Positions 1-64,000 of a stretch of 64,000 bases of DNA are shown one piece after another. The position numbers and the translations under genes were made by a program. Numbering within the stretch: position 1 is the stretch's first letter; every line of letters starts with the position of its first letter. The DNA is from Candidatus Parcubacteria bacterium. Lineage in GTDB: Bacteria > Patescibacteriota > Saccharimonadia > UBA4664 > JBIOIQ01. A model generated the notes under the pieces. It had not been told where the DNA came from, ran no database searches, and saw only the letters and a list, made by a program, of their open reading frames with translations. Where the stretch lies: positions 947,691 through 1,011,690 of the forward strand of contig OY970378.1 in assembly GCA_963718875.1 (NCBI GenBank), given 5' to 3'.

Positions 1-189
1 CAGGCACAGCGTCGAAATACTGACAAAGTGTGGCTGCCTTGAGGGAGGTGGCTGGATCGCCGCCTGCAGAGCAGGTATCGTGTCGCATGGCGATCTTGTG
101 AGAGCCTCCAGAGTGACGCTCGAAGGAATCTTCGGTGACCATGCGGCAGGCAAGTTGGCAGAGATCGCTGCTTGATCCTTCCGTCCACC

Positions 190-236
190 ACGACCGTTCC
201 GGGCTATCAACGCCCGGGGCGGTCGTTTTGCTTTTA
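190..236 (+). terminator. GC-rich hairpin (acgaccg...cggtcgt, with inner ccggg/cccgg) followed by a T-run; closes a high-GC (~58%) segment at the left edge of the window
   Basis: Inverted repeat plus tttgctttt read directly from the sequence; the upstream 190 bp is high-GC but has no clean ORF. Confidence 0.35.
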
Positions 237-240
237 AGCC

Positions 241-310
241 TGGTTTTTGAAGTCAGACTTTAATCTTTGGACTTGGGAAATCTCGATTTGAAGTCTGACT
301 TCTGATCTAG
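241..310. repeat. Family-A palindromic element (tttgaagtcagactttaatc ... gatttgaagtctgacttctgatc)
   Basis: Inverted copies of GAAGTCAGACTT/AAGTCTGACTTC; the same unit recurs at 787, 7962, 8604, 15362, 16025 and 41073. Confidence 0.8.
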
Positions 311-630
311 CTGGCGCTGCGGTTTTCAAGCTTGGCAATGCGAAAACCATGGTCTTTGGCATAATCCTTAACCACCACAACGTCGTCTTTGATCTCTGAA
401 AGTTCTTGATGGATCCCGTCTATCAGCATTGTGATCTTCTCAAATTGTTCGTTTACGCCGGTTATAATTGTTTCAACTGCATTATCAATTTTTGAATCAA
501 GCGCATTTAACCTCTGGCCATGCGCAGCGAACCGTGGTTCAACCACCTCGACCACCACAGCTTTAATTTGTTCTAAGTCTTCCTTGGTAAGAGACATTCT
601 TACTCCTTCTTTAGATTTATTGTATCTCAC
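307..630 (-). CDS. Small hypothetical coiled-coil protein; the likely true start is the Met at 597 (MSLTKEDLEQ...), which follows an AAGGAG ribosome-binding site
   Basis: ORF lies between two family-A repeats; the RBS aaggagtaagaATG was read from the sequence; no recognisable domain. Confidence 0.4.
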   Translation of the reverse strand: MRYNKSKEGVRMSLTKEDLEQIKAVVVEVVEPRFAAHGQRLNALDSKIDNAVETIITGVNEQFEKITMLIDGIHQELSEIKDDVVVVKDYAKDHGFRIAKLENRSAS

Positions 631-720
631 CTCTTGTCTCTATCATACCGAACAAAAAGCGAAAGTGCCAGGTTCGGTTAGTCTATCTCGTTCCTCTTCG
701 AACAAGCCTACACATTACCT

Positions 721-778
721 CTGAACTTGTCGAAGGGTCGCAGGGCACGCACATTCCCGGCCTTCGACTACGCTCAGG
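721..778. repeat. Family-C palindromic element (ctgaacttgtcgaagg ... ccttcgactacgctcagg)
   Basis: Inverted repeat; related copies at 5806, 7938, 8576, 33580 (inside alaS), 48866 and 53730. Confidence 0.7.
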
Positions 779-786
779 CCATAATC

Positions 787-857
787 TGGTTTTTTTGAAG
801 TCAGACTTTAATCTTTGATGTTAGGTAACTGTATTTAAAGTCTGGCTTCTAGTCTGG
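787..857. repeat. Family-A palindromic element, directly abutting the family-C copy (composite C+A)
   Basis: tggtttttttgaagtcagactttaatc...aaagtctggcttctagtctgg. Confidence 0.8.
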
Positions 858-1358
858 TTATTTAACGACAAAGTTGACTAGTTTGCGCGGGACGGTAATA
901 GTTTTGACCATTGTTTTACCATCAAGATGCTTTTTGACAGACTCAACCTCCGCAGCGGACTTTTCCAACTCATCCTTGCCCACGTCTACGGCCGCTAGCA
1001 TAGTGCCGCGCAGCTTGCCATTGACCTGGATGGCAATCTCAATGATGTCGTCTTTAATTAACTCTGGATCATATTTGGGCCATGCAGCCACATGTACGCT
1101 CTCGGTTTCGCCCAATGCTTCTTGCCACAGCTCTTCGGCTAAGTGCGGCATGGCTGGAGCTAACATGAGGACTAATGTACGCACAGTTCGTTGCGCCAAT
1201 AAAGCGGCCTCAGGTTGCAAAAGTGATTTACGTATATCCGGCGCGTTCAAGAAGTTTACATATTCCATCAAGCTACTGACCATAGTATTAAAGTGCATAT
1301 CTTGAATATCTTCGTGGACTTTTTTCAAAGTTTTGTGAGTCATACGATCTACTGCCAC
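858..1358 (-). CDS. leuS: Leucyl-tRNA synthetase C-terminal fragment (anticodon-binding and C-terminal domain), separated from the main ORF by a frameshift
   Basis: Ends ...IQVNGKLRG...VPRKLVNFVVK, as bacterial LeuRS C-termini do; starts 2 nt away from the stop of the 840-aa LeuRS ORF but in a different frame. Confidence 0.8.
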   Translation of the reverse strand: MAVDRMTHKTLKKVHEDIQDMHFNTMVSSLMEYVNFLNAPDIRKSLLQPEAALLAQRTVRTLVLMLAPAMPHLAEELWQEALGETESVHVAAWPKYDPELIKDDIIEIAIQVNGKLRGTMLAAVDVGKDELEKSAAEVESVKKHLDGKTMVKTITVPRKLVNFVVK

Positions 1359-1359
1359 C

Positions 1360-3882
1360 TCAATGACCCCCTCGTTCCCACTTGGATTGCGAGGGAGCCT
1401 TGGTTTGGGAGTTTTGAATTAACTTATGCGCCAAGTCCCAAGTACGGTACGTAAAACGCCCTACGCCAGCTAAATGTTCCTCACTCCAGGCCATTTCTTG
1501 ATCATATGGTCCCATAAACATCTCGTACAATCGAAGTATATCTGCTCCATGCGTCGTGATTACGCCGTCTGGATTAATAACATTGCCGCGAGATTTGCTC
1601 ATCTTTTGATTGTCCGGCCCTAAAATCATGCCATGGCTTCGTCTCTTGGCATAAGGCTCGAGAGAGGGCACGAGTTTTTGATCATATAAAAATTTGTGCC
1701 AAAAGCGTGAATACAACAAATGAAGTGTCGTATGCTCCATTCCGCCGTTATAGAGATCAACCATCAACCAGTCTTGTAATTTGGACGTTGAAGCAAAAAC
1801 TTGATCATTGTTGGGGTCAATGTAGCGCAAATAGTACCAGCTAGAGCCAGCCCAGTTGGGCATGGTGTCTGTTTCTCGCTTAGCCGGACCATCACATTGA
1901 GGGCAAACCGTATTAACCCAATCGGTAATTGCCGCCAAGGGGCTTTCACCTGTTTTGGTGGGTTCATAATGTTCAACTTCAGGCAAAGTAAGAGGTAGTT
2001 GATCTTCCGGCACCGGCACGACTCCACACTTGGGACAATGAACCACCGGGATAGGTTCGCCCCAGTAATGCTGGCGACTAAAAATCCAATCGCGCAGTTT
2101 GTACTTGACTGCGTGTTTTGCGGACCCCGCTTTAAACAAATCTTCCACTATGGCTTGCTTTGCTTCGGATCCTAATAAACCGTCGTATTGGCCGGAATTA
2201 ATCAGTTCTCCTTCATCCGTAAGTGCGGTTTCTTTCCATAATTGCTGCCAGACAAATTTTTGGTGGTCAGGTACAAGCCTATCTAAAACTGCTTTTTGTT
2301 CGACCCAAACTAGAGTATGTTGCTTGGATTCGGCGTTGGGAATATTGCCTTGCTGGCTTAGATTGTCAACCTCGGCCATGATCACCATAGTAATGGCCTT
2401 GCGGTTTTGCTGCTTATGCGAGGCGCAGTAACGCGCTCCGGTAACCCAACGTAACTTGCGAACAATATTTATGTCCTGTAAGGCCGCTTCTTCGCGGATC
2501 TCATTTAAGGCGGCAGTTTCAGGTGTTTGCCCGTCTTCAATCCCTCCCATGATGGCAGTAGTTATGCCCTCAAGAGTACCGTGCCAATCAAGCAGGGCAA
2601 ATTTACCAGTGGACTTATCTTTAAGATGGACGATTACCGTGTCCCGAACGACTTCTTCGTACCTGGGTTGAGGTGGATTTTTGGTATCGTCCTCAATAGG
2701 CATGATTACCTGCTTAATTGGTAGGTCAAATTTTTTGGCAAACTCAAAGTCACGCTCATCGTGGGCAGGGACAGCCATAATGGCGCCCGTACCGTAACCC
2801 ATTAAAACGTAGTCGGCGATCCAAACTGGAAGTTCCTCTTTGGTAAGAGGGTTGATCGCCATTGCTCCGGTCCAGACGCCAGTTTTGGGCCGCTCCTGGT
2901 CTTGCCGCATTAACTCTGTCTCGGACTGGACGGTTTTGATATAGCTTTCAGTAACTGATTTTTGACCAGAGGTTGTGATGTCTTTTACTAGTGGATGTTC
3001 AGGCGCCAAGACTAAAAATGTAGCTCCGGCCAATGTGTCGGCACGAGTGGTGAAAACTTCAATATAAGAATTGTCATCCTGAACTCGATTCAGGATCTCT
3101 TGACTTAGTTTAAGAGATTCCGAATCCTGAGCGCTCGCATGGGCATGGTTCGTGCTCGCTTCCGGTCCGGAATGACAGATTGGAAATTTAACCGTCGCCC
3201 CCTCACTTCGACCGATCCAGTTAATTTGTTGCGTGGCCACACGAGGCAAGTAATCGACCGTTTTTAAGTCTTCAATCAGTCTATCAGCATAGGCTGTGAT
3301 TTTGAGTAACCATTGTTTGAGTAATTTTTTTTCGACTTCTGTGCCACAGCGCTCATGACGACCATTAATAACCTCTTCGTTGGCCAACCCAGTCTTACAA
3401 AATGGGCACCAATTAATGGCAATCTCGGCTTGGTAAGCAAGCCCGGCTTTAAGAAGTTGTAAAAAAATCCACTGGGTCCACTTGTAGTACTTAGGGTCAG
3501 TGGTATTAACCTCGCGCGACCAGTCGAAGCTTAGGCCCAAGCTTTTCATTTGGCGACGGAACGTGTCGACATTACGTTCGGTAGCGAGATGAGGGGCAAT
3601 CTTGTTTTTGATTGCATAGTTTTCTGTGGGCAATCCAAAAGCATCCCAGCCCATAGGATAGAGCACATTGAAACCTTGCATACGCTTGTGTCTGGCCATA
3701 ATATCCAGGGCAGTAAAGCTGCGGACATGTCCTACATGCAGCCCATCTCCCGAGGGATAAGGAAATTCTGCCAACAGGTAATATTTGGGCTTAGGATCAA
3801 AATCGACCGCTTGATAAAGCTTAGTGTCCGTCCAAACTTTTTGCCATTTGGGCTCAATTTTGCCTGGTTCGTATGGTTTCAT
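1360..3882 (-). CDS. leuS: Leucyl-tRNA synthetase main body (HVGH ... KMSKS) with an embedded Nudix/MutT-like domain and a repeat-derived insertion
   Basis: HVGHVRS and KMSKSRGN class-I motifs; CP1/editing region (TTRADTLAGATF, AVPAHDERDFEFAKKF); Nudix box GGIEDGQTPETAALNEIREEAAL at about aa 446-468. Confidence 0.9.
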   Translation of the reverse strand: MKPYEPGKIEPKWQKVWTDTKLYQAVDFDPKPKYYLLAEFPYPSGDGLHVGHVRSFTALDIMARHKRMQGFNVLYPMGWDAFGLPTENYAIKNKIAPHLATERNVDTFRRQMKSLGLSFDWSREVNTTDPKYYKWTQWIFLQLLKAGLAYQAEIAINWCPFCKTGLANEEVINGRHERCGTEVEKKLLKQWLLKITAYADRLIEDLKTVDYLPRVATQQINWIGRSEGATVKFPICHSGPEASTNHAHASAQDSESLKLSQEILNRVQDDNSYIEVFTTRADTLAGATFLVLAPEHPLVKDITTSGQKSVTESYIKTVQSETELMRQDQERPKTGVWTGAMAINPLTKEELPVWIADYVLMGYGTGAIMAVPAHDERDFEFAKKFDLPIKQVIMPIEDDTKNPPQPRYEEVVRDTVIVHLKDKSTGKFALLDWHGTLEGITTAIMGGIEDGQTPETAALNEIREEAALQDINIVRKLRWVTGARYCASHKQQNRKAITMVIMAEVDNLSQQGNIPNAESKQHTLVWVEQKAVLDRLVPDHQKFVWQQLWKETALTDEGELINSGQYDGLLGSEAKQAIVEDLFKAGSAKHAVKYKLRDWIFSRQHYWGEPIPVVHCPKCGVVPVPEDQLPLTLPEVEHYEPTKTGESPLAAITDWVNTVCPQCDGPAKRETDTMPNWAGSSWYYLRYIDPNNDQVFASTSKLQDWLMVDLYNGGMEHTTLHLLYSRFWHKFLYDQKLVPSLEPYAKRRSHGMILGPDNQKMSKSRGNVINPDGVITTHGADILRLYEMFMGPYDQEMAWSEEHLAGVGRFTYRTWDLAHKLIQNSQTKAPSQSKWERGGH
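3066..3176. repeat. Family-B/D-like palindromic element inserted in-frame inside leuS
   Basis: ttgtcatcctgaa..ttcaggatc followed by agattccgaatcctgagcgctcgc...cgcttccggtccggaatgac; compare the intergenic B copies ggattccctatccggagcgc...ccgatagggaatgac. It encodes the low-complexity LeuRS segment CHSGPEASTNHAHASAQDSESLKLSQEILNRVQDDNS. Confidence 0.6.
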
Positions 3883-3930
3883 GAGGGTAATTGTACCCTA
3901 GGTAGGCAAAAAGTTCGAGGGCGAGTCCGC

Positions 3931-3969
3931 GATGTCTGACTTCTCTACCCGAGAAGGAAGTCAGACATC
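3931..3969. repeat. Isolated family-A hairpin (gatgtctgacttc / ggaagtcagacatc) between leuS and the high-GC islet
   Basis: 13-bp perfect inverted repeat containing the family-A core gaagtcagac, followed by ttttt. Confidence 0.6.
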
Positions 3970-4107
3970 GAGAACTTTTTTACCGGCAAACAGGAAGTAG
4001 GCAGGTTTGCTTATCCGTGACGGAACTCATGACGCTGAGACACGGTGTACTTTTGAGCTTATTTGTAGTATGGTAATGGTTCGAACCTTCGACAGATTGG
4101 ACGAATC

Positions 4108-4440
4108 ATGACACGTCAAGCAGTAAGGAACAACGACGGGCTTGACCAGATGCTTCACCACGTGGACTGGAGCGCAGCTCACGTCAGCAGGGAAATGCTG
4201 TGCAAGCTGATCGCCGTGGCCCTCGAGAGAGACTCCACTGACTCGGTTATGACCGCAAGCGTAATGCTGGCAATTGTCGCGCCGGTGGAAGGCTGTACAC
4301 CTGCAGATTGGCACGACAACCTCGGTTGGCTGCGCAAGACCCTGGCGATCGAGACGCCAGCACCAACCGGCCGGCACCGGGCGGGCGCGAGTGACGGGAC
4401 CAACCACGATGGCCGCAACGGTTCCTCTTGCGGGCACTAG
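4108..4440 (+). CDS. Hypothetical protein, first gene of a four-gene high-GC plus-strand islet
   Basis: About 60% GC versus about 45% background; the 4428 and 4630 starts have RBSs (aggag, gaggtga); minus-strand ORFs over the same span look like GC artefacts. Confidence 0.35.
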   Translation: MTRQAVRNNDGLDQMLHHVDWSAAHVSREMLCKLIAVALERDSTDSVMTASVMLAIVAPVEGCTPADWHDNLGWLRKTLAIETPAPTGRHRAGASDGTNHDGRNGSSCGH

Positions 4441-4613
4441 CACCAGGAGCTCTGATGGACTCCACTAGAGTTATCATCCCTGCTTGGTTTCCTGCGCCAG
4501 TTGGAGATGTTGACGAGCGGCCAGTTAGACCATCCCAGTGGGCCCCAGAGGTGATGGCTGAAGTGTTAGCCGAGGAGGCCGGAAGCCTCGTTACAACCAT
4601 TCCTCTGCCATGA
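4428..4613 (+). CDS. Hypothetical small protein (likely start MDSTRV at about 4455 after an aggag RBS)
   Basis: High-GC islet; RBS read from the sequence. Confidence 0.3.
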   Translation: MRALAPGALMDSTRVIIPAWFPAPVGDVDERPVRPSQWAPEVMAEVLAEEAGSLVTTIPLP

Positions 4614-4629
4614 CCTACAGAGGTGAGTA

Positions 4630-4878
4630 ATGCCCGCCATTGACACGCATCTGGACTTCCTGCCATTTTCCGTTGATTGGGAGCATACGGAGAGCCGTGC
4701 CAGAGTCGCTTTGGTGGTTCAAGCAGCTCTCATCTGCCCCCCGAGCGCCGTAAAAGCCCACTGCCAAACCTTGGCCGTAATGGCTCCTCTAATGGGCGAA
4801 CAGGGAACGGAAGGTTGGGAAGCCAACCTGGAGTGGCTGAAGCTGACCGATGAAGCTGTGAGCTCAAGTGCCTCTTGA
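4630..4878 (+). CDS. Hypothetical small protein
   Basis: gaggtgagtaATG ribosome-binding site; high-GC islet. Confidence 0.35.
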   Translation: MPAIDTHLDFLPFSVDWEHTESRARVALVVQAALICPPSAVKAHCQTLAVMAPLMGEQGTEGWEANLEWLKLTDEAVSSSAS

Positions 4879-4920
4879 CGGCAGCTCCGCCAACAATCCA
4901 CACCACACTGTGGCTCCTTT

Positions 4921-4982
4921 GAAAGCCACAAGCCCCACCAAGACGGCTCCACCAGCTGTTTTGGTGGGGCTTGTCTTTTATA
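4921..4982 (+). terminator. Rho-independent terminator (ccccaccaa...ttggtgggg hairpin plus T-run)
   Basis: caagccccaccaagacggctccaccagctgttttggtggggcttgtctttta. Confidence 0.6.
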
Positions 4983-5037
4983 AAAGTTGATCGTATAATA
5001 TTCCGCACCCGTACCGCCATAGAACAGGGAGCTCCAA

Positions 5038-5568
5038 ATGACCAGCACTATGACAGACGCCGCACGTGCCCAGCGACGGGCAGTTGCCGCCTCCACATTC
5101 CTTCATCCAGCACCTGGTGCTACGCGCCAAAAACTGACCTTCGCCGAGTGGAATGAAATGCTCGGCAGCACGGACGAGCCAGTCGGCACAGTCGATCCTA
5201 CTACCAAGATCGACTTTGGCGAGTGGGTGGGCGCAGCTACCGGCTGGATGGGATTCTTGGCCAACGACGTCTTGACGCATCTCATCCGACTGGGCATGAC
5301 GTCCACCGAATGGTTCGACGAGGCAGCAAGGATTTTCGTTGCCCAGAACATCAAGTCCGCGCAACTGGAGAAAAAGTCGGTTCAAGACTGGTGGGAGTAC
5401 TTGCGTCTGGCGGCAGACAAGTACAAGTCCAGCTTCGCGAACGGCGTTGGCGAAGAGCCCATCCCCCTCCACACCTTCCTCAACCGGATCCTGTCCACCG
5501 ACCTGAACGTTCAGGCGTGGTATACGCGGTTACGGGGTCTGGCCCCGGCATCTAGCACTGTAACGTAG
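5038..5568 (+). CDS. Hypothetical protein (176 aa), high-GC
   Basis: gggagctccaaATG ribosome-binding site; bracketed by two plus-strand terminators. Confidence 0.5.
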   Translation: MTSTMTDAARAQRRAVAASTFLHPAPGATRQKLTFAEWNEMLGSTDEPVGTVDPTTKIDFGEWVGAATGWMGFLANDVLTHLIRLGMTSTEWFDEAARIFVAQNIKSAQLEKKSVQDWWEYLRLAADKYKSSFANGVGEEPIPLHTFLNRILSTDLNVQAWYTRLRGLAPASSTVT

Positions 5569-5677
5569 TCGCCTACCGACCATATTCGCCGTTCTCCGGC
5601 GAACCCCTATTCAGCCAGGCAGACCCTTCCATTCAACCGTCCTGCGACCTCTCGACCGCAGCCCCATCAGAACAACC

Positions 5678-5715
5678 CCCACCGGTTGTTTTGGTGGGGT
5701 TTGTTCGTTTAATGG
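5678..5715 (+). terminator. Rho-independent terminator (aaccccaccgg...ttggtggggtt plus T-run) closing the high-GC islet
   Basis: Hairpin followed by tttgttcgttt; a second small hairpin gtcccgctggagcgggac plus tttctcttc lies at 5780-5805. Confidence 0.55.
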
Positions 5716-5805
5716 AGCCCAAAGAATCAGCTGACGTAGCAAGACGACCTGGATTAAGAGATCCTGAACAGTATAAACGTCCCGCTGGAGCGGGACTTTC
5801 TCTTC

Positions 5806-5843
5806 CCTTCGACTTTGCTCAGGACCTCTGGCAGGATGACAAT
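5806..5843. repeat. Family-C half-site (cccttcgactttgctcagg) plus the caggatgacaat D-type terminal motif
   Basis: Matches the C copies at 761-778 and 8576-8596, and the D motif at 48993 and 58345. Confidence 0.5.
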
Positions 5844-5870
5844 TTAAAAGCTAGTTGAAATAAATGGTAG

Positions 5871-7007
5871 CTAGAATTGCCCGATAATATTGGACTTAAA
5901 GTTAAAGTTAATCTTCTTTTGCTCATTAAAGCGTTCTTCGGCTAGTCTAATTAGCTCGTCTACCAACTCTACTCCCGACACGCCAGCCGCCCGCCAATTG
6001 TGGTCATACAGCGCGCCAGGCAAAGTATTAATTTCGTTTAAATAAACTTTTCCCGTCTTACCATCAATTAGTAAATCCACCCGGGAAATGCCGGCCGCAC
6101 CGATAGCACGATAGGCCGCAATGGCCATTTGTTCTGATGCCTTAATAAGCTTAGGGTCAATTTTGGCTGGTAGCTCGCTATAATTGCCCTTTTTACCCCC
6201 GCCTTTTTTACCTTGGCCAATATATTTGTCTTCAAAATTAAACAGCTCAGATTTGTTAAGGGCTCGTTCGACCAAGGCAACTCGCGGCTCGGCATTACCC
6301 ATAACCGGCACCGTAACTTCGATTAAGTTGGGTACGCCCTCTTCAACAATCACTTTGTCGTCATAATGCAGCGCCACTTCGATAGCGTTTACAAGTTGGT
6401 CAGGTTTTTGAACTTTGGTAATGGCAATGCTGGAACCCAAATGAACTGGCTTTACAAATAATGGATATTTAAGGCTTTTGAGCTTTTTTTCAACCGCTGA
6501 TTGATTGGCTTGCCAATCATGTCGCATAAACCATTCATAGCGCGGGCTGGGCAGTCCAACCGCACCGGTAACTTGTTTGGTAATGACTTTGTCCATAGCT
6601 ACAGCTGAAGCAAATAAATCGCAACCTACAAACGGCACGCCGGCCATGCGTAAAAGACCCATAAGACTGCCATCTTCGCCGTAAGTGCCATGCATGGCGG
6701 TAAAGGCGACGTCAATTTTTTGCTGGCGGGTCCTTATGGATGGCCAGGTTAAGATAAGTCCGTTATCAAACAGCAGTTGGACCTTTTTCATTTTTTTTAG
6801 CTGACTGGTAAAATCAGGATTTTGGAAAGTTTTAATATCTAACAGTGATGGGTCGCAGTACCACGAACCGTCTTGAGTAATGTAAAGTGGATGCACGGTG
6901 TATTTGCCCGAAGCCTTGAGGCTGGGGATTACCGAAACAAGAGCCGTTACAATTGATACATCGTGCTCAGCTGAACGGCCGCCAAATATTACTAAAACGT
7001 TTTTCAT
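5871..7007 (-). CDS. ddl: D-alanine--D-alanine ligase
   Basis: 378 aa; ATP-grasp Ddl signature region (HGTYGEDGSLMGLLRMAGVPFVG...). Confidence 0.9.
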   Translation of the reverse strand: MKNVLVIFGGRSAEHDVSIVTALVSVIPSLKASGKYTVHPLYITQDGSWYCDPSLLDIKTFQNPDFTSQLKKMKKVQLLFDNGLILTWPSIRTRQQKIDVAFTAMHGTYGEDGSLMGLLRMAGVPFVGCDLFASAVAMDKVITKQVTGAVGLPSPRYEWFMRHDWQANQSAVEKKLKSLKYPLFVKPVHLGSSIAITKVQKPDQLVNAIEVALHYDDKVIVEEGVPNLIEVTVPVMGNAEPRVALVERALNKSELFNFEDKYIGQGKKGGGKKGNYSELPAKIDPKLIKASEQMAIAAYRAIGAAGISRVDLLIDGKTGKVYLNEINTLPGALYDHNWRAAGVSGVELVDELIRLAEERFNEQKKINFNFKSNIIGQF

Positions 7008-7144
7008 AAGCTTAATTATAGCATCCTCGAGCTCGAGACCGATTTGCCATTGGCGAACTGGTATTTTTTGACTTATTTGGCTTAATTAGGCATAATCACT
7101 TCACTACTCGCTTCGAAGCTTGAAGCCCTATCGGAAAGGCTACT

Positions 7145-7597
7145 ATGAGCCGCTTTACGAGACTCCTGAACCTCTACATCATCGTTGTTGGAGCGCTGGC
7201 CGGCCTGTGGCTTCTCTCCGTTATATCCATTGGACTGGGGAGAGGATCTGTCTTCAATACTCGATACGTGATGCTCTGCATTGCAAGCGTAGGTGTACTG
7301 GCCGTCATGGTTCTTGTAACAATCCTGTTGCTGGTAGATGACTGGGATAGCTCACTAATGCTCGCCCGAGTAGTCCCGGCTCACATTGTTGGTGGATCTG
7401 TGGCCTTGGGCTTTGCCTTTCATGTCACGCCAACAACTGGAATGGCGGCGCCTGCCTTAAACTGGCTGGTGGCAGTAATGTTCTACCTCTTGGCCGCGGC
7501 CGCTTGCATATCGATCACCTTGCAGCTCTATCTTGCTTCGCCCGTAAGTAACAAACGCCCACCAAAGGACTCCGGCAAGATCTTGAAGGCGCTGTAG
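7145..7597 (+). CDS. Hypothetical multi-pass membrane protein; GC about 55%
   Basis: Four predicted hydrophobic helices; the stop overlaps the start of the next ORF. Confidence 0.45.
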   Translation: MSRFTRLLNLYIIVVGALAGLWLLSVISIGLGRGSVFNTRYVMLCIASVGVLAVMVLVTILLLVDDWDSSLMLARVVPAHIVGGSVALGFAFHVTPTTGMAAPALNWLVAVMFYLLAAAACISITLQLYLASPVSNKRPPKDSGKILKAL

Positions 7598-7851
7598 TGG
7601 AGATCAACTTCCAGGAACTATTGGGCATGCTCGGCCGGTTCGTGCTTGACGGGTTCAAACGGAAGCGTCTGGCAGCGACGCTGTTCCTTTACTTACTCGG
7701 CGATGCCATCATGATGGGGATGATCGGCGTCATGATAGTAATCGGGCATCCGACGGGTGTAGCTGTGGCACTTGTTGCGACAGTGATGGCGATTTGGTTG
7801 ACACTCCCAACCTTCCGAGCTTGGGAGAGAAACCAGGCAGACATGCGTTAG
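7597..7851 (+). CDS. Hypothetical small membrane protein (two TM helices)
   Basis: Overlapping stop/start with the upstream gene (ATGA coupling); followed by a terminator. Confidence 0.4.
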   Translation: MEINFQELLGMLGRFVLDGFKRKRLAATLFLYLLGDAIMMGMIGVMIVIGHPTGVAVALVATVMAIWLTLPTFRAWERNQADMR

Positions 7852-7862
7852 AACAACAACCA

Positions 7863-7917
7863 CCGGTCCGGCGGCCACGCGCAAGCGCAGCTGCCGGACC
7901 GTTCGGCTTTTATAATC
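7863..7917 (+). terminator. Rho-independent terminator (ggtccggc..gccggacc plus ttcggcttttat)
   Basis: Inverted repeat plus T-run read from the sequence. Confidence 0.5.
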
Positions 7918-7937
7918 TGATTCTACGCTGGGCAAGG

Positions 7938-8033
7938 CCTTCGACCGACTCAGGCAATGATTGGTTTTTTGAAGTCCAACTTTAATCTTCATGGCTTTTG
8001 GCAATCGGGATTTGAAGTCAGACTTCTGATCAG
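7938..8033. repeat. Composite family-C half-site plus family-A element
   Basis: ccttcgaccgactcaggc followed by tggttttttgaagtccaactttaatc...gatttgaagtcagacttctgatcag. Confidence 0.8.
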
Positions 8034-8040
8034 TGTGAAA

Positions 8041-8560
8041 AGGCAAACGGCACCCCCGAGGAGGGGGTGCCGTGAGTGGCCCGCCAAGAAAGCGGCAGGC
8101 CAGTTTGTTTAGGGTGGTCAGCGGATCTGGTAATGGGGCGATTACCGTACTGCGATCCGCCTATCGTAGGGTTTCACACGCCGGATGAGGAACGCCCTCG
8201 TTAAGGCCCCAACTATCGCCACATATGCCCAGAAACCATGGGCCAGCTTTCCAAAAACGTCAAGGCGTTATACTTACTGCACCTGCTGACAATTTCGTCA
8301 GCTCCGCCCGGGCCCTGGTATGCGTATGCCTACGCATACCAGGGTAGATCCCGTTTGGGCCAATCGGCCGTCTGGTCGAGCTTCCGTTCGAGGGTGTGTG
8401 CCGGAGGGACCTGCCCAGGGGCACATTCATGACCCACCAAGAGCCGAGGCGCTTGATACCCTAGGATCCCATTGGACTTGACGGAAGAGCATCGCTTTTC
8501 GCCCGATCGGGGTATGAAAAACGTAGCAAAACTTGACAGAAGTGTCAAGAGAATTTTTGA
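8041..8560 (+). ncRNA. Candidate structured non-coding region (about 520 bp, elevated GC, several perfect hairpins, ends in a terminator); its identity could not be assigned
   Basis: Hairpins ggcaccccc-gagga-gggggtgcc (8049-8071) and ccctggtatgcgta-tgcc-tacgcataccaggg (about 8305-8340); cttgaca-gaag-tgtcaag plus tttttga (8531-8560); the only ORFs are 64-72 aa and unconvincing. Confidence 0.2.
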
Positions 8561-8575
8561 TAAATATTTTTAGTT

Positions 8576-8705
8576 CAGCCTTCGACTATGCTCAGGCAAT
8601 AATTGATTTTTGAAGTCCGACTTTAATCTTAATAGCTTAGCAGTCTCGATTTGAAGTCGGACTTCTGATCTAGGTTTCATTTGAAGTCGGACTTCTGGTC
8701 TGGGT
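8576..8705. repeat. Composite family-C half-site plus an extended family-A element with an extra tandem A arm, abutting the murF stop codon
   Basis: cagccttcgactatgctcagg ... tgatttttgaagtccgactttaatc ... gatttgaagtcggacttctgatctaggtttcatttgaagtcggacttctggtctggg. Confidence 0.8.
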
Positions 8706-10274
8706 TCAGGCGAAGCTATCCGGCCAGTCATTCTGCAGCAACACCACGTCCCCCGCTTTGGTCAGTTTGGGCAACGCCAATAAAGCGCTTATTTCATCGG
8801 CGTAGGTCAACAACTGACCCTTAAAGTCGCCTTCTTTCAAACCAGTTTTGATATATTCCATGACAGACGTTTCAATCAATACCACCACCTCGATACCGGC
8901 CTCTGCGAGCAGGCGCCCAATTGTTTCATGTACTATCTTGGCACGATGGGCAGTTTCGGTGATTCCGGGGGTAACATAAAAGCGTTTGTGTCCCTTTAAG
9001 CTAGCTAAGAAGTTGATTGCTACCCTAGCCCCGTCAGGGTTGCCATTATAGGCATCGTCTATTGTAACCACACCGCTGCCGTCAGTGGATGGCTCCATGC
9101 GGTGTTCAAACGGTTTAGTAGCCGCCAGTCCTTTTTCGATATCGTCCTGCGATAATCCTAAATCTTTCGCTAGTATGGCTACGGCAGCCAATGGCCCAAC
9201 TTGGTGCACTCCTAATAATTGCGACTTAATATGAAGAGTCTCTTTGCCATGCTTCATTTCAAAGTTAGTTCCCTCAAGACCGGTTGAAACTTTGCCTACG
9301 CTCCAGTCGCCAACGCCTTTTGAGCTATAAACTGTGGCTTTGTATTGCTTAGCCCGCTCGGCAGCCAATGAGCTATCGCCGTTAACGTACAGGCTCACAT
9401 TTGTCATCTGACCTTTGACCCCAGATCGAGCCCGGGGCAGGCTATCTGACGCCACGGGCGAAAAACTAGGCTTTGATATCTCAGATTCGGTGCCATCTGG
9501 ATTCAAGGCCTGGTTGGTCTGATTCTGCAGCCAGTCACCCAGCTCATAAATGGTTGAGACTGTGGCGTCAAGTGAACGAAATTTGCTTAGGTGGGCTTCA
9601 TTTATACCGGTAATAACTCCAATATCAGGTTGAACCAAACGGCTGAGCTTAGTAATGTCACCTGGAAAATATTCACCCAGTTCAAAAATTAGGATCTCTT
9701 CGTCGCTTTTTAGGTTTTCGACAAAACGGCTAATCCCTGCCGGCGTGTTTAAATTTCCGGGGGTGGCAGCCACGGCTTTGGCAGTACTCAGTACCGTGAC
9801 TAGCATTTCTTTCATGGTGGTTTTGCCAAAGCTACCTGCAATGGCAATTTTGAAAGCCGGATGATCGGCTAACCGCTTGCTGGTGCGGGCGTCGCGGACC
9901 CTTTCCTGAGGTGTCAAAATGGCAATGCGAGCAATTATGGCCGCCAAGGCTAAACTATATGCCAATAAATAGGGCGCTAAAAGACAAATGATAATTACAG
10001 ACAGCGACCACCAAATTATTAACTTTTGGCTAATGGCAAAATACAGAAGCACCACAATGATGAGCCAAGCCAAGGCAATTTCGAGCCAAACAAACAGCAA
10101 AAAACCTTTGGCGGCGGCCGTCATATCCAGTTTTCGGACGCGGGCTACTTGCTTGAAGTTGCGAGTGCGATGAAACCAACTCAGGTAATCTTGGGGACGG
10201 TACTCACTTTGTTGCAACATGTAAACCAGTGACCTGACAAACTTTAGACTATAGCGGCTAAAAAAATTACGCAT
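8706..10274 (-). CDS. murF: Mur ligase (UDP-MurNAc-tripeptide--D-Ala-D-Ala ligase, MurF-like) with an unusual N-terminal transmembrane extension of about 110 aa
   Basis: AIAGSFGKTTMKEM ATP-binding motif and central/C-terminal Mur ligase domains; the N-terminus has two or three hydrophobic helices (LLFVWLEIALAWLIIVVLLYF..., IIWWSLSVIIICLLAPYLLAYSLALAAII). Confidence 0.8.
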   Translation of the reverse strand: MRNFFSRYSLKFVRSLVYMLQQSEYRPQDYLSWFHRTRNFKQVARVRKLDMTAAAKGFLLFVWLEIALAWLIIVVLLYFAISQKLIIWWSLSVIIICLLAPYLLAYSLALAAIIARIAILTPQERVRDARTSKRLADHPAFKIAIAGSFGKTTMKEMLVTVLSTAKAVAATPGNLNTPAGISRFVENLKSDEEILIFELGEYFPGDITKLSRLVQPDIGVITGINEAHLSKFRSLDATVSTIYELGDWLQNQTNQALNPDGTESEISKPSFSPVASDSLPRARSGVKGQMTNVSLYVNGDSSLAAERAKQYKATVYSSKGVGDWSVGKVSTGLEGTNFEMKHGKETLHIKSQLLGVHQVGPLAAVAILAKDLGLSQDDIEKGLAATKPFEHRMEPSTDGSGVVTIDDAYNGNPDGARVAINFLASLKGHKRFYVTPGITETAHRAKIVHETIGRLLAEAGIEVVVLIETSVMEYIKTGLKEGDFKGQLLTYADEISALLALPKLTKAGDVVLLQNDWPDSFA

Positions 10275-11016
10275 CTATAAACCGTTTCATGGACGCTATG
10301 GTAGCTTTTGGCTCGTCCAAAAACAAATAGTGTCCTGCGCCTGGAAGCACTTCCATTTGGGCGTGGGGGATGGTTTGGTGCAACAATTTACCTCGAGCCA
10401 GCGGCGCATCTGTGTCATGATCTCCCCAAAGAAGCAGGGTGGGGACACTAATTTTGGCGGCGTACTCCCTTTGGTCTTGAGTAATGATGCGACGGTAGCT
10501 TGCTTGCATAACTCCAGAATTCAAATAATCCATGGTGCCGGCATGAGAGTAGAGTCGGGTTTTGAGCCGTCTTGCAATAGCTTGGTTGCGAACAACAAGC
10601 TTTCCAAGTTTTGCCACCACTTTATAAGCCTTTTCCCGTGATGTCGGCTGTGGTCTAACGGCAGAAGCCGCCAAAAGAACCAGTTTTTGCGGCTTAATCT
10701 GCCTGCGGCCAACCAGGTTTACAGCAGTTTGGCCCCCCATTGAATGACCGACTAAAACAGTGGCTTCAATTGATATTTTGTGGCAAAAAGCGCGCGTAAA
10801 AGCAGCATATTCATCTATCCCCCAATCACTGGAGGGGGCCTGGCTTCTACCAAACCCTGGCCAGTCAAACCGCACAACCTGATGTGATTCGTAAAAACTT
10901 TCGGCAACATGGTCATACACCTGCAGGTCCGAGCCCCATCCGTGAAGCATCAACATTACGGGCCCACTGCCATGTACTTGGTAATGTACGTTCAATCCAT
11001 TTAGTATTACGTTCAT
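10267..11016 (-). CDS. Alpha/beta-fold hydrolase
   Basis: HGWGSD and GHSMGG nucleophile-elbow motifs; overlaps murF by 8 nt (operon). Confidence 0.8.
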   Translation of the reverse strand: MNVILNGLNVHYQVHGSGPVMLMLHGWGSDLQVYDHVAESFYESHQVVRFDWPGFGRSQAPSSDWGIDEYAAFTRAFCHKISIEATVLVGHSMGGQTAVNLVGRRQIKPQKLVLLAASAVRPQPTSREKAYKVVAKLGKLVVRNQAIARRLKTRLYSHAGTMDYLNSGVMQASYRRIITQDQREYAAKISVPTLLLWGDHDTDAPLARGKLLHQTIPHAQMEVLPGAGHYLFLDEPKATIASMKRFIDA

Positions 11017-11196
11017 TTAAACTTAATACTAACATACCTTGGAGACGATACTGCCGTCCCCAAATCGAAAAAGCTCATGCAACAGCGATTTGACAATACT
11101 GACGTAAAAACGGAGCTTGGTTTTAACGGTTTTGCCAATGATGACTGTAATACCATGCGGTAGGCTGGTAGCAAGCATTAAGCTAAGGAGGTAACA

Positions 11197-11352
11197 ATGT
11201 TACAAGACCATGACGAAAGCGATTTGAGGGCGGAAGCTGCAGACGCTGCAGACCAAACTGACTTGCCGGCGGGATTTTACGAAGATCTTGACCCGGCTGA
11301 GGTTGACCAGGTAACCGGGGATCAAAAAACTGACGACCGTATCGACCTTTAA
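11197..11352 (+). CDS. Small acidic hypothetical protein (51 aa), below the ORF-track size cutoff
   Basis: Strong ribosome-binding site ctaaggaggtaacaATG; followed at 11371-11400 by the hairpin atcggctgc..gcagccgat plus ttttttat. Confidence 0.4.
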   Translation: MLQDHDESDLRAEAADAADQTDLPAGFYEDLDPAEVDQVTGDQKTDDRIDL

Positions 11353-11370
11353 ACAAAATTTGAAAACATT

Positions 11371-11400
11371 AATCGGCTGCCGAGTGCAGCCGATTTTTTA
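11371..11400 (+). terminator. Rho-independent terminator
   Basis: aatcggctgccgagtgcagccgatttttta. Confidence 0.6.
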
Positions 11401-11478
11401 TGGCTAGAAAAATAAAAGTAGGGTTAGGGAAGATGATTTCGCTTATGGAAATATTAGCGCGTTTTAAGGTCATTTCAG

Positions 11479-12090
11479 CTAGGACAAGGCTGGCACCACC
11501 CGTATATTGCTTTCGCCAGTTACTTGTTTTGACGTAATCACACTTGTGTGTAAGCTACTAATCTCTTGTATCGCATCCTTGTGGGCTTGCCGACCAAAGT
11601 GGCTTTGGCGATATGCGCAATAAAGCGTAAATCTATACTCTCGAGCGAGATTATTCCAGAGTTGCTCCAATAATACAGCTCCGGATTGGTTGTTTTGCTC
11701 CCATAGGACAGAGACCATTTCTCCAAAAGCTTTTACCGTTTGGCCATTACGTGAAAGTCGTTCTATCAACGAGCCAATTATTTCCTCAAAACGCTCCCGG
11801 TTCGGAAGACCATTTACTATGAATTGGTCTAAAGTTTCGGAAGCATTTAAGCAGACCAGGATGTCCTGCTGTTTGGCTTTTGCCAAGTCAAATTTCTTTT
11901 GCTCAAGTAAACCTTCCAGGGCTTTCAAATGAGGAGCAGTCGCGATTACTATACAGGGGTCGCCGTTTTGTAATCCCCCTCCAATAAATTTGCCTAAGTT
12001 TTCATATAGCGCTTTATCCTGATCGTACAGTTCAACAAAATGTTCGTTTTCATAAATTTCGGCTATTGTGTGTGCGTTTCTGGTTTTCAC
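11479..12090 (-). CDS. Putative MEDS-domain (DcmR-like sensory) protein
   Basis: N-terminal EHFVELYDQDKALYENL resembles the MEDS H-x-x-x-F/Y-Y signature; the assignment comes from motif memory only. Confidence 0.4.
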   Translation of the reverse strand: MKTRNAHTIAEIYENEHFVELYDQDKALYENLGKFIGGGLQNGDPCIVIATAPHLKALEGLLEQKKFDLAKAKQQDILVCLNASETLDQFIVNGLPNRERFEEIIGSLIERLSRNGQTVKAFGEMVSVLWEQNNQSGAVLLEQLWNNLAREYRFTLYCAYRQSHFGRQAHKDAIQEISSLHTSVITSKQVTGESNIRVVPALS

Positions 12091-12230
12091 GTGTCCCCTC
12101 TTTATTATTTGGCTAACAGTTTACTTTTAAATCATGCAATATAGTTTGGATAATCATCCAATTATATTGAACTATTTCTTATAGACTTTGTGGTCCCCCA
12201 GACGAGTTAAGAGAAAATTTTATGGTGGAG

Positions 12231-12250
12231 CATAACGGGATCCCGCCACG
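12231..12250 (-). repeat. Partial duplicate of the tRNA-Ala 3' end (tggtggagcataacgggatc), 57 bp from the intact tRNA
   Basis: 20/20 identity with the 3' end of the tRNA at 12307-12382. Confidence 0.7.
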
Positions 12251-12268
12251 GCGGATAAACTTCCCGTT

Positions 12269-12292
12269 GACCTGTCGCCGCGGCGACAGGTC
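12269..12292. repeat. Palindromic direct repeat (gacctgtcgccgcggcgacaggtc), left flank of the tRNA-Ala/GIY-YIG unit
   Basis: Perfect palindrome; a near-identical copy gacctgtcgcctaggcgacc lies at 12660-12679. Confidence 0.6.
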
Positions 12293-12306
12293 TGTTTAAA
12301 AAAACT

Positions 12307-12382
<76 letters not shown>

Positions 12383-12409
12383 CTCAAGTTTTTTCAAAAA
12401 TGTGAGCTA

Positions 12410-12649
12410 CTACAGCCCCATGCTTTTCAATTCATCACTGCCTCTTCCGGTTTTGAGGTACCTTTCTCTGGATACTACTTCTGATCTGGTTTGGAAGTTC
12501 TCAGAGTGAAGTAGAGCGAAGGGCTTATTAAGCTTATCGTAACCACTTTTGCCGGCATTGTGCTCCGATAACCGTTTACTCAGATTATCTGTAGATCCGG
12601 TGTATCGACGCTGATTTTTTTGACTTTTCAGAATATACACATAATACAT
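12410..12649 (-). CDS. GIY-YIG nuclease superfamily small protein (79 aa)
   Basis: MYYVYILKS...RRYTGSTDNLSKRLSEHNAGK is a GIY-YIG core (GIY...YTG...R...EH). Confidence 0.7.
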   Translation of the reverse strand: MYYVYILKSQKNQRRYTGSTDNLSKRLSEHNAGKSGYDKLNKPFALLHSENFQTRSEVVSRERYLKTGRGSDELKSMGL

Positions 12650-12659
12650 AATATTTACC

Positions 12660-12719
12660 GACCTGTCGCCTAGGCGACCGCTCTACCTCCGTCAGCTGAC
12701 GGATGAGCTACTGCCCCGT
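12660..12719. repeat. Right-flank palindromic direct repeat, then the ccgtcagctgacgg palindrome and a fragment resembling a tRNA-Ala 5' end (gagctactgcccc)
   Basis: gacctgtcgcctaggcgacc ... ccgtcagctgacggatgagctactgcccc; the same ccgtcagctgacgg palindrome sits next to the second tRNA-Ala at 14601-14616. Confidence 0.5.
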
Positions 12720-12792
12720 AGTTGTTTTTTAACCAAACTTGGAACTCGGGTTATTCTACCAACTTATAGTTCCGGCAGCAACAGCGGACTTT

Positions 12793-13053
12793 TTAAAAGT
12801 TGGCTAGTTCGGAGTCTAGCTTGGTTTCATCTTCAGTCGGAACATCAAGGTTCTCTTGACTTAATTGGACATCGGCTGACTGAAGATCGCTATCAGACTT
12901 AAGCGTCGCGGTTGGAGTAGTTGCAACAGGCGCAGACGTGGTCGAGCGTTTTGATTTTACTTTGCCTATAACCACCACCAACACTGCTACCACAATTAGT
13001 AAAAGTATGGTCTCTATAATAATTACGCCTGCCTGATTTTTTACTGGTTTCAT
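12793..13053 (-). CDS. Hypothetical membrane-anchored protein (N-terminal TM helix, acidic C-terminus)
   Basis: Start overlaps the stop of the upstream ORF (ATGA). Confidence 0.4.
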   Translation of the reverse strand: MKPVKNQAGVIIIETILLLIVVAVLVVVIGKVKSKRSTTSAPVATTPTATLKSDSDLQSADVQLSQENLDVPTEDETKLDSELANF

Positions 13054-13685
13054 TGAGATACTCCAGTCTTGGTTGTTTCGCCGTTGGCAGCTCTAACAGC
13101 CTTAATCAGCTCTCGTACTGAATCACGGTAGGCTTTTAAGTCACTGCGAGCTAAGGCGGCGCCGGTTTGGAAAGATTTGAGTGTCCCTTTGGGGTTAGTG
13201 CCGTCACACCTGAAGCTACTGGAATCAGTTTTAAGGGTGGAAAGGGTGGCCACCACTTTGTCTTTAGCTGCTTGGATTTGAGCCAGCAAGGCTTGCTCCT
13301 GAGCCACTGTTAAATTTTTCTTAGTAGCAAAATCGCGAACTTTTTGGCTAATATTTTCAAACACTTGCAGCTGTCGCTGAATGTGGACGGTAAAGTTTGA
13401 GGTGTGCTGGCCAATTTTGGCCTCCGCTTGTTGGCACTTTTGCTTTTTAGTACTATCAAGCCTTTCAACTTGTTTAGCCGCCTCAACTCTCTCTTTAAGG
13501 TGCTTGGTTTGTAAGGCACGTAATGCTTCAATCTCGACTTTAGTAGGCTTGCGAATTTCTGTTTCGGTAGCAGAATAAGTAGTTCTTTCCGAACCATTCT
13601 CTTCATTGGCGAGTACAGCTGAGCTTGTGCTCACAACAAGGATGCTCGCCATCAGTAAGCTATGTGTAAATGAGACTTTTTTCAT
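13050..13685 (-). CDS. Hypothetical secreted coiled-coil protein (signal peptide)
   Basis: N-terminal MKKVSFTHSLLMASILVVSTSSAVLA signal-like sequence; heptad-rich. Confidence 0.45.
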   Translation of the reverse strand: MKKVSFTHSLLMASILVVSTSSAVLANEENGSERTTYSATETEIRKPTKVEIEALRALQTKHLKERVEAAKQVERLDSTKKQKCQQAEAKIGQHTSNFTVHIQRQLQVFENISQKVRDFATKKNLTVAQEQALLAQIQAAKDKVVATLSTLKTDSSSFRCDGTNPKGTLKSFQTGAALARSDLKAYRDSVRELIKAVRAANGETTKTGVSQ

Positions 13686-13762
13686 TCAATTTCCTGTTTA
13701 TGCTTAGTTTTAGTTTACTGCTAGTGCTTTAAAAACTCAAATTCTTGAATAACCCAAGTCCT

Positions 13763-14203
13763 TTATCGATGGACGTATTTGATAATAGCCTTGTTTTCTG
13801 TGAGCTCTATGTAAGCAATTTGGTCGTGATTATCTGGCTTGTCTTTAATTGTTGCAGTCGTTCTTTTGCCCACTTGAGGATCTACACCCACTTCTGAGCT
13901 TGACTCCAGAGTCCACCCGACCTTGTCGACGCTAGACTTAAGCTCTTCTAGGGCTAGATTAGCGCTTTTACTTGTGAAGTATGTTCTTTCAATAACTCCA
14001 CATTCCTCCCATCCACCGAAACAAAGGCCAGATATGGAGCCTTTGCCGCTAGTCAAAGCCCAAGTGTGTGGGATGGGAGCATTAAATTTTTTATCTTGAA
14101 AGGCAAGAGCGAGGCTGGCTATAATCGATAAAACAATTAAGATCGATAGTATAGACAGTCCTAGTAAAAGACGTTTTAGTAACTTTTTATTTTTTAAGTT
14201 CAT
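13763..14203 (-). CDS. Hypothetical membrane-anchored or secreted protein
   Basis: N-terminal hydrophobic anchor LLLGLSILSILIVLSIIASLALA. Confidence 0.4.
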   Translation of the reverse strand: MNLKNKKLLKRLLLGLSILSILIVLSIIASLALAFQDKKFNAPIPHTWALTSGKGSISGLCFGGWEECGVIERTYFTSKSANLALEELKSSVDKVGWTLESSSEVGVDPQVGKRTTATIKDKPDNHDQIAYIELTENKAIIKYVHR

Positions 14204-14225
14204 GCGTAGCTATATTAACATAGTT

Positions 14226-14508
14226 CTGGTGAAGCTTAAGGAGATTGTGGCTTCGCCACCTCTCGGAGCCTGCCCCGGACTTGATCCGGGGGTGCTCGAC
14301 ATGAACAAACGATGTTTGTTCATGCTCTCCAGCTCCTCGTTCACCTGAACTCCAAGGGAGTTCTCACTCCCGCATCTCCTGGTGGAGCTTAAGGAGATTG
14401 TGGCTTCGCCACCTCCCTGTGGTGCTCGACATGAACAAACGATGTTTGTTCATGCTCTCCAGCTCCTCGTTCACCTGAACTCCAAGGGAGTTCTCACTCC
14501 CGCATCTC
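14226..14508. repeat. Tandem direct repeat (about 153 bp then 130 bp). Each unit starts with a tRNA-Ala 3'-end-like sequence (ctggtgaagct / ctggtggagct) and contains the hairpin catgaacaaac-gat-gtttgttcatg. It runs directly into tRNA-Ala(CGC)
   Basis: Units 14226-14378 and 14379-14508 are near-identical apart from one roughly 23-bp indel; the ORF-track ORFs 14364..14570 and 14382..14615 are artefacts that span the tRNA. Confidence 0.8.
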
Positions 14509-14509
14509 C

Positions 14510-14585
14510 TGGTGGAGCTGGGGAGATTCGAACTCCCTACCTCTGCAATGCGAATGCAGCGCTCTACCAAGTGAGCTACAGCCCC
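14510..14585 (-). tRNA. tRNA-Ala (anticodon CGC), CCA encoded
   Basis: Reverse complement is GGGGCTGTAGCTCACTTGGTAGAGCGCTGCATTCGCATTGCAGAGGTAGGGAGTTCGAATCTCCCCAGCTCCACCA; G3:U70 pair. Confidence 0.9.
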
Positions 14586-14626
14586 ATAAACTCAATTTTC
14601 ATTTCCGTCAGCTGACGGAGCAATTT

Positions 14627-14833
14627 TCAGTTTTCAGTTTCAGGAGTTTCGGGATTTTCTTGTTTGGGTTCAGTAGCCTCAAGGCGCTGAGACTGCTCTC
14701 TTAGTCTGTCTGCTTCATCGGCTATTTGGCTTAGCCTCTCCTGGTGGGCTTGATCAAGCATCTGACTGATTTCATCCCTCCCCACCTGGGCATTGGGATT
14801 TCCACTTGGATCATTTTCAATACTCATAACCAC
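14627..14833 (-). CDS. Small acidic hypothetical protein (68 aa) downstream of obg
   Basis: ORF only; overlaps the obg stop by a few nt. Confidence 0.25.
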   Translation of the reverse strand: MVMSIENDPSGNPNAQVGRDEISQMLDQAHQERLSQIADEADRLREQSQRLEATEPKQENPETPETEN

Positions 14834-16392
14834 TCCATTTCATTAGTACCGATTCTTATAATATCACCTGGCTCGACTCCATGCTTAATAAGCTCTTTGC
14901 CAACGCCTGTTTTGCGCAAAATGTCGCGCATACGCTCCACAGCATCTTGGTTGTCCCAGTCAGTACGACGGCCATGGCCTTCAATGTTGCCGCCCATCAC
15001 CCGCCAAGAGCCATCCGGTTCTTGTTCTAATTTCCATAAATTTGGAAAATCCATTTGGTCAATAACGGCTTTAGGCTCGGCCTCGGCGGCGGCTTTTCGC
15101 GCCTCTCGTGCCACCATCACTAACTGCGCCGTTCGACGTAACAAAACATCGAGACCCCGGTGAGCTACTGCTGATATGGCGAAAATACTAGTCTTGTCAT
15201 CCTCGACAGAAAGGTCACTCTCATCCACATGATTATTGGCCTTGTCGACCGCTTCTGATCGGGGATCCAGTTGACTAGGTTCCCTATCCGGAGCGAGGTT
15301 GTCTAATTTATGGTTAGTCTCGTCTTCCGATAGGGAATGACGTTTGAGGATGGTTTGTTCGTCTGGATTTGAAATCTGACTTCTGGAGATTACCGATGCT
15401 AGTTTTTCCATTTGACTTTTTAATTCCTCAGCCGTAACTGTTTCGATCTTGGTTAGCACTACCAGTTGCGGACGCTGTGTAAGGTCAACACTGTACGAAG
15501 TTAGCTCGTTTATTATAGTCAGGTAGTCGCGTTCAATGTCGTTTGAGTCAACGCTAATAAGGTGTAGTATTACCGCCGTGCGCTCGATGTGCCGTAAAAA
15601 TTCATCACCTAAGCCTTTGCCTTCGCTGGCTCCTTCAATTAGGCCCGGAATATCGGCTACTAAAAAAGTGTTTTGCTCAAAGTCGACGACACCCAGGTTT
15701 GGCACCAAGGTGGTGAACGGGTAGTCGGCTATTTCTGGCTTGGCGTTACTAATGACGGACAGGAGTGTGGACTTTCCCGCGTTTGGCAATCCTACCAGTC
15801 CAACGTCTGCCACTAGTTTAAGCTCCAAGGCAACGCGAAGTTTTTCGCCCGGCTCGCCTTTTTCCGCTAAATGCGGGGTTTGGCGGACGGAAGATATAAA
15901 GTGTGCATTACCAAACCCGCCGCGGCCACCTTTGGCCACAACCACTTGTTGGCCATCGTCGGTAAGATCGGCCAATACCTTAGCATCGTGAGTCGTGATC
16001 GGAGAGTTGTGAGTTGTCCTTCTATCTGGATTAGAAGTCAGACTTACATCTTTGATGCTTGTAGGACCTGGATTAGAAGTCTGACTTCTAGCCTGGGGCA
16101 TTTCATAAATAACTGTACCTACCGGCACTCTAATAATCATGTCCTGACCACTTTTACCTGCCTTGCGGTTGCCACCACCTGGAGCGCCGTCTTCAGCCTC
16201 TACTTTGCGGTTAGTGCGGTATTTGCTTAAAGTATTTTGGTTGTGGCTTGATTCAAATATAATGCTGCCACCACGGCCGCCATCGCCGCCATCGGCTCCG
16301 CCTTTGGCGCGGTATTTTTCGTGACGAAAGCCCATCTTGCCATCGCCGCCTTTGCCCGCCCGTAATTCGATTTCAGCTTTATCAGTAAACAT
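14824..16392 (-). CDS. obg: GTPase Obg/CgtA, expanded to 522 aa by three in-frame repeat-element insertions
   Basis: Obg fold N-terminus (GGDGGRGGSIIFE), G1 motif GLPNAGKSTLL, C-terminal OCT/TGS-like domain; the extra segments map exactly onto the repeat copies at 15251-15387 and 16025-16096. Confidence 0.9.
   Translation of the reverse strand: MFTDKAEIELRAGKGGDGKMGFRHEKYRAKGGADGGDGGRGGSIIFESSHNQNTLSKYRTNRKVEAEDGAPGGGNRKAGKSGQDMIIRVPVGTVIYEMPQARSQTSNPGPTSIKDVSLTSNPDRRTTHNSPITTHDAKVLADLTDDGQQVVVAKGGRGGFGNAHFISSVRQTPHLAEKGEPGEKLRVALELKLVADVGLVGLPNAGKSTLLSVISNAKPEIADYPFTTLVPNLGVVDFEQNTFLVADIPGLIEGASEGKGLGDEFLRHIERTAVILHLISVDSNDIERDYLTIINELTSYSVDLTQRPQLVVLTKIETVTAEELKSQMEKLASVISRSQISNPDEQTILKRHSLSEDETNHKLDNLAPDREPSQLDPRSEAVDKANNHVDESDLSVEDDKTSIFAISAVAHRGLDVLLRRTAQLVMVAREARKAAAEAEPKAVIDQMDFPNLWKLEQEPDGSWRVMGGNIEGHGRRTDWDNQDAVERMRDILRKTGVGKELIKHGVEPGDIIRIGTNEMEWL
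15251..15342. repeat. Family-B element inside obg (gcttctgatcggggatccag ... ggttccctatccggagcg ... ccgatagggaatgacg)
   Basis: Matches the intergenic B copies at 26516, 32388, 34994, 36237 and 51378. Confidence 0.75.
15362..15387. repeat. Family-A half element inside obg (tctggatttgaaatctgacttctgga)
   Basis: A-family core. Confidence 0.6.
16025..16096. repeat. Full family-A element inside obg (tctggattagaagtcagacttacatc...ctggattagaagtctgacttctagcctgg)
   Basis: Encodes the extra Obg segment QARSQTSNPGPTSIKDVSLTSNPDRRTT between GTVIYE and the KGGRGGFGN region. Confidence 0.8.
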
Positions 16393-16589
16393 TTAGTTCA
16401 AGTTTCATTTAAACAATTTTCATTATCGTTCGAGGAGTCCCCATGGCGAGACGACGAGAGACTAACTGTTACTAGGTCTCACTGCGTTCGAACAATAGTT
16501 TTATTATAGCACGTTACTTGACTTTTAATGATTAAATTAATATAATATTGATACGAGTTCACATATTCTTTTTCTTTGACTGGAGGTCA

Positions 16590-16827
16590 AGTGCTAGTCG
16601 GATTGGCCATTGGCATTGGAATCTACGCCGTCGGTGCGATCATCTTTTTCATCTCGGCCGCCAAATCTCTGCTGAGAGATGGAAGTGAGCGGCTTGACAA
16701 CGTGGTGGCTTTGGCAGTTGGATTCAGCATTGTCTGGCTTCCTTTCATTATCTGGGTCGGGTGGGAGGAGTGGAGGTATTCGTCAAACAAAAATTGGTAC
16801 CGAACCATGTGGAGCAATTGGTTCTAG
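16590..16827 (+). CDS. Small two-TM membrane protein, paralog 1 of 3 (GTG start after a ggagg RBS)
   Basis: TM1 - charged loop - TM2 with a W/G-rich motif (WLPFIIWVGW); GC about 55%. Confidence 0.4.
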
Positions 16828-16876
16828 ATGTGTTCTACCGATGCTAAACCTTGGACCACACCGCGAAGGGGAACAA

Positions 16877-17095
16877 ATGTACCTTGTCACTATCCTTATT
16901 CTTGCCGTTCTGGGCGTATATCTAGCCGTGGGTGCTCGGCTTGGCTGGAAGACTACGACAGACAGTGGCGACGCCATCATTGACAGGCTGGTGTTCGCCT
17001 GGCTGATCGCCATCACCTGGGGGCCGATAGTGGCTTGGGGGTTGAACAGCTCGCGCATGTACAGGGCGCGAAGACGAGACCCCAGTTATCGCTAA
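16877..17095 (+). CDS. Small two-TM membrane protein, paralog 2 of 3
   Basis: aaggggaacaaATG ribosome-binding site; ITWGPIVAWG motif in TM2. Confidence 0.4.
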   Translation: MYLVTILILAVLGVYLAVGARLGWKTTTDSGDAIIDRLVFAWLIAITWGPIVAWGLNSSRMYRARRRDPSYR

Positions 17096-17310
17096 GTACC
17101 CCAACAACCGTCCTGGGGGATCCACCCAAGCTGTCTCCGTCCGCTCGGCCGAGAATCATCGGCCTCACGTCCTCATACCGCGAATCAGGCGACTTTCGCC
17201 CCCGCGGTTTGGGGGCGTTTGTCGTTATAGCACTACTTGACCTTTGGCTTTTCATTAGCATAATATTTATGCACTACCATGCACTTTTTCCGATCCAGGA
17301 GGATTGCGTA

Positions 17311-17547
17311 ATGAAGTTTGGTTTGGCTATCGCATATGCCATTGTCGTTACCACCTACTTCGCGATCGGATTCATTGGCGAGATAAGGTCGCCTGAGTCT
17401 AGCAGGAGGGACAGCAAGTTCAGCACGGCTCTAGGCGTAGGCTGCATCTGGGGATTTGTATTCGTCTTGGAGTACCAGGAAATACAGAACTCACACCCCA
17501 AAAAAATCCGGGCTGCATGGCGGGAGGCTTGGCACGAAGTCTTTTGA
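17311..17547 (+). CDS. Small two-TM membrane protein, paralog 3 of 3
   Basis: ccaggaggattgcgtaATG ribosome-binding site; CIWGFVFVLE motif in TM2. Confidence 0.4.
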   Translation: MKFGLAIAYAIVVTTYFAIGFIGEIRSPESSRRDSKFSTALGVGCIWGFVFVLEYQEIQNSHPKKIRAAWREAWHEVF

Positions 17548-17556
17548 CCAGATCCC

Positions 17557-17856
17557 ATGCCGACTGAATCTGACCAGGAGGCGCTCCAGGCCGCCATCAT
17601 CGAGATCCTGCGTCCACACGGTGGAAACGTTACTACTGTGTTCGTTGCCCTCATGAAGCGCGGCGGTTTTGAATGGGTGGAAGACGGAAGCCCAATCTAC
17701 GCGGCCGTCACGGTACTTAAGAAAAATGGTAAGGTCGAACTAGCTGAAACCTCCCCATATGGATTAGCCTGGCGGCTCACACAGAAAGACTGCACATCCG
17801 CGAGCCATCCGACCCAATCAGGCCCCGCAGGCCCTGCCACAACGTTCAACGACTGA
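17557..17856 (+). CDS. Hypothetical cytoplasmic protein, possibly a winged-helix fold
   Basis: EALQAAIIEILRPHGGNVTTVFVALMKRGG...IYAAVTVLKKNGKVE resembles a wHTH; followed by a terminator. Confidence 0.35.
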   Translation: MPTESDQEALQAAIIEILRPHGGNVTTVFVALMKRGGFEWVEDGSPIYAAVTVLKKNGKVELAETSPYGLAWRLTQKDCTSASHPTQSGPAGPATTFND

Positions 17857-17865
17857 ACGCCCCCG

Positions 17866-17900
17866 GCAGGTTTTGCGGGGACGTTCTTTTTTTTCGAGGG
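17866..17900 (+). terminator. Rho-independent terminator (gaacgcccccg...cggggacgttc plus T8)
   Basis: Read from the sequence. Confidence 0.65.
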
Positions 17901-18014
17901 AGTCGGAAAATGACCGAAGCAATCTCATAAGCGTGCCTGTTGGCAGACAGGAAGAGCCCGAAACCCGCATCTATCAGTTGACGGAGAGACGTATTAATGA
18001 ATGAGCACCACAGC

Positions 18015-18198
18015 GAGGCGTACTAGCAGGTACGTCGAGCGAGGAGCGCAGGGTTTGACGCCGGGATGTGCCAATTAGGGACTTAAAGCCAACTACCTGA
18101 GTGCAGTTCGGATGCAAGATCGAGTACCGTAACCGAGCCGTAGTTGGACCTACGGTGAGGGCGGAACGCAGATATTGCGCCGAAATGTGCCAGGGAGG
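18015..18198. repeat. Two adjacent copies of the family-E structured element (about 90-100 nt each, GC-rich, containing gcgcaggNNttgac...atgYgccaatt)
   Basis: E1 18015-18082 and E2 18101-18198 share ordered blocks with E3 at 36433-36554: gaggcgtact..aggtacg.cga...gcgcagg..ttgac...atg.gccaatt. Confidence 0.6.
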
Positions 18199-18203
18199 TT
18201 GGT

Positions 18204-19520
18204 TTAATAGATGTAGCGGAAGGAGCTGGCGGAGGTAGTCCGGCGAGTAATGCGGCCAAAGTTACCACCATAGTTCATTTCACTAATCGTAACCATGCCT
18301 CCTGAGACAGACTCTACGTATCCAACGTGACCGTAATAACCGGCGCCGGTCCAGGCAATCGCTCCAACGGCTGGCTCGGAGCCAACAGAGTAGCCGCTAA
18401 ACTGTGCGTTGTAATACCAGTCCCTGGCGTTGCCCCAAAAAGGAGGGACGCTGCGGCGGCTCGCCACATACCAAGTACAGTTTCCCCAAGCGTAGGTGTT
18501 GTTGCTGTACCCACCAACAAAGCCGTACGAAGGCAGGGCGAATGAGGGGGCGGGCGCAATTAATGGAGCGGCGACTGGTTTGGGGGCTTCTTGAATTTGC
18601 CCGTCAGGTATAATAATTTGTTGTCCAGGAGTAAGACCTTTGACATCGGCATCATTATATTCTGCCAGTTGTGCGTCGTTAGCCTGGTACCTTGCAGCAA
18701 TGCTAGCTGTTGTGTCACCCGCTTGGACGGTATAAAGAACTCCCGTTACAGGGAGGATTTTTAAAGCTTGTCCGGGTGTGAGACTATCGGCATCAGCAAG
18801 ATTGTTGGCCCAACGAATGGTATTTGACGTAATGCCAAACTTTGTTGCAATTTGAGATAAGGTGTCGCCTGGCTGAACGTTATAGCTGGTAATGGTATGG
18901 CTGGCGGGCTGCGTTGTGGTGACAACCTGACGCTTAGCAAGTACGCCTTCGTTGCCTGCCAATGCGACTTGGCTTGATAACTGCGAGGCAGTTTTGGTAG
19001 CGTCAGCTGACACCAACATGTTGGTGCCTTGGGCCAAATTGGCCGCTACTTCGGCTTGGGAAGTTGTATCGAGCGAAGCGCCAAACCCGGTAGAATTTTG
19101 GTTCAATGCACTTACAAGCGTTGTGCGGGTAGTGATGCTAGTAGCGTGTGCTCCGATAATAACTAAGCTTGCGCCAGCAATTAATCCAGCGTGCGCTAAA
19201 ACACGCGGTTTACCGGTGATAACAGTGAGGCGTTTACTAATACTAAGACTAAAGTTGTAGGCCCGGACAAGGTTCGGACGATGAATTTTCGTAATGTGCC
19301 GGGCATAAGCCCATGCAGTTTTGAGGGATAGCGTTGGTTTTACGCTGGATTTTAGTTTCGAAAAAGTCTTTGCGGTTCCGGCTCCAGTAGCCCACGGGGC
19401 TTGCTGAAACGAATCGAGGGAGCCGCTTAGGGCTTCTCTACTAATAAGCTGTCTCCACCTCACAAGTTTCCAAGTGAGTGCTACCAGACATCTTACTCTC
19501 CAACTGTTTGTTAGAGACAA
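18204..19520 (-). CDS. Secreted peptidoglycan hydrolase: 2x LysM plus a C-terminal CHAP/NlpC-P60-like amidase domain
   Basis: LysM motifs GDTLSQIATKFGITSNTIRWAN and GDTTASIAARYQANDAQLAEYN; C-terminal YAWGNCTWYVA...GHVGYVESV. Confidence 0.8.
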   Translation of the reverse strand: MSLTNSWRVRCLVALTWKLVRWRQLISREALSGSLDSFQQAPWATGAGTAKTFSKLKSSVKPTLSLKTAWAYARHITKIHRPNLVRAYNFSLSISKRLTVITGKPRVLAHAGLIAGASLVIIGAHATSITTRTTLVSALNQNSTGFGASLDTTSQAEVAANLAQGTNMLVSADATKTASQLSSQVALAGNEGVLAKRQVVTTTQPASHTITSYNVQPGDTLSQIATKFGITSNTIRWANNLADADSLTPGQALKILPVTGVLYTVQAGDTTASIAARYQANDAQLAEYNDADVKGLTPGQQIIIPDGQIQEAPKPVAAPLIAPAPSFALPSYGFVGGYSNNTYAWGNCTWYVASRRSVPPFWGNARDWYYNAQFSGYSVGSEPAVGAIAWTGAGYYGHVGYVESVSGGMVTISEMNYGGNFGRITRRTTSASSFRYIY

Positions 19521-19798
19521 GAGGAGTTCGACCGTTAGTTAATCCTCTGTTTCGATGTCTTTAGGTAGGCAAGATGTAAGGTCAGCGTGGGGTTCCCCCA
19601 GATGTTTACGCTAATGCTTACAAATATACGTTAGTAGTTTATCAACTGAATATTGGGGTGTCAAATCAGATTTACAAGAATATACATTGACACAATTTTT
19701 GGCTATACTACAGCCAAAAATTGGGGACTGAGGGTTGGTTGGTAGGGATTAAAGGTAGAAAATATGTCCCATCTACTAACTACTAGGCCCTGGTCCCT

Positions 19799-20839
19799 TT
19801 ATTTAAGGTACTTACTAATATTTGCATTGTGCTGATCCAAAGTGTGGGCAAAATGGGTTTTACCATTTTTGTCGGCAATAAAATAAGTGTAGTCGGTTTT
19901 AGCGGGATGGGCGGCCGCATTAAGAGCGTCAAGTCCTGGACTACATATGGGCCCCACTGGCAGCCCTTTATAGCGGTAAGTATTAAAGGGTGAATCAAGC
20001 TGGGTGTTGAATGGCTGGCCGGTTTGGATGGAGGCGTATATGACGGTGACATCACTTTGTAGTGCCTGGCCTGAAGCCAGACGGCTCAAGAATACCTGAG
20101 CAACAATTGGGCGGTCACTGGCGTTTGCGACTTCATGTTCAATTATCGAAGCCAAGGTAAGTCCTTGATGCAACGAAAGGCCCTGAGCGGCGAACGCATC
20201 TATTAAGTTTGTTGAGATTTTTTGGTCAAAGGCAGTAACCATTTTTTGTATTAGTTGGTGGGCAGTTGTAGAGTTTGTCATTTGATAGCCTTCGGGGAAT
20301 AAATAGCCCTCTAAATCCACCTCTTTGGGTCGCTGAGCAAGATATTTGCCGTCGTATGAGTCTTTTAAGGCGGCCTTGAACTGGCCGGGGGTAATACCAT
20401 GCTTGGCGGCAAGCGCTTCAATCTTAACTAATGTTGAGCCCTCAGGAATTACCAGCAAATTGCTCTTTATTTTACCTTTGCTTAAAATATCGGCGATTTC
20501 GGGCGTAGAAAGTTTACTCGAAAGCGAATAGCTACCTGCCTGAAGAGCACCTCGTAAACCATGTAGGTTTACATAAAATGCAAAAACGTTTTTATCGCGA
20601 ATCAACCCTGCGCTTTTAAGTCGGTTGGCGATTGAAGGCACTCCCATACCTTGGGGTATTTCAAAACTAACTGCTTTAGCTTGACCGGCGCTCATGGGTC
20701 TAAGCTGGTAGCGATAGGCTGCATATAAAGAGGCCGCAAAAAGTCCAAGAAGAATAAGTACTGCCATGAGTGCAACACCTAGCTTTTTTGCAGGCGATCG
20801 CTTGAATTTATACGGTAAATGGTCGTTAATAGGCTTCAT
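19799..20839 (-). CDS. mltG: Endolytic murein transglycosylase MltG (YceG family)
   Basis: N-terminal TM anchor plus a YceG-like domain. Confidence 0.8.
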   Translation of the reverse strand: MKPINDHLPYKFKRSPAKKLGVALMAVLILLGLFAASLYAAYRYQLRPMSAGQAKAVSFEIPQGMGVPSIANRLKSAGLIRDKNVFAFYVNLHGLRGALQAGSYSLSSKLSTPEIADILSKGKIKSNLLVIPEGSTLVKIEALAAKHGITPGQFKAALKDSYDGKYLAQRPKEVDLEGYLFPEGYQMTNSTTAHQLIQKMVTAFDQKISTNLIDAFAAQGLSLHQGLTLASIIEHEVANASDRPIVAQVFLSRLASGQALQSDVTVIYASIQTGQPFNTQLDSPFNTYRYKGLPVGPICSPGLDALNAAAHPAKTDYTYFIADKNGKTHFAHTLDQHNANISKYLK

Positions 20840-21258
20840 AGCATGTCCAAGTAATCCTGCAATATAATGGCGGCTGCTTCGGCATCAATTTGACCTTTGG
20901 ATGTCAACTTTGAGCCAATGCGCTCCCGAGCCAGCTCGCTAGTACCTGCTTCGTCTTGGAGGTGAATCGGCAAATGCAGGCTTGCAAGTTCGGCAGCAAA
21001 AAAGCGGGTGGCTTTGGTTTGATCGGTTTCTCCCCCATCGAGACCGCGAGGCAAACCAACCACCAGCTCTGTGACTTCATACTGGCGAACGATCTGTTGC
21101 AGGTGGTCCCAGTAGTTTCTGGTGGAGGCGTCTAGAGTTTCAAGTGGAGTAGCTATGCGAGTTTGGCGATTACCAAGAGCCAGCCCAATTCTTTTACTAC
21201 CGTAATCAATTCCTAGATAAACCATTAGGGTTAAGTATAACATCCTCTCCTGGTTCAA
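20836..21258 (-). CDS. ruvX: Putative pre-16S rRNA nuclease / Holliday-junction resolvase-like YqgF (RuvX)
   Basis: LGIDYGSKRIGLALG N-terminal motif; 140 aa. Confidence 0.8.
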   Translation of the reverse strand: MNQERMLYLTLMVYLGIDYGSKRIGLALGNRQTRIATPLETLDASTRNYWDHLQQIVRQYEVTELVVGLPRGLDGGETDQTKATRFFAAELASLHLPIHLQDEAGTSELARERIGSKLTSKGQIDAEAAAIILQDYLDML

Positions 21259-21308
21259 GTCGGTTTCCGATTATGCTAAACTAAAAGCAATTGATAAGGA
21301 AGCGGCAA

Positions 21309-21809
21309 ATGACAGATCAACCAGGTGGTCCTATAGGAGCTGGGGCAGGCGACCAAGCCGACCATGGCAGCATAGACAATGCAGCAGATACGTTTACTCC
21401 GCTGGTCGATGCAGAAGTCGAAGTGCCTGAGTCAGCCGAACGGATTCAGGCAACTAAAACAGCGCTAGATAAACTAGTGGAGGCGGCTCGACCTTATGCA
21501 CACCGATTTAATCGACCAATTGAGAGAGTGGAGTATGATTATGATCCACTTGCTACACGCCGTGGTGGCGGGCCGCAAGGAGACTTGGTCGAACGAAGAG
21601 TCCCGGTAGATAATGGTGGTGAAGGGCTGGATCAAGTCGACTTTTGGGCGGCAGTGGATGAAGGTGACGAAAGTCAAGGTGAGTACCGTTTAGTATTGGC
21701 TTTTCCTCATGAATCCCCCGCTGAAGGAGCGGGTGATGAACAGGTCATGCTGAGTAGGGAGTCGGCCTATGACCTTGGCTTTAATCCCGCACATGCAATG
21801 GCTTTATAG
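21309..21809 (+). CDS. Hypothetical acidic protein (GC about 55%)
   Basis: gataaggaagcggcaaATG ribosome-binding site; no recognisable domain. Confidence 0.4.
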   Translation: MTDQPGGPIGAGAGDQADHGSIDNAADTFTPLVDAEVEVPESAERIQATKTALDKLVEAARPYAHRFNRPIERVEYDYDPLATRRGGGPQGDLVERRVPVDNGGEGLDQVDFWAAVDEGDESQGEYRLVLAFPHESPAEGAGDEQVMLSRESAYDLGFNPAHAMAL

Positions 21810-21821
21810 GCTGGGGCGAGG

Positions 21822-22073
21822 GTGGCTGGGCGACGCTGGGAGGACTTTTTATACCGAGGCGGGACAACAACGGAAGTTCCCTACCGTGCAGCCGATTTTA
21901 CTTATGTGTTTAGCTATCGACCGACTGGACGTGAGGCAGCTGGCAGTGCCACTCGCGATCAAGTTGATGAGGTCTTGGGTCTCTTGGCCCGCAGTCACAT
22001 CCGTCGCGGCGAGCAAGATGGGCCGAGAGCCGTTGAGCTGGTACCTGAATTAGCCGAGCTAGTCAGCCATTAG
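21822..22073 (+). CDS. Hypothetical small protein
   Basis: ORF only; convergent with the ATPase gene. Confidence 0.3.
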   Translation: MAGRRWEDFLYRGGTTTEVPYRAADFTYVFSYRPTGREAAGSATRDQVDEVLGLLARSHIRRGEQDGPRAVELVPELAELVSH

Positions 22074-23371
22074 GCAGCTGCTTGGGCCAAGTCACGAAAA
22101 TGGTCCAGCTCCGGGTATGCTTCAATATACCGTTCTAGATGTTGGCTGGGACGGTGTATACCGAGTTCTGGCATATCAAGGTTGATGCGGGGCAAATCGG
22201 ACTCGAACAACTTAACTGAGTTAGTTGGGACTATAAAGGCCGAGCCATCCGGTCCAGTCTCAACCAGCTCGTCAGCCAAACGATATTGACGTCGGATACT
22301 GGCACCATTTTCCGGTTCGTCAATGAATACCAACTGTGGACCGGCTGGGTTGCCCCAGCGTTTTTGGCCAGTTTTGGCCTCTTCGGCGGCAGCTCTTTCA
22401 CTGCGGAGATGTTCAAATAGTCGCTCATCAATAGTTTGACGATGGGACAGCCCGTCTTGGAAGTGCTGCGGCCCACTGCTAATATTATATCCATCTGAGC
22501 TGTAAACCGTATGCCCCCGCCCCATGTCACGGTGCATTTGTGACAGTTCTCCGGCTACGACAGTACTATCATAGTAATGCATGGTGCGTGATGCGTGGCT
22601 TAAGCTGCTAACACTCATGCCTCGGGCAATACTAGGTGCTAAGCCGGCACCGTACAGTTCGGTTAAATCGTCATCTCTGGGATTAAAGACCCAACGTTCT
22701 GCCGTTTCAGCTCCTTCACGCTCAAGGATATCTTGATACTTGGCGGCATAGCGCAAAGCCTTGGCCAAAGTGGTTTTGCCCCTTGCGTTGTCGAAACTAC
22801 AGATAAGTGTAACGCCAGGATTGAACTCCAATACCTCTGGCAACTGGGCTATGGTTTCGAGAATCGCTTTGAGTTCGGCCCGTCGTTCTTCTTTTTTGCG
22901 ACTTGCCTCATCCGGTCTTAACCAGCCCTGAACCTCGAACTCTGGCTCAATGGAGCGGATCATATCCCGATCGAGGTGAACCGTTAATCCAGCCTGTGTT
23001 AGAGCTTCTTTGCGCTCCATAGAAGTTTTTTCTCGAAGAGCTTCGGCTGCTCGGCGATCCTCTTCTTCAGTGGAGGGTTTGGGCGGAGATGGCATGGGTG
23101 CGGCGCGCCCTGGCAGTCTACCGTGACGCGTAACCGTACCTGTTAATGAGCCAAAAGGCGACTCAGCCCAAGGGTCGATGGTAGCCGTATCAGCTTCAGG
23201 AGCACTTGTTCCTGGCGGCACAACAGCTTCATCCACGCCGACTTCCCCATCAGTAGCTAGGCCAGCAGTTTCGGCACCATCCGATGACGCTATCAGATCA
23301 GTGACATCCACCGCCGGATGAAAAACATCGCCTGGTCTGTGGGGCGCTTGTGGCTCAGTCTCGTCAGTCAT
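22070..23371 (-). CDS. ABC/AAA_21-like P-loop ATPase with a roughly 170-aa disordered acidic N-terminus
   Basis: Deviant Walker A FDNARGKTTLAKAL and the ABC-type Walker B / D-loop LVFIDEPENG; start codon is 2 nt after the stop of the upstream membrane-protein gene. Confidence 0.55.
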   Translation of the reverse strand: MTDETEPQAPHRPGDVFHPAVDVTDLIASSDGAETAGLATDGEVGVDEAVVPPGTSAPEADTATIDPWAESPFGSLTGTVTRHGRLPGRAAPMPSPPKPSTEEEDRRAAEALREKTSMERKEALTQAGLTVHLDRDMIRSIEPEFEVQGWLRPDEASRKKEERRAELKAILETIAQLPEVLEFNPGVTLICSFDNARGKTTLAKALRYAAKYQDILEREGAETAERWVFNPRDDDLTELYGAGLAPSIARGMSVSSLSHASRTMHYYDSTVVAGELSQMHRDMGRGHTVYSSDGYNISSGPQHFQDGLSHRQTIDERLFEHLRSERAAAEEAKTGQKRWGNPAGPQLVFIDEPENGASIRRQYRLADELVETGPDGSAFIVPTNSVKLFESDLPRINLDMPELGIHRPSQHLERYIEAYPELDHFRDLAQAAA

Positions 23372-23373
23372 GT

Positions 23374-25045
23374 TTAATTCCCGCTAGCAACTTTTACTTC
23401 AACTTTAATATGACTGGTGATGCGAGGGAGTTTGGATGACCATGGAGGGGAAAGCTTTACCTCCGCTTTAGAAACGCCAGGAAGTTTGCCAGCAAGGTCG
23501 GTGGCGTCGCCGTAACGCTTACCAGTGAGCTGCTTGGCAATAGCAGTGGTATCCAGCTTGGCGCCACCAAATGCGGTGGTGTCAAAAGTAAACGTTGACG
23601 CTGCTCCGGGGTCTAGCTTAACCGGCGTGATACTCAAGCTGCCTGCACCATCATCATAAATTTGACTCCCTGGCCCAATTTGTTTCAGCTCTTGGGCTTT
23701 TAAAACATCACTGAGCTCTGTTTTATCTACCGCAAACATAGAGTAGCTTACTTTTACGTCAACTACTGTTTGGTCGGCCTGCGCTCCCACTGCGGGATTG
23801 GCCGTTATAGTGCCTTGGGCGGTCGAAAATGATTCTTTGATAACTCGCGTGCCGCTAGGAACTTTGTTCTCCAAATCTTTTTGAGCTCCTTCCTTGTCTT
23901 TAGCAAGTAAATCAGCTACAGCCTTATCGACATCGGCTTGTGTCACGACACTAACCGTTTTCGAAGTCCCTCCTGACATTTGGCCTCCAGTACCGTTGAT
24001 ATAGGGTTGTTGGGCGGCGTTGAGTCCAGGAATAGTATATTTGATTCCGCTAGCCAAATTGTACTGGTCGCCACTCGCCTCGGCTTGAACCGCCACAGTT
24101 ACTGCACCAGCTTTGGCGCAACCCAAAATATTAACATTACCACCTGGCACCGTGGCATCTGCGGTGCTAACAAAAATCAGGCCGCCAGGAGATTTAAAAC
24201 GAGTCCCGGCCACGAAGGTGTGGGGGCTATTATCAAAACAGTTGTTGATGGTCATGTTGCCGGCTGCTTTGGTACCGACATCTTGTTTGCCCGTGGCGCT
24301 AGTTGTAGTAGTGAGGTCGTGGCTGGAAGTAAGGTTTGTGGCAGCCAAAACGGCCTTTTCGGCATCGCCGACTTTGATAGTAGGGTCAACTGTAGCCGTG
24401 AAGTTTGTAGTAATTTTTGATCCTTGGGCAAACAGAGTTACGGTGGCGCTAGCAATAAAATAGTTCAATACAAACAATGCAATAACTGCTGTGGCCGCAA
24501 TGCCTCCCCACAATAAGCGTTTTTGCATTTTGTTGAAATCCGGCACCTTGCCAGTTCCTTTGCTAACTTGTGTCCCAGTATCGCCCTCTATGGCTTTTCG
24601 TACTATCATGGGCTTGGCATAACTCGGCTTATTGCCGACATTTAACACCTGACCATTAACGTTTGACACGTGAGGATCGGCTACCTCATCTTCGAGCGGA
24701 TTTGGCGCGGTTGTCTCGTCGGGCTCATCTTCCGCTTCAATTTCATCGCTAGACTGGGGTTGCGGTTTGGCCTCGGTAATTTCAGGTTGACTTGTAATAG
24801 TACTCGCTACTGGCAGTCCGACCCGGCCAGCTAAGTGAGCCGAGGTGCGGTCGCCAGTTACAAGCACCAGTTTTTTACCAGCATCATCGGCGGCTTTTTA
24901 AGCAGTTTGAGATTAACGATGCTCTGCAACAAGGTAGATCGTTTAGGTACAACAATTTTTACGCTTGCGCCCGGCATTTTGGTCAACCGGTCGATAGCGG
25001 CAGTTATTTCCTCGTCAGCCTCAAGATATAATACTTCGTTATTCA
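23374..25045 (-). CDS. Large bitopic membrane protein (cytoplasmic N-domain, one TM, Thr/Gly/Ala-rich extracellular domain), interrupted by an apparent frameshift in an A-run near 24893
   Basis: The ORF-track pieces 24858..25112 (...NLKLLKK) and 23374..24867 (AADDAGKKLVLVTGD...) join through cttaaaaagccgcc by a 1-nt shift; ggagt ribosome-binding site before MNNEVLYLE. Confidence 0.5.
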
Positions 25046-25156
25046 TCAGTAACTCCAAGTAACAAGCAACGAGAAACAAGAAACAAACAACTTCCAACTC
25101 CCAAACTTCCAAAACACAGACTGCTGCGGCTTGGAATTGCTATTGGGCGCCTAACT

Positions 25157-25190
25157 GTATCTTGTATCTTGTATCTTGTATCTTGCATAA
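25157..25190. repeat. Tandem heptamer repeat (tatcttg x4) between ftsA and the downstream membrane-protein gene
   Basis: ctgtatcttgtatcttgtatcttgtatcttgc. Confidence 0.7.
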
Positions 25191-25193
25191 TGC

Positions 25194-26456
25194 TTAGTTA
25201 CTTATAGCTCGACTTAATTTGGCCATAATGCTATCGGTTATACCCTCTGAATGTATCACATCCAGTCCAATATTCGCGAGACCCATGGGAGTAATATCAG
25301 CAAAACTAGTGAGGTTTCCGGTGGTATCCACCACTCGATTAACCTCCTTGGGGCTAATGTGACTAACGCTAGGCTGACGGGCAAAAGCTAATTTTTTAAA
25401 CCAGGTGCGTCCGCGCAAGGCTGTCATGATTTGAGGAAGTCCTGTACCACCACCGCAGAGTAAAATTTTGGAGGGTAGGTGGTCGACCTTATCGAACTCG
25501 GACAACGAGAGTTCCACTCCCGACAGCCACACCTTGACGTCATTTTCTAAAGCTTTCTCTACTTGGGCAGCGGCGGAGGGTTTAAGTTTTCCAGCACCAT
25601 AATCAAGTTTAATTTTTTCGGCTTTTTCGAAACTGGCATTGGCTACTTGGGCAATGCGCTTGGTGAAACTACGGCCACCAATGGCAAACATTTTGGTCCC
25701 TTCAACTCCACCATTATTAACTAGGGCAATATCGGTTGTGCCACCGCCGATGTCAATGAATATGGCACTAAACTCATTTGAATCTTGTTGACCAACGGAC
25801 TTAGCTACTGCAAATGGCTCCGCTGCTACGTTTATAAGGTTCAGGTCCAGGTTGTTGGCTACTGTCTGTAGTGCGCCTAAGTGCACCATGGGCGCAAAGG
25901 CGCAAAAAAGTTGGATGTTGACGTCCCGACCCTGGAAGCCGATGGGGTTGGTAACACGGTAGCCATCGATCTGGACATCCACAATGGCGGTATTTACCAG
26001 CTGAACTTCAATCTCCTTATATCCAGTTTCCCATGCCAGCTGCTCTCGTGCCCGCTCAAATGCCCTCATTTGGACGCGGTCAAGAATTTTGCGCAATTCA
26101 GCTAAATCAATTGGTTCGGCAGGGTGGTTGCGTTTGTACTTGATGTTGGTAGAAGTGCCTTTTACAAGCTCACCGGCAATGCCAATGACAGTGTCTTTAG
26201 CCACAACACCACTCATTTTTTCGGCCGCACGCAGGGCTAAATCACAATTTTCGGTAACACCGGCAATGTCTGTAACGGCGCCAGATTGCATGTCAGTTAG
26301 GCGCTGGCGCTGTCGGCCCACCCCAATAACCCCAGCTGTATCACCGTTAACTTTGGCGATTAAAGCTTTGACAAACTCGGTGCCGATATCAAGTGCAATG
26401 ATGTGCTCGGTTTGATCTCGATTGCGCAATCTAACAAATTTTTGCAACAGCTTCAT
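25194..26456 (-). CDS. ftsA: Cell division protein FtsA (actin-like ATPase)
   Basis: IALDIGTEFVK phosphate-1 and IFIDIGGGTTDIAL phosphate-2 motifs; 420 aa. Confidence 0.8.
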   Translation of the reverse strand: MKLLQKFVRLRNRDQTEHIIALDIGTEFVKALIAKVNGDTAGVIGVGRQRQRLTDMQSGAVTDIAGVTENCDLALRAAEKMSGVVAKDTVIGIAGELVKGTSTNIKYKRNHPAEPIDLAELRKILDRVQMRAFERAREQLAWETGYKEIEVQLVNTAIVDVQIDGYRVTNPIGFQGRDVNIQLFCAFAPMVHLGALQTVANNLDLNLINVAAEPFAVAKSVGQQDSNEFSAIFIDIGGGTTDIALVNNGGVEGTKMFAIGGRSFTKRIAQVANASFEKAEKIKLDYGAGKLKPSAAAQVEKALENDVKVWLSGVELSLSEFDKVDHLPSKILLCGGGTGLPQIMTALRGRTWFKKLAFARQPSVSHISPKEVNRVVDTTGNLTSFADITPMGLANIGLDVIHSEGITDSIMAKLSRAISN

Positions 26457-26515
26457 ACGGCGTCGTCCTCAATAGAAAGGCTAGTTTCAAGTTTTATTTT
26501 TTTAAGTGAATTAAC

Positions 26516-26590
26516 CGCTTCTGATCGGAGATCCAGCCGATTTCCTGCCGTGAGCGCTCCTCTCTCGCTTCCGATAGGGAACAATGTGGG
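26516..26590. repeat. Family-B element upstream of ftsA
   Basis: ccgcttctgatcggagatccag...gcgctcctctctcgcttccgatagggaac. Confidence 0.75.
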
Positions 26591-26939
26591 AACTGAAGCT
26601 CGAAGACCGATCTCCCAAGTGGGCAAAATTCGTGCTTGGAGTTTGGGCATTAGAGCTTGTTTGATCATTGCTTGTTGCTTTGTTATTGCTTAGTATTGTA
26701 CCTCTTATGCTACGTCAAGTAAAATTGACATTTTACACTTAAAATGATCAAAATAAGGTACATCTGGCCGCTCGGGCTGGACTCACATAAGGAGGCCGAG
26801 ATGGCCATTGATCAAGCGCTTCAACTCGGCGACGTCATGACGTCGCTTTGGGGTATGCGCCACCTGGCGTTTTATTTAGCTGAGGACATCGGGCCCGACA
26901 GTCGACCGGTACTGGATGGTCAAATCTTCCTGTAAGAGT

Positions 26940-27400
26940 GTGGCCCTTTTGGGGGTATCCCGACTCGGAGCGATATCACAGACGGGCCCGAACTCAGAAG
27001 ACCACATTTCGCCTCCCCGAGCAGCCTTCAGATCTCGGTAGTTCCTTGGAGTGTACGGGATCGAGCAGTTTGCGGTGAGGCAATCGAGGTGCACTACCTC
27101 GGTTTCGATTCGAGTGGTGAACGATTGCCCGGAACAACCATCACGGTTGGACCGGTGCTCGCCTAGCGGTCAAGATCGCCGGGCGGTGCCTTGCATGGAG
27201 TCGCCTCCCATGTATGCGACATCGCCGCGGTACCCCGGCCGGCGGAGAGCGGTGCCCACCTCTCTCCGCCGGCCGGCTCTCTTTCAATTACCGCACGCTT
27301 GAGCACCCGCCATGTGCGGTTTTTTTGTAGTTCTACGGATTGACTCAGACAGGCAAAATAGGTAAACTAAGCAGTACTTGTCAAATCGACAGGAGTTCCA
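26940..27400 (+). other. High-GC structured leader upstream of the ECF sigma gene, including a perfect 15-bp inverted repeat at about 27232-27272
   Basis: ccggccggcggagag-cggtgcccac-ctctctccgccggccgg; followed by ccgcacgc..gtgcgg plus T7 at about 27285-27330. Confidence 0.3.
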
Positions 27401-27421
27401 CCCGAGCCCCAAAGGAGGGCA

Positions 27422-28234
27422 GTGTCTAAATCAGCCCCTGACGATGACGGCCCTTCCGAGGGCTATCAGGCTGTAATACCTTTCGAAGAAGCGCGCCTGG
27501 TTGCCGCCGCCAAGGCGGGAGATTCCAACGCACTTACAGCATTGGTTGAAGCTACCCAAGCCGATGTCTACACTTTGGCTTACCGCATTGTTGGTAACGA
27601 AGATGATGCCCGTGACGTAGTGCAGGAGGCGTACCTTCGAGCATTCCGATCGCTCAGGCGGTTCCGTGGTGACGCCAGATTCTCAACCTGGATGTTTCGT
27701 ATCACCGCTAACTGCGCCGCTACGCATTTGACGGGGCGATCAAAGTTTCGACATGAAGAGCTCGGTGACGATGACAACGTGCTGGACGAGAGGCCAGAAT
27801 CCGATCCTGAGGCTATGGCCGAAGCAGGGGCTCTGAGGGACAAAGTAACGGCCGCGTTGGCTAGTCTTCCTCCCAAATTAAGAGCCGTAGTAGTGCTGCG
27901 AGATGTTTACGACCTGCCCCACGATGTCATTGCAAGCGAATTGGGTATTACGGAGTCCGCGGCCAAGGTACGCTTGCATCGCGCCCGACGGAAGCTCCGG
28001 GAGAGGCTTTTCCCGGTCCCCCAGGTTGACCACCCTACCTATGATCATCAAGCAGCTATGGAAAAGCCCACTCTGCCGGAAGTCATACAAATGAGACAAC
28101 GAGGTCTCACCTTTCGACAGATTGGTGACATCCTGAGTGTATCCGCGGGTGCCGCCCAAAAAAGACACAAGCGAGCAGAAGAGCTATTGGCCCCGGAGAA
28201 TGGCTCGCATGAGCCCACGGCAATGGAGGGGTGA
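27422..28234 (+). CDS. ECF-type sigma-70 family factor with an additional C-terminal HTH-containing extension; GC about 57%
   Basis: Region 2 (DARDVVQEAYLRAFRSL) and region 4 (VVVLRDVYDLPHDVIASELGITESAAKVRLHRARRKLRE); a second HTH-like RGLTFRQIGDILSVSAGAAQKRHKRA lies in the last 70 aa. Confidence 0.75.
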   Translation: MSKSAPDDDGPSEGYQAVIPFEEARLVAAAKAGDSNALTALVEATQADVYTLAYRIVGNEDDARDVVQEAYLRAFRSLRRFRGDARFSTWMFRITANCAATHLTGRSKFRHEELGDDDNVLDERPESDPEAMAEAGALRDKVTAALASLPPKLRAVVVLRDVYDLPHDVIASELGITESAAKVRLHRARRKLRERLFPVPQVDHPTYDHQAAMEKPTLPEVIQMRQRGLTFRQIGDILSVSAGAAQKRHKRAEELLAPENGSHEPTAMEG

Positions 28235-28369
28235 GGAAGCAATTAGCTTCACCCCTCCGGTGGCCCGTTTGACACGTTTGTGTTGAGCGGGTCCTATTCT
28301 TTTATGGGCTTTTATGATATAAATTTTGTGACTTTTACGCATACCGACAGCTTGGCGAAAGGATGAGCC

Positions 28370-28825
28370 GTGCATTTTCTGCTTATAGTTTTTGCAGGGG
28401 ATCAAGACCCTCGTTCTGGAACGGCGGAACAGGAGCTGCGACAAGATCCCCGTGTTCTCGAAGTCGTATCAGGGAATGGAGGGGAAGATGCTTTGGGAAG
28501 AATCCAGGAGTGCTTGACCTGCGGTTCCCACACAGAACAGCGTTTGGCCGCACTACATTCAATCAGGCAACGGAAGCCACCCGACATGGGGTACCTTACG
28601 CAAGCCGACTTTCGAGCCTTTTGTCCTGGATTCACAACTCCTGAAGGGGCGGATGAGATTTTTGAAAAGCTATTCACTTCCGCCGGCCCAAACGGCAGTC
28701 AACGGCTGGTAGTTAAAGGCAAGCGGATCCAGATCAGGAGTTTTGTCCAGTACGTCTTTCAGACCGATATCCTTCCCAACGGTTCAGATGCGCTGCTAAC
28801 GGAACTAGCTCGAATGCTGTGCTAA
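28370..28825 (+). CDS. Hypothetical protein downstream of the sigma factor (start uncertain)
   Basis: High GC; terminator hairpin aacccgtttacggcg...cgccttaggcgggtt plus T-run at 28837-28885. Confidence 0.3.
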   Translation: MHFLLIVFAGDQDPRSGTAEQELRQDPRVLEVVSGNGGEDALGRIQECLTCGSHTEQRLAALHSIRQRKPPDMGYLTQADFRAFCPGFTTPEGADEIFEKLFTSAGPNGSQRLVVKGKRIQIRSFVQYVFQTDILPNGSDALLTELARMLC

Positions 28826-28939
28826 CCGGACGCAACAACCCGTTTACGGCGACAAAGGATGCGCCTTAGGCGGGTTCTTTGTTTTTAAGCATAAGGAAAT
28901 CAAGGGAGGCTCCCTCTTAATCCTAACGGTTAGCCGCTA

Positions 28940-30547
28940 TTAGCCCCACTCGATGGTTACTGGGGGTTTGTCGGATATGCGATAGACAACCGAGGCGATC
29001 TCGGGGATTTCATTGGTTATACGACGAGAAACGTAGCGCAGGAAATCGTATGGCAGTTCTGCCCACTCCGCAGTAAAGCCGTTAACACTCCAAACCGCCC
29101 ATAGTGCCAGCACCATGCCGCTGCCGGCATCATCACCTTTGGTATATGTTGCTACTGAGCTGGTTAGGTTAGCTCCGGTTTGCCAAACTGTTTCGTATAA
29201 GTTAGCTTTTCTAAGTTCACTAATGAATATGCCGTCGGCTTTACGGACTATTTTTAACTTTTCGGCTGTGACTTCGCCTTCAATACGCACTACTAAGCCA
29301 GGTCCTGGAAATGGGTGGCGCACCAACAGATCTTCTGGCACTCCAATGCTTCGACCAATAGCCCTGGCGGAATCTTTGACACAATCATCGATGGGCGTAA
29401 GTTCATCGCAAAAAAACCCCAACCCAGTATTGTGATGTAGTCTTGTCTGGGCTTTGCGCGCACCAGACTGATAGCCGAGTCCGCTCTCTGACAGGTCAGT
29501 GTAAATTGTTCCTTGGGCAATGAATTTTGCGTCAAAGTTTTTGGCTTGATCTTCTAAAACCGACTTATAAACACCACGCATGGCTTTACGTTTCTCAAGC
29601 GAATCAGTATGACCAGCGAGAGCCTCCAAAAATAGTTGAGTGGCATCCACGAAAACTAAATCTAAACGGTCAAAATACTTCCTTACAAAAGCCTCGTCGT
29701 CTGGTCTGTCGATACCACGGATGTAAACTGCCCGGATTTGGTCTGGTCTTAGAGCGGCCGAGATTAACCCTTCGACCACCGAAGAATCACTTCCGCCAGA
29801 CAAAGCCAACAAGACCTTGTCTAACCCAACAGTCTCGCGAATTTCAGCTACTTTACGAGCGGCTACATCCTCGGCTGGAAAACGATCTTTGGCCTGACAA
29901 ATGCCAAAGACAAAATTTTCGAACAGACGAGCACCAATGGCTGTAGCCGTAACTTCGGGATGAAACTGTACGCCCCACAAATGCCCCATACGGGCTGCCG
30001 CCACCGGTGCGTTTTCGGTCGAGGCTAGCACTACTAGGCTTGGGTCTTTTTTAACACCCAAGCCATGACTCTGTAATACTGGCTGATCTGTTTTAATGGC
30101 TTTAAATAAGGCACCATCGCCCGGTTTGCTAGATTTAAGCAGAGACAGGCTGTGGGTGCCAAACTCCTTAGTTTCGCTTGGTACGACCAAAATCCCTTTT
30201 TGGTGTGCCCACATTTGAAAACCAAGGCAGATTCCCAAAACCGGAATCCCGAGTTCAAAAATTTTGTTGTCAAACGGAGGCACTTCAATGTGAACTGAAG
30301 CTGGGCCACCCGAAAGTATTATGCCGATAGGTGCCAGTTTTTGGATGTCGACGGCGGAGACTTGAGCCGGATCGGCCACTAGGCAATAGACACCGAGGCG
30401 ATCTAGGTGTTGTTTTATAAGATGGTCAAATTGACTCCCCAAGGCAAAAAGGATGAACAGTTCGCGAGTTTTTCGCACCTGCTTTTCTTCTTCGATTTCA
30501 GCAAGTGTATCCGCTGAGGCGTCAGTTAGGGTTGTAATCACAAGCAT
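28940..30547 (-). CDS. guaA: GMP synthase (glutamine-hydrolysing)
   Basis: Class-I GATase domain, ATP-PPase SGGSDSSV motif, C-terminal dimerisation domain ending IEWG. Confidence 0.9.
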   Translation of the reverse strand: MLVITTLTDASADTLAEIEEEKQVRKTRELFILFALGSQFDHLIKQHLDRLGVYCLVADPAQVSAVDIQKLAPIGIILSGGPASVHIEVPPFDNKIFELGIPVLGICLGFQMWAHQKGILVVPSETKEFGTHSLSLLKSSKPGDGALFKAIKTDQPVLQSHGLGVKKDPSLVVLASTENAPVAAARMGHLWGVQFHPEVTATAIGARLFENFVFGICQAKDRFPAEDVAARKVAEIRETVGLDKVLLALSGGSDSSVVEGLISAALRPDQIRAVYIRGIDRPDDEAFVRKYFDRLDLVFVDATQLFLEALAGHTDSLEKRKAMRGVYKSVLEDQAKNFDAKFIAQGTIYTDLSESGLGYQSGARKAQTRLHHNTGLGFFCDELTPIDDCVKDSARAIGRSIGVPEDLLVRHPFPGPGLVVRIEGEVTAEKLKIVRKADGIFISELRKANLYETVWQTGANLTSSVATYTKGDDAGSGMVLALWAVWSVNGFTAEWAELPYDFLRYVSRRITNEIPEIASVVYRISDKPPVTIEWG

Positions 30548-30633
30548 TGCCTTTCTTCCTTATCGTACCTAAAAGTCTTAAGCGTCGCAATCACTTGCAA
30601 TAATGTCAATCTGGGGCTAATCTGTAATAGTTC

Positions 30634-31275
30634 TTGTTTCTCAACCCAGGAGGACTGGCAGAAATGGCTCAGTCACAGGTAACGTCCCAACCCGAAGTAG
30701 ACAGAGGTTTGTGGACCGTACCTAACGCGATCTCCATCCTCCGTCCGATCGCCATCATCCCGGCTCTCATCAAACTGTCGGACTCGATAGACCGCCCAAC
30801 CAGGGCCTGGTGGTCGTTTGTGATTGCCGGTATCATACTGGGTCTTGACGTTGTGGACGGGTGGATCGCTCGTCACTACCACCAAACCAGCCGAATCGGA
30901 AAGCTGATTGACCCAACCGCCGATAAACTTGTCGGCTTCACCTGCCTTGGATTCATGCTGGTAGTTCTCAGCAACAAAGCTGGAACTGGATTTTTCGCTG
31001 CCCTCTTGGGCATCGTAGCCATTCGGCTGGTGCAGGATCTCGTTTCGTTTTTCCTATACGTGCGGGACTGGAAGGCGAACCAAGTCAAGGGATCGAATTT
31101 CCCCGGGAAGGTCAAGACTTGGGCCGAACTGATCGGATCTGCGCTGGGACTCGCCTGGCTGATGAGTAAGGGCTCGGAGCAGGCCAACATCAGCGCGCTG
31201 CTCGTGATAATAGGCTGCTCTATCTCGGCTGGGGCCGCGACAATCAGCCTACGTCGCAAGTTGACTTCGCGTTAG
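30634..31275 (+). CDS. CDP-alcohol phosphatidyltransferase (PgsA-like); GC about 56%
   Basis: DVVDGWIARHYHQTSRIGKLIDPTADK matches D-G-x2-A-R-x8-G-x3-D-x3-D. Confidence 0.75.
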   Translation: MFLNPGGLAEMAQSQVTSQPEVDRGLWTVPNAISILRPIAIIPALIKLSDSIDRPTRAWWSFVIAGIILGLDVVDGWIARHYHQTSRIGKLIDPTADKLVGFTCLGFMLVVLSNKAGTGFFAALLGIVAIRLVQDLVSFFLYVRDWKANQVKGSNFPGKVKTWAELIGSALGLAWLMSKGSEQANISALLVIIGCSISAGAATISLRRKLTSR

Positions 31276-31296
31276 GGGTTGCAAAACAAAGCTCAA

Positions 31297-31335
31297 TAAG
31301 CGGCCCTCCGGAGTTTTCGGAGGGCCGCTTCTCAT
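31297..31335 (+). terminator. Rho-independent terminator (gcggccctccg..cggagggccgc)
   Basis: Perfect 11-bp stem followed by ttctcatt. Confidence 0.55.
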
Positions 31336-31376
31336 TGTGGAGGTTAGGATGACGATAATATGATAGTATGTAAACC

Positions 31377-31850
31377 ATGAAGAAAAGCGCCAAAGCAACG
31401 GTCGTAGGGTTTAGCCTGGTAGGGGTTGTACTAATTATAATGGCCGTTTTTGCACTTCAACCCAAAGCCAAGAACGCTGCTACATCAACATCAACTGATC
31501 AAGGAACAAAAAAAGTGGATACAAATGCTAAATTAGAATCAATTGATGAAGTTGTCGGCACCGGAGCCGAAGCCAAAGTGGACGCAAACATTACTGTAAA
31601 ATACACTGGCAAGTTAGCTGATGGCACAGTATTTGATTCAACCGAAAAACAGGGCGGAACACCCGCAACTTTTCAGCTTTCTCAAGGCAGGCTAATTGAC
31701 GGTTGGGTACAAGGTATTCCCGGTATGAAAGTTGGCGGCAAGCGAAAATTAGTGATTCCTCCGGCGCTTGGTTACGGCGACCGCCCCAATGGCAGCATAC
31801 CGGCCAACTCGACCCTGACGTTCGAGATCGAACTGATCGACGTCAAATAA
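31377..31850 (+). CDS. FKBP-type peptidyl-prolyl cis-trans isomerase with an N-terminal anchor
   Basis: VKYTGKLADGTVFDST...LIDGWVQGIPGMKVGGKRKLVIPPALGYG. Confidence 0.85.
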   Translation: MKKSAKATVVGFSLVGVVLIIMAVFALQPKAKNAATSTSTDQGTKKVDTNAKLESIDEVVGTGAEAKVDANITVKYTGKLADGTVFDSTEKQGGTPATFQLSQGRLIDGWVQGIPGMKVGGKRKLVIPPALGYGDRPNGSIPANSTLTFEIELIDVK

Positions 31851-31988
31851 TTACAAAAAACATTATCTTTTTTCTTTTTTATTTGTAATTTGTTCTAATT
31901 TCGTGAAAAAAGTTTTATAATTCAGGTGACTCTGATTTATTGTCCTTGTTGACCACGTACTTACTCATGAGCCCTTAAGGGGGATAAA

Positions 31989-32294
31989 TTGCCATCGTCA
32001 TTTCGAGGTACCGATATAGGCCTGAGGAGCTCCGATCTCGCCGGTCTTCCTCCCGAAACACCGCTCGTTTTGGTCCGCGGCACCACTAGAGAAGTTGTAT
32101 TGCTCGTCGCAGTGGTGCCGCTTGAGGTAGGCGCATTCAACTCTCCTCGCAACATTGCCATCGTACAGAGGCAAGAAGGGGGCAGAATCGCGCTGCTTCT
32201 CTCGGACTGGCTGGCCGAAGCGACGGAGGGCGTATGGAACTGGAGAGAACAGTACATCGATCGAGTGCCAGCTCAGACATCGATATTCGCATAA
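31989..32294 (+). CDS. Hypothetical protein (TTG start), high-GC
   Basis: aagggggataaattgccTTG; followed by the strong hairpin gggacggtgggcctcaaggcctgccgtccc plus T-run (32318-32365). Confidence 0.3.
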   Translation: MPSSFRGTDIGLRSSDLAGLPPETPLVLVRGTTREVVLLVAVVPLEVGAFNSPRNIAIVQRQEGGRIALLLSDWLAEATEGVWNWREQYIDRVPAQTSIFA

Positions 32295-32387
32295 CCGCGT
32301 ACTTATGCGGATGCCGTCTAATCAAGGGACGGTGGGCCTCAAGGCCTGCCGTCCCTGACGCTTTTTACAAGTTACCTACTTTATTTC

Positions 32388-32431
32388 TGGATCCCCTATC
32401 CGGAGCGCTATGCTTCCGATAGGGGACGACA
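32388..32431. repeat. Family-B element
   Basis: ctggatcccctatccggagcgctatgcttccgataggggacgac. Confidence 0.8.
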
Positions 32432-32444
32432 AAAATGTGTATTT

Positions 32445-32858
32445 TTATGGTAGCAAGTGATGGGTCTGCAAGAAGCGCACCAAGTTAGGATAAAGCTTAG
32501 ATTTAATGACATCGGGGCTAAACCAATCCGAATGTTCTTCGCCACGACGAGTGTATTTTATGGGGCTAGCTAAAAATATTGTTAACGCAATGGCTTCTTT
32601 AGTAATAGGATGGGCGTAACGGAATTCTCCTAGAGACTTTTCAATCCGCACTTCCCAGCCACTCTCCTCCAGGGTTTCGCGAGCGGCAGTTTCCTCAAGC
32701 GTTTCACCAACTTCGGCGTGGCCCTTGGGCAAGCTCCAATAGACATACCGGGAATCTTTCGATAGTAGCATGCGCCCATGAGTGTCAATTACTACGCAGC
32801 CGGCTTTCTTGGTTTCTCCAGCTTCATTTAATACTGGAATTTGTTCTGGATTGGACAA
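32445..32858 (-). CDS. NUDIX hydrolase
   Basis: Nudix box GHAEVGETLEETAARETLEESGW. Confidence 0.85.
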   Translation of the reverse strand: MSNPEQIPVLNEAGETKKAGCVVIDTHGRMLLSKDSRYVYWSLPKGHAEVGETLEETAARETLEESGWEVRIEKSLGEFRYAHPITKEAIALTIFLASPIKYTRRGEEHSDWFSPDVIKSKLYPNLVRFLQTHHLLP

Positions 32859-32926
32859 TTTATGTGCTCAACTTTCAATTATTTTGTGAACATCCAACTG
32901 ATATGACCGTGGTATCTGGTACAACA

Positions 32927-34906
32927 TTACTCGAGTACAGCTTTGATTCTCCGGATACCGGCCGATGAGGCTTCTTCTTTGGTAATTTTGAATTTACCCA
33001 AAGTTCCGGTGTGCTCCACATGCGGCCCCCCGCAGATTTCCTGACTGTACCACTCCCCGACTGGATCGCCAGCAGTGTAAACTTTGACTGTGTCGCCGTA
33101 TTTATGGCCGAATGCCCCCAAGACCCCTCGTTTTAGTGCACCTTGTGTGTCTTCTTCCCTCCAACTCATTGGCCAGTCTTTGGCGATGTTTTCGTTGACG
33201 ATGCGCTCGATTTCTTTGATTTGCTCTGGAGTAACTTTTTCGGGATGGCTAAAATCAAAGCGCAAGCGCTCGGGAGTAATATTGCTACCGCGCTGAGTAA
33301 CGTGATCGCCCAGGACGAGACGCAGGGCTTTGTACATTAGGTGGGTGGCGGTGTGGTATTTGGTGCTCATCTCGCTGTGATCAGCCAAGCCGCCTTTAAA
33401 CTGGCCTTGAGTGGCGGTGCGAGAGCGTTCCTTTTGCTCGGCCATCAATTTATCGAAGTCCGCTTTCCAATTTGGATCAATTTCAACCTTTAAACGATCC
33501 GCTTCTTCAAGGCTCAACTCAAAAGGAAACCCGTAAGTGTCGAATAATTCGAATATAACTTTGCCTGTTATTTTATTGCCTGAGCCTTGCCTGCCGGCAG
33601 GCAGGCTTGTCGAAGGCTCTAAATCGGCGGCGCCCTTCGACTCCGTTATCACTTTGCTCAGGGAATATTTTGGACCCCCGGAGACACGGCGTTCGAATTC
33701 TCTAATCCCCTTCTCCAGCGTTGTGCGAAACTGAGTCTCCTCGCGCATCAGCACATCCATGACTTCGTTCTCGCGTTCTTTGACTTCCGGGTAGGCTTCG
33801 CGATAAATACCGGTGATGACGGGGACGATTTGGTCCATAAAGTCTTCGCGCAGATCTAAGACAAGAGCTTGACGGATGGCGCGGCGAATAAAGCGGCGCA
33901 TCACATATCCCTGAGCAGTGTTGGATGGTACGACTCCGTCGACGGCCAGGAAAGTAGCGGCGCGAAGGTGGTCGGCAATAATACGCATGGCGTTGGTCTG
34001 GTCGGCGTAATCAAAACCGGACAACTCCTGAAGTTTTTCGATGATGGGCCAAAGGACACTAATTTTAAACATATCGGGAGAATTGATGGCTGCGGCGGCG
34101 ATGCGCTCTAACCCGCCACCAAAATCTACGTTTTGACGAGGCAATTCATAGATTCCGCCGTCTTCGCTTTTAAGATATTGCATAAAGACCGAGTTACCGA
34201 TTTCCATGAAACGCCCGCAATCACAGTTAGGATGACAATGCTTGCCCCATTTAGAATCGTGCTCTACTTCATCGAATAGATAGAAAACTTCCGCGCAAGG
34301 ACCGCACGGATCGCCTACTGGCGTGGTTTCAGGACCTTTTTCACCGCGATTCCACCAGTTCTTCTTGGCCTCGTATAAAAAAATGCGCTCGCCATCTTTA
34401 ACGCCGCGCTCATAGCCGTCACCTTCTGATCCGATTTCAGCCACTTGCGGCTCTATGCCCTTCACTTTGTATAGTTTTTTCCAAATTTCAACTGACTCGG
34501 TATCTTGGGGGATATTGTATTTTTTATCACCGATGAAGGCTGTTACATAAAGCTTCTCCGGATTAAGCCCGATCGTATCAGTCAGGAACTCCCAAAACCA
34601 TGGTAACTCCTCGTCTTTAAAATATTCACCAAGACTCCAGTTACCTAGCATTTCGAACAAAGTAGTGTGTCGATTGTCCCCTACTTCGTCAATATCTTCA
34701 GCCCGAAAACAAGGTTGAGAATCAACTAACCTTGTACCCTGAGGATGTTTCTCACCCAGCAGATATGGCACAAGCGGCTGCATGCCTGAACCGGTAAAAA
34801 GAGTGGTGGCGTCTTCGGCCGGCACCAAGTTAGACCGCGGGATAATGGTGTGTCCGCGGTCGGTGAAAAACTGTAAAAATTTGGAACGAATTTCCTCGGT
34901 AGTCAT
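32927..34906 (-). CDS. alaS: Alanyl-tRNA synthetase, short form (659 aa; catalytic, tRNA-recognition and editing domains, no C-Ala/DHHA1 tail), with an in-frame family-C insertion
   Basis: Class-II AlaRS N-terminus (FTGSGMQP..., RAEDIDEVGDNRHTTLFEMLGNWS), editing HxxxH...CGGPH; ends directly after the editing domain. Confidence 0.9.
   Translation of the reverse strand: MTTEEIRSKFLQFFTDRGHTIIPRSNLVPAEDATTLFTGSGMQPLVPYLLGEKHPQGTRLVDSQPCFRAEDIDEVGDNRHTTLFEMLGNWSLGEYFKDEELPWFWEFLTDTIGLNPEKLYVTAFIGDKKYNIPQDTESVEIWKKLYKVKGIEPQVAEIGSEGDGYERGVKDGERIFLYEAKKNWWNRGEKGPETTPVGDPCGPCAEVFYLFDEVEHDSKWGKHCHPNCDCGRFMEIGNSVFMQYLKSEDGGIYELPRQNVDFGGGLERIAAAAINSPDMFKISVLWPIIEKLQELSGFDYADQTNAMRIIADHLRAATFLAVDGVVPSNTAQGYVMRRFIRRAIRQALVLDLREDFMDQIVPVITGIYREAYPEVKERENEVMDVLMREETQFRTTLEKGIREFERRVSGGPKYSLSKVITESKGAADLEPSTSLPAGRQGSGNKITGKVIFELFDTYGFPFELSLEEADRLKVEIDPNWKADFDKLMAEQKERSRTATQGQFKGGLADHSEMSTKYHTATHLMYKALRLVLGDHVTQRGSNITPERLRFDFSHPEKVTPEQIKEIERIVNENIAKDWPMSWREEDTQGALKRGVLGAFGHKYGDTVKVYTAGDPVGEWYSQEICGGPHVEHTGTLGKFKITKEEASSAGIRRIKAVLE
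33580..33650. repeat. Family-C palindromic element inserted in-frame in alaS
   Basis: cctgagccttgcctgccggcaggcaggcttgtcgaaggctc...gcccttcgactccg; encodes the extra AlaRS segment ...SKGAADLEPSTSLPAGRQGSG... Confidence 0.65.
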
Positions 34907-34993
34907 GACGACTATTGTACCCTAGAAAGTGGTTTTTTTGAACCTGTGCGCTCAATACCCAACCTCAAACTGTCATCCTCGATCTGAGCGTCG

Positions 34994-35060
34994 GCTGGAT
35001 TCCCTATCCGGAGCACCAAACTAGGCAATGGTGGAGTTTGGCTACCGATAGGGAATGACG
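34994..35060. repeat. Family-B element (alaS-mnmA intergenic)
   Basis: ctggattccctatccggagcaccaaactaggcaatggtggagtttggctaccgatagggaatgacgg. Confidence 0.8.
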
Positions 35061-35133
35061 GATGTTTGTCTTGTGGCTGACGATTGAATAATCTCATGAG
35101 ACTGCTTTATCGCAAACGCTCTTCGCAGCGACG

Positions 35134-36186
35134 CTAGGCGATAATTCCGCCGCCGACTACGCGTGTGCCATCGTAAATGACGGCTGATTGGCCCGGAGTG
35201 ATGGCGCGGTCGGTGCGATCCATATTAATATGAAATCCGTCATCGCTCTGGGTAAGTTCACAACCAATGAGCGGGGCCCGATAGCGTGTTCTAACATGAT
35301 AGCGCCCAGGATGAGGTGAGCCATTGATCCAATGTTGGTCTGTTATATCAAATTGGTTCGATAGCAAGGTTAGGTCTGATGGGTCGTCGGTAACTGTAAC
35401 GGTGTTCGCCCTCATATTTTTACGGATGACATAAAACGGTTTACCGCCCCCGACGCGTAAGCCATGGCGTTGGCCGATAGTATAAAATATGGCGCCTTCG
35501 TGGGTGCCTAGTGTTTTACCTCTTTTGTCGACAATGTCTCCGGGAAACGTACTAACGTACTGGCGCAAAAAGTCCCGTAATCCAACTTCTCCTACGAAAC
35601 AAAGACCTTGTGAATCTGGCTTGTTGGCCGTCGGCAAGCCAAACTCTTCGGCAAGTTCGCGAATCTTAGGCTTGGTATATTCCCCCACCGGCATAAGAGT
35701 TTTTTGTAATGCGCTAGCCGAAACGCGATGCAGAAAGTAGGTTTGATCTTTGGTCGTGTCGATGGCGGAATGGAGCTCGTCACCATTTAATACTTGTGCG
35801 TAGTGACCGGTGGCAATTTTGTCGGCTCCATCAGCAAAAGCCGCATCCAAAAACAGTTTAAACTTAATTTCTTGGTTACACATAATATCGGGGTTTGGTG
35901 TCCGCCCAGCTTGGTATTCAATAACCATATAATCGACAACTTTTTGCTTATACTGATCTTGAAAGTCATATGTTTTCAAGGGGATGTCTAAAACGGCTGC
36001 CACTGCTTTGGCGCTTGCAAGATCTTCTTTCCAGGGGCACTCAACACCGGCCACATCCTGGGTCCAGTTTTGCATATATACTCCAGTTACATCATAGCTC
36101 TGTTGTTGCAACAAGGCTGCCGCCACAGAGCTATCTACGCCGCCGCTTAAACCAACGAATACTTTTTTGACATCATCTTTGATCAT
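35134..36186 (-). CDS. mnmA: tRNA-specific 2-thiouridylase MnmA
   Basis: VGLSGGVDSSVAA PP-loop; 350 aa. Confidence 0.9.
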   Translation of the reverse strand: MIKDDVKKVFVGLSGGVDSSVAAALLQQQSYDVTGVYMQNWTQDVAGVECPWKEDLASAKAVAAVLDIPLKTYDFQDQYKQKVVDYMVIEYQAGRTPNPDIMCNQEIKFKLFLDAAFADGADKIATGHYAQVLNGDELHSAIDTTKDQTYFLHRVSASALQKTLMPVGEYTKPKIRELAEEFGLPTANKPDSQGLCFVGEVGLRDFLRQYVSTFPGDIVDKRGKTLGTHEGAIFYTIGQRHGLRVGGGKPFYVIRKNMRANTVTVTDDPSDLTLLSNQFDITDQHWINGSPHPGRYHVRTRYRAPLIGCELTQSDDGFHINMDRTDRAITPGQSAVIYDGTRVVGGGIIA

Positions 36187-36236
36187 TACGGAATATTACT
36201 GGGTGAGGGGTTAAATGACAAGCTATTCGTGTTTTG

Positions 36237-36345
36237 CCTGGATCCCCTATCCGGAGCGCTCCTGTCTCGCTTCCGATAGGGGATGACAAGGGGGAGGGGT
36301 TGAACCTAGCTTCCAATAAGGGGCGACAGTGGGGAAGGGTTGGCG
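36237..36345. repeat. Family-B element plus a partial second copy
   Basis: ctggatcccctatccggagcgctcctgtctcgcttccgataggggatgacaaggggg... then cttccaataaggggcgacagtggggaaggg. Confidence 0.8.
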
Positions 36346-36432
36346 CTGACTTTGAAGGAAAAATGTGCCCAGGCATAGAATTGCACACTTTGATGCAGTT
36401 CAAGATGAGACTGATGCCCGATGAATTAATCT

Positions 36433-36554
36433 GGGGCTTGCGCAATTGAATGCAGTTCGAGGAAAGCCGAGCATCGCAAATGAGGCGTACTTAGAGGTAC
36501 GACGAATGCGAAGCGCAGGCCTTGACAATGAAATGCGCCAATTGTGCAAGCCCC
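36433..36554. repeat. Family-E structured element (third copy), closed by the long-range stem ggggcttgcgcaattg / caattgtgcaagcccc
   Basis: Ordered sequence blocks shared with 18015-18198. Confidence 0.6.
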
Positions 36555-37508
36555 TTAGTCGGTGAAGTTTTGAGTGACCATAAGGCCATAAGGGCCGCCG
36601 TCAATAATACCAATACCGACTGTATTATAATTGGGTGACAAAATATTAGCTTTGTGACCTGGCGAGTTCATGAGGCCATTGTGCGCCAAATTTAGAGTGG
36701 GGGCTAAGGCCAAATTTTCACCGGCTGCTCCAAACTCAACCTTGCCGGCTTTCATGCGATCAAATGGGGTTAGACCTTCGGGAGTAATGTGTGAAAAATA
36801 TCCACGCGCAAACATATCAATGCTGTGGGACCGAGCCACTTTTTGAGCAGTTGGGTTTGCTACCAGTGCATTAAGCCCCCGGCTGGTACGCTCGCGGTTT
36901 ACCAGTACTAACATCCGTATCTCATCAACTTGGTCAACTTTGACATTGGTAGTAGTAAATCCCAACTCAACTGTTTTTTCGCTTTCAGGCTCAACAGTAA
37001 AAAAGTTGAGCGAATCGTTAATGGCGTGACCAAACTGACGATTAAAAGCTTGTTGCAGGCCGCCACTATATGATAAGAGCACGCGAGGAATAGCTGCCGA
37101 AGTAACTATTTGTTTTTGGTTAGCCGTAATAGGTAGTGCAGCAAATACTACCAATCCCAGCATGACAAAAATTACTGTCCGAAATACATTTACAGCCGCT
37201 CCGGCCGCAAGATTTAATGGCGATGTTAGTAATTGAGAAGGAAGTTTACGTAAAAAATAGTTTATGACTAGAGCGAAGGTTAGTTGGAACAGCGCTATCA
37301 CTAATAAAAAAGCAATGGCGTCGCTAAACGATGGAATGATTTTGAATTGAGTTGAAATAAGTTGCGCTAATGCCTTATGGCTTAAAGCCGCTATTATCAA
37401 TGCTACTGCTAACCCAGCCAAGTCAGTTGCTACCGTTATAAACCCCCGCTTGTAGCCCATAACCCCACCTAAGATAAGTAAGCCAATTATGATTAGGTTG
37501 ACTATCAT
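36555..37508 (-). CDS. Fusion protein: N-terminal CvpA-like membrane domain plus a C-terminal CAP/SCP (PR-1/YkwD-like) domain
   Basis: Four N-terminal TM helices; C-terminal ...FSHITPEGLTPFDRMKAGKVEFGAAGENLA...SPGHKANILSPNYNTVGIG. Confidence 0.65.
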   Translation of the reverse strand: MIVNLIIIGLLILGGVMGYKRGFITVATDLAGLAVALIIAALSHKALAQLISTQFKIIPSFSDAIAFLLVIALFQLTFALVINYFLRKLPSQLLTSPLNLAAGAAVNVFRTVIFVMLGLVVFAALPITANQKQIVTSAAIPRVLLSYSGGLQQAFNRQFGHAINDSLNFFTVEPESEKTVELGFTTTNVKVDQVDEIRMLVLVNRERTSRGLNALVANPTAQKVARSHSIDMFARGYFSHITPEGLTPFDRMKAGKVEFGAAGENLALAPTLNLAHNGLMNSPGHKANILSPNYNTVGIGIIDGGPYGLMVTQNFTD

Positions 37509-38098
37509 AATTTTTTCTCAAATAGCATGGTGTAAATAGTTTTTTGCAGCTCCGAAAACGTTAAAGACCGGCTATAATCGGTGGCCCACCAATTTGCTCT
37601 GCGCCAACTTTTATCAGTAGTTGAGTGGTTAAGAACGACGACATCGCGGTCCAGCGCTGCCCGGAAAGCCGTGCTGGCGCGTCTCTGATGGTATGGCGAT
37701 GTAACGAGTATGACCTTATGATAATGGCCCTTCTTAACTAGATTGCTCACGCCGATGGCATTTTGATCCGTATTTATGGACGTCTCATCGAGCATAATTG
37801 CACTTGCCGGAACATTATGGTCTAGGGCAATTTGGCGCATAGCGCGGGCATTAGATGGGCTGTGGGGGTCGAGAGCCGCACCGGAAAAGATGATATGAGG
37901 CGCCCAGCCATCCTGATAAAGTCTTATTGCTTCCAGAGTACGCGAATCCGTTTCTCCACCACTAATGGCAACTATGGCATCACTTTTGGACAGTGAGCTT
38001 TGCGGGGATAAAAAAAACCCCAAACCCAAAAATGCGCTTACCCCTAGAAAAAGTAGACATATAAAAATTCCCAACACGATTTTCGTAGAACGTCTCAC
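37505..38098 (-). CDS. DUF218/SanA-YdcF family protein with an N-terminal anchor
   Basis: DAIVAISGGETDSRTLEAIRLYQDGWAPHIIFSG. Confidence 0.65.
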   Translation of the reverse strand: MRRSTKIVLGIFICLLFLGVSAFLGLGFFLSPQSSLSKSDAIVAISGGETDSRTLEAIRLYQDGWAPHIIFSGAALDPHSPSNARAMRQIALDHNVPASAIMLDETSINTDQNAIGVSNLVKKGHYHKVILVTSPYHQRRASTAFRAALDRDVVVLNHSTTDKSWRRANWWATDYSRSLTFSELQKTIYTMLFEKKL

Positions 38099-38115
38099 GT
38101 AGGTATTGTAGCCAC

Positions 38116-39321
38116 TTAAGTGGTGTGTGCCAACTGCCTTAAGCGTTTGACAATATGTGGTAGAACTTTTATTAGCTGGTCGATATCAGCCTTAGCCGAG
38201 CTCAAGCCGGTGGTAAAGCGTAAGCTGGCGCTAGCTTGCGCGCGACTACAACCGATAGCTAAAAGGACATGGGATGGGTCGGTTTTGCCGGTACTACAAG
38301 CAGATCCGGTTGAAGCCAAAATACCCTCTTGGTCAAGATAGAGTACCGCAGTCTCACCATTGATACCTGGAATTGTAATATTAATGTTATTGGACAGGCG
38401 CTTGGTGGGGTGGCCGTTTAGGGTTAGGTCGGGAATAACGGTCTTGAGCCCGAGCCAAGCATAATTTTTTAGTTCTGTTAAGCGCTCAGTCTCAGATTCA
38501 CGGCGAGCTTGGGCCAGCACTATGGCCGTTGCAAAACCGATTATGCCAGCCACGTTTTCCGTACCGCTACGAAGCCCGCGTTCCTGACCTCCTCCATAAA
38601 TAATCGGTTCAAGCGGAGTTCCGGTGCGGACATAAAGACCTCCGACTTGTTTCGGGCCGTATATCTTTGATCCATTAAAAGACATGAGATCAATGCCCAG
38701 ACGGCTGACATGTAAATCAAGGGCTCCGGCTGCTTGGCAGGCGTCAGTATGGAAATACAGTGGCGTTAGGATTTTGCGTTTAAGACGATCCTGGCGTATT
38801 GCTTGAATAGACTTGGCAATATCACCAATGGGTTGGATGGTGCCGATCTCGTTGTTGGCGTACATTACGCTCACAAGAATAGTGTGGTCATCAATTGCCC
38901 GCTCGACCACTTTGACATCCACTAAACCATCTGGATTAACAGGAATCACGCTCGTTTCATGGCCTTCACGTTTTAGTACAGGTAGGCAGGCTAAGACTGA
39001 ATCATGCTCTATGGCTGTAGTTACAAATTTATATGGTACTATGGAGCGGCTTAATGAACGTATGACACCAAGAATAGCTAAATTAACGCTTTCCGTCCCT
39101 CCGGCGGTAAAAATAACTTCGGTTTTTTTGGCGCCCAAGGTTTGAGCTACTTGCCATCGGGCATCTTCAACGGCGCCTTTAACAAGACGAGAGACCCGAT
39201 AAAGACTAGAGGGGTTATAAAAGTCTTGTTTTAGATACGGCTGCATGACTGCTAGAACCTGAGGATCAAGTGGAGTAGCTGCGGCGTGGTCAAGATATAT
39301 TGATTGCTTGTGTTTTGACAT
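38116..39321 (-). CDS. Cysteine desulfurase (class-V aminotransferase, IscS/NifS family)
   Basis: 401 aa; PLP-dependent fold with the conserved SGSACS-type region (LASTGSACSTGK). Confidence 0.85.
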   Translation of the reverse strand: MSKHKQSIYLDHAAATPLDPQVLAVMQPYLKQDFYNPSSLYRVSRLVKGAVEDARWQVAQTLGAKKTEVIFTAGGTESVNLAILGVIRSLSRSIVPYKFVTTAIEHDSVLACLPVLKREGHETSVIPVNPDGLVDVKVVERAIDDHTILVSVMYANNEIGTIQPIGDIAKSIQAIRQDRLKRKILTPLYFHTDACQAAGALDLHVSRLGIDLMSFNGSKIYGPKQVGGLYVRTGTPLEPIIYGGGQERGLRSGTENVAGIIGFATAIVLAQARRESETERLTELKNYAWLGLKTVIPDLTLNGHPTKRLSNNINITIPGINGETAVLYLDQEGILASTGSACSTGKTDPSHVLLAIGCSRAQASASLRFTTGLSSAKADIDQLIKVLPHIVKRLRQLAHTT

Positions 39322-39393
39322 GTTAGTGTAATATGCTTTAAGTTCTGTAATGAGTCAAGGACGTACTCGAGACTTGGGGCTAGGAGGTCCTTT

Positions 39394-39696
39394 ATGGGTA
39401 AGGTGCGTATGCTCGCAATTGTCGGGGGTGCGGCAGTAGTTGCCGGAGTTGTGAACCACGAGCTTGGTGACCCGCGTCCACGGCAAAAGGCACACCAGTG
39501 TCTTAGTAAGGCCGATGAGGCGCTTCGGAACGGAAACTCTGATGCAGCCAGGGGAATTGCTGCTGAGCTGAGAGAGTACGTTCGAAGGGTGCAGGGACCA
39601 GACAAGGTCGTTCCCTTCCTTGTCTGGTTGGACATTCGAGCACTGATCATCATCCACCCAGACCGTAACCGACACCGCCGCTGGCTCATACGCTGA
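39394..39696 (+). CDS. Hypothetical small protein, GC about 57%
   Basis: Strong RBS ggggctaggaggtcctttATG; followed by caccaagt...acttggtg plus gtgtttgtgtttttttac (terminator 39728-39770). Confidence 0.45.
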   Translation: MGKVRMLAIVGGAAVVAGVVNHELGDPRPRQKAHQCLSKADEALRNGNSDAARGIAAELREYVRRVQGPDKVVPFLVWLDIRALIIIHPDRNRHRRWLIR

Positions 39697-39869
39697 CCAA
39701 GCCGTGTTTTATCTACATCACCAAGTGCGGCTATTGTGCTGTACTTGGTGGTGTTTGTGTTTTTTTACAAACTTACCTGTTTACCAGCAAGCTTTTTCGA
39801 AATCTTTTAATAAAAATGTGTCGATCTAAGTCTTCTCTGCATCCAAATCCCATCTGTCCCAGGTGCTCT

Positions 39870-39924
39870 TATATCTTTTTGCAATATTGAAATTTGTAAT
39901 ACAATCCATTACAATACATTACAA
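39870..39924 (+). promoter_or_regulatory. AT-rich direct repeats (attacaat / attacaaa x3) immediately upstream of the RHH-Nudix gene; candidate operator for its RHH domain
   Basis: ttgaaatttgtaatacaatccattacaatacattacaaatgacaag. Confidence 0.3.
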
Positions 39925-40596
39925 ATGACAAGACATTCAAAAATTATAAACTTCTCCTTATCGCCCCAACAATATGACGAATTGGATAGCTTAGCCGTTG
40001 CTAGCGGACGTAATCGTAGCGAACTGATGCGGAGTATTATTAGTGCTTCGCTGCAAGGTATGAAACAAAGGGATGTGGGATCGAATACAATTTTTAGAGA
40101 AAATAATGCGGACATAGCTAGTATGTTAAAAGATTTTTGGCTAGCCCGTACTAGCTCGCCTTTAGAAATAAAGGTAGCGGGTTTAATTATTGCCGTTAAC
40201 GATGAGGGTCGGGTTTTAATTGGCAAGCGCCATCAGACCGATCCTAACGTGCCAAACCTGACCTGGTCTTTTCCTGGAAGTCGCTTACAAACTTTGGACT
40301 TTCAGAAAGAGTTAACCAAGAGCTTCCATGAACGCACCGGTTTACATGTAAACATTAATAAAGTAGTAGCTGCTCGTGTAATTCCCGAAAGCGGCCAAAA
40401 CGGCGCACAAGTTGTTGCCTTGTATGCACATGGTCCCGTCCAAGGGAACCAGCACTTTACCGCTCAAGCCCCTTATTCGGAACTCAAGTGGGTCAAGCCT
40501 TTGGATGTATTCAAGTATTTTACAAGCTCAACTACCGACGAAGTCACCGCTTTTTTAAATAGTTTGGACAGCGCTTCAGACTTTGATCCCAAATAA
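39925..40596 (+). CDS. Fusion of a ribbon-helix-helix (CopG/Arc-like) DNA-binding domain with a degenerate Nudix-fold domain
   Basis: N-terminal INFSLSPQQYDELDSLAVASGRNRSELMRSII; the C-terminal Nudix-like fold (GSRLQTLDFQKELTKSFHERTGL) lacks the catalytic REx2EE. Confidence 0.55.
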   Translation: MTRHSKIINFSLSPQQYDELDSLAVASGRNRSELMRSIISASLQGMKQRDVGSNTIFRENNADIASMLKDFWLARTSSPLEIKVAGLIIAVNDEGRVLIGKRHQTDPNVPNLTWSFPGSRLQTLDFQKELTKSFHERTGLHVNINKVVAARVIPESGQNGAQVVALYAHGPVQGNQHFTAQAPYSELKWVKPLDVFKYFTSSTTDEVTAFLNSLDSASDFDPK

Positions 40597-41451
40597 CTCT
40601 GCCGCATTGCGGCTCGTGGCATTCCCGAGAGTATTGAATGATTCCCCTCTTAACTGTGCTAAAAACTCGGCAGTAAATTTAGCATTTGCCGGTTCATTCA
40701 CTTTTCCTCGTCTTGGCACTGGGGTTAAAAACGGGCAGTCTGTTTCTAGTACTAGGTTCTGTAACGGAACAGCTTTTGCAGCTGCCAGCTGTACCTCGTC
40801 CTTGGTAAAAGTCATGATGCCATTAAGCGCTATGAGGAAACCCCGCTCAACAGCTTTTTTCATATTAGCCGTTGTGCTGCTAAAACAGTGTACTATGCCA
40901 CGCAGTCCTGGATACTCGTCCACAATTCTAAAAAAATCATCAAAAGCATCGTCGCCTGTGCCTGCGGCTATCGATGGAGCTGAGGGTCGTACATGCCACA
41001 CCATCGGTTTATTGTACTCCAGGGCAAGTTCAATTTGAATTCGAAAAGCCTGCTCCTGCCATTGGCGGGTGGCAGAAGTCAAACTTTTGATCTTAGTCTG
41101 TGGGTAATCTGGATTTGAAGTCTGACTTTGATCTGGTCGGCCCTTCTCTAGTCGATAATAGTCTAAACCGCACTCACCAATTGCAACCACCTTAGGATAT
41201 GATAATAGCCTCCTAAAGGTTACTGGCCAGGTAGCATTATTTGCAATGCTTGCGTCTTCGGGGTGTAAGCCTACTGTGGCATAAACTTCTTGGTATTTGT
41301 TGGTTACCTCCACAGCTTCAACACTATCAGCCTCGTTCGTGCCCACGTTCACGATTACATTAATGCCAGCAACATGAGCATTCTCTACTACTTCATCAAT
41401 CCGGTTTTTAAGCCCTTCATGGTGCAGATGGGCGTGAGTGTCGATCAACAA
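40576..41451 (-). CDS. tatD: TatD-family metal-dependent DNase, with an in-frame family-A insertion
   Basis: MLIDTHAHL, IGECGLDYY and hydrolase motifs; extra segment KGRPDQSQTSNPDYPQTKIKSLTSA. Confidence 0.85.
   Translation of the reverse strand: MLIDTHAHLHHEGLKNRIDEVVENAHVAGINVIVNVGTNEADSVEAVEVTNKYQEVYATVGLHPEDASIANNATWPVTFRRLLSYPKVVAIGECGLDYYRLEKGRPDQSQTSNPDYPQTKIKSLTSATRQWQEQAFRIQIELALEYNKPMVWHVRPSAPSIAAGTGDDAFDDFFRIVDEYPGLRGIVHCFSSTTANMKKAVERGFLIALNGIMTFTKDEVQLAAAKAVPLQNLVLETDCPFLTPVPRRGKVNEPANAKFTAEFLAQLRGESFNTLGNATSRNAAELFGIKV
41073..41137. repeat. Family-A element inside tatD
   Basis: gaagtcaaacttttgatcttagtctgtgggtaatctggatttgaagtctgactttgatctgg. Confidence 0.8.
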
Positions 41452-41540
41452 TTTTTATTTCTCCAATTTTTATTTTTCATTTATGCCCTTTGCCGTCCCG
41501 GACCGTCAGCAGACGGTTGAGCCGGGTTCCACCAACAGCC

Positions 41541-42989
41541 TTATTCGACACTCGTAACTTCAACATGCTCGAGCCGGGGAAAAAGAATGCCCACATCCAT
41601 ATTTACTTTGCCGTTTTGGAAGGTTTGACTAATTTTGGCGCTAGTCTCCGGTAGAAACGGTAGTAGCAAATCAGCCACTTGAAGTAAGTCAGCGACTAAA
41701 TGTAGCAAAACTTCTTTTAGGTGACCATCATTGGTTTTGGCCAATACCCAAGGCTTTTCTTCTTCGATCAACTGATTTAAGCCGCGGATGGTTTGCCATA
41801 TTTCGCCCAACGCTCGGTCAAGCTGAAATTGGCCGACAGCTTCGTACACAGGCGAAGCATCGTGCGAATGAGCCTCAACTGGACCAGTAACGCCATCTAG
41901 ATATTTAACAATCATGCTGGCTGTGCGCTGCACAAGATTGCCAAGGTCGTTGGCGAGCTCTGTAGTGTAGAGCGTTTCAAACCGTGAGTAACTAAAATCC
42001 CCATCCGAGCCAAGGGGAATTTCTCGGAGCAAATAGTAGCGTAAGGGATCGATGCCATATTTGGCCGTAAGCTCAAGAGGGTCAATGGCGTTACCCAATG
42101 ACTTGGAAATTTTGGTTCCTTCAATGGTGAAAAATCCATGAGCGACAACTTTTTCAGGTAAATCTAATTTTGCGCTCATAAGCATGGCCGGCCACATAGT
42201 ACAGTGAAACCGAATAATATCCTTACCAACAACATGCACATTGGGTGGCCACCATTGCTTATACTTGTCGCCCGGGAAGCCGGCGGCAGTCAAATAATAT
42301 GTAAGCGCATCAAACCAAACATATACTACTTGGTCTTTATCGTTAGGGAAAGGGATTCCCCAGTCTTTAAGTTTGCGTGAAATACTAATATCTTTAAGCC
42401 CGCTCTCTAGAAAAGACACGACCTCGTTGCGGCGTGTTTCTGGAGCTATAAACCCAGGGTTGGACTTAATGTGGTCAAGTAATGGTTGCTGGTATTTACT
42501 GAGCTTAAAAAAGTAGTTTTCCTCTTTGAGCCACTCAGCTTTTTTGTTGTGGTCGGGACATACCCCTTTTACCAATTCATCTTCGGTCTTAAAAGATTCA
42601 CAGCCCACGCAATACCAGCCTTCATACTCACCCTTGTAAATATCATCAGCCGCTTCCACGCGTTTGATAAACTCATAAACGGTTTTTTGGTGATCAGAGC
42701 TGGTGGTTCGAGTAAACTTATCGTGGCTTATACCCAGTTCCTTCCAAGTTGTTTCCCAAACTTCAGCCATTCCGTCGGCATAGACTTTGACATCTTTGAC
42801 TTCGGCTTTCTCGGCCGCCTGAGTGGTTTTTTGGCTGTTTTCGTCCGTTCCGATTGAAAATAACACTTCATCATTGTGTTGACGATGAAAACGCGCCAAT
42901 ACGTCTGCCACGATGGTGGAATAGGTGTGGCCGATGTGCGGCTTATCATTAATGTAGTAGATGGGAGTTGTAACGTAAAATTTGCTCAT
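41541..42989 (-). CDS. metG: Methionyl-tRNA synthetase, short form (482 aa, no C-terminal tRNA-binding extension)
   Basis: HIGHTYSTIVADV and KISKSLGN motifs. Confidence 0.9.
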   Translation of the reverse strand: MSKFYVTTPIYYINDKPHIGHTYSTIVADVLARFHRQHNDEVLFSIGTDENSQKTTQAAEKAEVKDVKVYADGMAEVWETTWKELGISHDKFTRTTSSDHQKTVYEFIKRVEAADDIYKGEYEGWYCVGCESFKTEDELVKGVCPDHNKKAEWLKEENYFFKLSKYQQPLLDHIKSNPGFIAPETRRNEVVSFLESGLKDISISRKLKDWGIPFPNDKDQVVYVWFDALTYYLTAAGFPGDKYKQWWPPNVHVVGKDIIRFHCTMWPAMLMSAKLDLPEKVVAHGFFTIEGTKISKSLGNAIDPLELTAKYGIDPLRYYLLREIPLGSDGDFSYSRFETLYTTELANDLGNLVQRTASMIVKYLDGVTGPVEAHSHDASPVYEAVGQFQLDRALGEIWQTIRGLNQLIEEEKPWVLAKTNDGHLKEVLLHLVADLLQVADLLLPFLPETSAKISQTFQNGKVNMDVGILFPRLEHVEVTSVE

Positions 42990-43126
42990 TTTTTGACTCT
43001 CTCGCGAATAAACAATTAGGTATTATGAATTAAGGGTTAGGGCTTTAATGTTGCAGCTTGGGTCCTTCTAAAAATAAGACGAAAAGACGGATGAGTGACG
43101 CGCAATCATTATTCTTTATTCATAAT

Positions 43127-44995
43127 TCATTCTTCGCGTTTCTGCTGGCGTGAGCGTAATTTTACCATGACCAAAGGCAAGCCGGCAATCAAGAGCAGGG
43201 CCGGAACGGCTATCACTGTTATATATGACGACTCCACGCGAGACGTAGCAAGCACCAGTGTTTGGCCATTGGCAGAACGGGATAATTTAACCTCAGGCGC
43301 ATTATTCCATCCTCCCCCCACTATTAGGCGATTGATTGTGCTGCGCTGGGAGGGGGCGAGCGAGCCTAGTTGGAGCTTTTCATTGCCAATAGACAAGGTG
43401 TTGTTATCACTAGCAATCCCAGGTTGGGAGGTATAACTGACGTGATCGATAGAGATGAACGGCAAAATTGCATAACGATGCACGCTGACTTTGCCGGTGT
43501 TTGGTACTGGAGTGACTTTGCTTTGGTAACTCAAAGTGGCTTTTTCATACTGATAATTTAGGTCTGCCCCGCCAGACATAACGGCTCCAGGCAGTCCATC
43601 TTGCTCCCCCCAGACTGCAAACGCAAAGTGGTCGAGGTCGCTTTTACCAAAGTCATTAAATTTTTCACCCCAAGTTGGGTCAAATGTCATCCAACCAATG
43701 CCGGGCACATATGCCTCCACCCAAGCATGAAGTGAGTCGTCAACTGCGGATGAGGTTTTAAGGTTGCCACTGTAAGCATACCCAATAGGCATGCGCGCAG
43801 GAATGCCTTGGCTGCGCAACATCCCGATCATAAGGTCTGCATACTCCAAACAAACAACGTTGGTGGGATTGGCTAGCGCTTTGGCAGCGCCTTGGCGAAT
43901 ATTGAATTTAATCTTGTCGTCGTTGTAGCTTAATTTATCAATAACGGCTTTATAGATAGCTTGGACGTTGTTGATAACTGGGGCATTAGGATCGGTTACT
44001 CTCCGAGCTTCGGCAGCCACGGCCCCTGTGGTTTGCCAATACTGGGAACTGCGGGTGTATTTTGATACAAGACTGGCTGGAATTGCCGATTTCTTACCGG
44101 AAGCACCCAAATCATACTCCAGATAGTTGACGGTGCCAGATACTTTAGTTTTAACTACAATGCTCTGATGCGGCTTTAAGCGGTAATCGGCTAAAACATT
44201 TCCGTCGGCGTCCAAACGGGTGCCACTGGGCTGGGGGTCAAGCGAGTTTATGATTGACTTCTGGTTGTTGAGGTCAGGAGGCAAGGTAATGGTGAGTCGA
44301 TGGGGCAAGGGGCTGTCGTTATTTAAGGGGAAGTTAAAATTGAGATTATAAATTGTGCTATCGCCAAAGGCTAGAGCCAGAGAATGCGCCACTAGGTCGG
44401 CTTTGGCAAAAGTATAATATTGGCGCCCTTCCGTAACGCCTCCTGAAGCCGCTTGGGCCCCAGCAAAGTGGGGATTTCCGAATTCAGCCGGCACGTCCAC
44501 AGTGGCCGTATAGGTATCACTGGGATCGCCTTCTTCGATAGATGGTACGTAGATGGTATGGGAGCTACCCTTGGTATCCACCAAACCTGTAGCTGTATAC
44601 GAAACATTAAATGCCCAGGTTTTGTTTTGGCCGTAGGTCTGGCGAGGAAAGTTGATATTTATTTCTTGGTAATTGTAACTTATCCCTCCCGACGTTCGTG
44701 TGTGTTTAGAGGTTGTAGCCGGGATGGCTGCACCATCGGCGTATTTAACGGTTACGCCAGAAATGCTATCGGTGGGGGTCAATAATTTTATGCCAGTCAA
44801 ATATTGACGGGCGGTATTATTTGTAACAGTGTAAACTTCGCTAACACTAGTCGTATCGTTAGTGTTAACGCGATAGGTTACGTTGGTGTCGTAGGTAAAA
44901 TTGACAGCCGCGGCAGTAGCTTGGGGTAATAAAATTGACGCAAAACTGGCAAACCAGATGACAAGAGTAAGCCAAATTTTTTTCCTGGGCGTCAT
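43127..44995 (-). CDS. Large surface protein with a transglutaminase-like catalytic core and a C-terminal TM anchor
   Basis: N-terminal signal; CLEYADLMIGMLRSQGIPAR...HAWVEAYVPGIGWMTFDPTWG (Cys-His-Asp core); C-terminal VIAVPALLLIAGLPLVMVKLRSRQQK. Confidence 0.7.
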   Translation of the reverse strand: MTPRKKIWLTLVIWFASFASILLPQATAAAVNFTYDTNVTYRVNTNDTTSVSEVYTVTNNTARQYLTGIKLLTPTDSISGVTVKYADGAAIPATTSKHTRTSGGISYNYQEININFPRQTYGQNKTWAFNVSYTATGLVDTKGSSHTIYVPSIEEGDPSDTYTATVDVPAEFGNPHFAGAQAASGGVTEGRQYYTFAKADLVAHSLALAFGDSTIYNLNFNFPLNNDSPLPHRLTITLPPDLNNQKSIINSLDPQPSGTRLDADGNVLADYRLKPHQSIVVKTKVSGTVNYLEYDLGASGKKSAIPASLVSKYTRSSQYWQTTGAVAAEARRVTDPNAPVINNVQAIYKAVIDKLSYNDDKIKFNIRQGAAKALANPTNVVCLEYADLMIGMLRSQGIPARMPIGYAYSGNLKTSSAVDDSLHAWVEAYVPGIGWMTFDPTWGEKFNDFGKSDLDHFAFAVWGEQDGLPGAVMSGGADLNYQYEKATLSYQSKVTPVPNTGKVSVHRYAILPFISIDHVSYTSQPGIASDNNTLSIGNEKLQLGSLAPSQRSTINRLIVGGGWNNAPEVKLSRSANGQTLVLATSRVESSYITVIAVPALLLIAGLPLVMVKLRSRQQKREE

Positions 44996-45008
44996 CCCAG
45001 CCCAACCA

Positions 45009-45066
45009 TGTCATTCCCTATAGGAAGTGCCGCTACTGCGAAACGCTCCTGATAGGGAATCCAGGG
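45009..45066. repeat. Family-B element in inverted orientation
   Basis: tgtcattccctataggaagtgccgctactgcgaaacgctcctgatagggaatccagg. Confidence 0.75.
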
Positions 45067-45165
45067 TAGGTGGTGGTGGTGGTATTTCAGTTCCTGAATC
45101 ATTCTTTAATAATAGCCGTTGTGCTTAAGCGAGGCAAACGAGGATTTGGACGAAATTTATTAAAA

Positions 45166-45215
45166 GAAAAGCCGCCAGGCGCCCGGACCGTGTGTGGTCT
45201 GGCTACCTGGCGGAC
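45166..45215 (-). terminator. Hairpin terminator for the 45240..45638 gene (ccgccagg...cctggcgg, T-run on the minus strand)
   Basis: gccgccaggcgcccggaccgtgtgtggtctggctacctggcgg, preceded on the plus strand by aaaagaaaag. Confidence 0.45.
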
Positions 45216-45239
45216 GTTGAGCTGCAGCACGAGACTCGG

Positions 45240-45638
45240 TCAAGCCGGAACGTTGGGTAGCGTGGCGTTGGCGTATGCCTCGAACGATGAGAAGCTGCGC
45301 GTATTGTCGGCGGGGTCGTACGGGAGCTCCACAATGACATCACGAGTGACGCAGTTGACGTGAACTGTCACGATTGCAATTGTGGAGCCAGCCCCTACTC
45401 GAATGTCAGAGAGTGCACAGACTTTGGACAGCTCCCAAACAAGCAGAGGTATGACTGCCGATGCGTCGATGTCGCTCCGTTGGGCAGCAAGATTGCGCAA
45501 CACTGATGCCGAGCAACGCAGGAACTCGTCCAGACTCGGCGTGTGATGAGCCCGAACATAAAGCATGATTTCGCCTTTTCCAGAAATTGCCCCGGAAACA
45601 ATTACTGCACCGCTGGTACTGGTCACGGCAACCTCCAT
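45240..45638 (-). CDS. Hypothetical protein (132 aa), high-GC islet
   Basis: ORF with a downstream terminator; weak ribosome-binding site. Confidence 0.35.
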   Translation of the reverse strand: MEVAVTSTSGAVIVSGAISGKGEIMLYVRAHHTPSLDEFLRCSASVLRNLAAQRSDIDASAVIPLLVWELSKVCALSDIRVGAGSTIAIVTVHVNCVTRDVIVELPYDPADNTRSFSSFEAYANATLPNVPA

Positions 45639-45736
45639 GTAGGAATGTCACTCAGGTTGAGCTATTAGCTATTATAACACATTTTTAACACTTTGGTCAA
45701 TTTTATCGACCAAGCGATTTTTTTTGATTCTTCCAC

Positions 45737-46813
45737 ATGGTAAACTTTTTCCTAATGGAACTAATCAAACTTCCTGGCTTGGTCGATTTGCATGTACATC
45801 TTCGCGACCCGGGACAGACTCACAAAGAAGACTTTTTGACAGGTACAAGCGCGGCACTGGCCGGTGGTTATACGATGATCTTTGACATGCCAAATAACGC
45901 TACACCGATTACTACGGCCGAGGCGTTAGACGCTAAGATTGAGAGTGCTCAGTCTCAGATTGTCTGTGATGTGGGGTTTTATTTTGGCTCGCTCGGAGAC
46001 AATTTAAAGGAGTTTGCTAGCGTCCGAGATAAGGTTGTTGGTATCAAGCTTTATCTCAATATGACAACGGGCCAGTATCTGCTCGATACATCTAAACTGA
46101 TGGAAACCTTTGCTGCCTGGGACTCTACCAAACCAATTCTGGTGCATGCTGAGGATGAAAATGACATGTTGGGAGCTGTGATCGAGGCGGTCAAGGAGAC
46201 TGGGCAAAAAACTTACATTTGTCATTTGTCACAAGCATCGGAGCTGAAGAAAGTTATTGCCGCTAAAGATAAAGGGCTGCCAATCAGTTGTGGCGTTACC
46301 CCTCATCACCTTTTTCTAAACGATCAAGATGCTGTTCGCTTGGGTGGTTTTGGCCATATGAAACCAGTGCTCAAACCGCAGTCCGATGTGGACTTTTTGT
46401 GGGCGAATTTGGATGCGGTCGACGTGATCGAATCTGACCACGCGCCTCATACGAGGAGCGAAAAAGCCGAAGGGACATTTGGGGTACCGGGGCTGGAAAC
46501 GGCCCTGCCTCTATTGCTGCAAGCTGAGTACGAGGGTAAGATTTCGCGCGAAGATATTATTGATAAATGCCACACCGAACCCTTGAAGATTTTGGGTCTC
46601 GAGGCAGATTCGGACACCTATATTGAAGTGAGTCGAAAAGCCCACATTATTCACGACGAGGATCTAAAGACTAAGTGCGGCTGGTCGCCTTTTAAGGGCC
46701 AAGAAGTGCACGGAAAGGTCCAGACTGTTTACATACGTGGGCAAAAAGTTTATGAAAACGGGCAAATTCTAGCCCAGCCTGGTTCGGGCAGGATCATCGC
46801 GTCGACTGCTTGA
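45737..46813 (+). CDS. pyrC: Dihydroorotase (likely start MELIKLPGLVDLHVHLRDPG at about 45755)
   Basis: DLHVHLRDPG metal-binding motif; amidohydrolase fold. Confidence 0.85.
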   Translation: MVNFFLMELIKLPGLVDLHVHLRDPGQTHKEDFLTGTSAALAGGYTMIFDMPNNATPITTAEALDAKIESAQSQIVCDVGFYFGSLGDNLKEFASVRDKVVGIKLYLNMTTGQYLLDTSKLMETFAAWDSTKPILVHAEDENDMLGAVIEAVKETGQKTYICHLSQASELKKVIAAKDKGLPISCGVTPHHLFLNDQDAVRLGGFGHMKPVLKPQSDVDFLWANLDAVDVIESDHAPHTRSEKAEGTFGVPGLETALPLLLQAEYEGKISREDIIDKCHTEPLKILGLEADSDTYIEVSRKAHIIHDEDLKTKCGWSPFKGQEVHGKVQTVYIRGQKVYENGQILAQPGSGRIIASTA

Positions 46814-47885
46814 TCTCAATCGCCAAGTTGGGATTCCACATGGCCCCCGTAGCACTCATAACGCAGTCGGCACCCAATGAGCGATATTCTTGATAGTCGC
46901 TTGGTGTCATAACACCACCAACACCAATAATTTCATATTTCAGGTTGTCGCGCTTGCGAATGCCATCTAGGCGCTTAACCATATCGAGGCCAGCCCATTT
47001 TATACTTGCCCCACACATTCCACTCTTAAGGCGCCCCTCGCCTGGCAAAGCCTGCTCTCCGTGCTCGTTTACAACTGGTGCAGCAATTGTGTTGATACTA
47101 GAAATAGCGCCGACATAGGGCACCATCTCGCGCACAATAGTTTCAAGCAGATCATTTTGGGCGGCACTAAAATAGCCAAGCTTGGCAATTAAAGGAACCT
47201 CTCCAATTTGCTGTTTAACACGTCGGCAAATTTCGGCTACAGCCTGCGGGGTATAGCACAACACGCCTTCACTGGCTACGTTGGGGCAAGATAAATTAAC
47301 TTCTATGGCTTTAACTCCGGCATCGGCAGCCATTTTAGCGGCTTCAGCAAAGTCGTCATAATAATCCTCGGATGAAAAGCCGTCCTTAATAGTACCGACA
47401 ACGCTTTTGATTAATATTTGACCTTCGGCCTGTGCGTCCAAAGCCTGCTTTACATCCGGAACCCAAAACTGAGGGCCCTTAGACGGGTTGCCAAACGAGT
47501 TTGTAATGGTTAGCTTATGCGGATGAGCATCAGTAGATTGCCGGCCGACCAACGGCTCCCGAGCTTTCTCCAAAGTGAGATCTCCGTCTACGTCGACATA
47601 TAGGACATTGGGGAAACTATTACAGTCAAACTGGGTGCTACGCTGGGTTTTATAGCAAACGACATCAAAGCCTTTAGCAAAAGCGGCGGTTACGTAGCGT
47701 CCGTGCAGCAATGGGCCGGCAGGGATACCGAATGGCTCATGTACAGGATACCCAAGAAAGGTGTATTTTGGCTCTCCTTGGTTTTGATATATTTCGGGAT
47801 CTACAAATTCGCCAAATGGACCGTCATTAAAGTTTTCTTCGTAACTCTTGGCCGGATCGTAGATTGGTTGGCTGACTAGTTTCAT
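46794..47885 (-). CDS. pyrD: Dihydroorotate dehydrogenase
   Basis: FMN-binding TIM-barrel motifs (IAKLGY..., IGVGGVMTPSDYQEYRSLGADCVMSATG). Confidence 0.85.
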   Translation of the reverse strand: MKLVSQPIYDPAKSYEENFNDGPFGEFVDPEIYQNQGEPKYTFLGYPVHEPFGIPAGPLLHGRYVTAAFAKGFDVVCYKTQRSTQFDCNSFPNVLYVDVDGDLTLEKAREPLVGRQSTDAHPHKLTITNSFGNPSKGPQFWVPDVKQALDAQAEGQILIKSVVGTIKDGFSSEDYYDDFAEAAKMAADAGVKAIEVNLSCPNVASEGVLCYTPQAVAEICRRVKQQIGEVPLIAKLGYFSAAQNDLLETIVREMVPYVGAISSINTIAAPVVNEHGEQALPGEGRLKSGMCGASIKWAGLDMVKRLDGIRKRDNLKYEIIGVGGVMTPSDYQEYRSLGADCVMSATGAMWNPNLAIEIKQSTR

Positions 47886-47924
47886 ACTTGAAATAATAAT
47901 AACACTTTTTAAAAGAGGTGTTTT

Positions 47925-48785
47925 TTAATTAACTGTGGGCCGATTATCCGAGTTAGGCCGGTCAAAACGATCTTTGATATTTCCCCCTCCACCCGTATGA
48001 CGGCTGAGCGCACCGGCAGCTTTGAATAATAGTCCAGCCAGGATAATAACAACGCCCAAGACCGCTAAAAGTACTGCTGCTATGCCAAAGTTGTTGGCCA
48101 CCCCAGCCAATACAGATTTGAAAAAACTTATCAATACTGGAATAAGGGGGTTTTCCTTGGCCGTCGATTTTAGAAATGAATCCAGTAAACTGGGTGTGAA
48201 TTTGAATAGTATGAATACCAGCATTTCGGAGAAAGCCGCGCCAAAGCAAATTTTGGCACCCACTTTAAAACGATCCCAGCCTTTATTTATCAGCATTAGC
48301 AGTGTAAGTAACAGCAGTCCAATTACTGGAGCAGCAACTTTTATAAAATTGAGCCAACTAAATAATGTTTTCGCACCTTTGGCTTCTGGAATTGTGATTG
48401 GCTTATCTAGCGGGCTATCTGGTGGCACTTGGAACCCTTGGCGGTTAACTTCTGCGCTCAAGTCCGATAAATCCAAGCTTGGAGCTGGTGCATCGGCGGA
48501 GTAGTGAGCCTGCAAGCTTTCAATTAAAGGGTTGAGTTTGGTTTTAACATAAGTGCTGGAAATTGTATCTGCAAGAGCCTGACGAGCCACTAAGGCCTCG
48601 GGCGTTTCGCCACGCACTAGGCTGTGGGGAAGTGCTTGCGACACAGAATCATAAACCCCCGATGTTTCGGCCTTAGACTCCAAGTAACGGGCGTTTAATA
48701 GGGTGCTTGTAAGGATATAGGCGGAGACTGTGGCTGTAATAGCTAATATTACTACCGAACTAAGTAATTTGTGTAATAATTTCAC
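47925..48785 (-). CDS. Hypothetical multi-pass membrane protein
   Basis: N-terminal signal or anchor and several hydrophobic helices; Gly-rich C-terminus. Confidence 0.45.
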   Translation of the reverse strand: MKLLHKLLSSVVILAITATVSAYILTSTLLNARYLESKAETSGVYDSVSQALPHSLVRGETPEALVARQALADTISSTYVKTKLNPLIESLQAHYSADAPAPSLDLSDLSAEVNRQGFQVPPDSPLDKPITIPEAKGAKTLFSWLNFIKVAAPVIGLLLLTLLMLINKGWDRFKVGAKICFGAAFSEMLVFILFKFTPSLLDSFLKSTAKENPLIPVLISFFKSVLAGVANNFGIAAVLLAVLGVVIILAGLLFKAAGALSRHTGGGGNIKDRFDRPNSDNRPTVN

Positions 48786-48865
48786 TTGGCTATCATAGCG
48801 CTAATGTTTTATGATTGGCAAACTGCGGTTTTAACGCCCCTTCTATCCTTATAGCTTACGTTACT

Positions 48866-49090
48866 CCCTGAGCTTGTCGAAGGGTCGGACCGGCTTTGCC
48901 TCTCTTAGTATGATAACGATGAAAACTTAGGGTTTAAGAGGTGCTGAACAGTAGGAGCGGCCATGCTCCGCGGCGCATCTGGTGACTCAATACTGGCCTT
49001 CCTCTTCAGTATGACGATTAGAATATTTGGTTCAACAAAAGTTGGTGGATCCTGAAATAAATTCAGGATGACAAACAAGGGGGGAGGCGA
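48866..49090. repeat. Repeat cluster: family-C half-site (48866-48888), family-D element (48993-49019), atcctgaa..ttcaggatgacaaacaagggggg element (49049-49090)
   Basis: ccctgagcttgtcgaagggtcgg; ctggccttcctcttcagtatgacgat (compare 58345-58372); compare 3068-3098 and 36286-36300. Confidence 0.65.
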
Positions 49091-49124
49091 TGATGACAGG
49101 AGGGATGTGGAGGGAAGAGTTGGA

Positions 49125-49958
49125 CTAGGTCAGCAATCGCTGTTTCTCGGCCGCGCGGTAAAGTTTTTCCCAATCATTTAAACTCAGCTCCTGTGCGCGA
49201 GCTGTAGGATTGAGCTTGGCCTGAACCAACAGTTGGCCCGTCATATCAACACTGGCATTTAAGCCACCAGCAAGTGCGTTTTTTAATTGCTTGCGCTTTT
49301 CGCTAAAACCAGCTTTTATGAGGCGGAACAGCTTGGTGGTATCGGCTTCAAAAGCTGGTTTAGGGCGTCTTACAATTTGTAAAATGGCTGAATCTACTTT
49401 GGGGGCTGGCCAGAATTTATGGCGCTCTACGACACCAACTAAGCGAGCCTGGGCGTAGTATTGGACTGATAGTGCCAGGATGGAAAGCTGGCCTGGTTTT
49501 GCCACTACCCGGGCAGCCACCTCTTTTTGAACAAGCAGTGACATAACCGTTGGCGGATTGGAGTTTTCGAGCAAAAGACGAAATATTTTTGAGGTTAGAT
49601 AGTATGGTAAATTTGCTACGACTTTATATGACTCCCCCATTTGACTTAAGTCAAAATGCAGGATATCCTCCGACCGAACGTCGAGGTTTGAAGCAGCGTC
49701 TTTTGCCAGTAATTCCGCTAGAGCTCGATCGGCCTCTACTGCCACCACTGACTTGCAAGAACTTGTTAAAAGGTTAGTCATTACGCCTAAGCCCGGTCCT
49801 ATTTCCAGTACCGTGTCATCGGGTTGAAGTTCTGCGGCAGCAACCACAGTCATGAGCGCGTCTTTATCAATTAAAAAATGCTGGCCCAGCCCCTTGTTTG
49901 GTGATATACCGGCCAGCCTCATAGCAATCCGTAAATCTTCGAGCTGACTTAAATCCAT
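49125..49958 (-). CDS. rsmA: 16S rRNA (adenine1518/1519-N6)-dimethyltransferase RsmA/KsgA
   Basis: LEIGPGLGVMTNLL SAM-binding motif. Confidence 0.9.
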   Translation of the reverse strand: MDLSQLEDLRIAMRLAGISPNKGLGQHFLIDKDALMTVVAAAELQPDDTVLEIGPGLGVMTNLLTSSCKSVVAVEADRALAELLAKDAASNLDVRSEDILHFDLSQMGESYKVVANLPYYLTSKIFRLLLENSNPPTVMSLLVQKEVAARVVAKPGQLSILALSVQYYAQARLVGVVERHKFWPAPKVDSAILQIVRRPKPAFEADTTKLFRLIKAGFSEKRKQLKNALAGGLNASVDMTGQLLVQAKLNPTARAQELSLNDWEKLYRAAEKQRLLT

Positions 49959-50001
49959 ATATCAAGTTTACCTTAAACCTGGCGTAAGCTCTAATCTGGG
50001 A

Positions 50002-51114
50002 CTAAATCATTTTACTCCAACAGCTCTTTGAGGCCAACCAGGGTGCTGTAGCGTTTTTTTGTGCTAAACGTCCAGCGGTCGCCTCAATTTGGGCGGGACC
50101 GTCAAAAATCGTACTCATGGGGTGGCCGTAAGATTTCCAAGTAGCTGCACTGTACTGGTAAAGGCCAAAGTGACTGCCGTTGGAAGCGTTGGCATCGCCA
50201 CGCGACTCACAATGCATTATGGCAAGCATCAAATTTGGGTCAACCCCCCACCGGGCCGCAGACTCTAAAACAAATGGGCGCCAGTGCTCAATCGAGCCAG
50301 AAAAAGCTACTTTTGTACCAGCCACCACAATTTGATTTACTGGTTCTTGTTGCCCCGTCACGGCCAAAACTATGCGCGATTTTTCGACTCCATTCTCATA
50401 ATGAATCCGATAGCTTACTTGCCGACGTCCGTTAACTCCAGCGACCTGAACTATTGAAACCCCCTTTGGCTGGTTGGGGTCTGTAACTGTTTTCGAGGTA
50501 AAGGGTATAACTTCGGTCACGTCAACATCGGTGTCAGTCACGCGAGTAATACTAACGGTAATACCATTTACAATCGGCGCGTCTAAGGCCGGTTGAATAG
50601 TATCTTTACTCCCTAGTTGAATGCCCGCGTCTGCTAAAAGCTTACCAACCGATGAGGCATGGCTACGGACGGTGTCTGTTTTGCCGTCGGCGCTTAACGT
50701 GATTGGCGTTGCCCGTTTGATAACTACTTGTTGTCCCACGGCAGGGGCGCTGACAAAGTCTTGGACTCGGCTGGCATCGGCTTCGTCCTCAGGGTAAAGC
50801 TTAATGCCTGCGTCTTCGGCGATCAAACGGGGAGAACGATGGGCGCTGGTAACAAGTTTTGACTGCTCGCCATCTAACACGCGGTAAACTTCTGCACGGT
50901 AGACATTAACGTTAAAAAAGCCATTAGGTAGAGCTGTTTGGGGAGCTGGTTCTACAAGGTCATTAGCCCCTACGCTTATACTAGCGCGGTCTAATACTTC
51001 CTCTACCGTATCGACGTCAGTCGTAACAATGCGAGTGCGGCCGTCTGAAGTAATACTAACAACTTTATGAGTTTCGGCCATGGCCAAATTGCGAACTGGA
51101 ATGTGGTCGGCCAC
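50002..51114 (-). CDS. RpfB/YabE-like cell-wall protein: DUF348 repeats, a G5 domain, and a C-terminal Rpf-type transglycosylase-like domain
   Basis: C-terminal LMLAIMHCESRGDANASNGSHFGLYQYSAATW. Confidence 0.7.
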   Translation of the reverse strand: MADHIPVRNLAMAETHKVVSITSDGRTRIVTTDVDTVEEVLDRASISVGANDLVEPAPQTALPNGFFNVNVYRAEVYRVLDGEQSKLVTSAHRSPRLIAEDAGIKLYPEDEADASRVQDFVSAPAVGQQVVIKRATPITLSADGKTDTVRSHASSVGKLLADAGIQLGSKDTIQPALDAPIVNGITVSITRVTDTDVDVTEVIPFTSKTVTDPNQPKGVSIVQVAGVNGRRQVSYRIHYENGVEKSRIVLAVTGQQEPVNQIVVAGTKVAFSGSIEHWRPFVLESAARWGVDPNLMLAIMHCESRGDANASNGSHFGLYQYSAATWKSYGHPMSTIFDGPAQIEATAGRLAQKNATAPWLASKSCWSKMI

Positions 51115-51377
51115 AAAAGCTGATCCGAGAGTGGCGGCAATTATGCCGCCGACGATTATTAACTTTGCCTTAGTGTTAGCGTGCCTCCAGGCAGCTAATC
51201 GAATCCGAATAAATGTACTTAAAATAGAAGCCTCTATGGTTATCTGTGGGGCTTTTATGTTAAGTTTGTGTTTTTTGACTAGTAAAGTTTAACGTACTTA
51301 TGCTTAAGTACAGTTTTTATTGTATATCGACAGATTTGGTCTGTCAAATTGAGTGAGTTTTATCGCTTATTTTCTTT

Positions 51378-51445
51378 CTGGATTCCCTATCCTGAGCGCC
51401 AAGCTAGGCAATAGTTGAGCTTGTCTTTCCGGTAGGGAATGACAA
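51378..51445. repeat. Family-B element
   Basis: ctggattccctatcctgagcgccaagctaggcaatagttgagcttgtctttccggtagggaatgacaag. Confidence 0.8.
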
Positions 51446-51499
51446 GTAAAGGTTCGGGATTTAAGGCTCAGATTTTGATCATAAACGTTTTCGGGTCTG

Positions 51500-53713
51500 C
51501 TAGTCTAGTTTTTCTATTGGCGCAAAACTGAGACTGAGTTTTTTACTGCCCACACCGGCAAACGCAGCCATAAGCTCATCTCCTGACAAACTTATTACTA
51601 TGCCGTCGCCAAATTTGGCGTGTCGTATGCGGTCACCTGGGCTGAAGTCTTCAGCTGTGAGTTGTGGGTTGTGAGTCAGATCGGACGTCCTACTCGTGAC
51701 TCTTGACTCAGGACTCACTACTGCAGTTTGCAGCTCCGCTGGGATGTCGAGTAAAAACCGCGACGGAGGATTACGCATGGTCGAACCATAAAGAAGACGG
51801 CTGCTGGCGTGAATCAAAAAAAGTTGTTGACGAGCACGAGTCATACCGACATAACAAAGTCGGCGCTCTTCTTCCATTTGGGATGCATCGTATAGACTGC
51901 GACTGTGCGGAAAAATTCCCTCTTCCATGCCGGGCATAAAAATTACCGGAAACTCTAATCCCTTGGCAGAGTGTAGCGTCATGAGTGTTACGGCATTGGT
52001 GTCTGTAGCATAATTGTCGACATCACTAATAAGGGCCACCTCCTCCAAGAAGGTGGCCAGTCCGCCGTTACCAAATTCCTCGGCCACACTTAGCAACTCT
52101 TTGACATTTTCTATTCGATCACCCGCCAGTACTGACCCGTCATCCAGATGTTCCAGGTATCCGCTCTTCTTTATGGTTAGCTCAAGCAGCCCTGCAACGC
52201 TGAGCCTTTCGACTGCCTGTCGCAAGCTGGTTATGAGTTGTCCGAACTGCATAAATGACTGTGTGGCCCGGGGAGTTAGTCCAGGCACGCGGTCTGCTTC
52301 TAGTAGGCTCGTTAAGAGGATGGGTCTAGCTGAGCCAGACAGCCTGGCTTGCTGAAGATGGTCGAGAATGGTGGCAATGCTTTTGGCGCCTAAACCACGC
52401 GGCGGCAAGTTGACGATTCGTTCAAAACTGACTGTATCTTCAGGTTGATAAATAAAGCGCAGGTAGGCCAAAGCGTCTTTGATCTCTTTGCGCTCATAGA
52501 AGCGCACCCCTCCAACAATCTTGTATGGCACCTGTGCCCTTAAAAACTGCTCTTCCAGAGCGCGTGATTGGGCGTTAGTGCGATACAACACTGCAAAATC
52601 CTTGTAAGAGCTTACTGCTGGCGAGGCTTGCGAATCAAGACCAGGTATTGAAGACGGTCTTAAAACCTGGTCTTTTATTCGGTTGACAATTAGTTCACCC
52701 TCTTGAATTTCGTTATAAGCCTGCTCCACGCTTATGGAAGCACCAGCTGAATGCTCCGTCCAGAGTTCTTTGTGACTGCGCTGAATGTTTTTACTTATAA
52801 CACTGTGGGCGGCATCCAAGATGTTTTTGGTGGAACGATAATTTTGCTCCAGTTTAATAATGTTTGCCTTGGGATAATCTTTTTCAAAATCCAAGATATT
52901 CTTAAAATTAGCCCCTCGCCAACTATAAATACTTTGCCAATCGTCACCAACTACGCAGATGTTTTGATGGGCAGCGGCGAGTAGCTTAACTAATTGATAC
53001 TGCGCATGGTTAGTGTCTTGGTATTCATCAATCATGATGTAACGAAATTGCTGCTGATACTTTTCAAGCATTGGTTGGTGCTTACGAAACATTGTGACGG
53101 TACTCATAATAATGTCGTCAAAATCGAGTGCGCCGGCTTGGTTGAGCAGGCTTTGATAAAGTGGGTAGACTTTGGCGGCGATATTTTGAGCTTGCCCAGA
53201 AGCCAGCTCTGCATAAGCGATGGGGCCAATAAGCTCATTCTTGGCGCTGGAAATGAGGTTTGCGATTAGGCTCGGTGGAAACTGCTTTTCGTCAATGCCG
53301 AGCTGACGATAAGCCTGCTTGATGACGGCTAGCGAGTCGCCCATATCAAAAATGACAAAGTTGCTGGCTACGCCCGCTTGGGTAGCTTCCCGACGTAAAA
53401 GCCGAACACAAATGGAGTGAAATGTACCCATGAAGGGCAGATACCCACGGTCAAGACCAGGTCTTGTGGTTTCAAGACCTGGTCTTAATAAACTCAATAC
53501 GCGTTCGCGCATTTCACCAGCAGCTTTATTAGTAAAAGTTACCGCCAAAATGTTGGTTGGGGGTATATGCTTTTGTGATACCAGGTAGGCAATGCGGTGA
53601 GTTAGTGCCTTGGTCTTACCGCTACCGGCACCAGCTAGCATTAATACGGGGCCCTCTGTAGTCTGAACAGCCGCTTTTTGTTGAGGATTTAGGTCTGCTA
53701 ACAAATTGTTCAT
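51500..53713 (-). CDS. ATP-dependent DNA helicase UvrD/PcrA family
   Basis: LAGAGSGKT Walker A; 737 aa; C-terminal Tudor-like HAKFGDGIV. Confidence 0.9.
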   Translation of the reverse strand: MNNLLADLNPQQKAAVQTTEGPVLMLAGAGSGKTKALTHRIAYLVSQKHIPPTNILAVTFTNKAAGEMRERVLSLLRPGLETTRPGLDRGYLPFMGTFHSICVRLLRREATQAGVASNFVIFDMGDSLAVIKQAYRQLGIDEKQFPPSLIANLISSAKNELIGPIAYAELASGQAQNIAAKVYPLYQSLLNQAGALDFDDIIMSTVTMFRKHQPMLEKYQQQFRYIMIDEYQDTNHAQYQLVKLLAAAHQNICVVGDDWQSIYSWRGANFKNILDFEKDYPKANIIKLEQNYRSTKNILDAAHSVISKNIQRSHKELWTEHSAGASISVEQAYNEIQEGELIVNRIKDQVLRPSSIPGLDSQASPAVSSYKDFAVLYRTNAQSRALEEQFLRAQVPYKIVGGVRFYERKEIKDALAYLRFIYQPEDTVSFERIVNLPPRGLGAKSIATILDHLQQARLSGSARPILLTSLLEADRVPGLTPRATQSFMQFGQLITSLRQAVERLSVAGLLELTIKKSGYLEHLDDGSVLAGDRIENVKELLSVAEEFGNGGLATFLEEVALISDVDNYATDTNAVTLMTLHSAKGLEFPVIFMPGMEEGIFPHSRSLYDASQMEEERRLCYVGMTRARQQLFLIHASSRLLYGSTMRNPPSRFLLDIPAELQTAVVSPESRVTSRTSDLTHNPQLTAEDFSPGDRIRHAKFGDGIVISLSGDELMAAFAGVGSKKLSLSFAPIEKLD

Positions 53714-53729
53714 ACCATAAATTCGAAAC

Positions 53730-53750
53730 CTTGAGCGTAGTCGAAGGGTT
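53730..53750. repeat. Family-C half-site (cttgagcgtagtcgaaggg)
   Basis: Matches cctgagcgtagtcgaagg (the reverse complement of 761-778). Confidence 0.5.
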
Positions 53751-53883
53751 GAGGATTAAGTTCAGCTAATAAAACGGTCATTTGTCTATTGTACGTTGCC
53801 AAGCAAAGGAGAGGAAGGCTTGACAATAGACGAAAGAGGCAGTTCAATAAAGTTGACTCATTCGCTAGCGAGGGAAGTTACGT

Positions 53884-54216
53884 ATGTCTAGAGTAGTAGC
53901 ACCACCTGCCCACAGAGTCATTGACGTATCGTCTGATACAGACGCTGAGGGATGGGACCTTCTGGATACAGAGGACCACCCTCTACCCCGCTGGGCCACC
54001 ATCTTCGCAGCAGTTAGGGACAGGGGCCCTCTGGTATTCCGGTACAGGAGGATCGCGGATGGAACCGAAGGCTTCGAAGAGCTGTTCCTCTGGGACATCA
54101 AGCTGGATGGGAACGTCCTTGGAGGGGTCAACTCGGATCGCACTCGTAGGGTCACCATGCTGCTAGGAGTCAACGGCATTCCGGTATCCATCCAGTTCAG
54201 GCCGAACCTCGCCTGA
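53884..54216 (+). CDS. Hypothetical protein (110 aa), GC about 60%
   Basis: gagggaagttacgtATG ribosome-binding site; terminator ccccggtaacgggg plus ctcacgtttttt at 54258-54293. Confidence 0.4.
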   Translation: MSRVVAPPAHRVIDVSSDTDAEGWDLLDTEDHPLPRWATIFAAVRDRGPLVFRYRRIADGTEGFEELFLWDIKLDGNVLGGVNSDRTRRVTMLLGVNGIPVSIQFRPNLA

Positions 54217-54291
54217 TCTTTCCTCCATACTCTGCCCCGTTCGCCGACTCCACGCATCAGGCGTGAACCCCGGTAACGGGGCTCACGTTTT

Positions 54292-54477
54292 TTAATATCT
54301 AGAGATATCGATTGACTTAGTCGACTTAGGCGAGGGCTTATCGGTAGTTTTTCTTAAATTAACGGTTCCTGGCGGCCGCTTTGCAGCTTTTTTCTTAGCG
54401 ACAAGAGTACCGCAACCCAGGCACATGTGGCCGGGTTTTGCCAGGACCATTGGATTTTGACAATCGGGGCAGTTCAT
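54292..54477 (-). CDS. Small zinc-ribbon protein (CxxC...CxxC) with a Lys-rich tail
   Basis: MNCPDCQNPMVLAKPGHMCLGCGTL. Confidence 0.4.
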   Translation of the reverse strand: MNCPDCQNPMVLAKPGHMCLGCGTLVAKKKAAKRPPGTVNLRKTTDKPSPKSTKSIDISRY

Positions 54478-54479
54478 AA

Positions 54480-55271
54480 CTATGCCGCTTCCGCACCTGC
54501 CACAGCTTGGGCGGTTTTAATCATTGAGGCAAACTCTTCATAATTAAGGCTTGCTCCCCCTACCAATAATCCATCTACCCCCGGCAATTCAACATAGGCT
54601 CGCGTATTGTCGGGGTTACAGCTGCCTCCATACAAAACCAAGGCACTTGTACCGTAACCCTCGCCGTACAAATCTTCTATCGAGTCTCTAATAGATTGAA
54701 TCATGGGAGCGACTTCGTAGGGCTTGGCAAAGGTACCGTGCCCATCTCCGGAGCTAATAGCCCAGACAGGCTCATAAGTTATGATTATACTGCCCAACTC
54801 ATCGGCCGTTAGCATAGACAAGCACGCGGTCAGCTGGTCATTTACCACTCTACGAGAATGGCCTTGCATGCGGTCGGCTAATCTATCTCCTACGCATAGG
54901 ATTGGGGTTATATTGTGCCTGATGGCTGCCGCCACTTTCTTAGCTATAACGTCGTCGCGTTCGCCCTCTTCGCGTCGGCGCTCGGAATGGCCGATAATGG
55001 CGTATTCCACCATTCCATGCAACATGGCTGCAGATACCTCGCCTGTGTGGGCTCCAGCATCTTCGTGGTGAAGGTTTTGGCTACCCAGTTTAAACTTGGC
55101 ACTATTTAGGTCTTTGGCGACAGGATAAAGGTCAATATAGGGCGGACATATAATTACCCGCACATTGCGATCCGCTTCGACTTTTTTATCCAGCCTGTGA
55201 ACAAGCAGGCTAGCCTCATGAGGCGTTAAATTCATCTTCCAATTTGCGATTAAAAGTAACTTTTTGGCCAT
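54480..55271 (-). CDS. tpiA: Triosephosphate isomerase
   Basis: ANWKMN N-terminus, catalytic IIGHSERR and YEPVWAIS. Confidence 0.9.
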   Translation of the reverse strand: MAKKLLLIANWKMNLTPHEASLLVHRLDKKVEADRNVRVIICPPYIDLYPVAKDLNSAKFKLGSQNLHHEDAGAHTGEVSAAMLHGMVEYAIIGHSERRREEGERDDVIAKKVAAAIRHNITPILCVGDRLADRMQGHSRRVVNDQLTACLSMLTADELGSIIITYEPVWAISSGDGHGTFAKPYEVAPMIQSIRDSIEDLYGEGYGTSALVLYGGSCNPDNTRAYVELPGVDGLLVGGASLNYEEFASMIKTAQAVAGAEAA

Positions 55272-55571
55272 GATTGCTCTTTAAGAAATGCTTATGGCTA
55301 TTGTAACACAGGCCTTTTTTTATTTCTAAACCGTCGGCTGTCAGTCAAAATCTCTTGACCATGGTTGGTGGCTAATTTGCAAAAACTTCTTTTAATTATA
55401 TTGTCAGTGACAACTTTTTTATATCTGTATCCAACCCCTCCCGGGACTTAACTCTTTAGCCATATTACCTCTTCAAAAGTACTAATATATTAGTACTTTT
55501 GGTGATATAAAACGGCTAGAAGATATGCGGTGCTCTGCTTTCCAGCAAACGAGTTCAGGACGACAGCGGGA

Positions 55572-56729
55572 TTAAGCTTGCAGCGCTTCCAGGCCCGGCA
55601 TCGGTTTCCCGGCCATTAATTCAAGACTGGCTCCTCCACCAGTAGAAACAAAGCTAAACTTATCGTGCCAGCCCATGCCGTCAACATAATCGGCAGTGTC
55701 TCCACCCCCAATAATACTAAAGGCTCCTGATGCAAATATTCCTTCGGCCAAGCGTTTGGAGCCCATGCTGAATTGCTCCACTTCGGTAATCCCAAGCGGT
55801 CCGTTCCAAATTACTGTTCCTCCATCAATGGTAGCGAGGGCTGTGTCAATTGTTTCCGGGCCAAGGTCCACAATGTAATCATCCTTTGTCACGGCCGTAA
55901 CTGCCACCATCTTAGCCTCACCGGTTTCGTCGATGGTTTTAGACACAACAACATCCGTAGGTAAAATTATATTCATACCATGGCTGTCGGCCGTATCAAG
56001 CACATTTTGCGCCACCTGCTTTTCTGCTGGCTCATACAAACTTTTACCTATGGGGGTTCCTAGACTGGCCAGAAATGTGTTGGCCATTTCGCCGCCTATG
56101 AGCAGGTGATCAACTTTGGCAAGCAGGTTGTGGATAACGTCAATCTTGGTGGCAATTTTGGCTCCCCCTATGACTGCCAGTACCGGCCGCTTAGGATTTT
56201 CCATGGCCTTAGTGATGGTTTCGACTTCTAGTAGCACTTGGAGTCCGGCAGCGCTGGGTAGTATTTTGGGAATTCCCACCATTGATGCGTGAGCTCGGTG
56301 CATGGTAGTAAAGTCGTCGTCTACATAGACGTCTCCAAGGCTAGCCAGCAAATGGGCAAAACCTTCATCGTTAGCTTCTTCCTCGGGGTGAAAGCGGAGG
56401 TTTTCTAGCATAACCACCGACCCATTGGGGGCAGACTGAATAGTTTCGATGACGGTTGGCCCCACACAGTCGGGCACAAACGTGACTGGCTGGTTGAGCA
56501 GGGCGGCCAGAGCTTGAGCTACTGGGGCAAGACTTTGCCCCTCGTGACTGTGATGGCTCATTAGTACAACTTTGGCGTCATGCTCTAAGAGGTACTTAAT
56601 AGTCGGAACAGCCGCCTTAAGCCGCAAATCATCATCAACTTTTCCGTCTTCGATAGGGACATTGAGCGAGGCCCGGAGAAGAACAGTTTTATGTTTTACA
56701 TGGAGATCTTGGAGGGTTTTGAGTTTCAT
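55572..56729 (-). CDS. pgk: Phosphoglycerate kinase
   Basis: 385 aa; N- and C-terminal PGK domains (VIGGAKIATKIDVI..., GGGDTA). Confidence 0.9.
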   Translation of the reverse strand: MKLKTLQDLHVKHKTVLLRASLNVPIEDGKVDDDLRLKAAVPTIKYLLEHDAKVVLMSHHSHEGQSLAPVAQALAALLNQPVTFVPDCVGPTVIETIQSAPNGSVVMLENLRFHPEEEANDEGFAHLLASLGDVYVDDDFTTMHRAHASMVGIPKILPSAAGLQVLLEVETITKAMENPKRPVLAVIGGAKIATKIDVIHNLLAKVDHLLIGGEMANTFLASLGTPIGKSLYEPAEKQVAQNVLDTADSHGMNIILPTDVVVSKTIDETGEAKMVAVTAVTKDDYIVDLGPETIDTALATIDGGTVIWNGPLGITEVEQFSMGSKRLAEGIFASGAFSIIGGGDTADYVDGMGWHDKFSFVSTGGGASLELMAGKPMPGLEALQA

Positions 56730-56767
56730 ATTAACTACAGTGTAACGGAAAACGATGGCGATTAAAA

Positions 56768-56810
56768 ACGAAGAACCCCCGGTGACGCCTAAGCGTCGGG
56801 CCGGGGGTTT
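56768..56810 (-). terminator. GC-rich hairpin plus T-run on the minus strand, downstream of the high-GC membrane ORF
   Basis: Minus-strand reading: cccccggcccgacgc-ttag-gcgtcaccggggg followed by ttcttcgttttt. Confidence 0.45.
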
Positions 56811-56828
56811 TCGTGTTCGATCGATGGA

Positions 56829-57251
56829 TCAGCTGAAGATGAGGGGCGAGATGGCCCAGAAGAAGGTGATGGTGCCGAGCATGGTGAAGATGATGACACC
56901 CCAGATGGTCCTCCAGCTGTCGTCCTTGGTGAAGAGGCGTGCGTGGAGGTAGACGCCCATGGTCGCGAACGCGACCAGGGCCTGAACCGCGTCGTAGGGG
57001 TGGGACGATCCGAGCTGGTCGCTCATGATCCGCGATGCGATCAGGATCGCGTTGACCGCGATCAGCGTGGCACGAACCGACCTTGATGCACGAATGTCCT
57101 GGTCGGCTTCTTGAGTGGGCGAAAGCATCATGACGCATCCTCCTTGGGGAGCGTAGAGTTTGATCAGGTTTTCGATGAACACGAACGACAACAGGCTGTT
57201 TTCCTCCATTCCGTTTTGAATCAGGACAGTCAACCCGTAGAGTGTCATCAT
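56829..57251 (-). CDS. Hypothetical small membrane protein in a roughly 65% GC islet (probable true start at the internal Met near 57135)
   Basis: Three hydrophobic helices; GC drops sharply upstream of about 57135; divergent from and abutting the IS30 transposase start. Confidence 0.35.
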   Translation of the reverse strand: MMTLYGLTVLIQNGMEENSLLSFVFIENLIKLYAPQGGCVMMLSPTQEADQDIRASRSVRATLIAVNAILIASRIMSDQLGSSHPYDAVQALVAFATMGVYLHARLFTKDDSWRTIWGVIIFTMLGTITFFWAISPLIFS

Positions 57252-58229
57252 GGTAAAAGCTACTAAACTAACATCGGCAGAGCGTTCGGAAATAGAAATT
57301 CTTTTAAATAAAGGTCACACTCTTAGGGCCATTGGTCGGGCTTTGGGCCGGAGCCCCAATACCATCAGTGATGAGGTGAAGCGTAATAAGACCCCGGAAG
57401 GCTACAATGCCCGCATCGCCAAACAAAAAGCCTACGTCAAACGCAAGTATGCCAAGTACCAGGGCAAGAAGATCCAGGAGAATGATGATTTGCGCTGGTA
57501 CATCATTGTGCGCCTCATGGATGGCTGGAATCCCGATGAGATAGCGGGACGACTAAAAAAAGATCAGCACGGTTACTATGCCTCTAAGACAGCCATCTAC
57601 GAATGGCTCGACAGCGCCAGAGGGCAGAAGTACTGTGACTACCTGCCCTCCCGTAGGTACAGACCAAAGAAGCGCAAACCAAAGACCGATCGGGTGATGA
57701 TTCCAGATCGGGTGAGTATTACAGAGCGCCCCCATGAAGCTACCGTCCGGAGCGAAGTGGGCCACTATGAGGGGGATACCATCGTTAGCGGCAAGCGGAC
57801 TGGATCAAAAGCAGCAATCGTAGTGATTCAGGAACGAGTCACCAGACTGATTGCTGCTAGACCCATCCCAGACTTGTGTCCGGTGAGCTTTAATGGAGCC
57901 ATCAGCTCTTCCAAACTGGTCTTGCTCTCATCAGCAGTCTGACTCTCGACAACGGTATCGAGAACCGTTGGCACAGATTGCTCGATATGCTCGTTTTTTT
58001 CTGTGACCCCTATTCTAGCTGGCAAAAAGGAGGGGTGGAAAACGCCAACCGAATGATTCGGCACTACTTGCCCAAAGGCATGGATCTAGCCACCGTGACG
58101 AACAAAGAATTGCAGCGTATCATTACGATCATAAACAACAAACCCAGGAAGATCCTGGGATATATGTCCGCTATTGAAATGGCTAAAGAGAAAGGAGTTT
58201 TACGAGAGACTGTCCTGATTGAGGGGTGA
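57250..58229 (+). mobile_element. Degenerate IS30-family transposase gene, internally deleted and split into two ORFs (57250..57942 and 57978..58229)
   Basis: N-terminal HTH (LLNKGHTLRAIGRALGRSPNTISDEV), first DDE aspartate region HYEGDTIV, then a C-terminal FFCDPYSSWQKGGVENANRMIRHYLPKG; the central roughly 100 aa carrying the second Asp are missing. Confidence 0.7.
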
Positions 58230-58344
58230 ATTCAGGACTGTTTATCGTGTATTATACTAGCATAAGTAGTTTAAAATGTCAATAGTTTATCAAGGTATCT
58301 ACTCACACCCCTTCTAACAAATCCGCTCACTCACGATTTGCATT

Positions 58345-58372
58345 CTGGCCTTCCTCTTCAGGATGACAATCG
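58345..58372. repeat. Family-D element (ctggccttcctcttcaggatgacaatcg)
   Basis: Near-identical to 48993-49019. Confidence 0.7.
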
Positions 58373-58451
58373 TGGGTGGGTGGTTTGACTGAAATTTGGT
58401 GCTTGGAATTTATTTGTAACTTGACCCTTGTATCTTGTTGCTTGCGTAAGC

Positions 58452-59855
58452 CTATTTAACCACTTCCACGCGCACCGTGTCGGTCTCACCACTTACCCCG
58501 GGCCGCTGGCCGGAAGCAATAACGACTGCCTCTCCCCTCTTAATATTGCCGGCCTTTTTGAGTTGGGCAATCACCTTGGCAGCGGCTTCCTTGGGCGAGT
58601 CGGCATAAAAAGACTTACATCCCCACAATAATGCCATCTGCTGATAAGTTGCTTGGTTATGAGTGATGGCAATTATTGGAACGGGTGGACGAAAACTGGC
58701 TAAGCTTCGGGCCGTTTGACCAGATGAGGTTTCGGCAATTATAGCTTTGGCGCCCGTAATTTGAGCCAAAGTTATGGCAGCCTGAGAAATATCGCCCGGT
58801 CTAGATTCGCGGGAAGGAATAATATTTGACGCTCTAGTAACCGCCTGGGTCGCTACAATAATCCGCTTCATTGTAGCAACAGTGGCAATGGGATAGTCGC
58901 CAATAGTGGTTTCATCAGACAACATCACTGCGTCGGCTTTTTGCATAACAGCCGTGGCTACATCTGATACTTCGGCGCAAGTGGGTTGGGGCGCGTGCAT
59001 CATTGATAAAAGCATTTGAGTGGCGATAATTACCGGTTTTTGGTAGATTTGCCCATACTCCACCATTCGTTGTTGAATAGCAGGCACTTGCTCGGATGCA
59101 ATTTCTTGGCTTAAATCGCCTCGAGCTACCATAACGGCATCACTAACTTTAACAATCTCCTCCAGGTGCTCAACAGCCAACTTGGTTTCGACTTTGGTAA
59201 TAACCGCTGCGGCAGAGCCAGCTTTGTACAGGCGCCTCTTGAGGTTGGTGACATCGCCTGGACGCTGAACAAAAGATAAACCAATGTAGTCAGCCTGCTG
59301 ATCAATGCCAAAGGCCAGGTCGGCAGAATCTTTTACAGTAAAGGTGTCTTCGCCAAAGTCTGTATCAGGAAGGTTAATGCCCTTGCGGCTAGTAAGTATG
59401 CCTCCAGTTACAACGGTAGCGGTTATGACTCGTCCACGAACGCTTTTTACCTGCAAGCGAAATCTTCCGTCGGCTAAGGCAATGGCTTCGCCGTGCTTAA
59501 CCTTGCCCGCAATGTCATACTGGACCGGTAAAATGCCCGTGGTGCCATAGTTAGCCCCCAGAGCAAGTTGAATAGTTTTGCCCGGTGTTAAAATAACTCC
59601 TTCGGCCGGTAAATCGCCCATGCGGATTTTGGGGCCTTGCAGATCTACCAGGATAGATACCGGCTTTTTAAGCTCGGTTTGAACTTTTCGGCCCCACGCT
59701 ATGCGCCGGGAATGTTCAGTATGGTCACCGTGCGACATATTGAGGCGCAAACAATTGGCGCCAGCGGCTACAAGCTCTTTTATTGACTGATAACTGTCGG
59801 TAGCAGGTCCGAGAGTAACAACTAACTTGGTGCGTTTAAAATCAGTTGCTAGCAT
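58452..59855 (-). CDS. pyk: Pyruvate kinase
   Basis: 467 aa; TKLVVTLGPA N-terminus and PK barrel motifs (NMSHGDH, MVARGDLS). Confidence 0.9.
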   Translation of the reverse strand: MLATDFKRTKLVVTLGPATDSYQSIKELVAAGANCLRLNMSHGDHTEHSRRIAWGRKVQTELKKPVSILVDLQGPKIRMGDLPAEGVILTPGKTIQLALGANYGTTGILPVQYDIAGKVKHGEAIALADGRFRLQVKSVRGRVITATVVTGGILTSRKGINLPDTDFGEDTFTVKDSADLAFGIDQQADYIGLSFVQRPGDVTNLKRRLYKAGSAAAVITKVETKLAVEHLEEIVKVSDAVMVARGDLSQEIASEQVPAIQQRMVEYGQIYQKPVIIATQMLLSMMHAPQPTCAEVSDVATAVMQKADAVMLSDETTIGDYPIATVATMKRIIVATQAVTRASNIIPSRESRPGDISQAAITLAQITGAKAIIAETSSGQTARSLASFRPPVPIIAITHNQATYQQMALLWGCKSFYADSPKEAAAKVIAQLKKAGNIKRGEAVVIASGQRPGVSGETDTVRVEVVK

Positions 59856-59980
59856 AACTCAATTTTCATTTTTACAAGTTTCATTTTTTTAGTCCCGATT
59901 GTTTACTGTTTAATTCCGATCTGCTATGAGCTAATTATAAGCATAAGCGGCGCTAAGTCATACGGTATAATGCCGTTATT

Positions 59981-60721
59981 ATGGAAGTCTCGGTTTTGCA
60001 ATGGAATATTTGGGAGCAGGAGCCGATTCATAATGTGGTGGCTTTTTTGAAGTCGCACATGGCCGATATCATTTGTTTACAAGAGTTGACTATCGGAGCG
60101 GCAAACCAGTCAATCAAGCATGGGCCTAATTATATTGCGAAAGAGTTAGGTTATAATTATTACTTCAAAGAGTGTCCGGTTGAGACGGTTAGTGGCGTAA
60201 CAGAGTTGTTTGCCAATGGCATTTTTAGTCGTTTTCCAATTGTTAAATCTAGTTGGTCGCGGATAAATGAGCCGTCTGGAACCGGCGGCTATGACGATGA
60301 AAACCGAGTATATGCTGAAGTTACGCTTAAGATAGACGGCCATAACTTTAGCGTAGGGACTACGCATATGTCTTATACCCATATGTTTGAGGGTACTGAG
60401 CGCAAGCGAACAGAGACCGATAAGATACTTGCCCAGATAGGCCAGCACGAGCAGCAGTTTATTTTCACGGGCGACCTCAATGCCTTGCCCGGGTCATATA
60501 CTGTGGAGGGTATTGGCAAGAAGCTGGTGAATGCCGGACCAGGCTTTGATCAAAAAACTTGGACAACCAAGCCCTTCTCTTACCAAGGGTTTGAAGCTAA
60601 TGAGCTTAGCTGGAGATTGGACTATATTTTTGCCACGCCCGACATTAAAGTTATTTCTTCGGAAATCGTTGCCACTGAGTATTCAGATCACTTGCCTATG
60701 CTAGTTAAATTTAAGCTCTAG
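59981..60721 (+). CDS. Endonuclease/exonuclease/phosphatase (EEP) family protein
   Basis: LQWNIW N-terminus ... SDHLPMLVKF C-terminus. Confidence 0.7.
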   Translation: MEVSVLQWNIWEQEPIHNVVAFLKSHMADIICLQELTIGAANQSIKHGPNYIAKELGYNYYFKECPVETVSGVTELFANGIFSRFPIVKSSWSRINEPSGTGGYDDENRVYAEVTLKIDGHNFSVGTTHMSYTHMFEGTERKRTETDKILAQIGQHEQQFIFTGDLNALPGSYTVEGIGKKLVNAGPGFDQKTWTTKPFSYQGFEANELSWRLDYIFATPDIKVISSEIVATEYSDHLPMLVKFKL

Positions 60722-60800
60722 CCTACTAAAATACGACGACCCAGCAAATGCGCTGGATCGTCGCATCTGCTGGGTCATTAATTTTTGAGCTTACAGCCGG

Positions 60801-61829
60801 TTATACTCCGGCTGGCTCCATGTCTCGGCTGTAGCTGCCGGTGGCGGCGGCTGCGGCGCAGGCTGCGCGGTGGGAGGCCACCTTCTGGGCCTCGGCGACG
60901 TTCTCGCTCGAGCCCTTCCAGGCCTTCAGCGCCCCGTCCTGCAGCGCCCGGCCATATGAGAAGGTCAGCACCCAGGGGTGGGGGCCCGCCTTGTTCATGA
61001 GGTCGAGGTGCTCGGTGGCCACTGCGGCTGACTGCCCGCCGGACAGGAAGGCGATGCCGGGTACCGCGGCGGGCACGGTGCGGTAGAGGAGATCGAGGGT
61101 GCGGTTGGCCACCTCCTGTGCGCTGGCCTGCACGTCGCACTCCTTGCCCGAGATGACCATGTTGGGCTTGAGAACCATGCACCGCAGATCCACCTGCTGC
61201 CGGTGCAGCTCCTGGAAAACCCTGCGATGGGCGCGCAGAGTGGCTTGGTAACAGGCGTCGATGTTGTGCTCGCCGTCCATCACCACCTCGGGCTCGATGA
61301 CCGGCACCAAGCCACCCTCCTGGCAGAGGGCGCCGTAGCGGGCCAGGGCGTGGGCGTTGCAATGGAGGGCGTAGTCGGACGGGTACCCCAGGAGTTCGTC
61401 GATGATGAACACGGCCCGCCACTTGGCGAACTTGGCGCCCAGGCTGACGAACTCCTCGATGCGCTCGCGGAGTCCGTCGAGGCCCTCGGTGACCTGCTCG
61501 TCGTTGTCGAGCGCAAGCGGCTTGGAGCCCGTGTCGACCTTGATCCCCGGCAGGATGTGCTTGGCCTCCAGCAGCTTCGGGAAGGGGGTGCCGTCAGCGG
61601 AGCTCTGCCGGATAGTCTCTTCGTAGAGGATGACGCCACTGATATACTCCTCGAGGCCCGGAATGCTCAGTAGGGTGTCGCGGTAGGCGCGGCGGTTTTC
61701 CTCAGTGGAATCGATGTCGAGCGCCCCGAAGCGCTTGGTGATGGTGGCGTTGCTCTCGTCGGCCGCTAGAACTCCTCGGCCGTGGGCGACCATGGCTTGG
61801 GCCACTGCAGCCAAATCGGTTACAGACAT
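60801..61829 (-). CDS. fba: Fructose-bisphosphate aldolase, class I, in a roughly 65% GC segment
   Basis: GVLAADESNATITKRF...EENRRAYRDTLL...ISGVILYEETI are class-I FBA hallmarks; GC is far above the neighbouring pyk. Confidence 0.85.
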   Translation of the reverse strand: MSVTDLAAVAQAMVAHGRGVLAADESNATITKRFGALDIDSTEENRRAYRDTLLSIPGLEEYISGVILYEETIRQSSADGTPFPKLLEAKHILPGIKVDTGSKPLALDNDEQVTEGLDGLRERIEEFVSLGAKFAKWRAVFIIDELLGYPSDYALHCNAHALARYGALCQEGGLVPVIEPEVVMDGEHNIDACYQATLRAHRRVFQELHRQQVDLRCMVLKPNMVISGKECDVQASAQEVANRTLDLLYRTVPAAVPGIAFLSGGQSAAVATEHLDLMNKAGPHPWVLTFSYGRALQDGALKAWKGSSENVAEAQKVASHRAACAAAAATGSYSRDMEPAGV

Positions 61830-62006
61830 TCATACCGCCTTCTGTTCGTTGGAAGCCGATGATCTCGGCCGTTATATTATAGGCTTTAGGGCTTGTTTGA
61901 GGCAATCAAAAGCGTTTTGGCATTACCGTGGGAGCACTTGGTTTTATTGACTTAATAAAGCCTCTGATTTAGAGTTGGCCATACGTTGCATTCTACCGAG
62001 TGAGAG

Positions 62007-62888
62007 GTGGTTAAGATGGACAACGATACGCTTAGAGGCCTCATGCCTTACGGACCCCAATTTCTCCTGATCGACCAAGTGGTCAGCTGGCAACCCGGTG
62101 TTTCGGCTAGGGGTACTTACATGACCGACCCTGATCGGGAGCTAGCGGTAGCCGATCATTTCCCGGATGCGATCTATTGGCCAGGCGTATATAGCGTCGC
62201 CGGGTTGGCAGAGCTGGCCTGGAAGCTTGTCCAGCATCAAGCGCCCGGCATTTTTTGGCGACTAAGCCGACTAGTCGAGGCAAAGTTTTTGCGGCCTGGC
62301 CAGGTCGGCGACCTGCTCGCGATGGACTGTCAGATTGAACGACCCACTGAGCCTCAGCGTGATGGGGTTGTCCAGGTGCGCTGCACAAGCAAGCTTGGTG
62401 CGGGCAAGCGATGCTGCACTGCCATATTGCAGTTCGAGGCCTGTACAGAGGTTGACCCGCGCCGCTTGCGAGCGGCACCTGCTTCCGGTCGTACCGGCTA
62501 TGTCCTGCTTGATTCGCCGCCGATCGTGTCCAATGACGGACTAATCATGACTTCGCAATACCAGATCACCGGACAAGAAACGTTTAGCCTGGCATCGCTT
62601 TTTGGCCACCCCTTGTGGTGGCTGGTACTGGGCGTGGAAACTCCTGCCCAGGCTGGTGTTGTAGCCCTGCGCTCCGATCCGCGCTTTGCTAGTAAGCGGA
62701 TCTTGTTCAGGGGCATCGAAAACGCTGTCTTTCACGCCCTTCCTCTAATTGGACATATGGTGGAGGCGTTGGCCGAACTTGATGCAATGACGGCCGAGGC
62801 AACCCGAGGAGGCGGAAGAGCCACTATGCGGATAGGCGGGGAGCTTTTTGCTGAATCGAGGATCATGTTCAGCTTTATCCCCATGTAG
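62007..62888 (+). CDS. Hotdog-fold (FabZ/FabA-like dehydratase) protein, probably a double hotdog; high-GC
   Basis: MPYGPQFLLIDQVV...ADHFPDAIYWPGVYSVAGLAELA resembles the FabZ N-terminal motif. Confidence 0.4.
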   Translation: MVKMDNDTLRGLMPYGPQFLLIDQVVSWQPGVSARGTYMTDPDRELAVADHFPDAIYWPGVYSVAGLAELAWKLVQHQAPGIFWRLSRLVEAKFLRPGQVGDLLAMDCQIERPTEPQRDGVVQVRCTSKLGAGKRCCTAILQFEACTEVDPRRLRAAPASGRTGYVLLDSPPIVSNDGLIMTSQYQITGQETFSLASLFGHPLWWLVLGVETPAQAGVVALRSDPRFASKRILFRGIENAVFHALPLIGHMVEALAELDAMTAEATRGGGRATMRIGGELFAESRIMFSFIPM

Positions 62889-62963
62889 GCTTGTTACTTC
62901 GGAGGGCGGGGAAGTGTTCCCGCCCTCCGACTACTTTCAACCGTTATTATAAATTGATTAAAA

Positions 62964-63010
62964 CACGAAAGCCGCCCAGCAGGACGATTTTCGCGTCCTA
63001 CTGAACGGCC
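62964..63010 (-). repeat. 3'-flanking hairpin element (copy 1), located immediately after the WhiB-like stop codon
   Basis: cacgaaagccgcccagcaggacgattttcgcgtcctactgaacggccgc; a second copy at 63684-63730 carries compensatory stem changes (ggacg/cgtcc to ggaca/tgtcc). Confidence 0.6.
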
Positions 63011-63663
63011 GCTTCCTCCAGATCAGTCCTTAACTGCCTAGCCAACCGGTTTGCTCGAGCTATGGTTCCGAATGAGTCACGGTATTGTTCTGCAGACCTG
63101 CAAAAGCCCTGGGCGTGGAGGCTGTCTAGACCCGGCGAGCCCACCGAACCGCCCACATAATCCTGAAGCGTTACTAAGTCGGCTAACAGACCTCGCTGCT
63201 CATCAGATACAGGCTCTGGCGCTTGAACAGGAGGGGGAGTTGATACAAGCGGAGCATCAGTTGTTACAACCACAGCTGCAGCAGGTTCCTTTGCCTCGTT
63301 CTTTCGCGGCCGGCCGCGGGGACGCTTGGTGGCTTGGACTTTGCCCTTGTAGAAATACCGGCCACCCCATACACCAGCAGGTTCACGACGGGCCAGTGCA
63401 TCTGTAAAACATGCTTCCTTTACAGGGCATTCTCCGCAAAAAGCTTTGGCGCGGGCGATGTCGTCCAGTTGTTCGGAAAAAAACAGGGCGACGAGGTGTC
63501 CCGTGCCGTCATTGCATCTGGCGTAACTCCATAGGTCAAGCTCTAGTTCTGTACTGTCGATTGCTGACGTAACTGGAATCACCCCCTCTACGATCTCAAG
63601 GAAACTGCTGACGTTACCATTATTGACCCTTGGACTTATATCGTCAATTAATTGAAAGTCCAT
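62998..63663 (-). CDS. WhiB-like (Wbl) Fe-S transcription factor with an AT-hook and long terminal extensions
   Basis: Four-Cys pattern ARC...AFCGECPVKEAC plus GVWGG; AT-hook KRPRGRPRK directly after it. Confidence 0.7.
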   Translation of the reverse strand: MDFQLIDDISPRVNNGNVSSFLEIVEGVIPVTSAIDSTELELDLWSYARCNDGTGHLVALFFSEQLDDIARAKAFCGECPVKEACFTDALARREPAGVWGGRYFYKGKVQATKRPRGRPRKNEAKEPAAAVVVTTDAPLVSTPPPVQAPEPVSDEQRGLLADLVTLQDYVGGSVGSPGLDSLHAQGFCRSAEQYRDSFGTIARANRLARQLRTDLEEAAVQ

Positions 63664-63683
63664 ACTTAAATTTAGTTTTAAAG

Positions 63684-63730
63684 CACGAAAGCCGCCCAGA
63701 TGGACAACTTACGTGTCCGACTGAACGGCG
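63684..63730 (-). repeat. 3'-flanking hairpin element (copy 2), immediately after the stop of the 63749.. ORF
   Basis: cacgaaagccgcccagatggacaacttacgtgtccgactgaacggcggg. Confidence 0.6.
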
Positions 63731-63748
63731 GGATGAGTCGGGATGTTA

Positions 63749-63997
63749 TTAACCAGGGCCGTCGACTACCGTGGCCCTAAGCGCTACATCGACGGCCAGA
63801 TGAGGTGTGGTCTTCTTCCCAGTTGTGAGAATAATGATTCCCGTATCCGGATGAAATTCGCCCACTTGACGCCTTCCTGTACCTGGGTAATCAACCCAGG
63901 CGCCGGGCTTAAGTTTTCTTTTCCTAAGTATAGCCTGAAGTCCATCCTGGATTTTCCCCTCAATGTCCTCAGCTGTGTCAGAGTCCTTAATTTTCAC
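63749..63997 (-). CDS. Hypothetical protein (partial at the window edge)
   Basis: ORF only. Confidence 0.3.
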   Translation of the reverse strand: MKIKDSDTAEDIEGKIQDGLQAILRKRKLKPGAWVDYPGTGRRQVGEFHPDTGIIILTTGKKTTPHLAVDVALRATVVDGPG

Positions 63998-64000
63998 TCC

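Follow-up and report, generated by a model that had tools for sequence, protein, structure and literature searches.

Actinobacterial whiB7 genes carry a long 5′ leader between the promoter and the coding region, which forms a uORF/attenuator. The Wbl family has been described as occurring only in Actinobacteria and their phages, with sigma-A4 binding ascribed to an aromatic patch that has at least two of the positions AP1-4, including AP2 or AP3; actinophage Wbls are reported to bind this same sigma-A4 site (PMC13013590). In WhiB7 an EPW (or EPY) triplet precedes the turn, and its Glu is essential (PMC3905903). Against this background, our analysis of a 64,000-nucleotide stretch of DNA (the window) points to an intact WhiB7-type regulator in a tiny parasitic TM7 bacterium, outside the range described for the family; we found no prior report in the literature of a WhiB7-type Wbl in Saccharimonadia. 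The window is part of a Saccharimonadia (TM7) chromosome, as the named matches to its AlaRS at 64-70% are Saccharimonadia/Saccharibacteria, a protein identical to that AlaRS being encoded on the same 1.19-Mb contig, and TM7 contigs elsewhere share its gene order. The original prediction, which had made its case conditional on a CPR/Saccharibacteria-type host, is thus borne out on that point, and the three ORFs that it placed side by side (an aldolase, a double hotdog protein and a Wbl) are present at the positions it gave. The Wbl gene is made up as follows.

62998..63663, minus strand: Wbl ORF as annotated, 221 aa, the longest ORF, with a PF02467 match
63361..63531, minus strand: predicted [4Fe-4S]/sigma-binding core, residues W45-G101 (PF02467 over residues 47-101)
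63301..63327, minus strand: AT-hook KRPRGRPRK, residues 113-121, from alignment with M. tuberculosis WhiB7
63208..63300, minus strand: Pro/Ala-rich low-complexity linker, residues 122-152, characterised by pLDDT and dN/dS
63001..63207, minus strand: TM7-specific three-helix module, residues 153-221, related to one PF18780 unit

The Wbl domain proposed earlier is supported by profile search (PF02467, 51 bits against a gathering score of 23.6), and the motifs claimed for it are all in place. The cysteines are spaced C50-x25-C76-x2-C79-x5-C85, in agreement with the pattern C-Xn-C-X2-C-X5-C, with C76, C79 and C85 aligning with C43, C46 and C52 of M. tuberculosis WhiB7; the GVWGG signature (G97-V-W-G-G101) is invariant or near-invariant in our alignment of homologues (A1); and the AT-hook at residues 113-121 is residue-for-residue identical to that of M. 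tuberculosis WhiB7, its R116, R118 and P119 being at least 90% conserved, and G117 invariant, in the same alignment. Among solved structures M. tuberculosis WhiB7 scores best (7kif_Z, 56.4 bits), with the other Wbl paralogues scoring lower (WhiB3 27.4, WhiB1 25.2 and WhiB4 20.5 bits), and the top Foldseek matches of the predicted model are again WhiB7 structures (7kuf_A, probability 0.99, and 7kug). On these motifs and scores, the gene is a true member of the WhiB7 subfamily of regulators.

With WhiB7/WblC (M. tuberculosis Rv3197A; 7KIF, 7KUF, 7KUG) the protein shares the four cysteines, an aromatic pair (here FF), the Glu-Pro before a G[VI]WGG turn and the hook at equal spacing, and its gene shares an AT-rich box abutting the -35 hexamer of its own promoter. 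The pair F61-F62 (AP2-3) aligns with W28-F29 of WhiB7, W99 corresponds to AP4, and either W45 or Y47 is a candidate for AP1; an orthologue in a second TM7 genome has AP2-4 and no aromatic residue at the AP1 position. The triplet before the turn is E94-P95-A96, the TM7 orthologue having EPN and the nearest clade of high-GC sequences EPY, so that Glu and Pro are kept and the aromatic residue of EPW/EPY (WhiB7/WhiB3) is lost. Besides this EPA in place of EPW, the gene differs from WhiB7/WblC in its location in a Saccharimonadia chromosome, in its added Pro-rich linker and three-helix C-terminal module, and in the length of its product (194-221 aa compared with 92 aa).

That length range reflects the choice of start codon. 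An ORF of 221 aa, as originally predicted, is indeed the longest and long for a Wbl, but the real coding sequence is probably 62998-63582, with a GTG start and a product of 194 aa. We favour GTG 63582 because the first 15 codons of the 221-aa ORF overlap a promoter-like element conserved in the TM7 orthologue, and because the U-tract of a terminator hairpin ends only 14 nt before the ATG. A Shine-Dalgarno-like GAGGGG lies only 0-2 nt from this GTG; the promoter and start calls are both consensus-based. The elements flanking and overlapping the gene are these.

63619..63680, minus strand: putative WhiB7-type promoter (10/12 in a promoter scan), inside the annotated first codons
62958..63009, minus strand: 52-nt direct repeat, copy A, a hairpin with U-tract and putative intrinsic terminator of the Wbl gene
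63678..63729, minus strand: 52-nt direct repeat, copy B, a terminator-like hairpin between the Wbl gene and the upstream ORF
63749..63997, minus strand: upstream ORF of 82 aa, with host-like composition (GC3 0.47)

The putative promoter consists of an 82% AT box (63680-63648) directly abutting the -35 hexamer TTGACG (63647-63642), as in WhiB7 promoters, then a 17-nt spacer and the -10 hexamer AATAAT (63624-63619), and it aligns with TTGACG-N18-CATAAT plus AGGAGG at the TM7 orthologue. The same arrangement of AT box and TTGACG is present in 21 high-GC relatives, where it lies at -348 to -467 from the first cysteine codon (Cys1), compared with -115 to -131 for the -35 hexamer in the TM7 genes. 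From this alignment, the WhiB7-type AT-box/-35 promoter is retained in TM7 and some 220-350 nt of leader has been lost, the long 5′ leader typical of WhiB7 being missing from the TM7 genes. Attenuator elements were sought in the high-GC relatives and were not demonstrated. Across the window the AT-box/-35 motif is not enriched (2 matches, 0.8 expected), and a regulon is thus not seen.

The two copies of the repeat are the only matches to a pattern search of the window (2 against 0.00 expected), and the repeat is absent from the orthologue's locus and from all other loci that we compared. Copy A overlaps the last four codons and stop of the Wbl gene (RNA fold -31.5 kcal/mol, z -5.8); copy B (fold -24.3 kcal/mol, z -4.2) is 85% identical to it and carries a compensatory stem change, and its hairpin is predicted to insulate the Wbl gene from the upstream 82-aa ORF, for which Pfam and NCBIfam searches gave no match.

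Even at 194 aa the protein exceeds the usual length of a Wbl, owing to a C-terminal extension which runs some 70-85 residues past the end of its homologues. At the other end, residues 1-33 are predicted to be disordered. Within the extension, the linker has pLDDT below 50 over residues 126-135, is only 23% identical to that of the TM7 orthologue and has a dN/dS of about 0.77 relative to it, indicating near-neutral evolution. It is followed by three predicted helices (154-170, 182-198 and 201-220; pLDDT 70-83), a module missing from all 48 high-GC homologues compared, whose sequences stop 23-43 aa beyond GVWGG. A profile search of this tail against 1.84e9 proteins matched multi-repeat proteins of PF18780, two of them at E 1.9e-5 and 7.4e-4; ranked first in that search was an Ig-repeat protein that is unrelated, its score being the sum over 7 near-identical repeats. 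Aligned directly with PF18780 repeat units, the tail gave an hhalign probability of 96.5% (E 8e-10, over 52 of 58 columns); its HMM score was 33.4 bits against a maximum of 9.7 among 500 shuffles, and it was the sole match among the ORFs of the window in a repeat-HMM search (E 7.5e-9). These comparisons suggest a relationship between the tail and a single unit of PF18780, the ‘homing endonuclease associated repeat’ (HNH_repeat). With PF18780 proteins carrying four repeats (P0310) or a helicase and six repeats (P0311) it shares the pattern L..L...G..P......G.C.S...Y..FG(T/S)...A, and P0310, like our Wbl, combines an AT-hook-like sequence (KPGRPAKKK) with the repeats. Unlike in those proteins, the TM7 tail is single-copy, fused to a Wbl and below detection by the Pfam model, which does not match either TM7 tail at E ≤ 10; there are no tandem PF18780-like repeats in either TM7 protein. 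In the literature we found one incidental mention of the repeat.

Where did the Wbl come from? All 50 metagenome loci with this Wbl subfamily have a GC content of 65-74%, and none has TM7-like neighbours. In our phylogeny, which the original prediction had called for, the two TM7 sequences fall inside a high-GC clade of 27 tips (support 73/100). Monophyly of the pair itself has 25/100 bootstrap on 77 columns, and the tail and promoter that the two have in common are the main grounds for grouping them. Most of the named relatives belong to Acidimicrobiia/Acidimicrobiales, so that the donor was most likely a high-GC actinobacterium, probably Acidimicrobiia-like, the tips of the nesting clade themselves being without taxonomic label. 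This uncultured clade of about 70% GC (P0003-P0006, L061-L080; C-terminus ...KNPRPE...LIA; probably Acidimicrobiia-related) shares 74-85% core identity, the same AT-hook and the AATTCGG-TTGACG promoter signature with the TM7 proteins nested inside it. Its own proteins lack the tail, however; its genes have a GC3 of about 0.93 and a promoter 348-467 nt from Cys1, and long branches lead to the TM7 versions.

A phage as vehicle, also suggested in the original prediction, finds no support: the subfamily occurs on no viral contig, and the top phage match is 54% identical over 63 aa, compared with 80-85% for matches on cellular high-GC contigs. Actinophage Wbls (for example the WhiB-family gene of Mycobacterium phage Shweta) do resemble the TM7 gene in lying outside an actinobacterial chromosome, in an exploiter of Actinobacteria. 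They differ from it in their identity (54-57% over 42-63 aa) and in not being of the WhiB7/AT-hook subtype here, whereas the TM7 gene is chromosomal, ameliorated and without phage context.

Nor does a recent transfer find support. The GC3 of the Wbl gene is 0.49, against a mean of 0.93 in the donor clade. Its orthologue in the second TM7 genome (L057/L058), which lies between metG and tatD and shares both tail and promoter with it, differs at the core by a dN of 0.13, with dS saturated, and MetRS (85% identical between the two genomes) has a dN of 0.11. Divergence of the core to about the same extent as MetRS argues for an old, domesticated transfer, and this pattern of substitution points to a gene kept intact under purifying selection. 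Wbl genes are not seen to be widespread and vertically inherited in this lineage: one other TM7 carrier was found, and the gene is missing from the 22-kb loci of all three close relatives (0/3).

That patchiness, together with the different genomic positions of the two genes, the variability of the metG-tatD junction as an insertion spot and the core GC3 of 0.75 in L058 (above its background of 0.53-0.56, with the window core nearly ameliorated), is what would be expected if the two TM7 genomes had gained the long Wbl separately, from each other or from a shared mobile element. We regard two such independent acquisitions as unlikely, since the TM7-specific tail, the position of the linker and the shortened leader are common to both and point to one prior domestication event, since core divergence equals that of MetRS, and since there are no mobile-element genes or shared flanks at either site.

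The two genes beyond the Wbl have other histories.

60801..61829, minus strand: class I fructose-bisphosphate aldolase (FBA), 342 aa (PF00274, E 6.6e-124; NF033379, 480 bits)
62007..62888, plus strand: tandem (double) FabZ-like hotdog protein, 293 aa (halves matching NF000582; PDB 6n3p)

The FBA is a confident assignment (NCBIfam equivalog NF033379, 480 bits against a cutoff of 250; PF00274 over 2-332 of 349 positions). Its GC3 is 0.866, with GC edges that are sharp at the ends of the CDS, and its best homologues are 84-87% identical, every named one being from Actinomycetota/Acidimicrobiales. At the nucleotide level it matches a gene of a 70% GC contig at 82% identity across 1017 nt, the homology being confined to the CDS. 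By these measures the FBA is a recent whole-gene xenologue from an Acidimicrobiales-like source in the Actinomycetota. It resembles class I FBA proteins from Acidimicrobiales MAGs (such as P0194, from a CBB/carboxysome cluster) in those identities, in its 342-aa length and in its very high GC3; in Acidimicrobiales-type contigs, though, the gene adjoins cbbR, RuBisCO, PRK and RPE, whereas the TM7 copy lies among native glycolytic genes (tpiA, pgk and pyk) amid AT-rich, host-like intergenic DNA.

The original prediction placed FBA, hotdog and Wbl in one high-GC block; read as a single transfer, this would be one recent actinobacterial island or phage-borne cassette. The three are indeed neighbours, overall GC is elevated across 60.8-63.4 kb, an IS30-like gene lies 2.6 kb off, and the Wbl is bracketed by the 52-nt repeat. 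GC3 is nevertheless 0.866, 0.609 and 0.486 across the three genes (z +7.2, +2.5 and +0.2 against a host mean of 0.475), and with such different compositional histories they do not form one transferred block. Homology to the FBA donor stops at the CDS edges, donor-type FBA contigs lack both Wbl and hotdog genes, plasmid matches to the Wbl reach only 49-57%, and the TM7 orthologue of the Wbl sits elsewhere without FBA or hotdog. A single island, which we would in any case rate as scarcely credible, is already contradicted by composition and synteny. What stands of the proposed host-to-symbiont transfer is thus the actinomycetotal origin of the Wbl, and not its recency or its arrival as a block; the FBA import was a separate and much more recent event.

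The IS30-like gene is split, and the LeuRS gene is split after a G5 run, both possibly through indel errors in assembly. Such errors might raise the suspicion of a chimeric or contaminated assembly in which actinobacterial DNA was fused to a TM7 contig. The FBA is, however, flanked on both sides within the window by DNA of host composition, so that a chimera would need two precise joins at the ends of the CDS; the codon composition of the Wbl is host-like, and the Wbl is found again, between TM7 metG and tatD, in two independent Logan assemblies. We consider such an artefact hardly conceivable.

We therefore propose, as the fairly probable course of events, an old actinobacterial acquisition of a WhiB7-type Wbl, followed by its domestication and upkeep in TM7, unlike the recent import of the FBA. 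The ancestor of at least two TM7 lineages would have gained the gene from a high-GC actinobacterium, purifying selection acting on it thereafter. Its conserved determinants suggest that the four cysteines hold a [4Fe-4S] cluster, and that the cluster pocket, the aromatic patch (W45, F61, F62 and W99) and E94 would dock on a primary sigma factor at its region 4, this factor presumably being that of the TM7 cell itself; a TM7 primary sigma factor gene was not found in the window or in the other loci examined. The AT-hook would then enter the AT-rich minor groove just upstream of the -35 hexamer, including that of the Wbl's own promoter, and the outcome could be redox-sensitive, autoregulated activation. 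Domestication would have involved three changes: drift of synonymous composition to that of the host, loss of the ~220-350 nt of upstream leader seen in the high-GC relatives, and fusion at the C-terminus of the Pro-rich linker and one PF18780-like three-helix unit, probably as a second module for contacting DNA or a partner. That one actinobacterial class gave two genes at different times suggests that bacteria of this kind are hosts, or long-term neighbours, of the epibiont.

If they are hosts, the Wbl might itself be directed at them: delivered to, or acting on, the actinobacterial host, it would hijack sigma-A region 4 there and leave TM7 genes alone. Its determinants of sigma-A4 binding match those found in actinobacterial Wbls, beyond TM7 the family occurs only in Actinobacteria and the phages that infect them, the Wbl core is unusually conserved, and cultured Saccharibacteria are epibionts on Actinobacteria. 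We hold such an effector role to be very unlikely, as the N-terminus has no evident signal peptide or secretion feature, no secretion genes are adjacent, and the autoregulatory-type promoter kept in TM7-like DNA implies action on TM7 RNA polymerase. It is with the same considerable doubt that we mention the analogy behind it, whereby an obligate epibiont of Actinobacteria, having captured its host's sigma-A-binding iron-sulfur regulator and joined it to a DNA-binding module, might use it in trans on host RNA polymerase to reprogramme the host, as actinophage Wbls are thought to do, the Wbl then being a weapon and not a housekeeping regulator. Were it true, the two Acidimicrobiia-derived genes would mark a host class new for Saccharimonadia, the Acidimicrobiia. 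The acquisition and domestication within TM7 proposed above remains our preferred account.

The hotdog gene lies between the two acquired genes, and no link between it and the Wbl was demonstrated, the locus of the Wbl orthologue being without it. Its GC3 is inside the spread of native syntenic genes. The double-hotdog call holds, as each half matches the FabZ model alone (N-half 35 bits; C-half 23 bits, E 5.5e-5), and Pfam gave no match. We considered FabZ (3-hydroxyacyl-ACP dehydratase) itself and rejected it: the whole protein scores 54 bits against NCBIfam NF000582, whose cutoff is 113 and from which the halves are also far removed, and Ala stands at the position of the catalytic Glu in the N-half. 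A single-sequence AF2 model was unusable (pLDDT 33). By these scores the gene encodes a tandem hotdog protein and not FabZ; the protein matches the FabZ of PDB 6n3p (E 6.6e-7) and retains the HFP His motif, and the CDS probably starts at ATG 62016.

The WhiB-like (Wbl) ORF near the end of the window is a WhiB7-type gene carried on the chromosome of a Saccharimonadia (TM7) bacterium, and it lies beside two further ORFs; all three were found at the places that the original prediction had given them:

60801-61829, minus strand, class I fructose-bisphosphate aldolase (FBA), 342 aa (PF00274, E 6.6e-124)
62007-62888, plus strand, tandem hotdog protein, 293 aa, each half matching the FabZ model
62998-63663, minus strand, Wbl ORF, 221 aa (PF02467, 51 bits against a cutoff of 23.6)

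The Wbl protein does have the four cysteines, the GVWGG turn and the KRPRGRPRK AT-hook expected of it: all four cluster ligands are present, with the spacing C50-x25-C76-x2-C79-x5-C85, the turn lies at residues 97-101 and the AT-hook at 113-121. Its best match among solved structures is M. tuberculosis WhiB7 (56 bits, with the AT-hook within the alignment), other solved Wbls scoring lower (WhiB3 27 bits; WhiB1 25 bits), and WhiB7 also ranks first in a Foldseek search with the AF2 model. The AT-hook of WhiB7 is identical to that of the window protein, and its W28-F29 pair aligns with FF in the window protein, which also has the turn Trp and a candidate Trp for aromatic-patch position 1. Mutation of one Glu in WhiB7 abolishes binding to SigA (PMC3905903), and this residue is also kept, whereas the aromatic residue of the WhiB7 EPW/EPY triplet is gone, the triplet being EPA in the window protein and EPN in an orthologue from a second TM7 genome. 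The sequence thus has the features of the Wbl family and most of those of WhiB7; the long leader is missing and the architecture deviates.

That the host is of the CPR/Saccharibacteria type, a possibility that had been raised, is confirmed by the AlaRS (32927-34906), for which every named relative in the 64-70% identity range is from Candidatus Saccharimonadia/Saccharibacteria, and by the gene order around alaS, which is found again in other TM7 contigs. The window genes (aminoacyl-tRNA synthetases, Mur ligase, Ddl, Obg, GuaA, LysM-CHAP, tpiA, pgk, pyk) fit a small epibiont with a cell wall. Scanning of species-genome contigs gave no match to Wbl and, for pyruvate kinase, homologues only, at no more than 41% identity; because even the best of these are so distant, a close species representative is absent from the scanned genomes. 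A 222-aa protein (P0065) considered as a sister-genome Wbl orthologue was ruled out, as its GGDEF/EAL and molybdopterin context is that of an unrelated organism.

The three ORFs had been read as one high-GC block, and composition speaks against this. Relative to 39 window genes (mean GC3 0.475, sd 0.054), FBA stands at 0.866 (z +7.2), the hotdog gene at 0.609 (z +2.5) and Wbl at 0.486 (z +0.2). Resident genes include moderate outliers, since the CDP-alcohol phosphatidyltransferase gene (30634-31275, plus strand), which is native and syntenic in relatives, reaches 0.66 (z +3.4), and a 150-aa ORF without a Pfam match (7145-7597, plus strand) reaches 0.61 (z +2.5). Because the former is native, FBA is the sole clear outlier of the three, and the GC step falls at the edges of its CDS.

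The class I identity predicted for FBA is firm, the NCBIfam equivalog NF033379 scoring 480 bits against a cutoff of 250. Its closest non-self homologues are 84-87% identical, and the named ones, which include proteins from 55-83 kb contigs, are all Actinomycetota, Acidimicrobiales or Acidimicrobiia. An 85%-identical homologue is encoded on a contig of 70% GC (L111, 1-13400; also L112), in a Calvin-cycle/alpha-carboxysome cluster with cbbR, RuBisCO L/S, CsoS2, CsoSCA, EutN/CcmL, RPE and PRK. The two genes share 82% nucleotide identity over 1017 nt, ending at the CDS limits, and their GC3 values are 0.87 in the window and 0.92 in the homologue. A mosaic origin was excluded, as identity to the donor-type protein is even along the whole length; FBA is a recent, whole-gene transfer. 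Its insertion point adjoins the native pyk, pgk and tpiA genes, and, since the donor-type gene lies in a Calvin-cycle/carboxysome cluster, the imported aldolase probably comes from a CBB-associated paralogue.

For Wbl, a scan of JGI metagenome contigs returned 50 loci with the subfamily, all 50 at 65-74% GC and none with TM7-like neighbours, to which the TM7 core is up to 80-85% identical; the relatives that bear a name, 60-70% identical, belong mostly to Acidimicrobiia/Acidimicrobiales. A neighbour-joining tree of 98 unique Wbl cores, built on a short stretch of sequence, joins the TM7 pair (25/100) within a 27-tip high-GC clade (73/100), on longer branches; the monophyly of the pair rests mainly on the tail and promoter common to both members. 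Phage-mediated transfer, which had been suggested, found no support: no IMG/VR contig carries the subfamily, INPHARED gives at best 54% over 63 aa, and the Wbls of phages and plasmids are far more distant (49-57% over at most 65 aa; plasmids 49-57%), which argues against a phage or plasmid vehicle.

The orthologue in the second TM7 genome (P0002, 173 aa) is found on two Logan contigs (L057, L058), between a MetRS 85% identical to that of the window and a TatD 57% identical. In the window metG and tatD are adjacent, 89 nt apart (41452-41540), as they also are in one TM7 relative (L114, ~3905); in another (L113, 1084-3940) the junction holds an MFS fragment with the trehalose-synthesis genes otsB and otsA, and in L057/L058 it holds Wbl (L057, 1550-2212). 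The junction looks like a recurrent insertion spot among close TM7 relatives. None of the three 22-kb loci of TM7 relatives that were checked carries a Wbl; the protein search was word-indexed, and divergent TM7 Wbls may escape it.

Between the window Wbl and P0002, synonymous sites are saturated and core dN is 0.13 at 85% amino-acid identity, beside a dN of 0.11, also at 85% identity, for the MetRS of the same pair. Core GC3 has a donor-clade mean of 0.93 and is 0.75 in L058 and 0.54 in the window; in L058 the genome background is 0.53-0.56 and the Wbl tail 0.54. The saturated dS, the dN close to that of MetRS, the GC3 shifts and the relocated orthologue together indicate that Wbl is an old transfer under purifying selection, and it has probably descended vertically, with relocation, in TM7.

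The two TM7 proteins continue for 106-120 residues after GVWGG, whereas all high-GC homologues (48/48) end 23-43 residues after it. In the window protein this extension is a Pro-rich linker (low pLDDT, near-neutral evolution), then three helices (154-220; pLDDT 70-83). A search of 1.84 billion representative proteins with a tail profile built from the two sequences matched three, two of them multi-copy proteins of PF18780, the ‘homing endonuclease associated repeat’. The top match (P0309) was judged spurious: it is an Ig-repeat protein, all-beta, and its score adds up over 7 near-identical repeats. By hhalign, the tail aligns to ten bona fide PF18780 repeat units with 96.5% probability (E 8e-10, 52/58 columns), and a repeat HMM scores 33.4 bits on the window tail, where 500 shuffles reach no more than 9.7, with no further match among window ORFs; Pfam and NCBIfam searches of the tail gave no match, Pfam's own PF18780 model included. 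The combination of Wbl, AT-hook and PF18780-like module is new. A tail match with four PF18780 repeats (P0310) opens with an AT-hook-like KPGRPAKKK (residues 1-25), so that pairing of AT-hook and HNH_repeat also occurs outside the TM7 Wbl.

A TTGACG-17-AATAAT element (63647-63619), with an 82% AT tract before it, lies within the annotated first 15 codons of Wbl and aligns with TTGACG-18-CATAAT and AGGAGG upstream of the ATG of the orthologue. The published WhiB7 target is an AT-rich motif abutting the -35 (PMC3905903). An AT-box with TTGACG (consensus AAATTCGG-TTGACG) stands 348-467 nt upstream of the first cluster Cys in 21 high-GC relatives and 115-131 nt upstream in the TM7 genes. This apparent natural loss of the long WhiB7 leader in TM7 is new. 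Enrichment of the motif was not seen in the 64 kb, and we infer no regulon.

Wbl is also bracketed by a 52-nt direct repeat, 85% identical (62958-63009 and 63678-63729), for which the chance expectation is none. Both copies form, on the sense strand, a strong hairpin then a U-tract (-31.5 kcal/mol, z -5.8, and -24.3 kcal/mol, z -4.2, respectively), with a compensatory stem change between them. No other copy occurs in the window, at the orthologue locus or at any retrieved locus, and this absence argues against the repeat as a mobile-cassette boundary; we read it as a putative duplicated terminator. The U-tract of the upstream copy stops 14 nt before the annotated ATG (63663), and because this leaves no space for a promoter, and the promoter further in is conserved, we favour GTG 63582 as the start, as a probability rather than a demonstration; Shine-Dalgarno spacing is short there. 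The predicted 221 aa therefore stands for the ORF as annotated, the likelier protein being of 194 aa.

We propose that Wbl would dock, in a [4Fe-4S]-dependent manner, on region 4 of a primary sigma factor, with its AT-hook anchored in the minor groove just upstream of the -35; the gene may be autoregulated, and the tail could make an extra contact to DNA or to a partner. A TM7 primary sigma factor (sigma-70) gene was sought, and none is present in the window or in any retrieved locus.

In the literature the Wbl family is confined to Actinobacteria and their phages (PMC6282962; PMC13013590, 2026). This phylum boundary is broken by the WhiB7-type gene described here, which is chromosomal, ameliorated and maintained by selection in two Saccharimonadia lineages; its presence there implies that the Wbl/sigma-region-4 mechanism can work, or was re-targeted, outside Actinobacteria; the new architecture and the leader loss are relevant to WhiB7 control. 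Our literature search on WhiB with Saccharibacteria or Patescibacteria found no Patescibacteria Wbl, the matches being papers on host genes or unrelated community surveys. To our knowledge, very few regulators are known in ultra-small epibionts, and the TM7 Wbl thus gives a concrete example for study. That Acidimicrobiia-like donors account for two transfers of different age suggests, by inference only, a host or neighbour relationship, and gives a clue from the genome as to the host of an uncultured soil/environmental TM7 lineage; the cultured TM7 hosts known to date are all in the class Actinomycetes.

The ORF between FBA and Wbl had been called a double-hotdog protein, and rightly so: the FabZ model matches the halves separately (N-half 35 bits; C-half 23 bits, E 5.5e-5). 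As these scores fall below the 113-bit FabZ cutoff, and the Glu position of the N-half is Ala, we regard it as a divergent tandem hotdog protein and not FabZ; the N-half matches PDB FabZ chains (E 6.6e-7) and keeps the HFP-motif His. A Pfam search of the protein and BLASTP of its N-half against its C-half gave no match, and the single-sequence AF2 model (pLDDT 33) is unusable. Its start is probably ATG 62016, which has a GAGAGG 8 nt before it, rather than GTG 62007. After the hotdog stop, in the interval between this gene and the convergent Wbl gene, there is a perfect GC-rich hairpin, CGGAGGGCGGG...CCCGCCCTCCG (62901-62930).

Some further features of the window were recorded:

858-1358, minus strand, LeuRS anticodon-binding domain
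1360-3882, minus strand, LeuRS catalytic and editing domains
12307-12382 and 14510-14585, minus strand, two tRNA-Ala genes (anticodons GGC and CGC), 2 kb apart
27422-28234, plus strand, ECF-type sigma factor, 270 aa (Sigma70_r2 and r4_2), GC mildly raised (0.56)
57250-57942 and 57978-58229, plus strand, IS30-family transposase in two ORFs (HTH_38 and C-terminal piece)

LeuRS (858-3882) is in two ORFs, with the frame change right after a G5 run, and reflects either a genuine split/insertion or a long-read indel error; a NUDIX-like segment (28.5 bits) lies within it at residues 442-544. The transposase gene lies between pgk and pyk, with the imported FBA 2.6 kb away, and may be frameshifted or a pseudogene. 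Because these two splits hint at assembly indel errors, ORF ends in the window call for caution. The ECF-type sigma gene is syntenic in the TM7 relatives L113 and L114, and, apart from the tRNA-Ala pair, no RNA gene was detected in the window.
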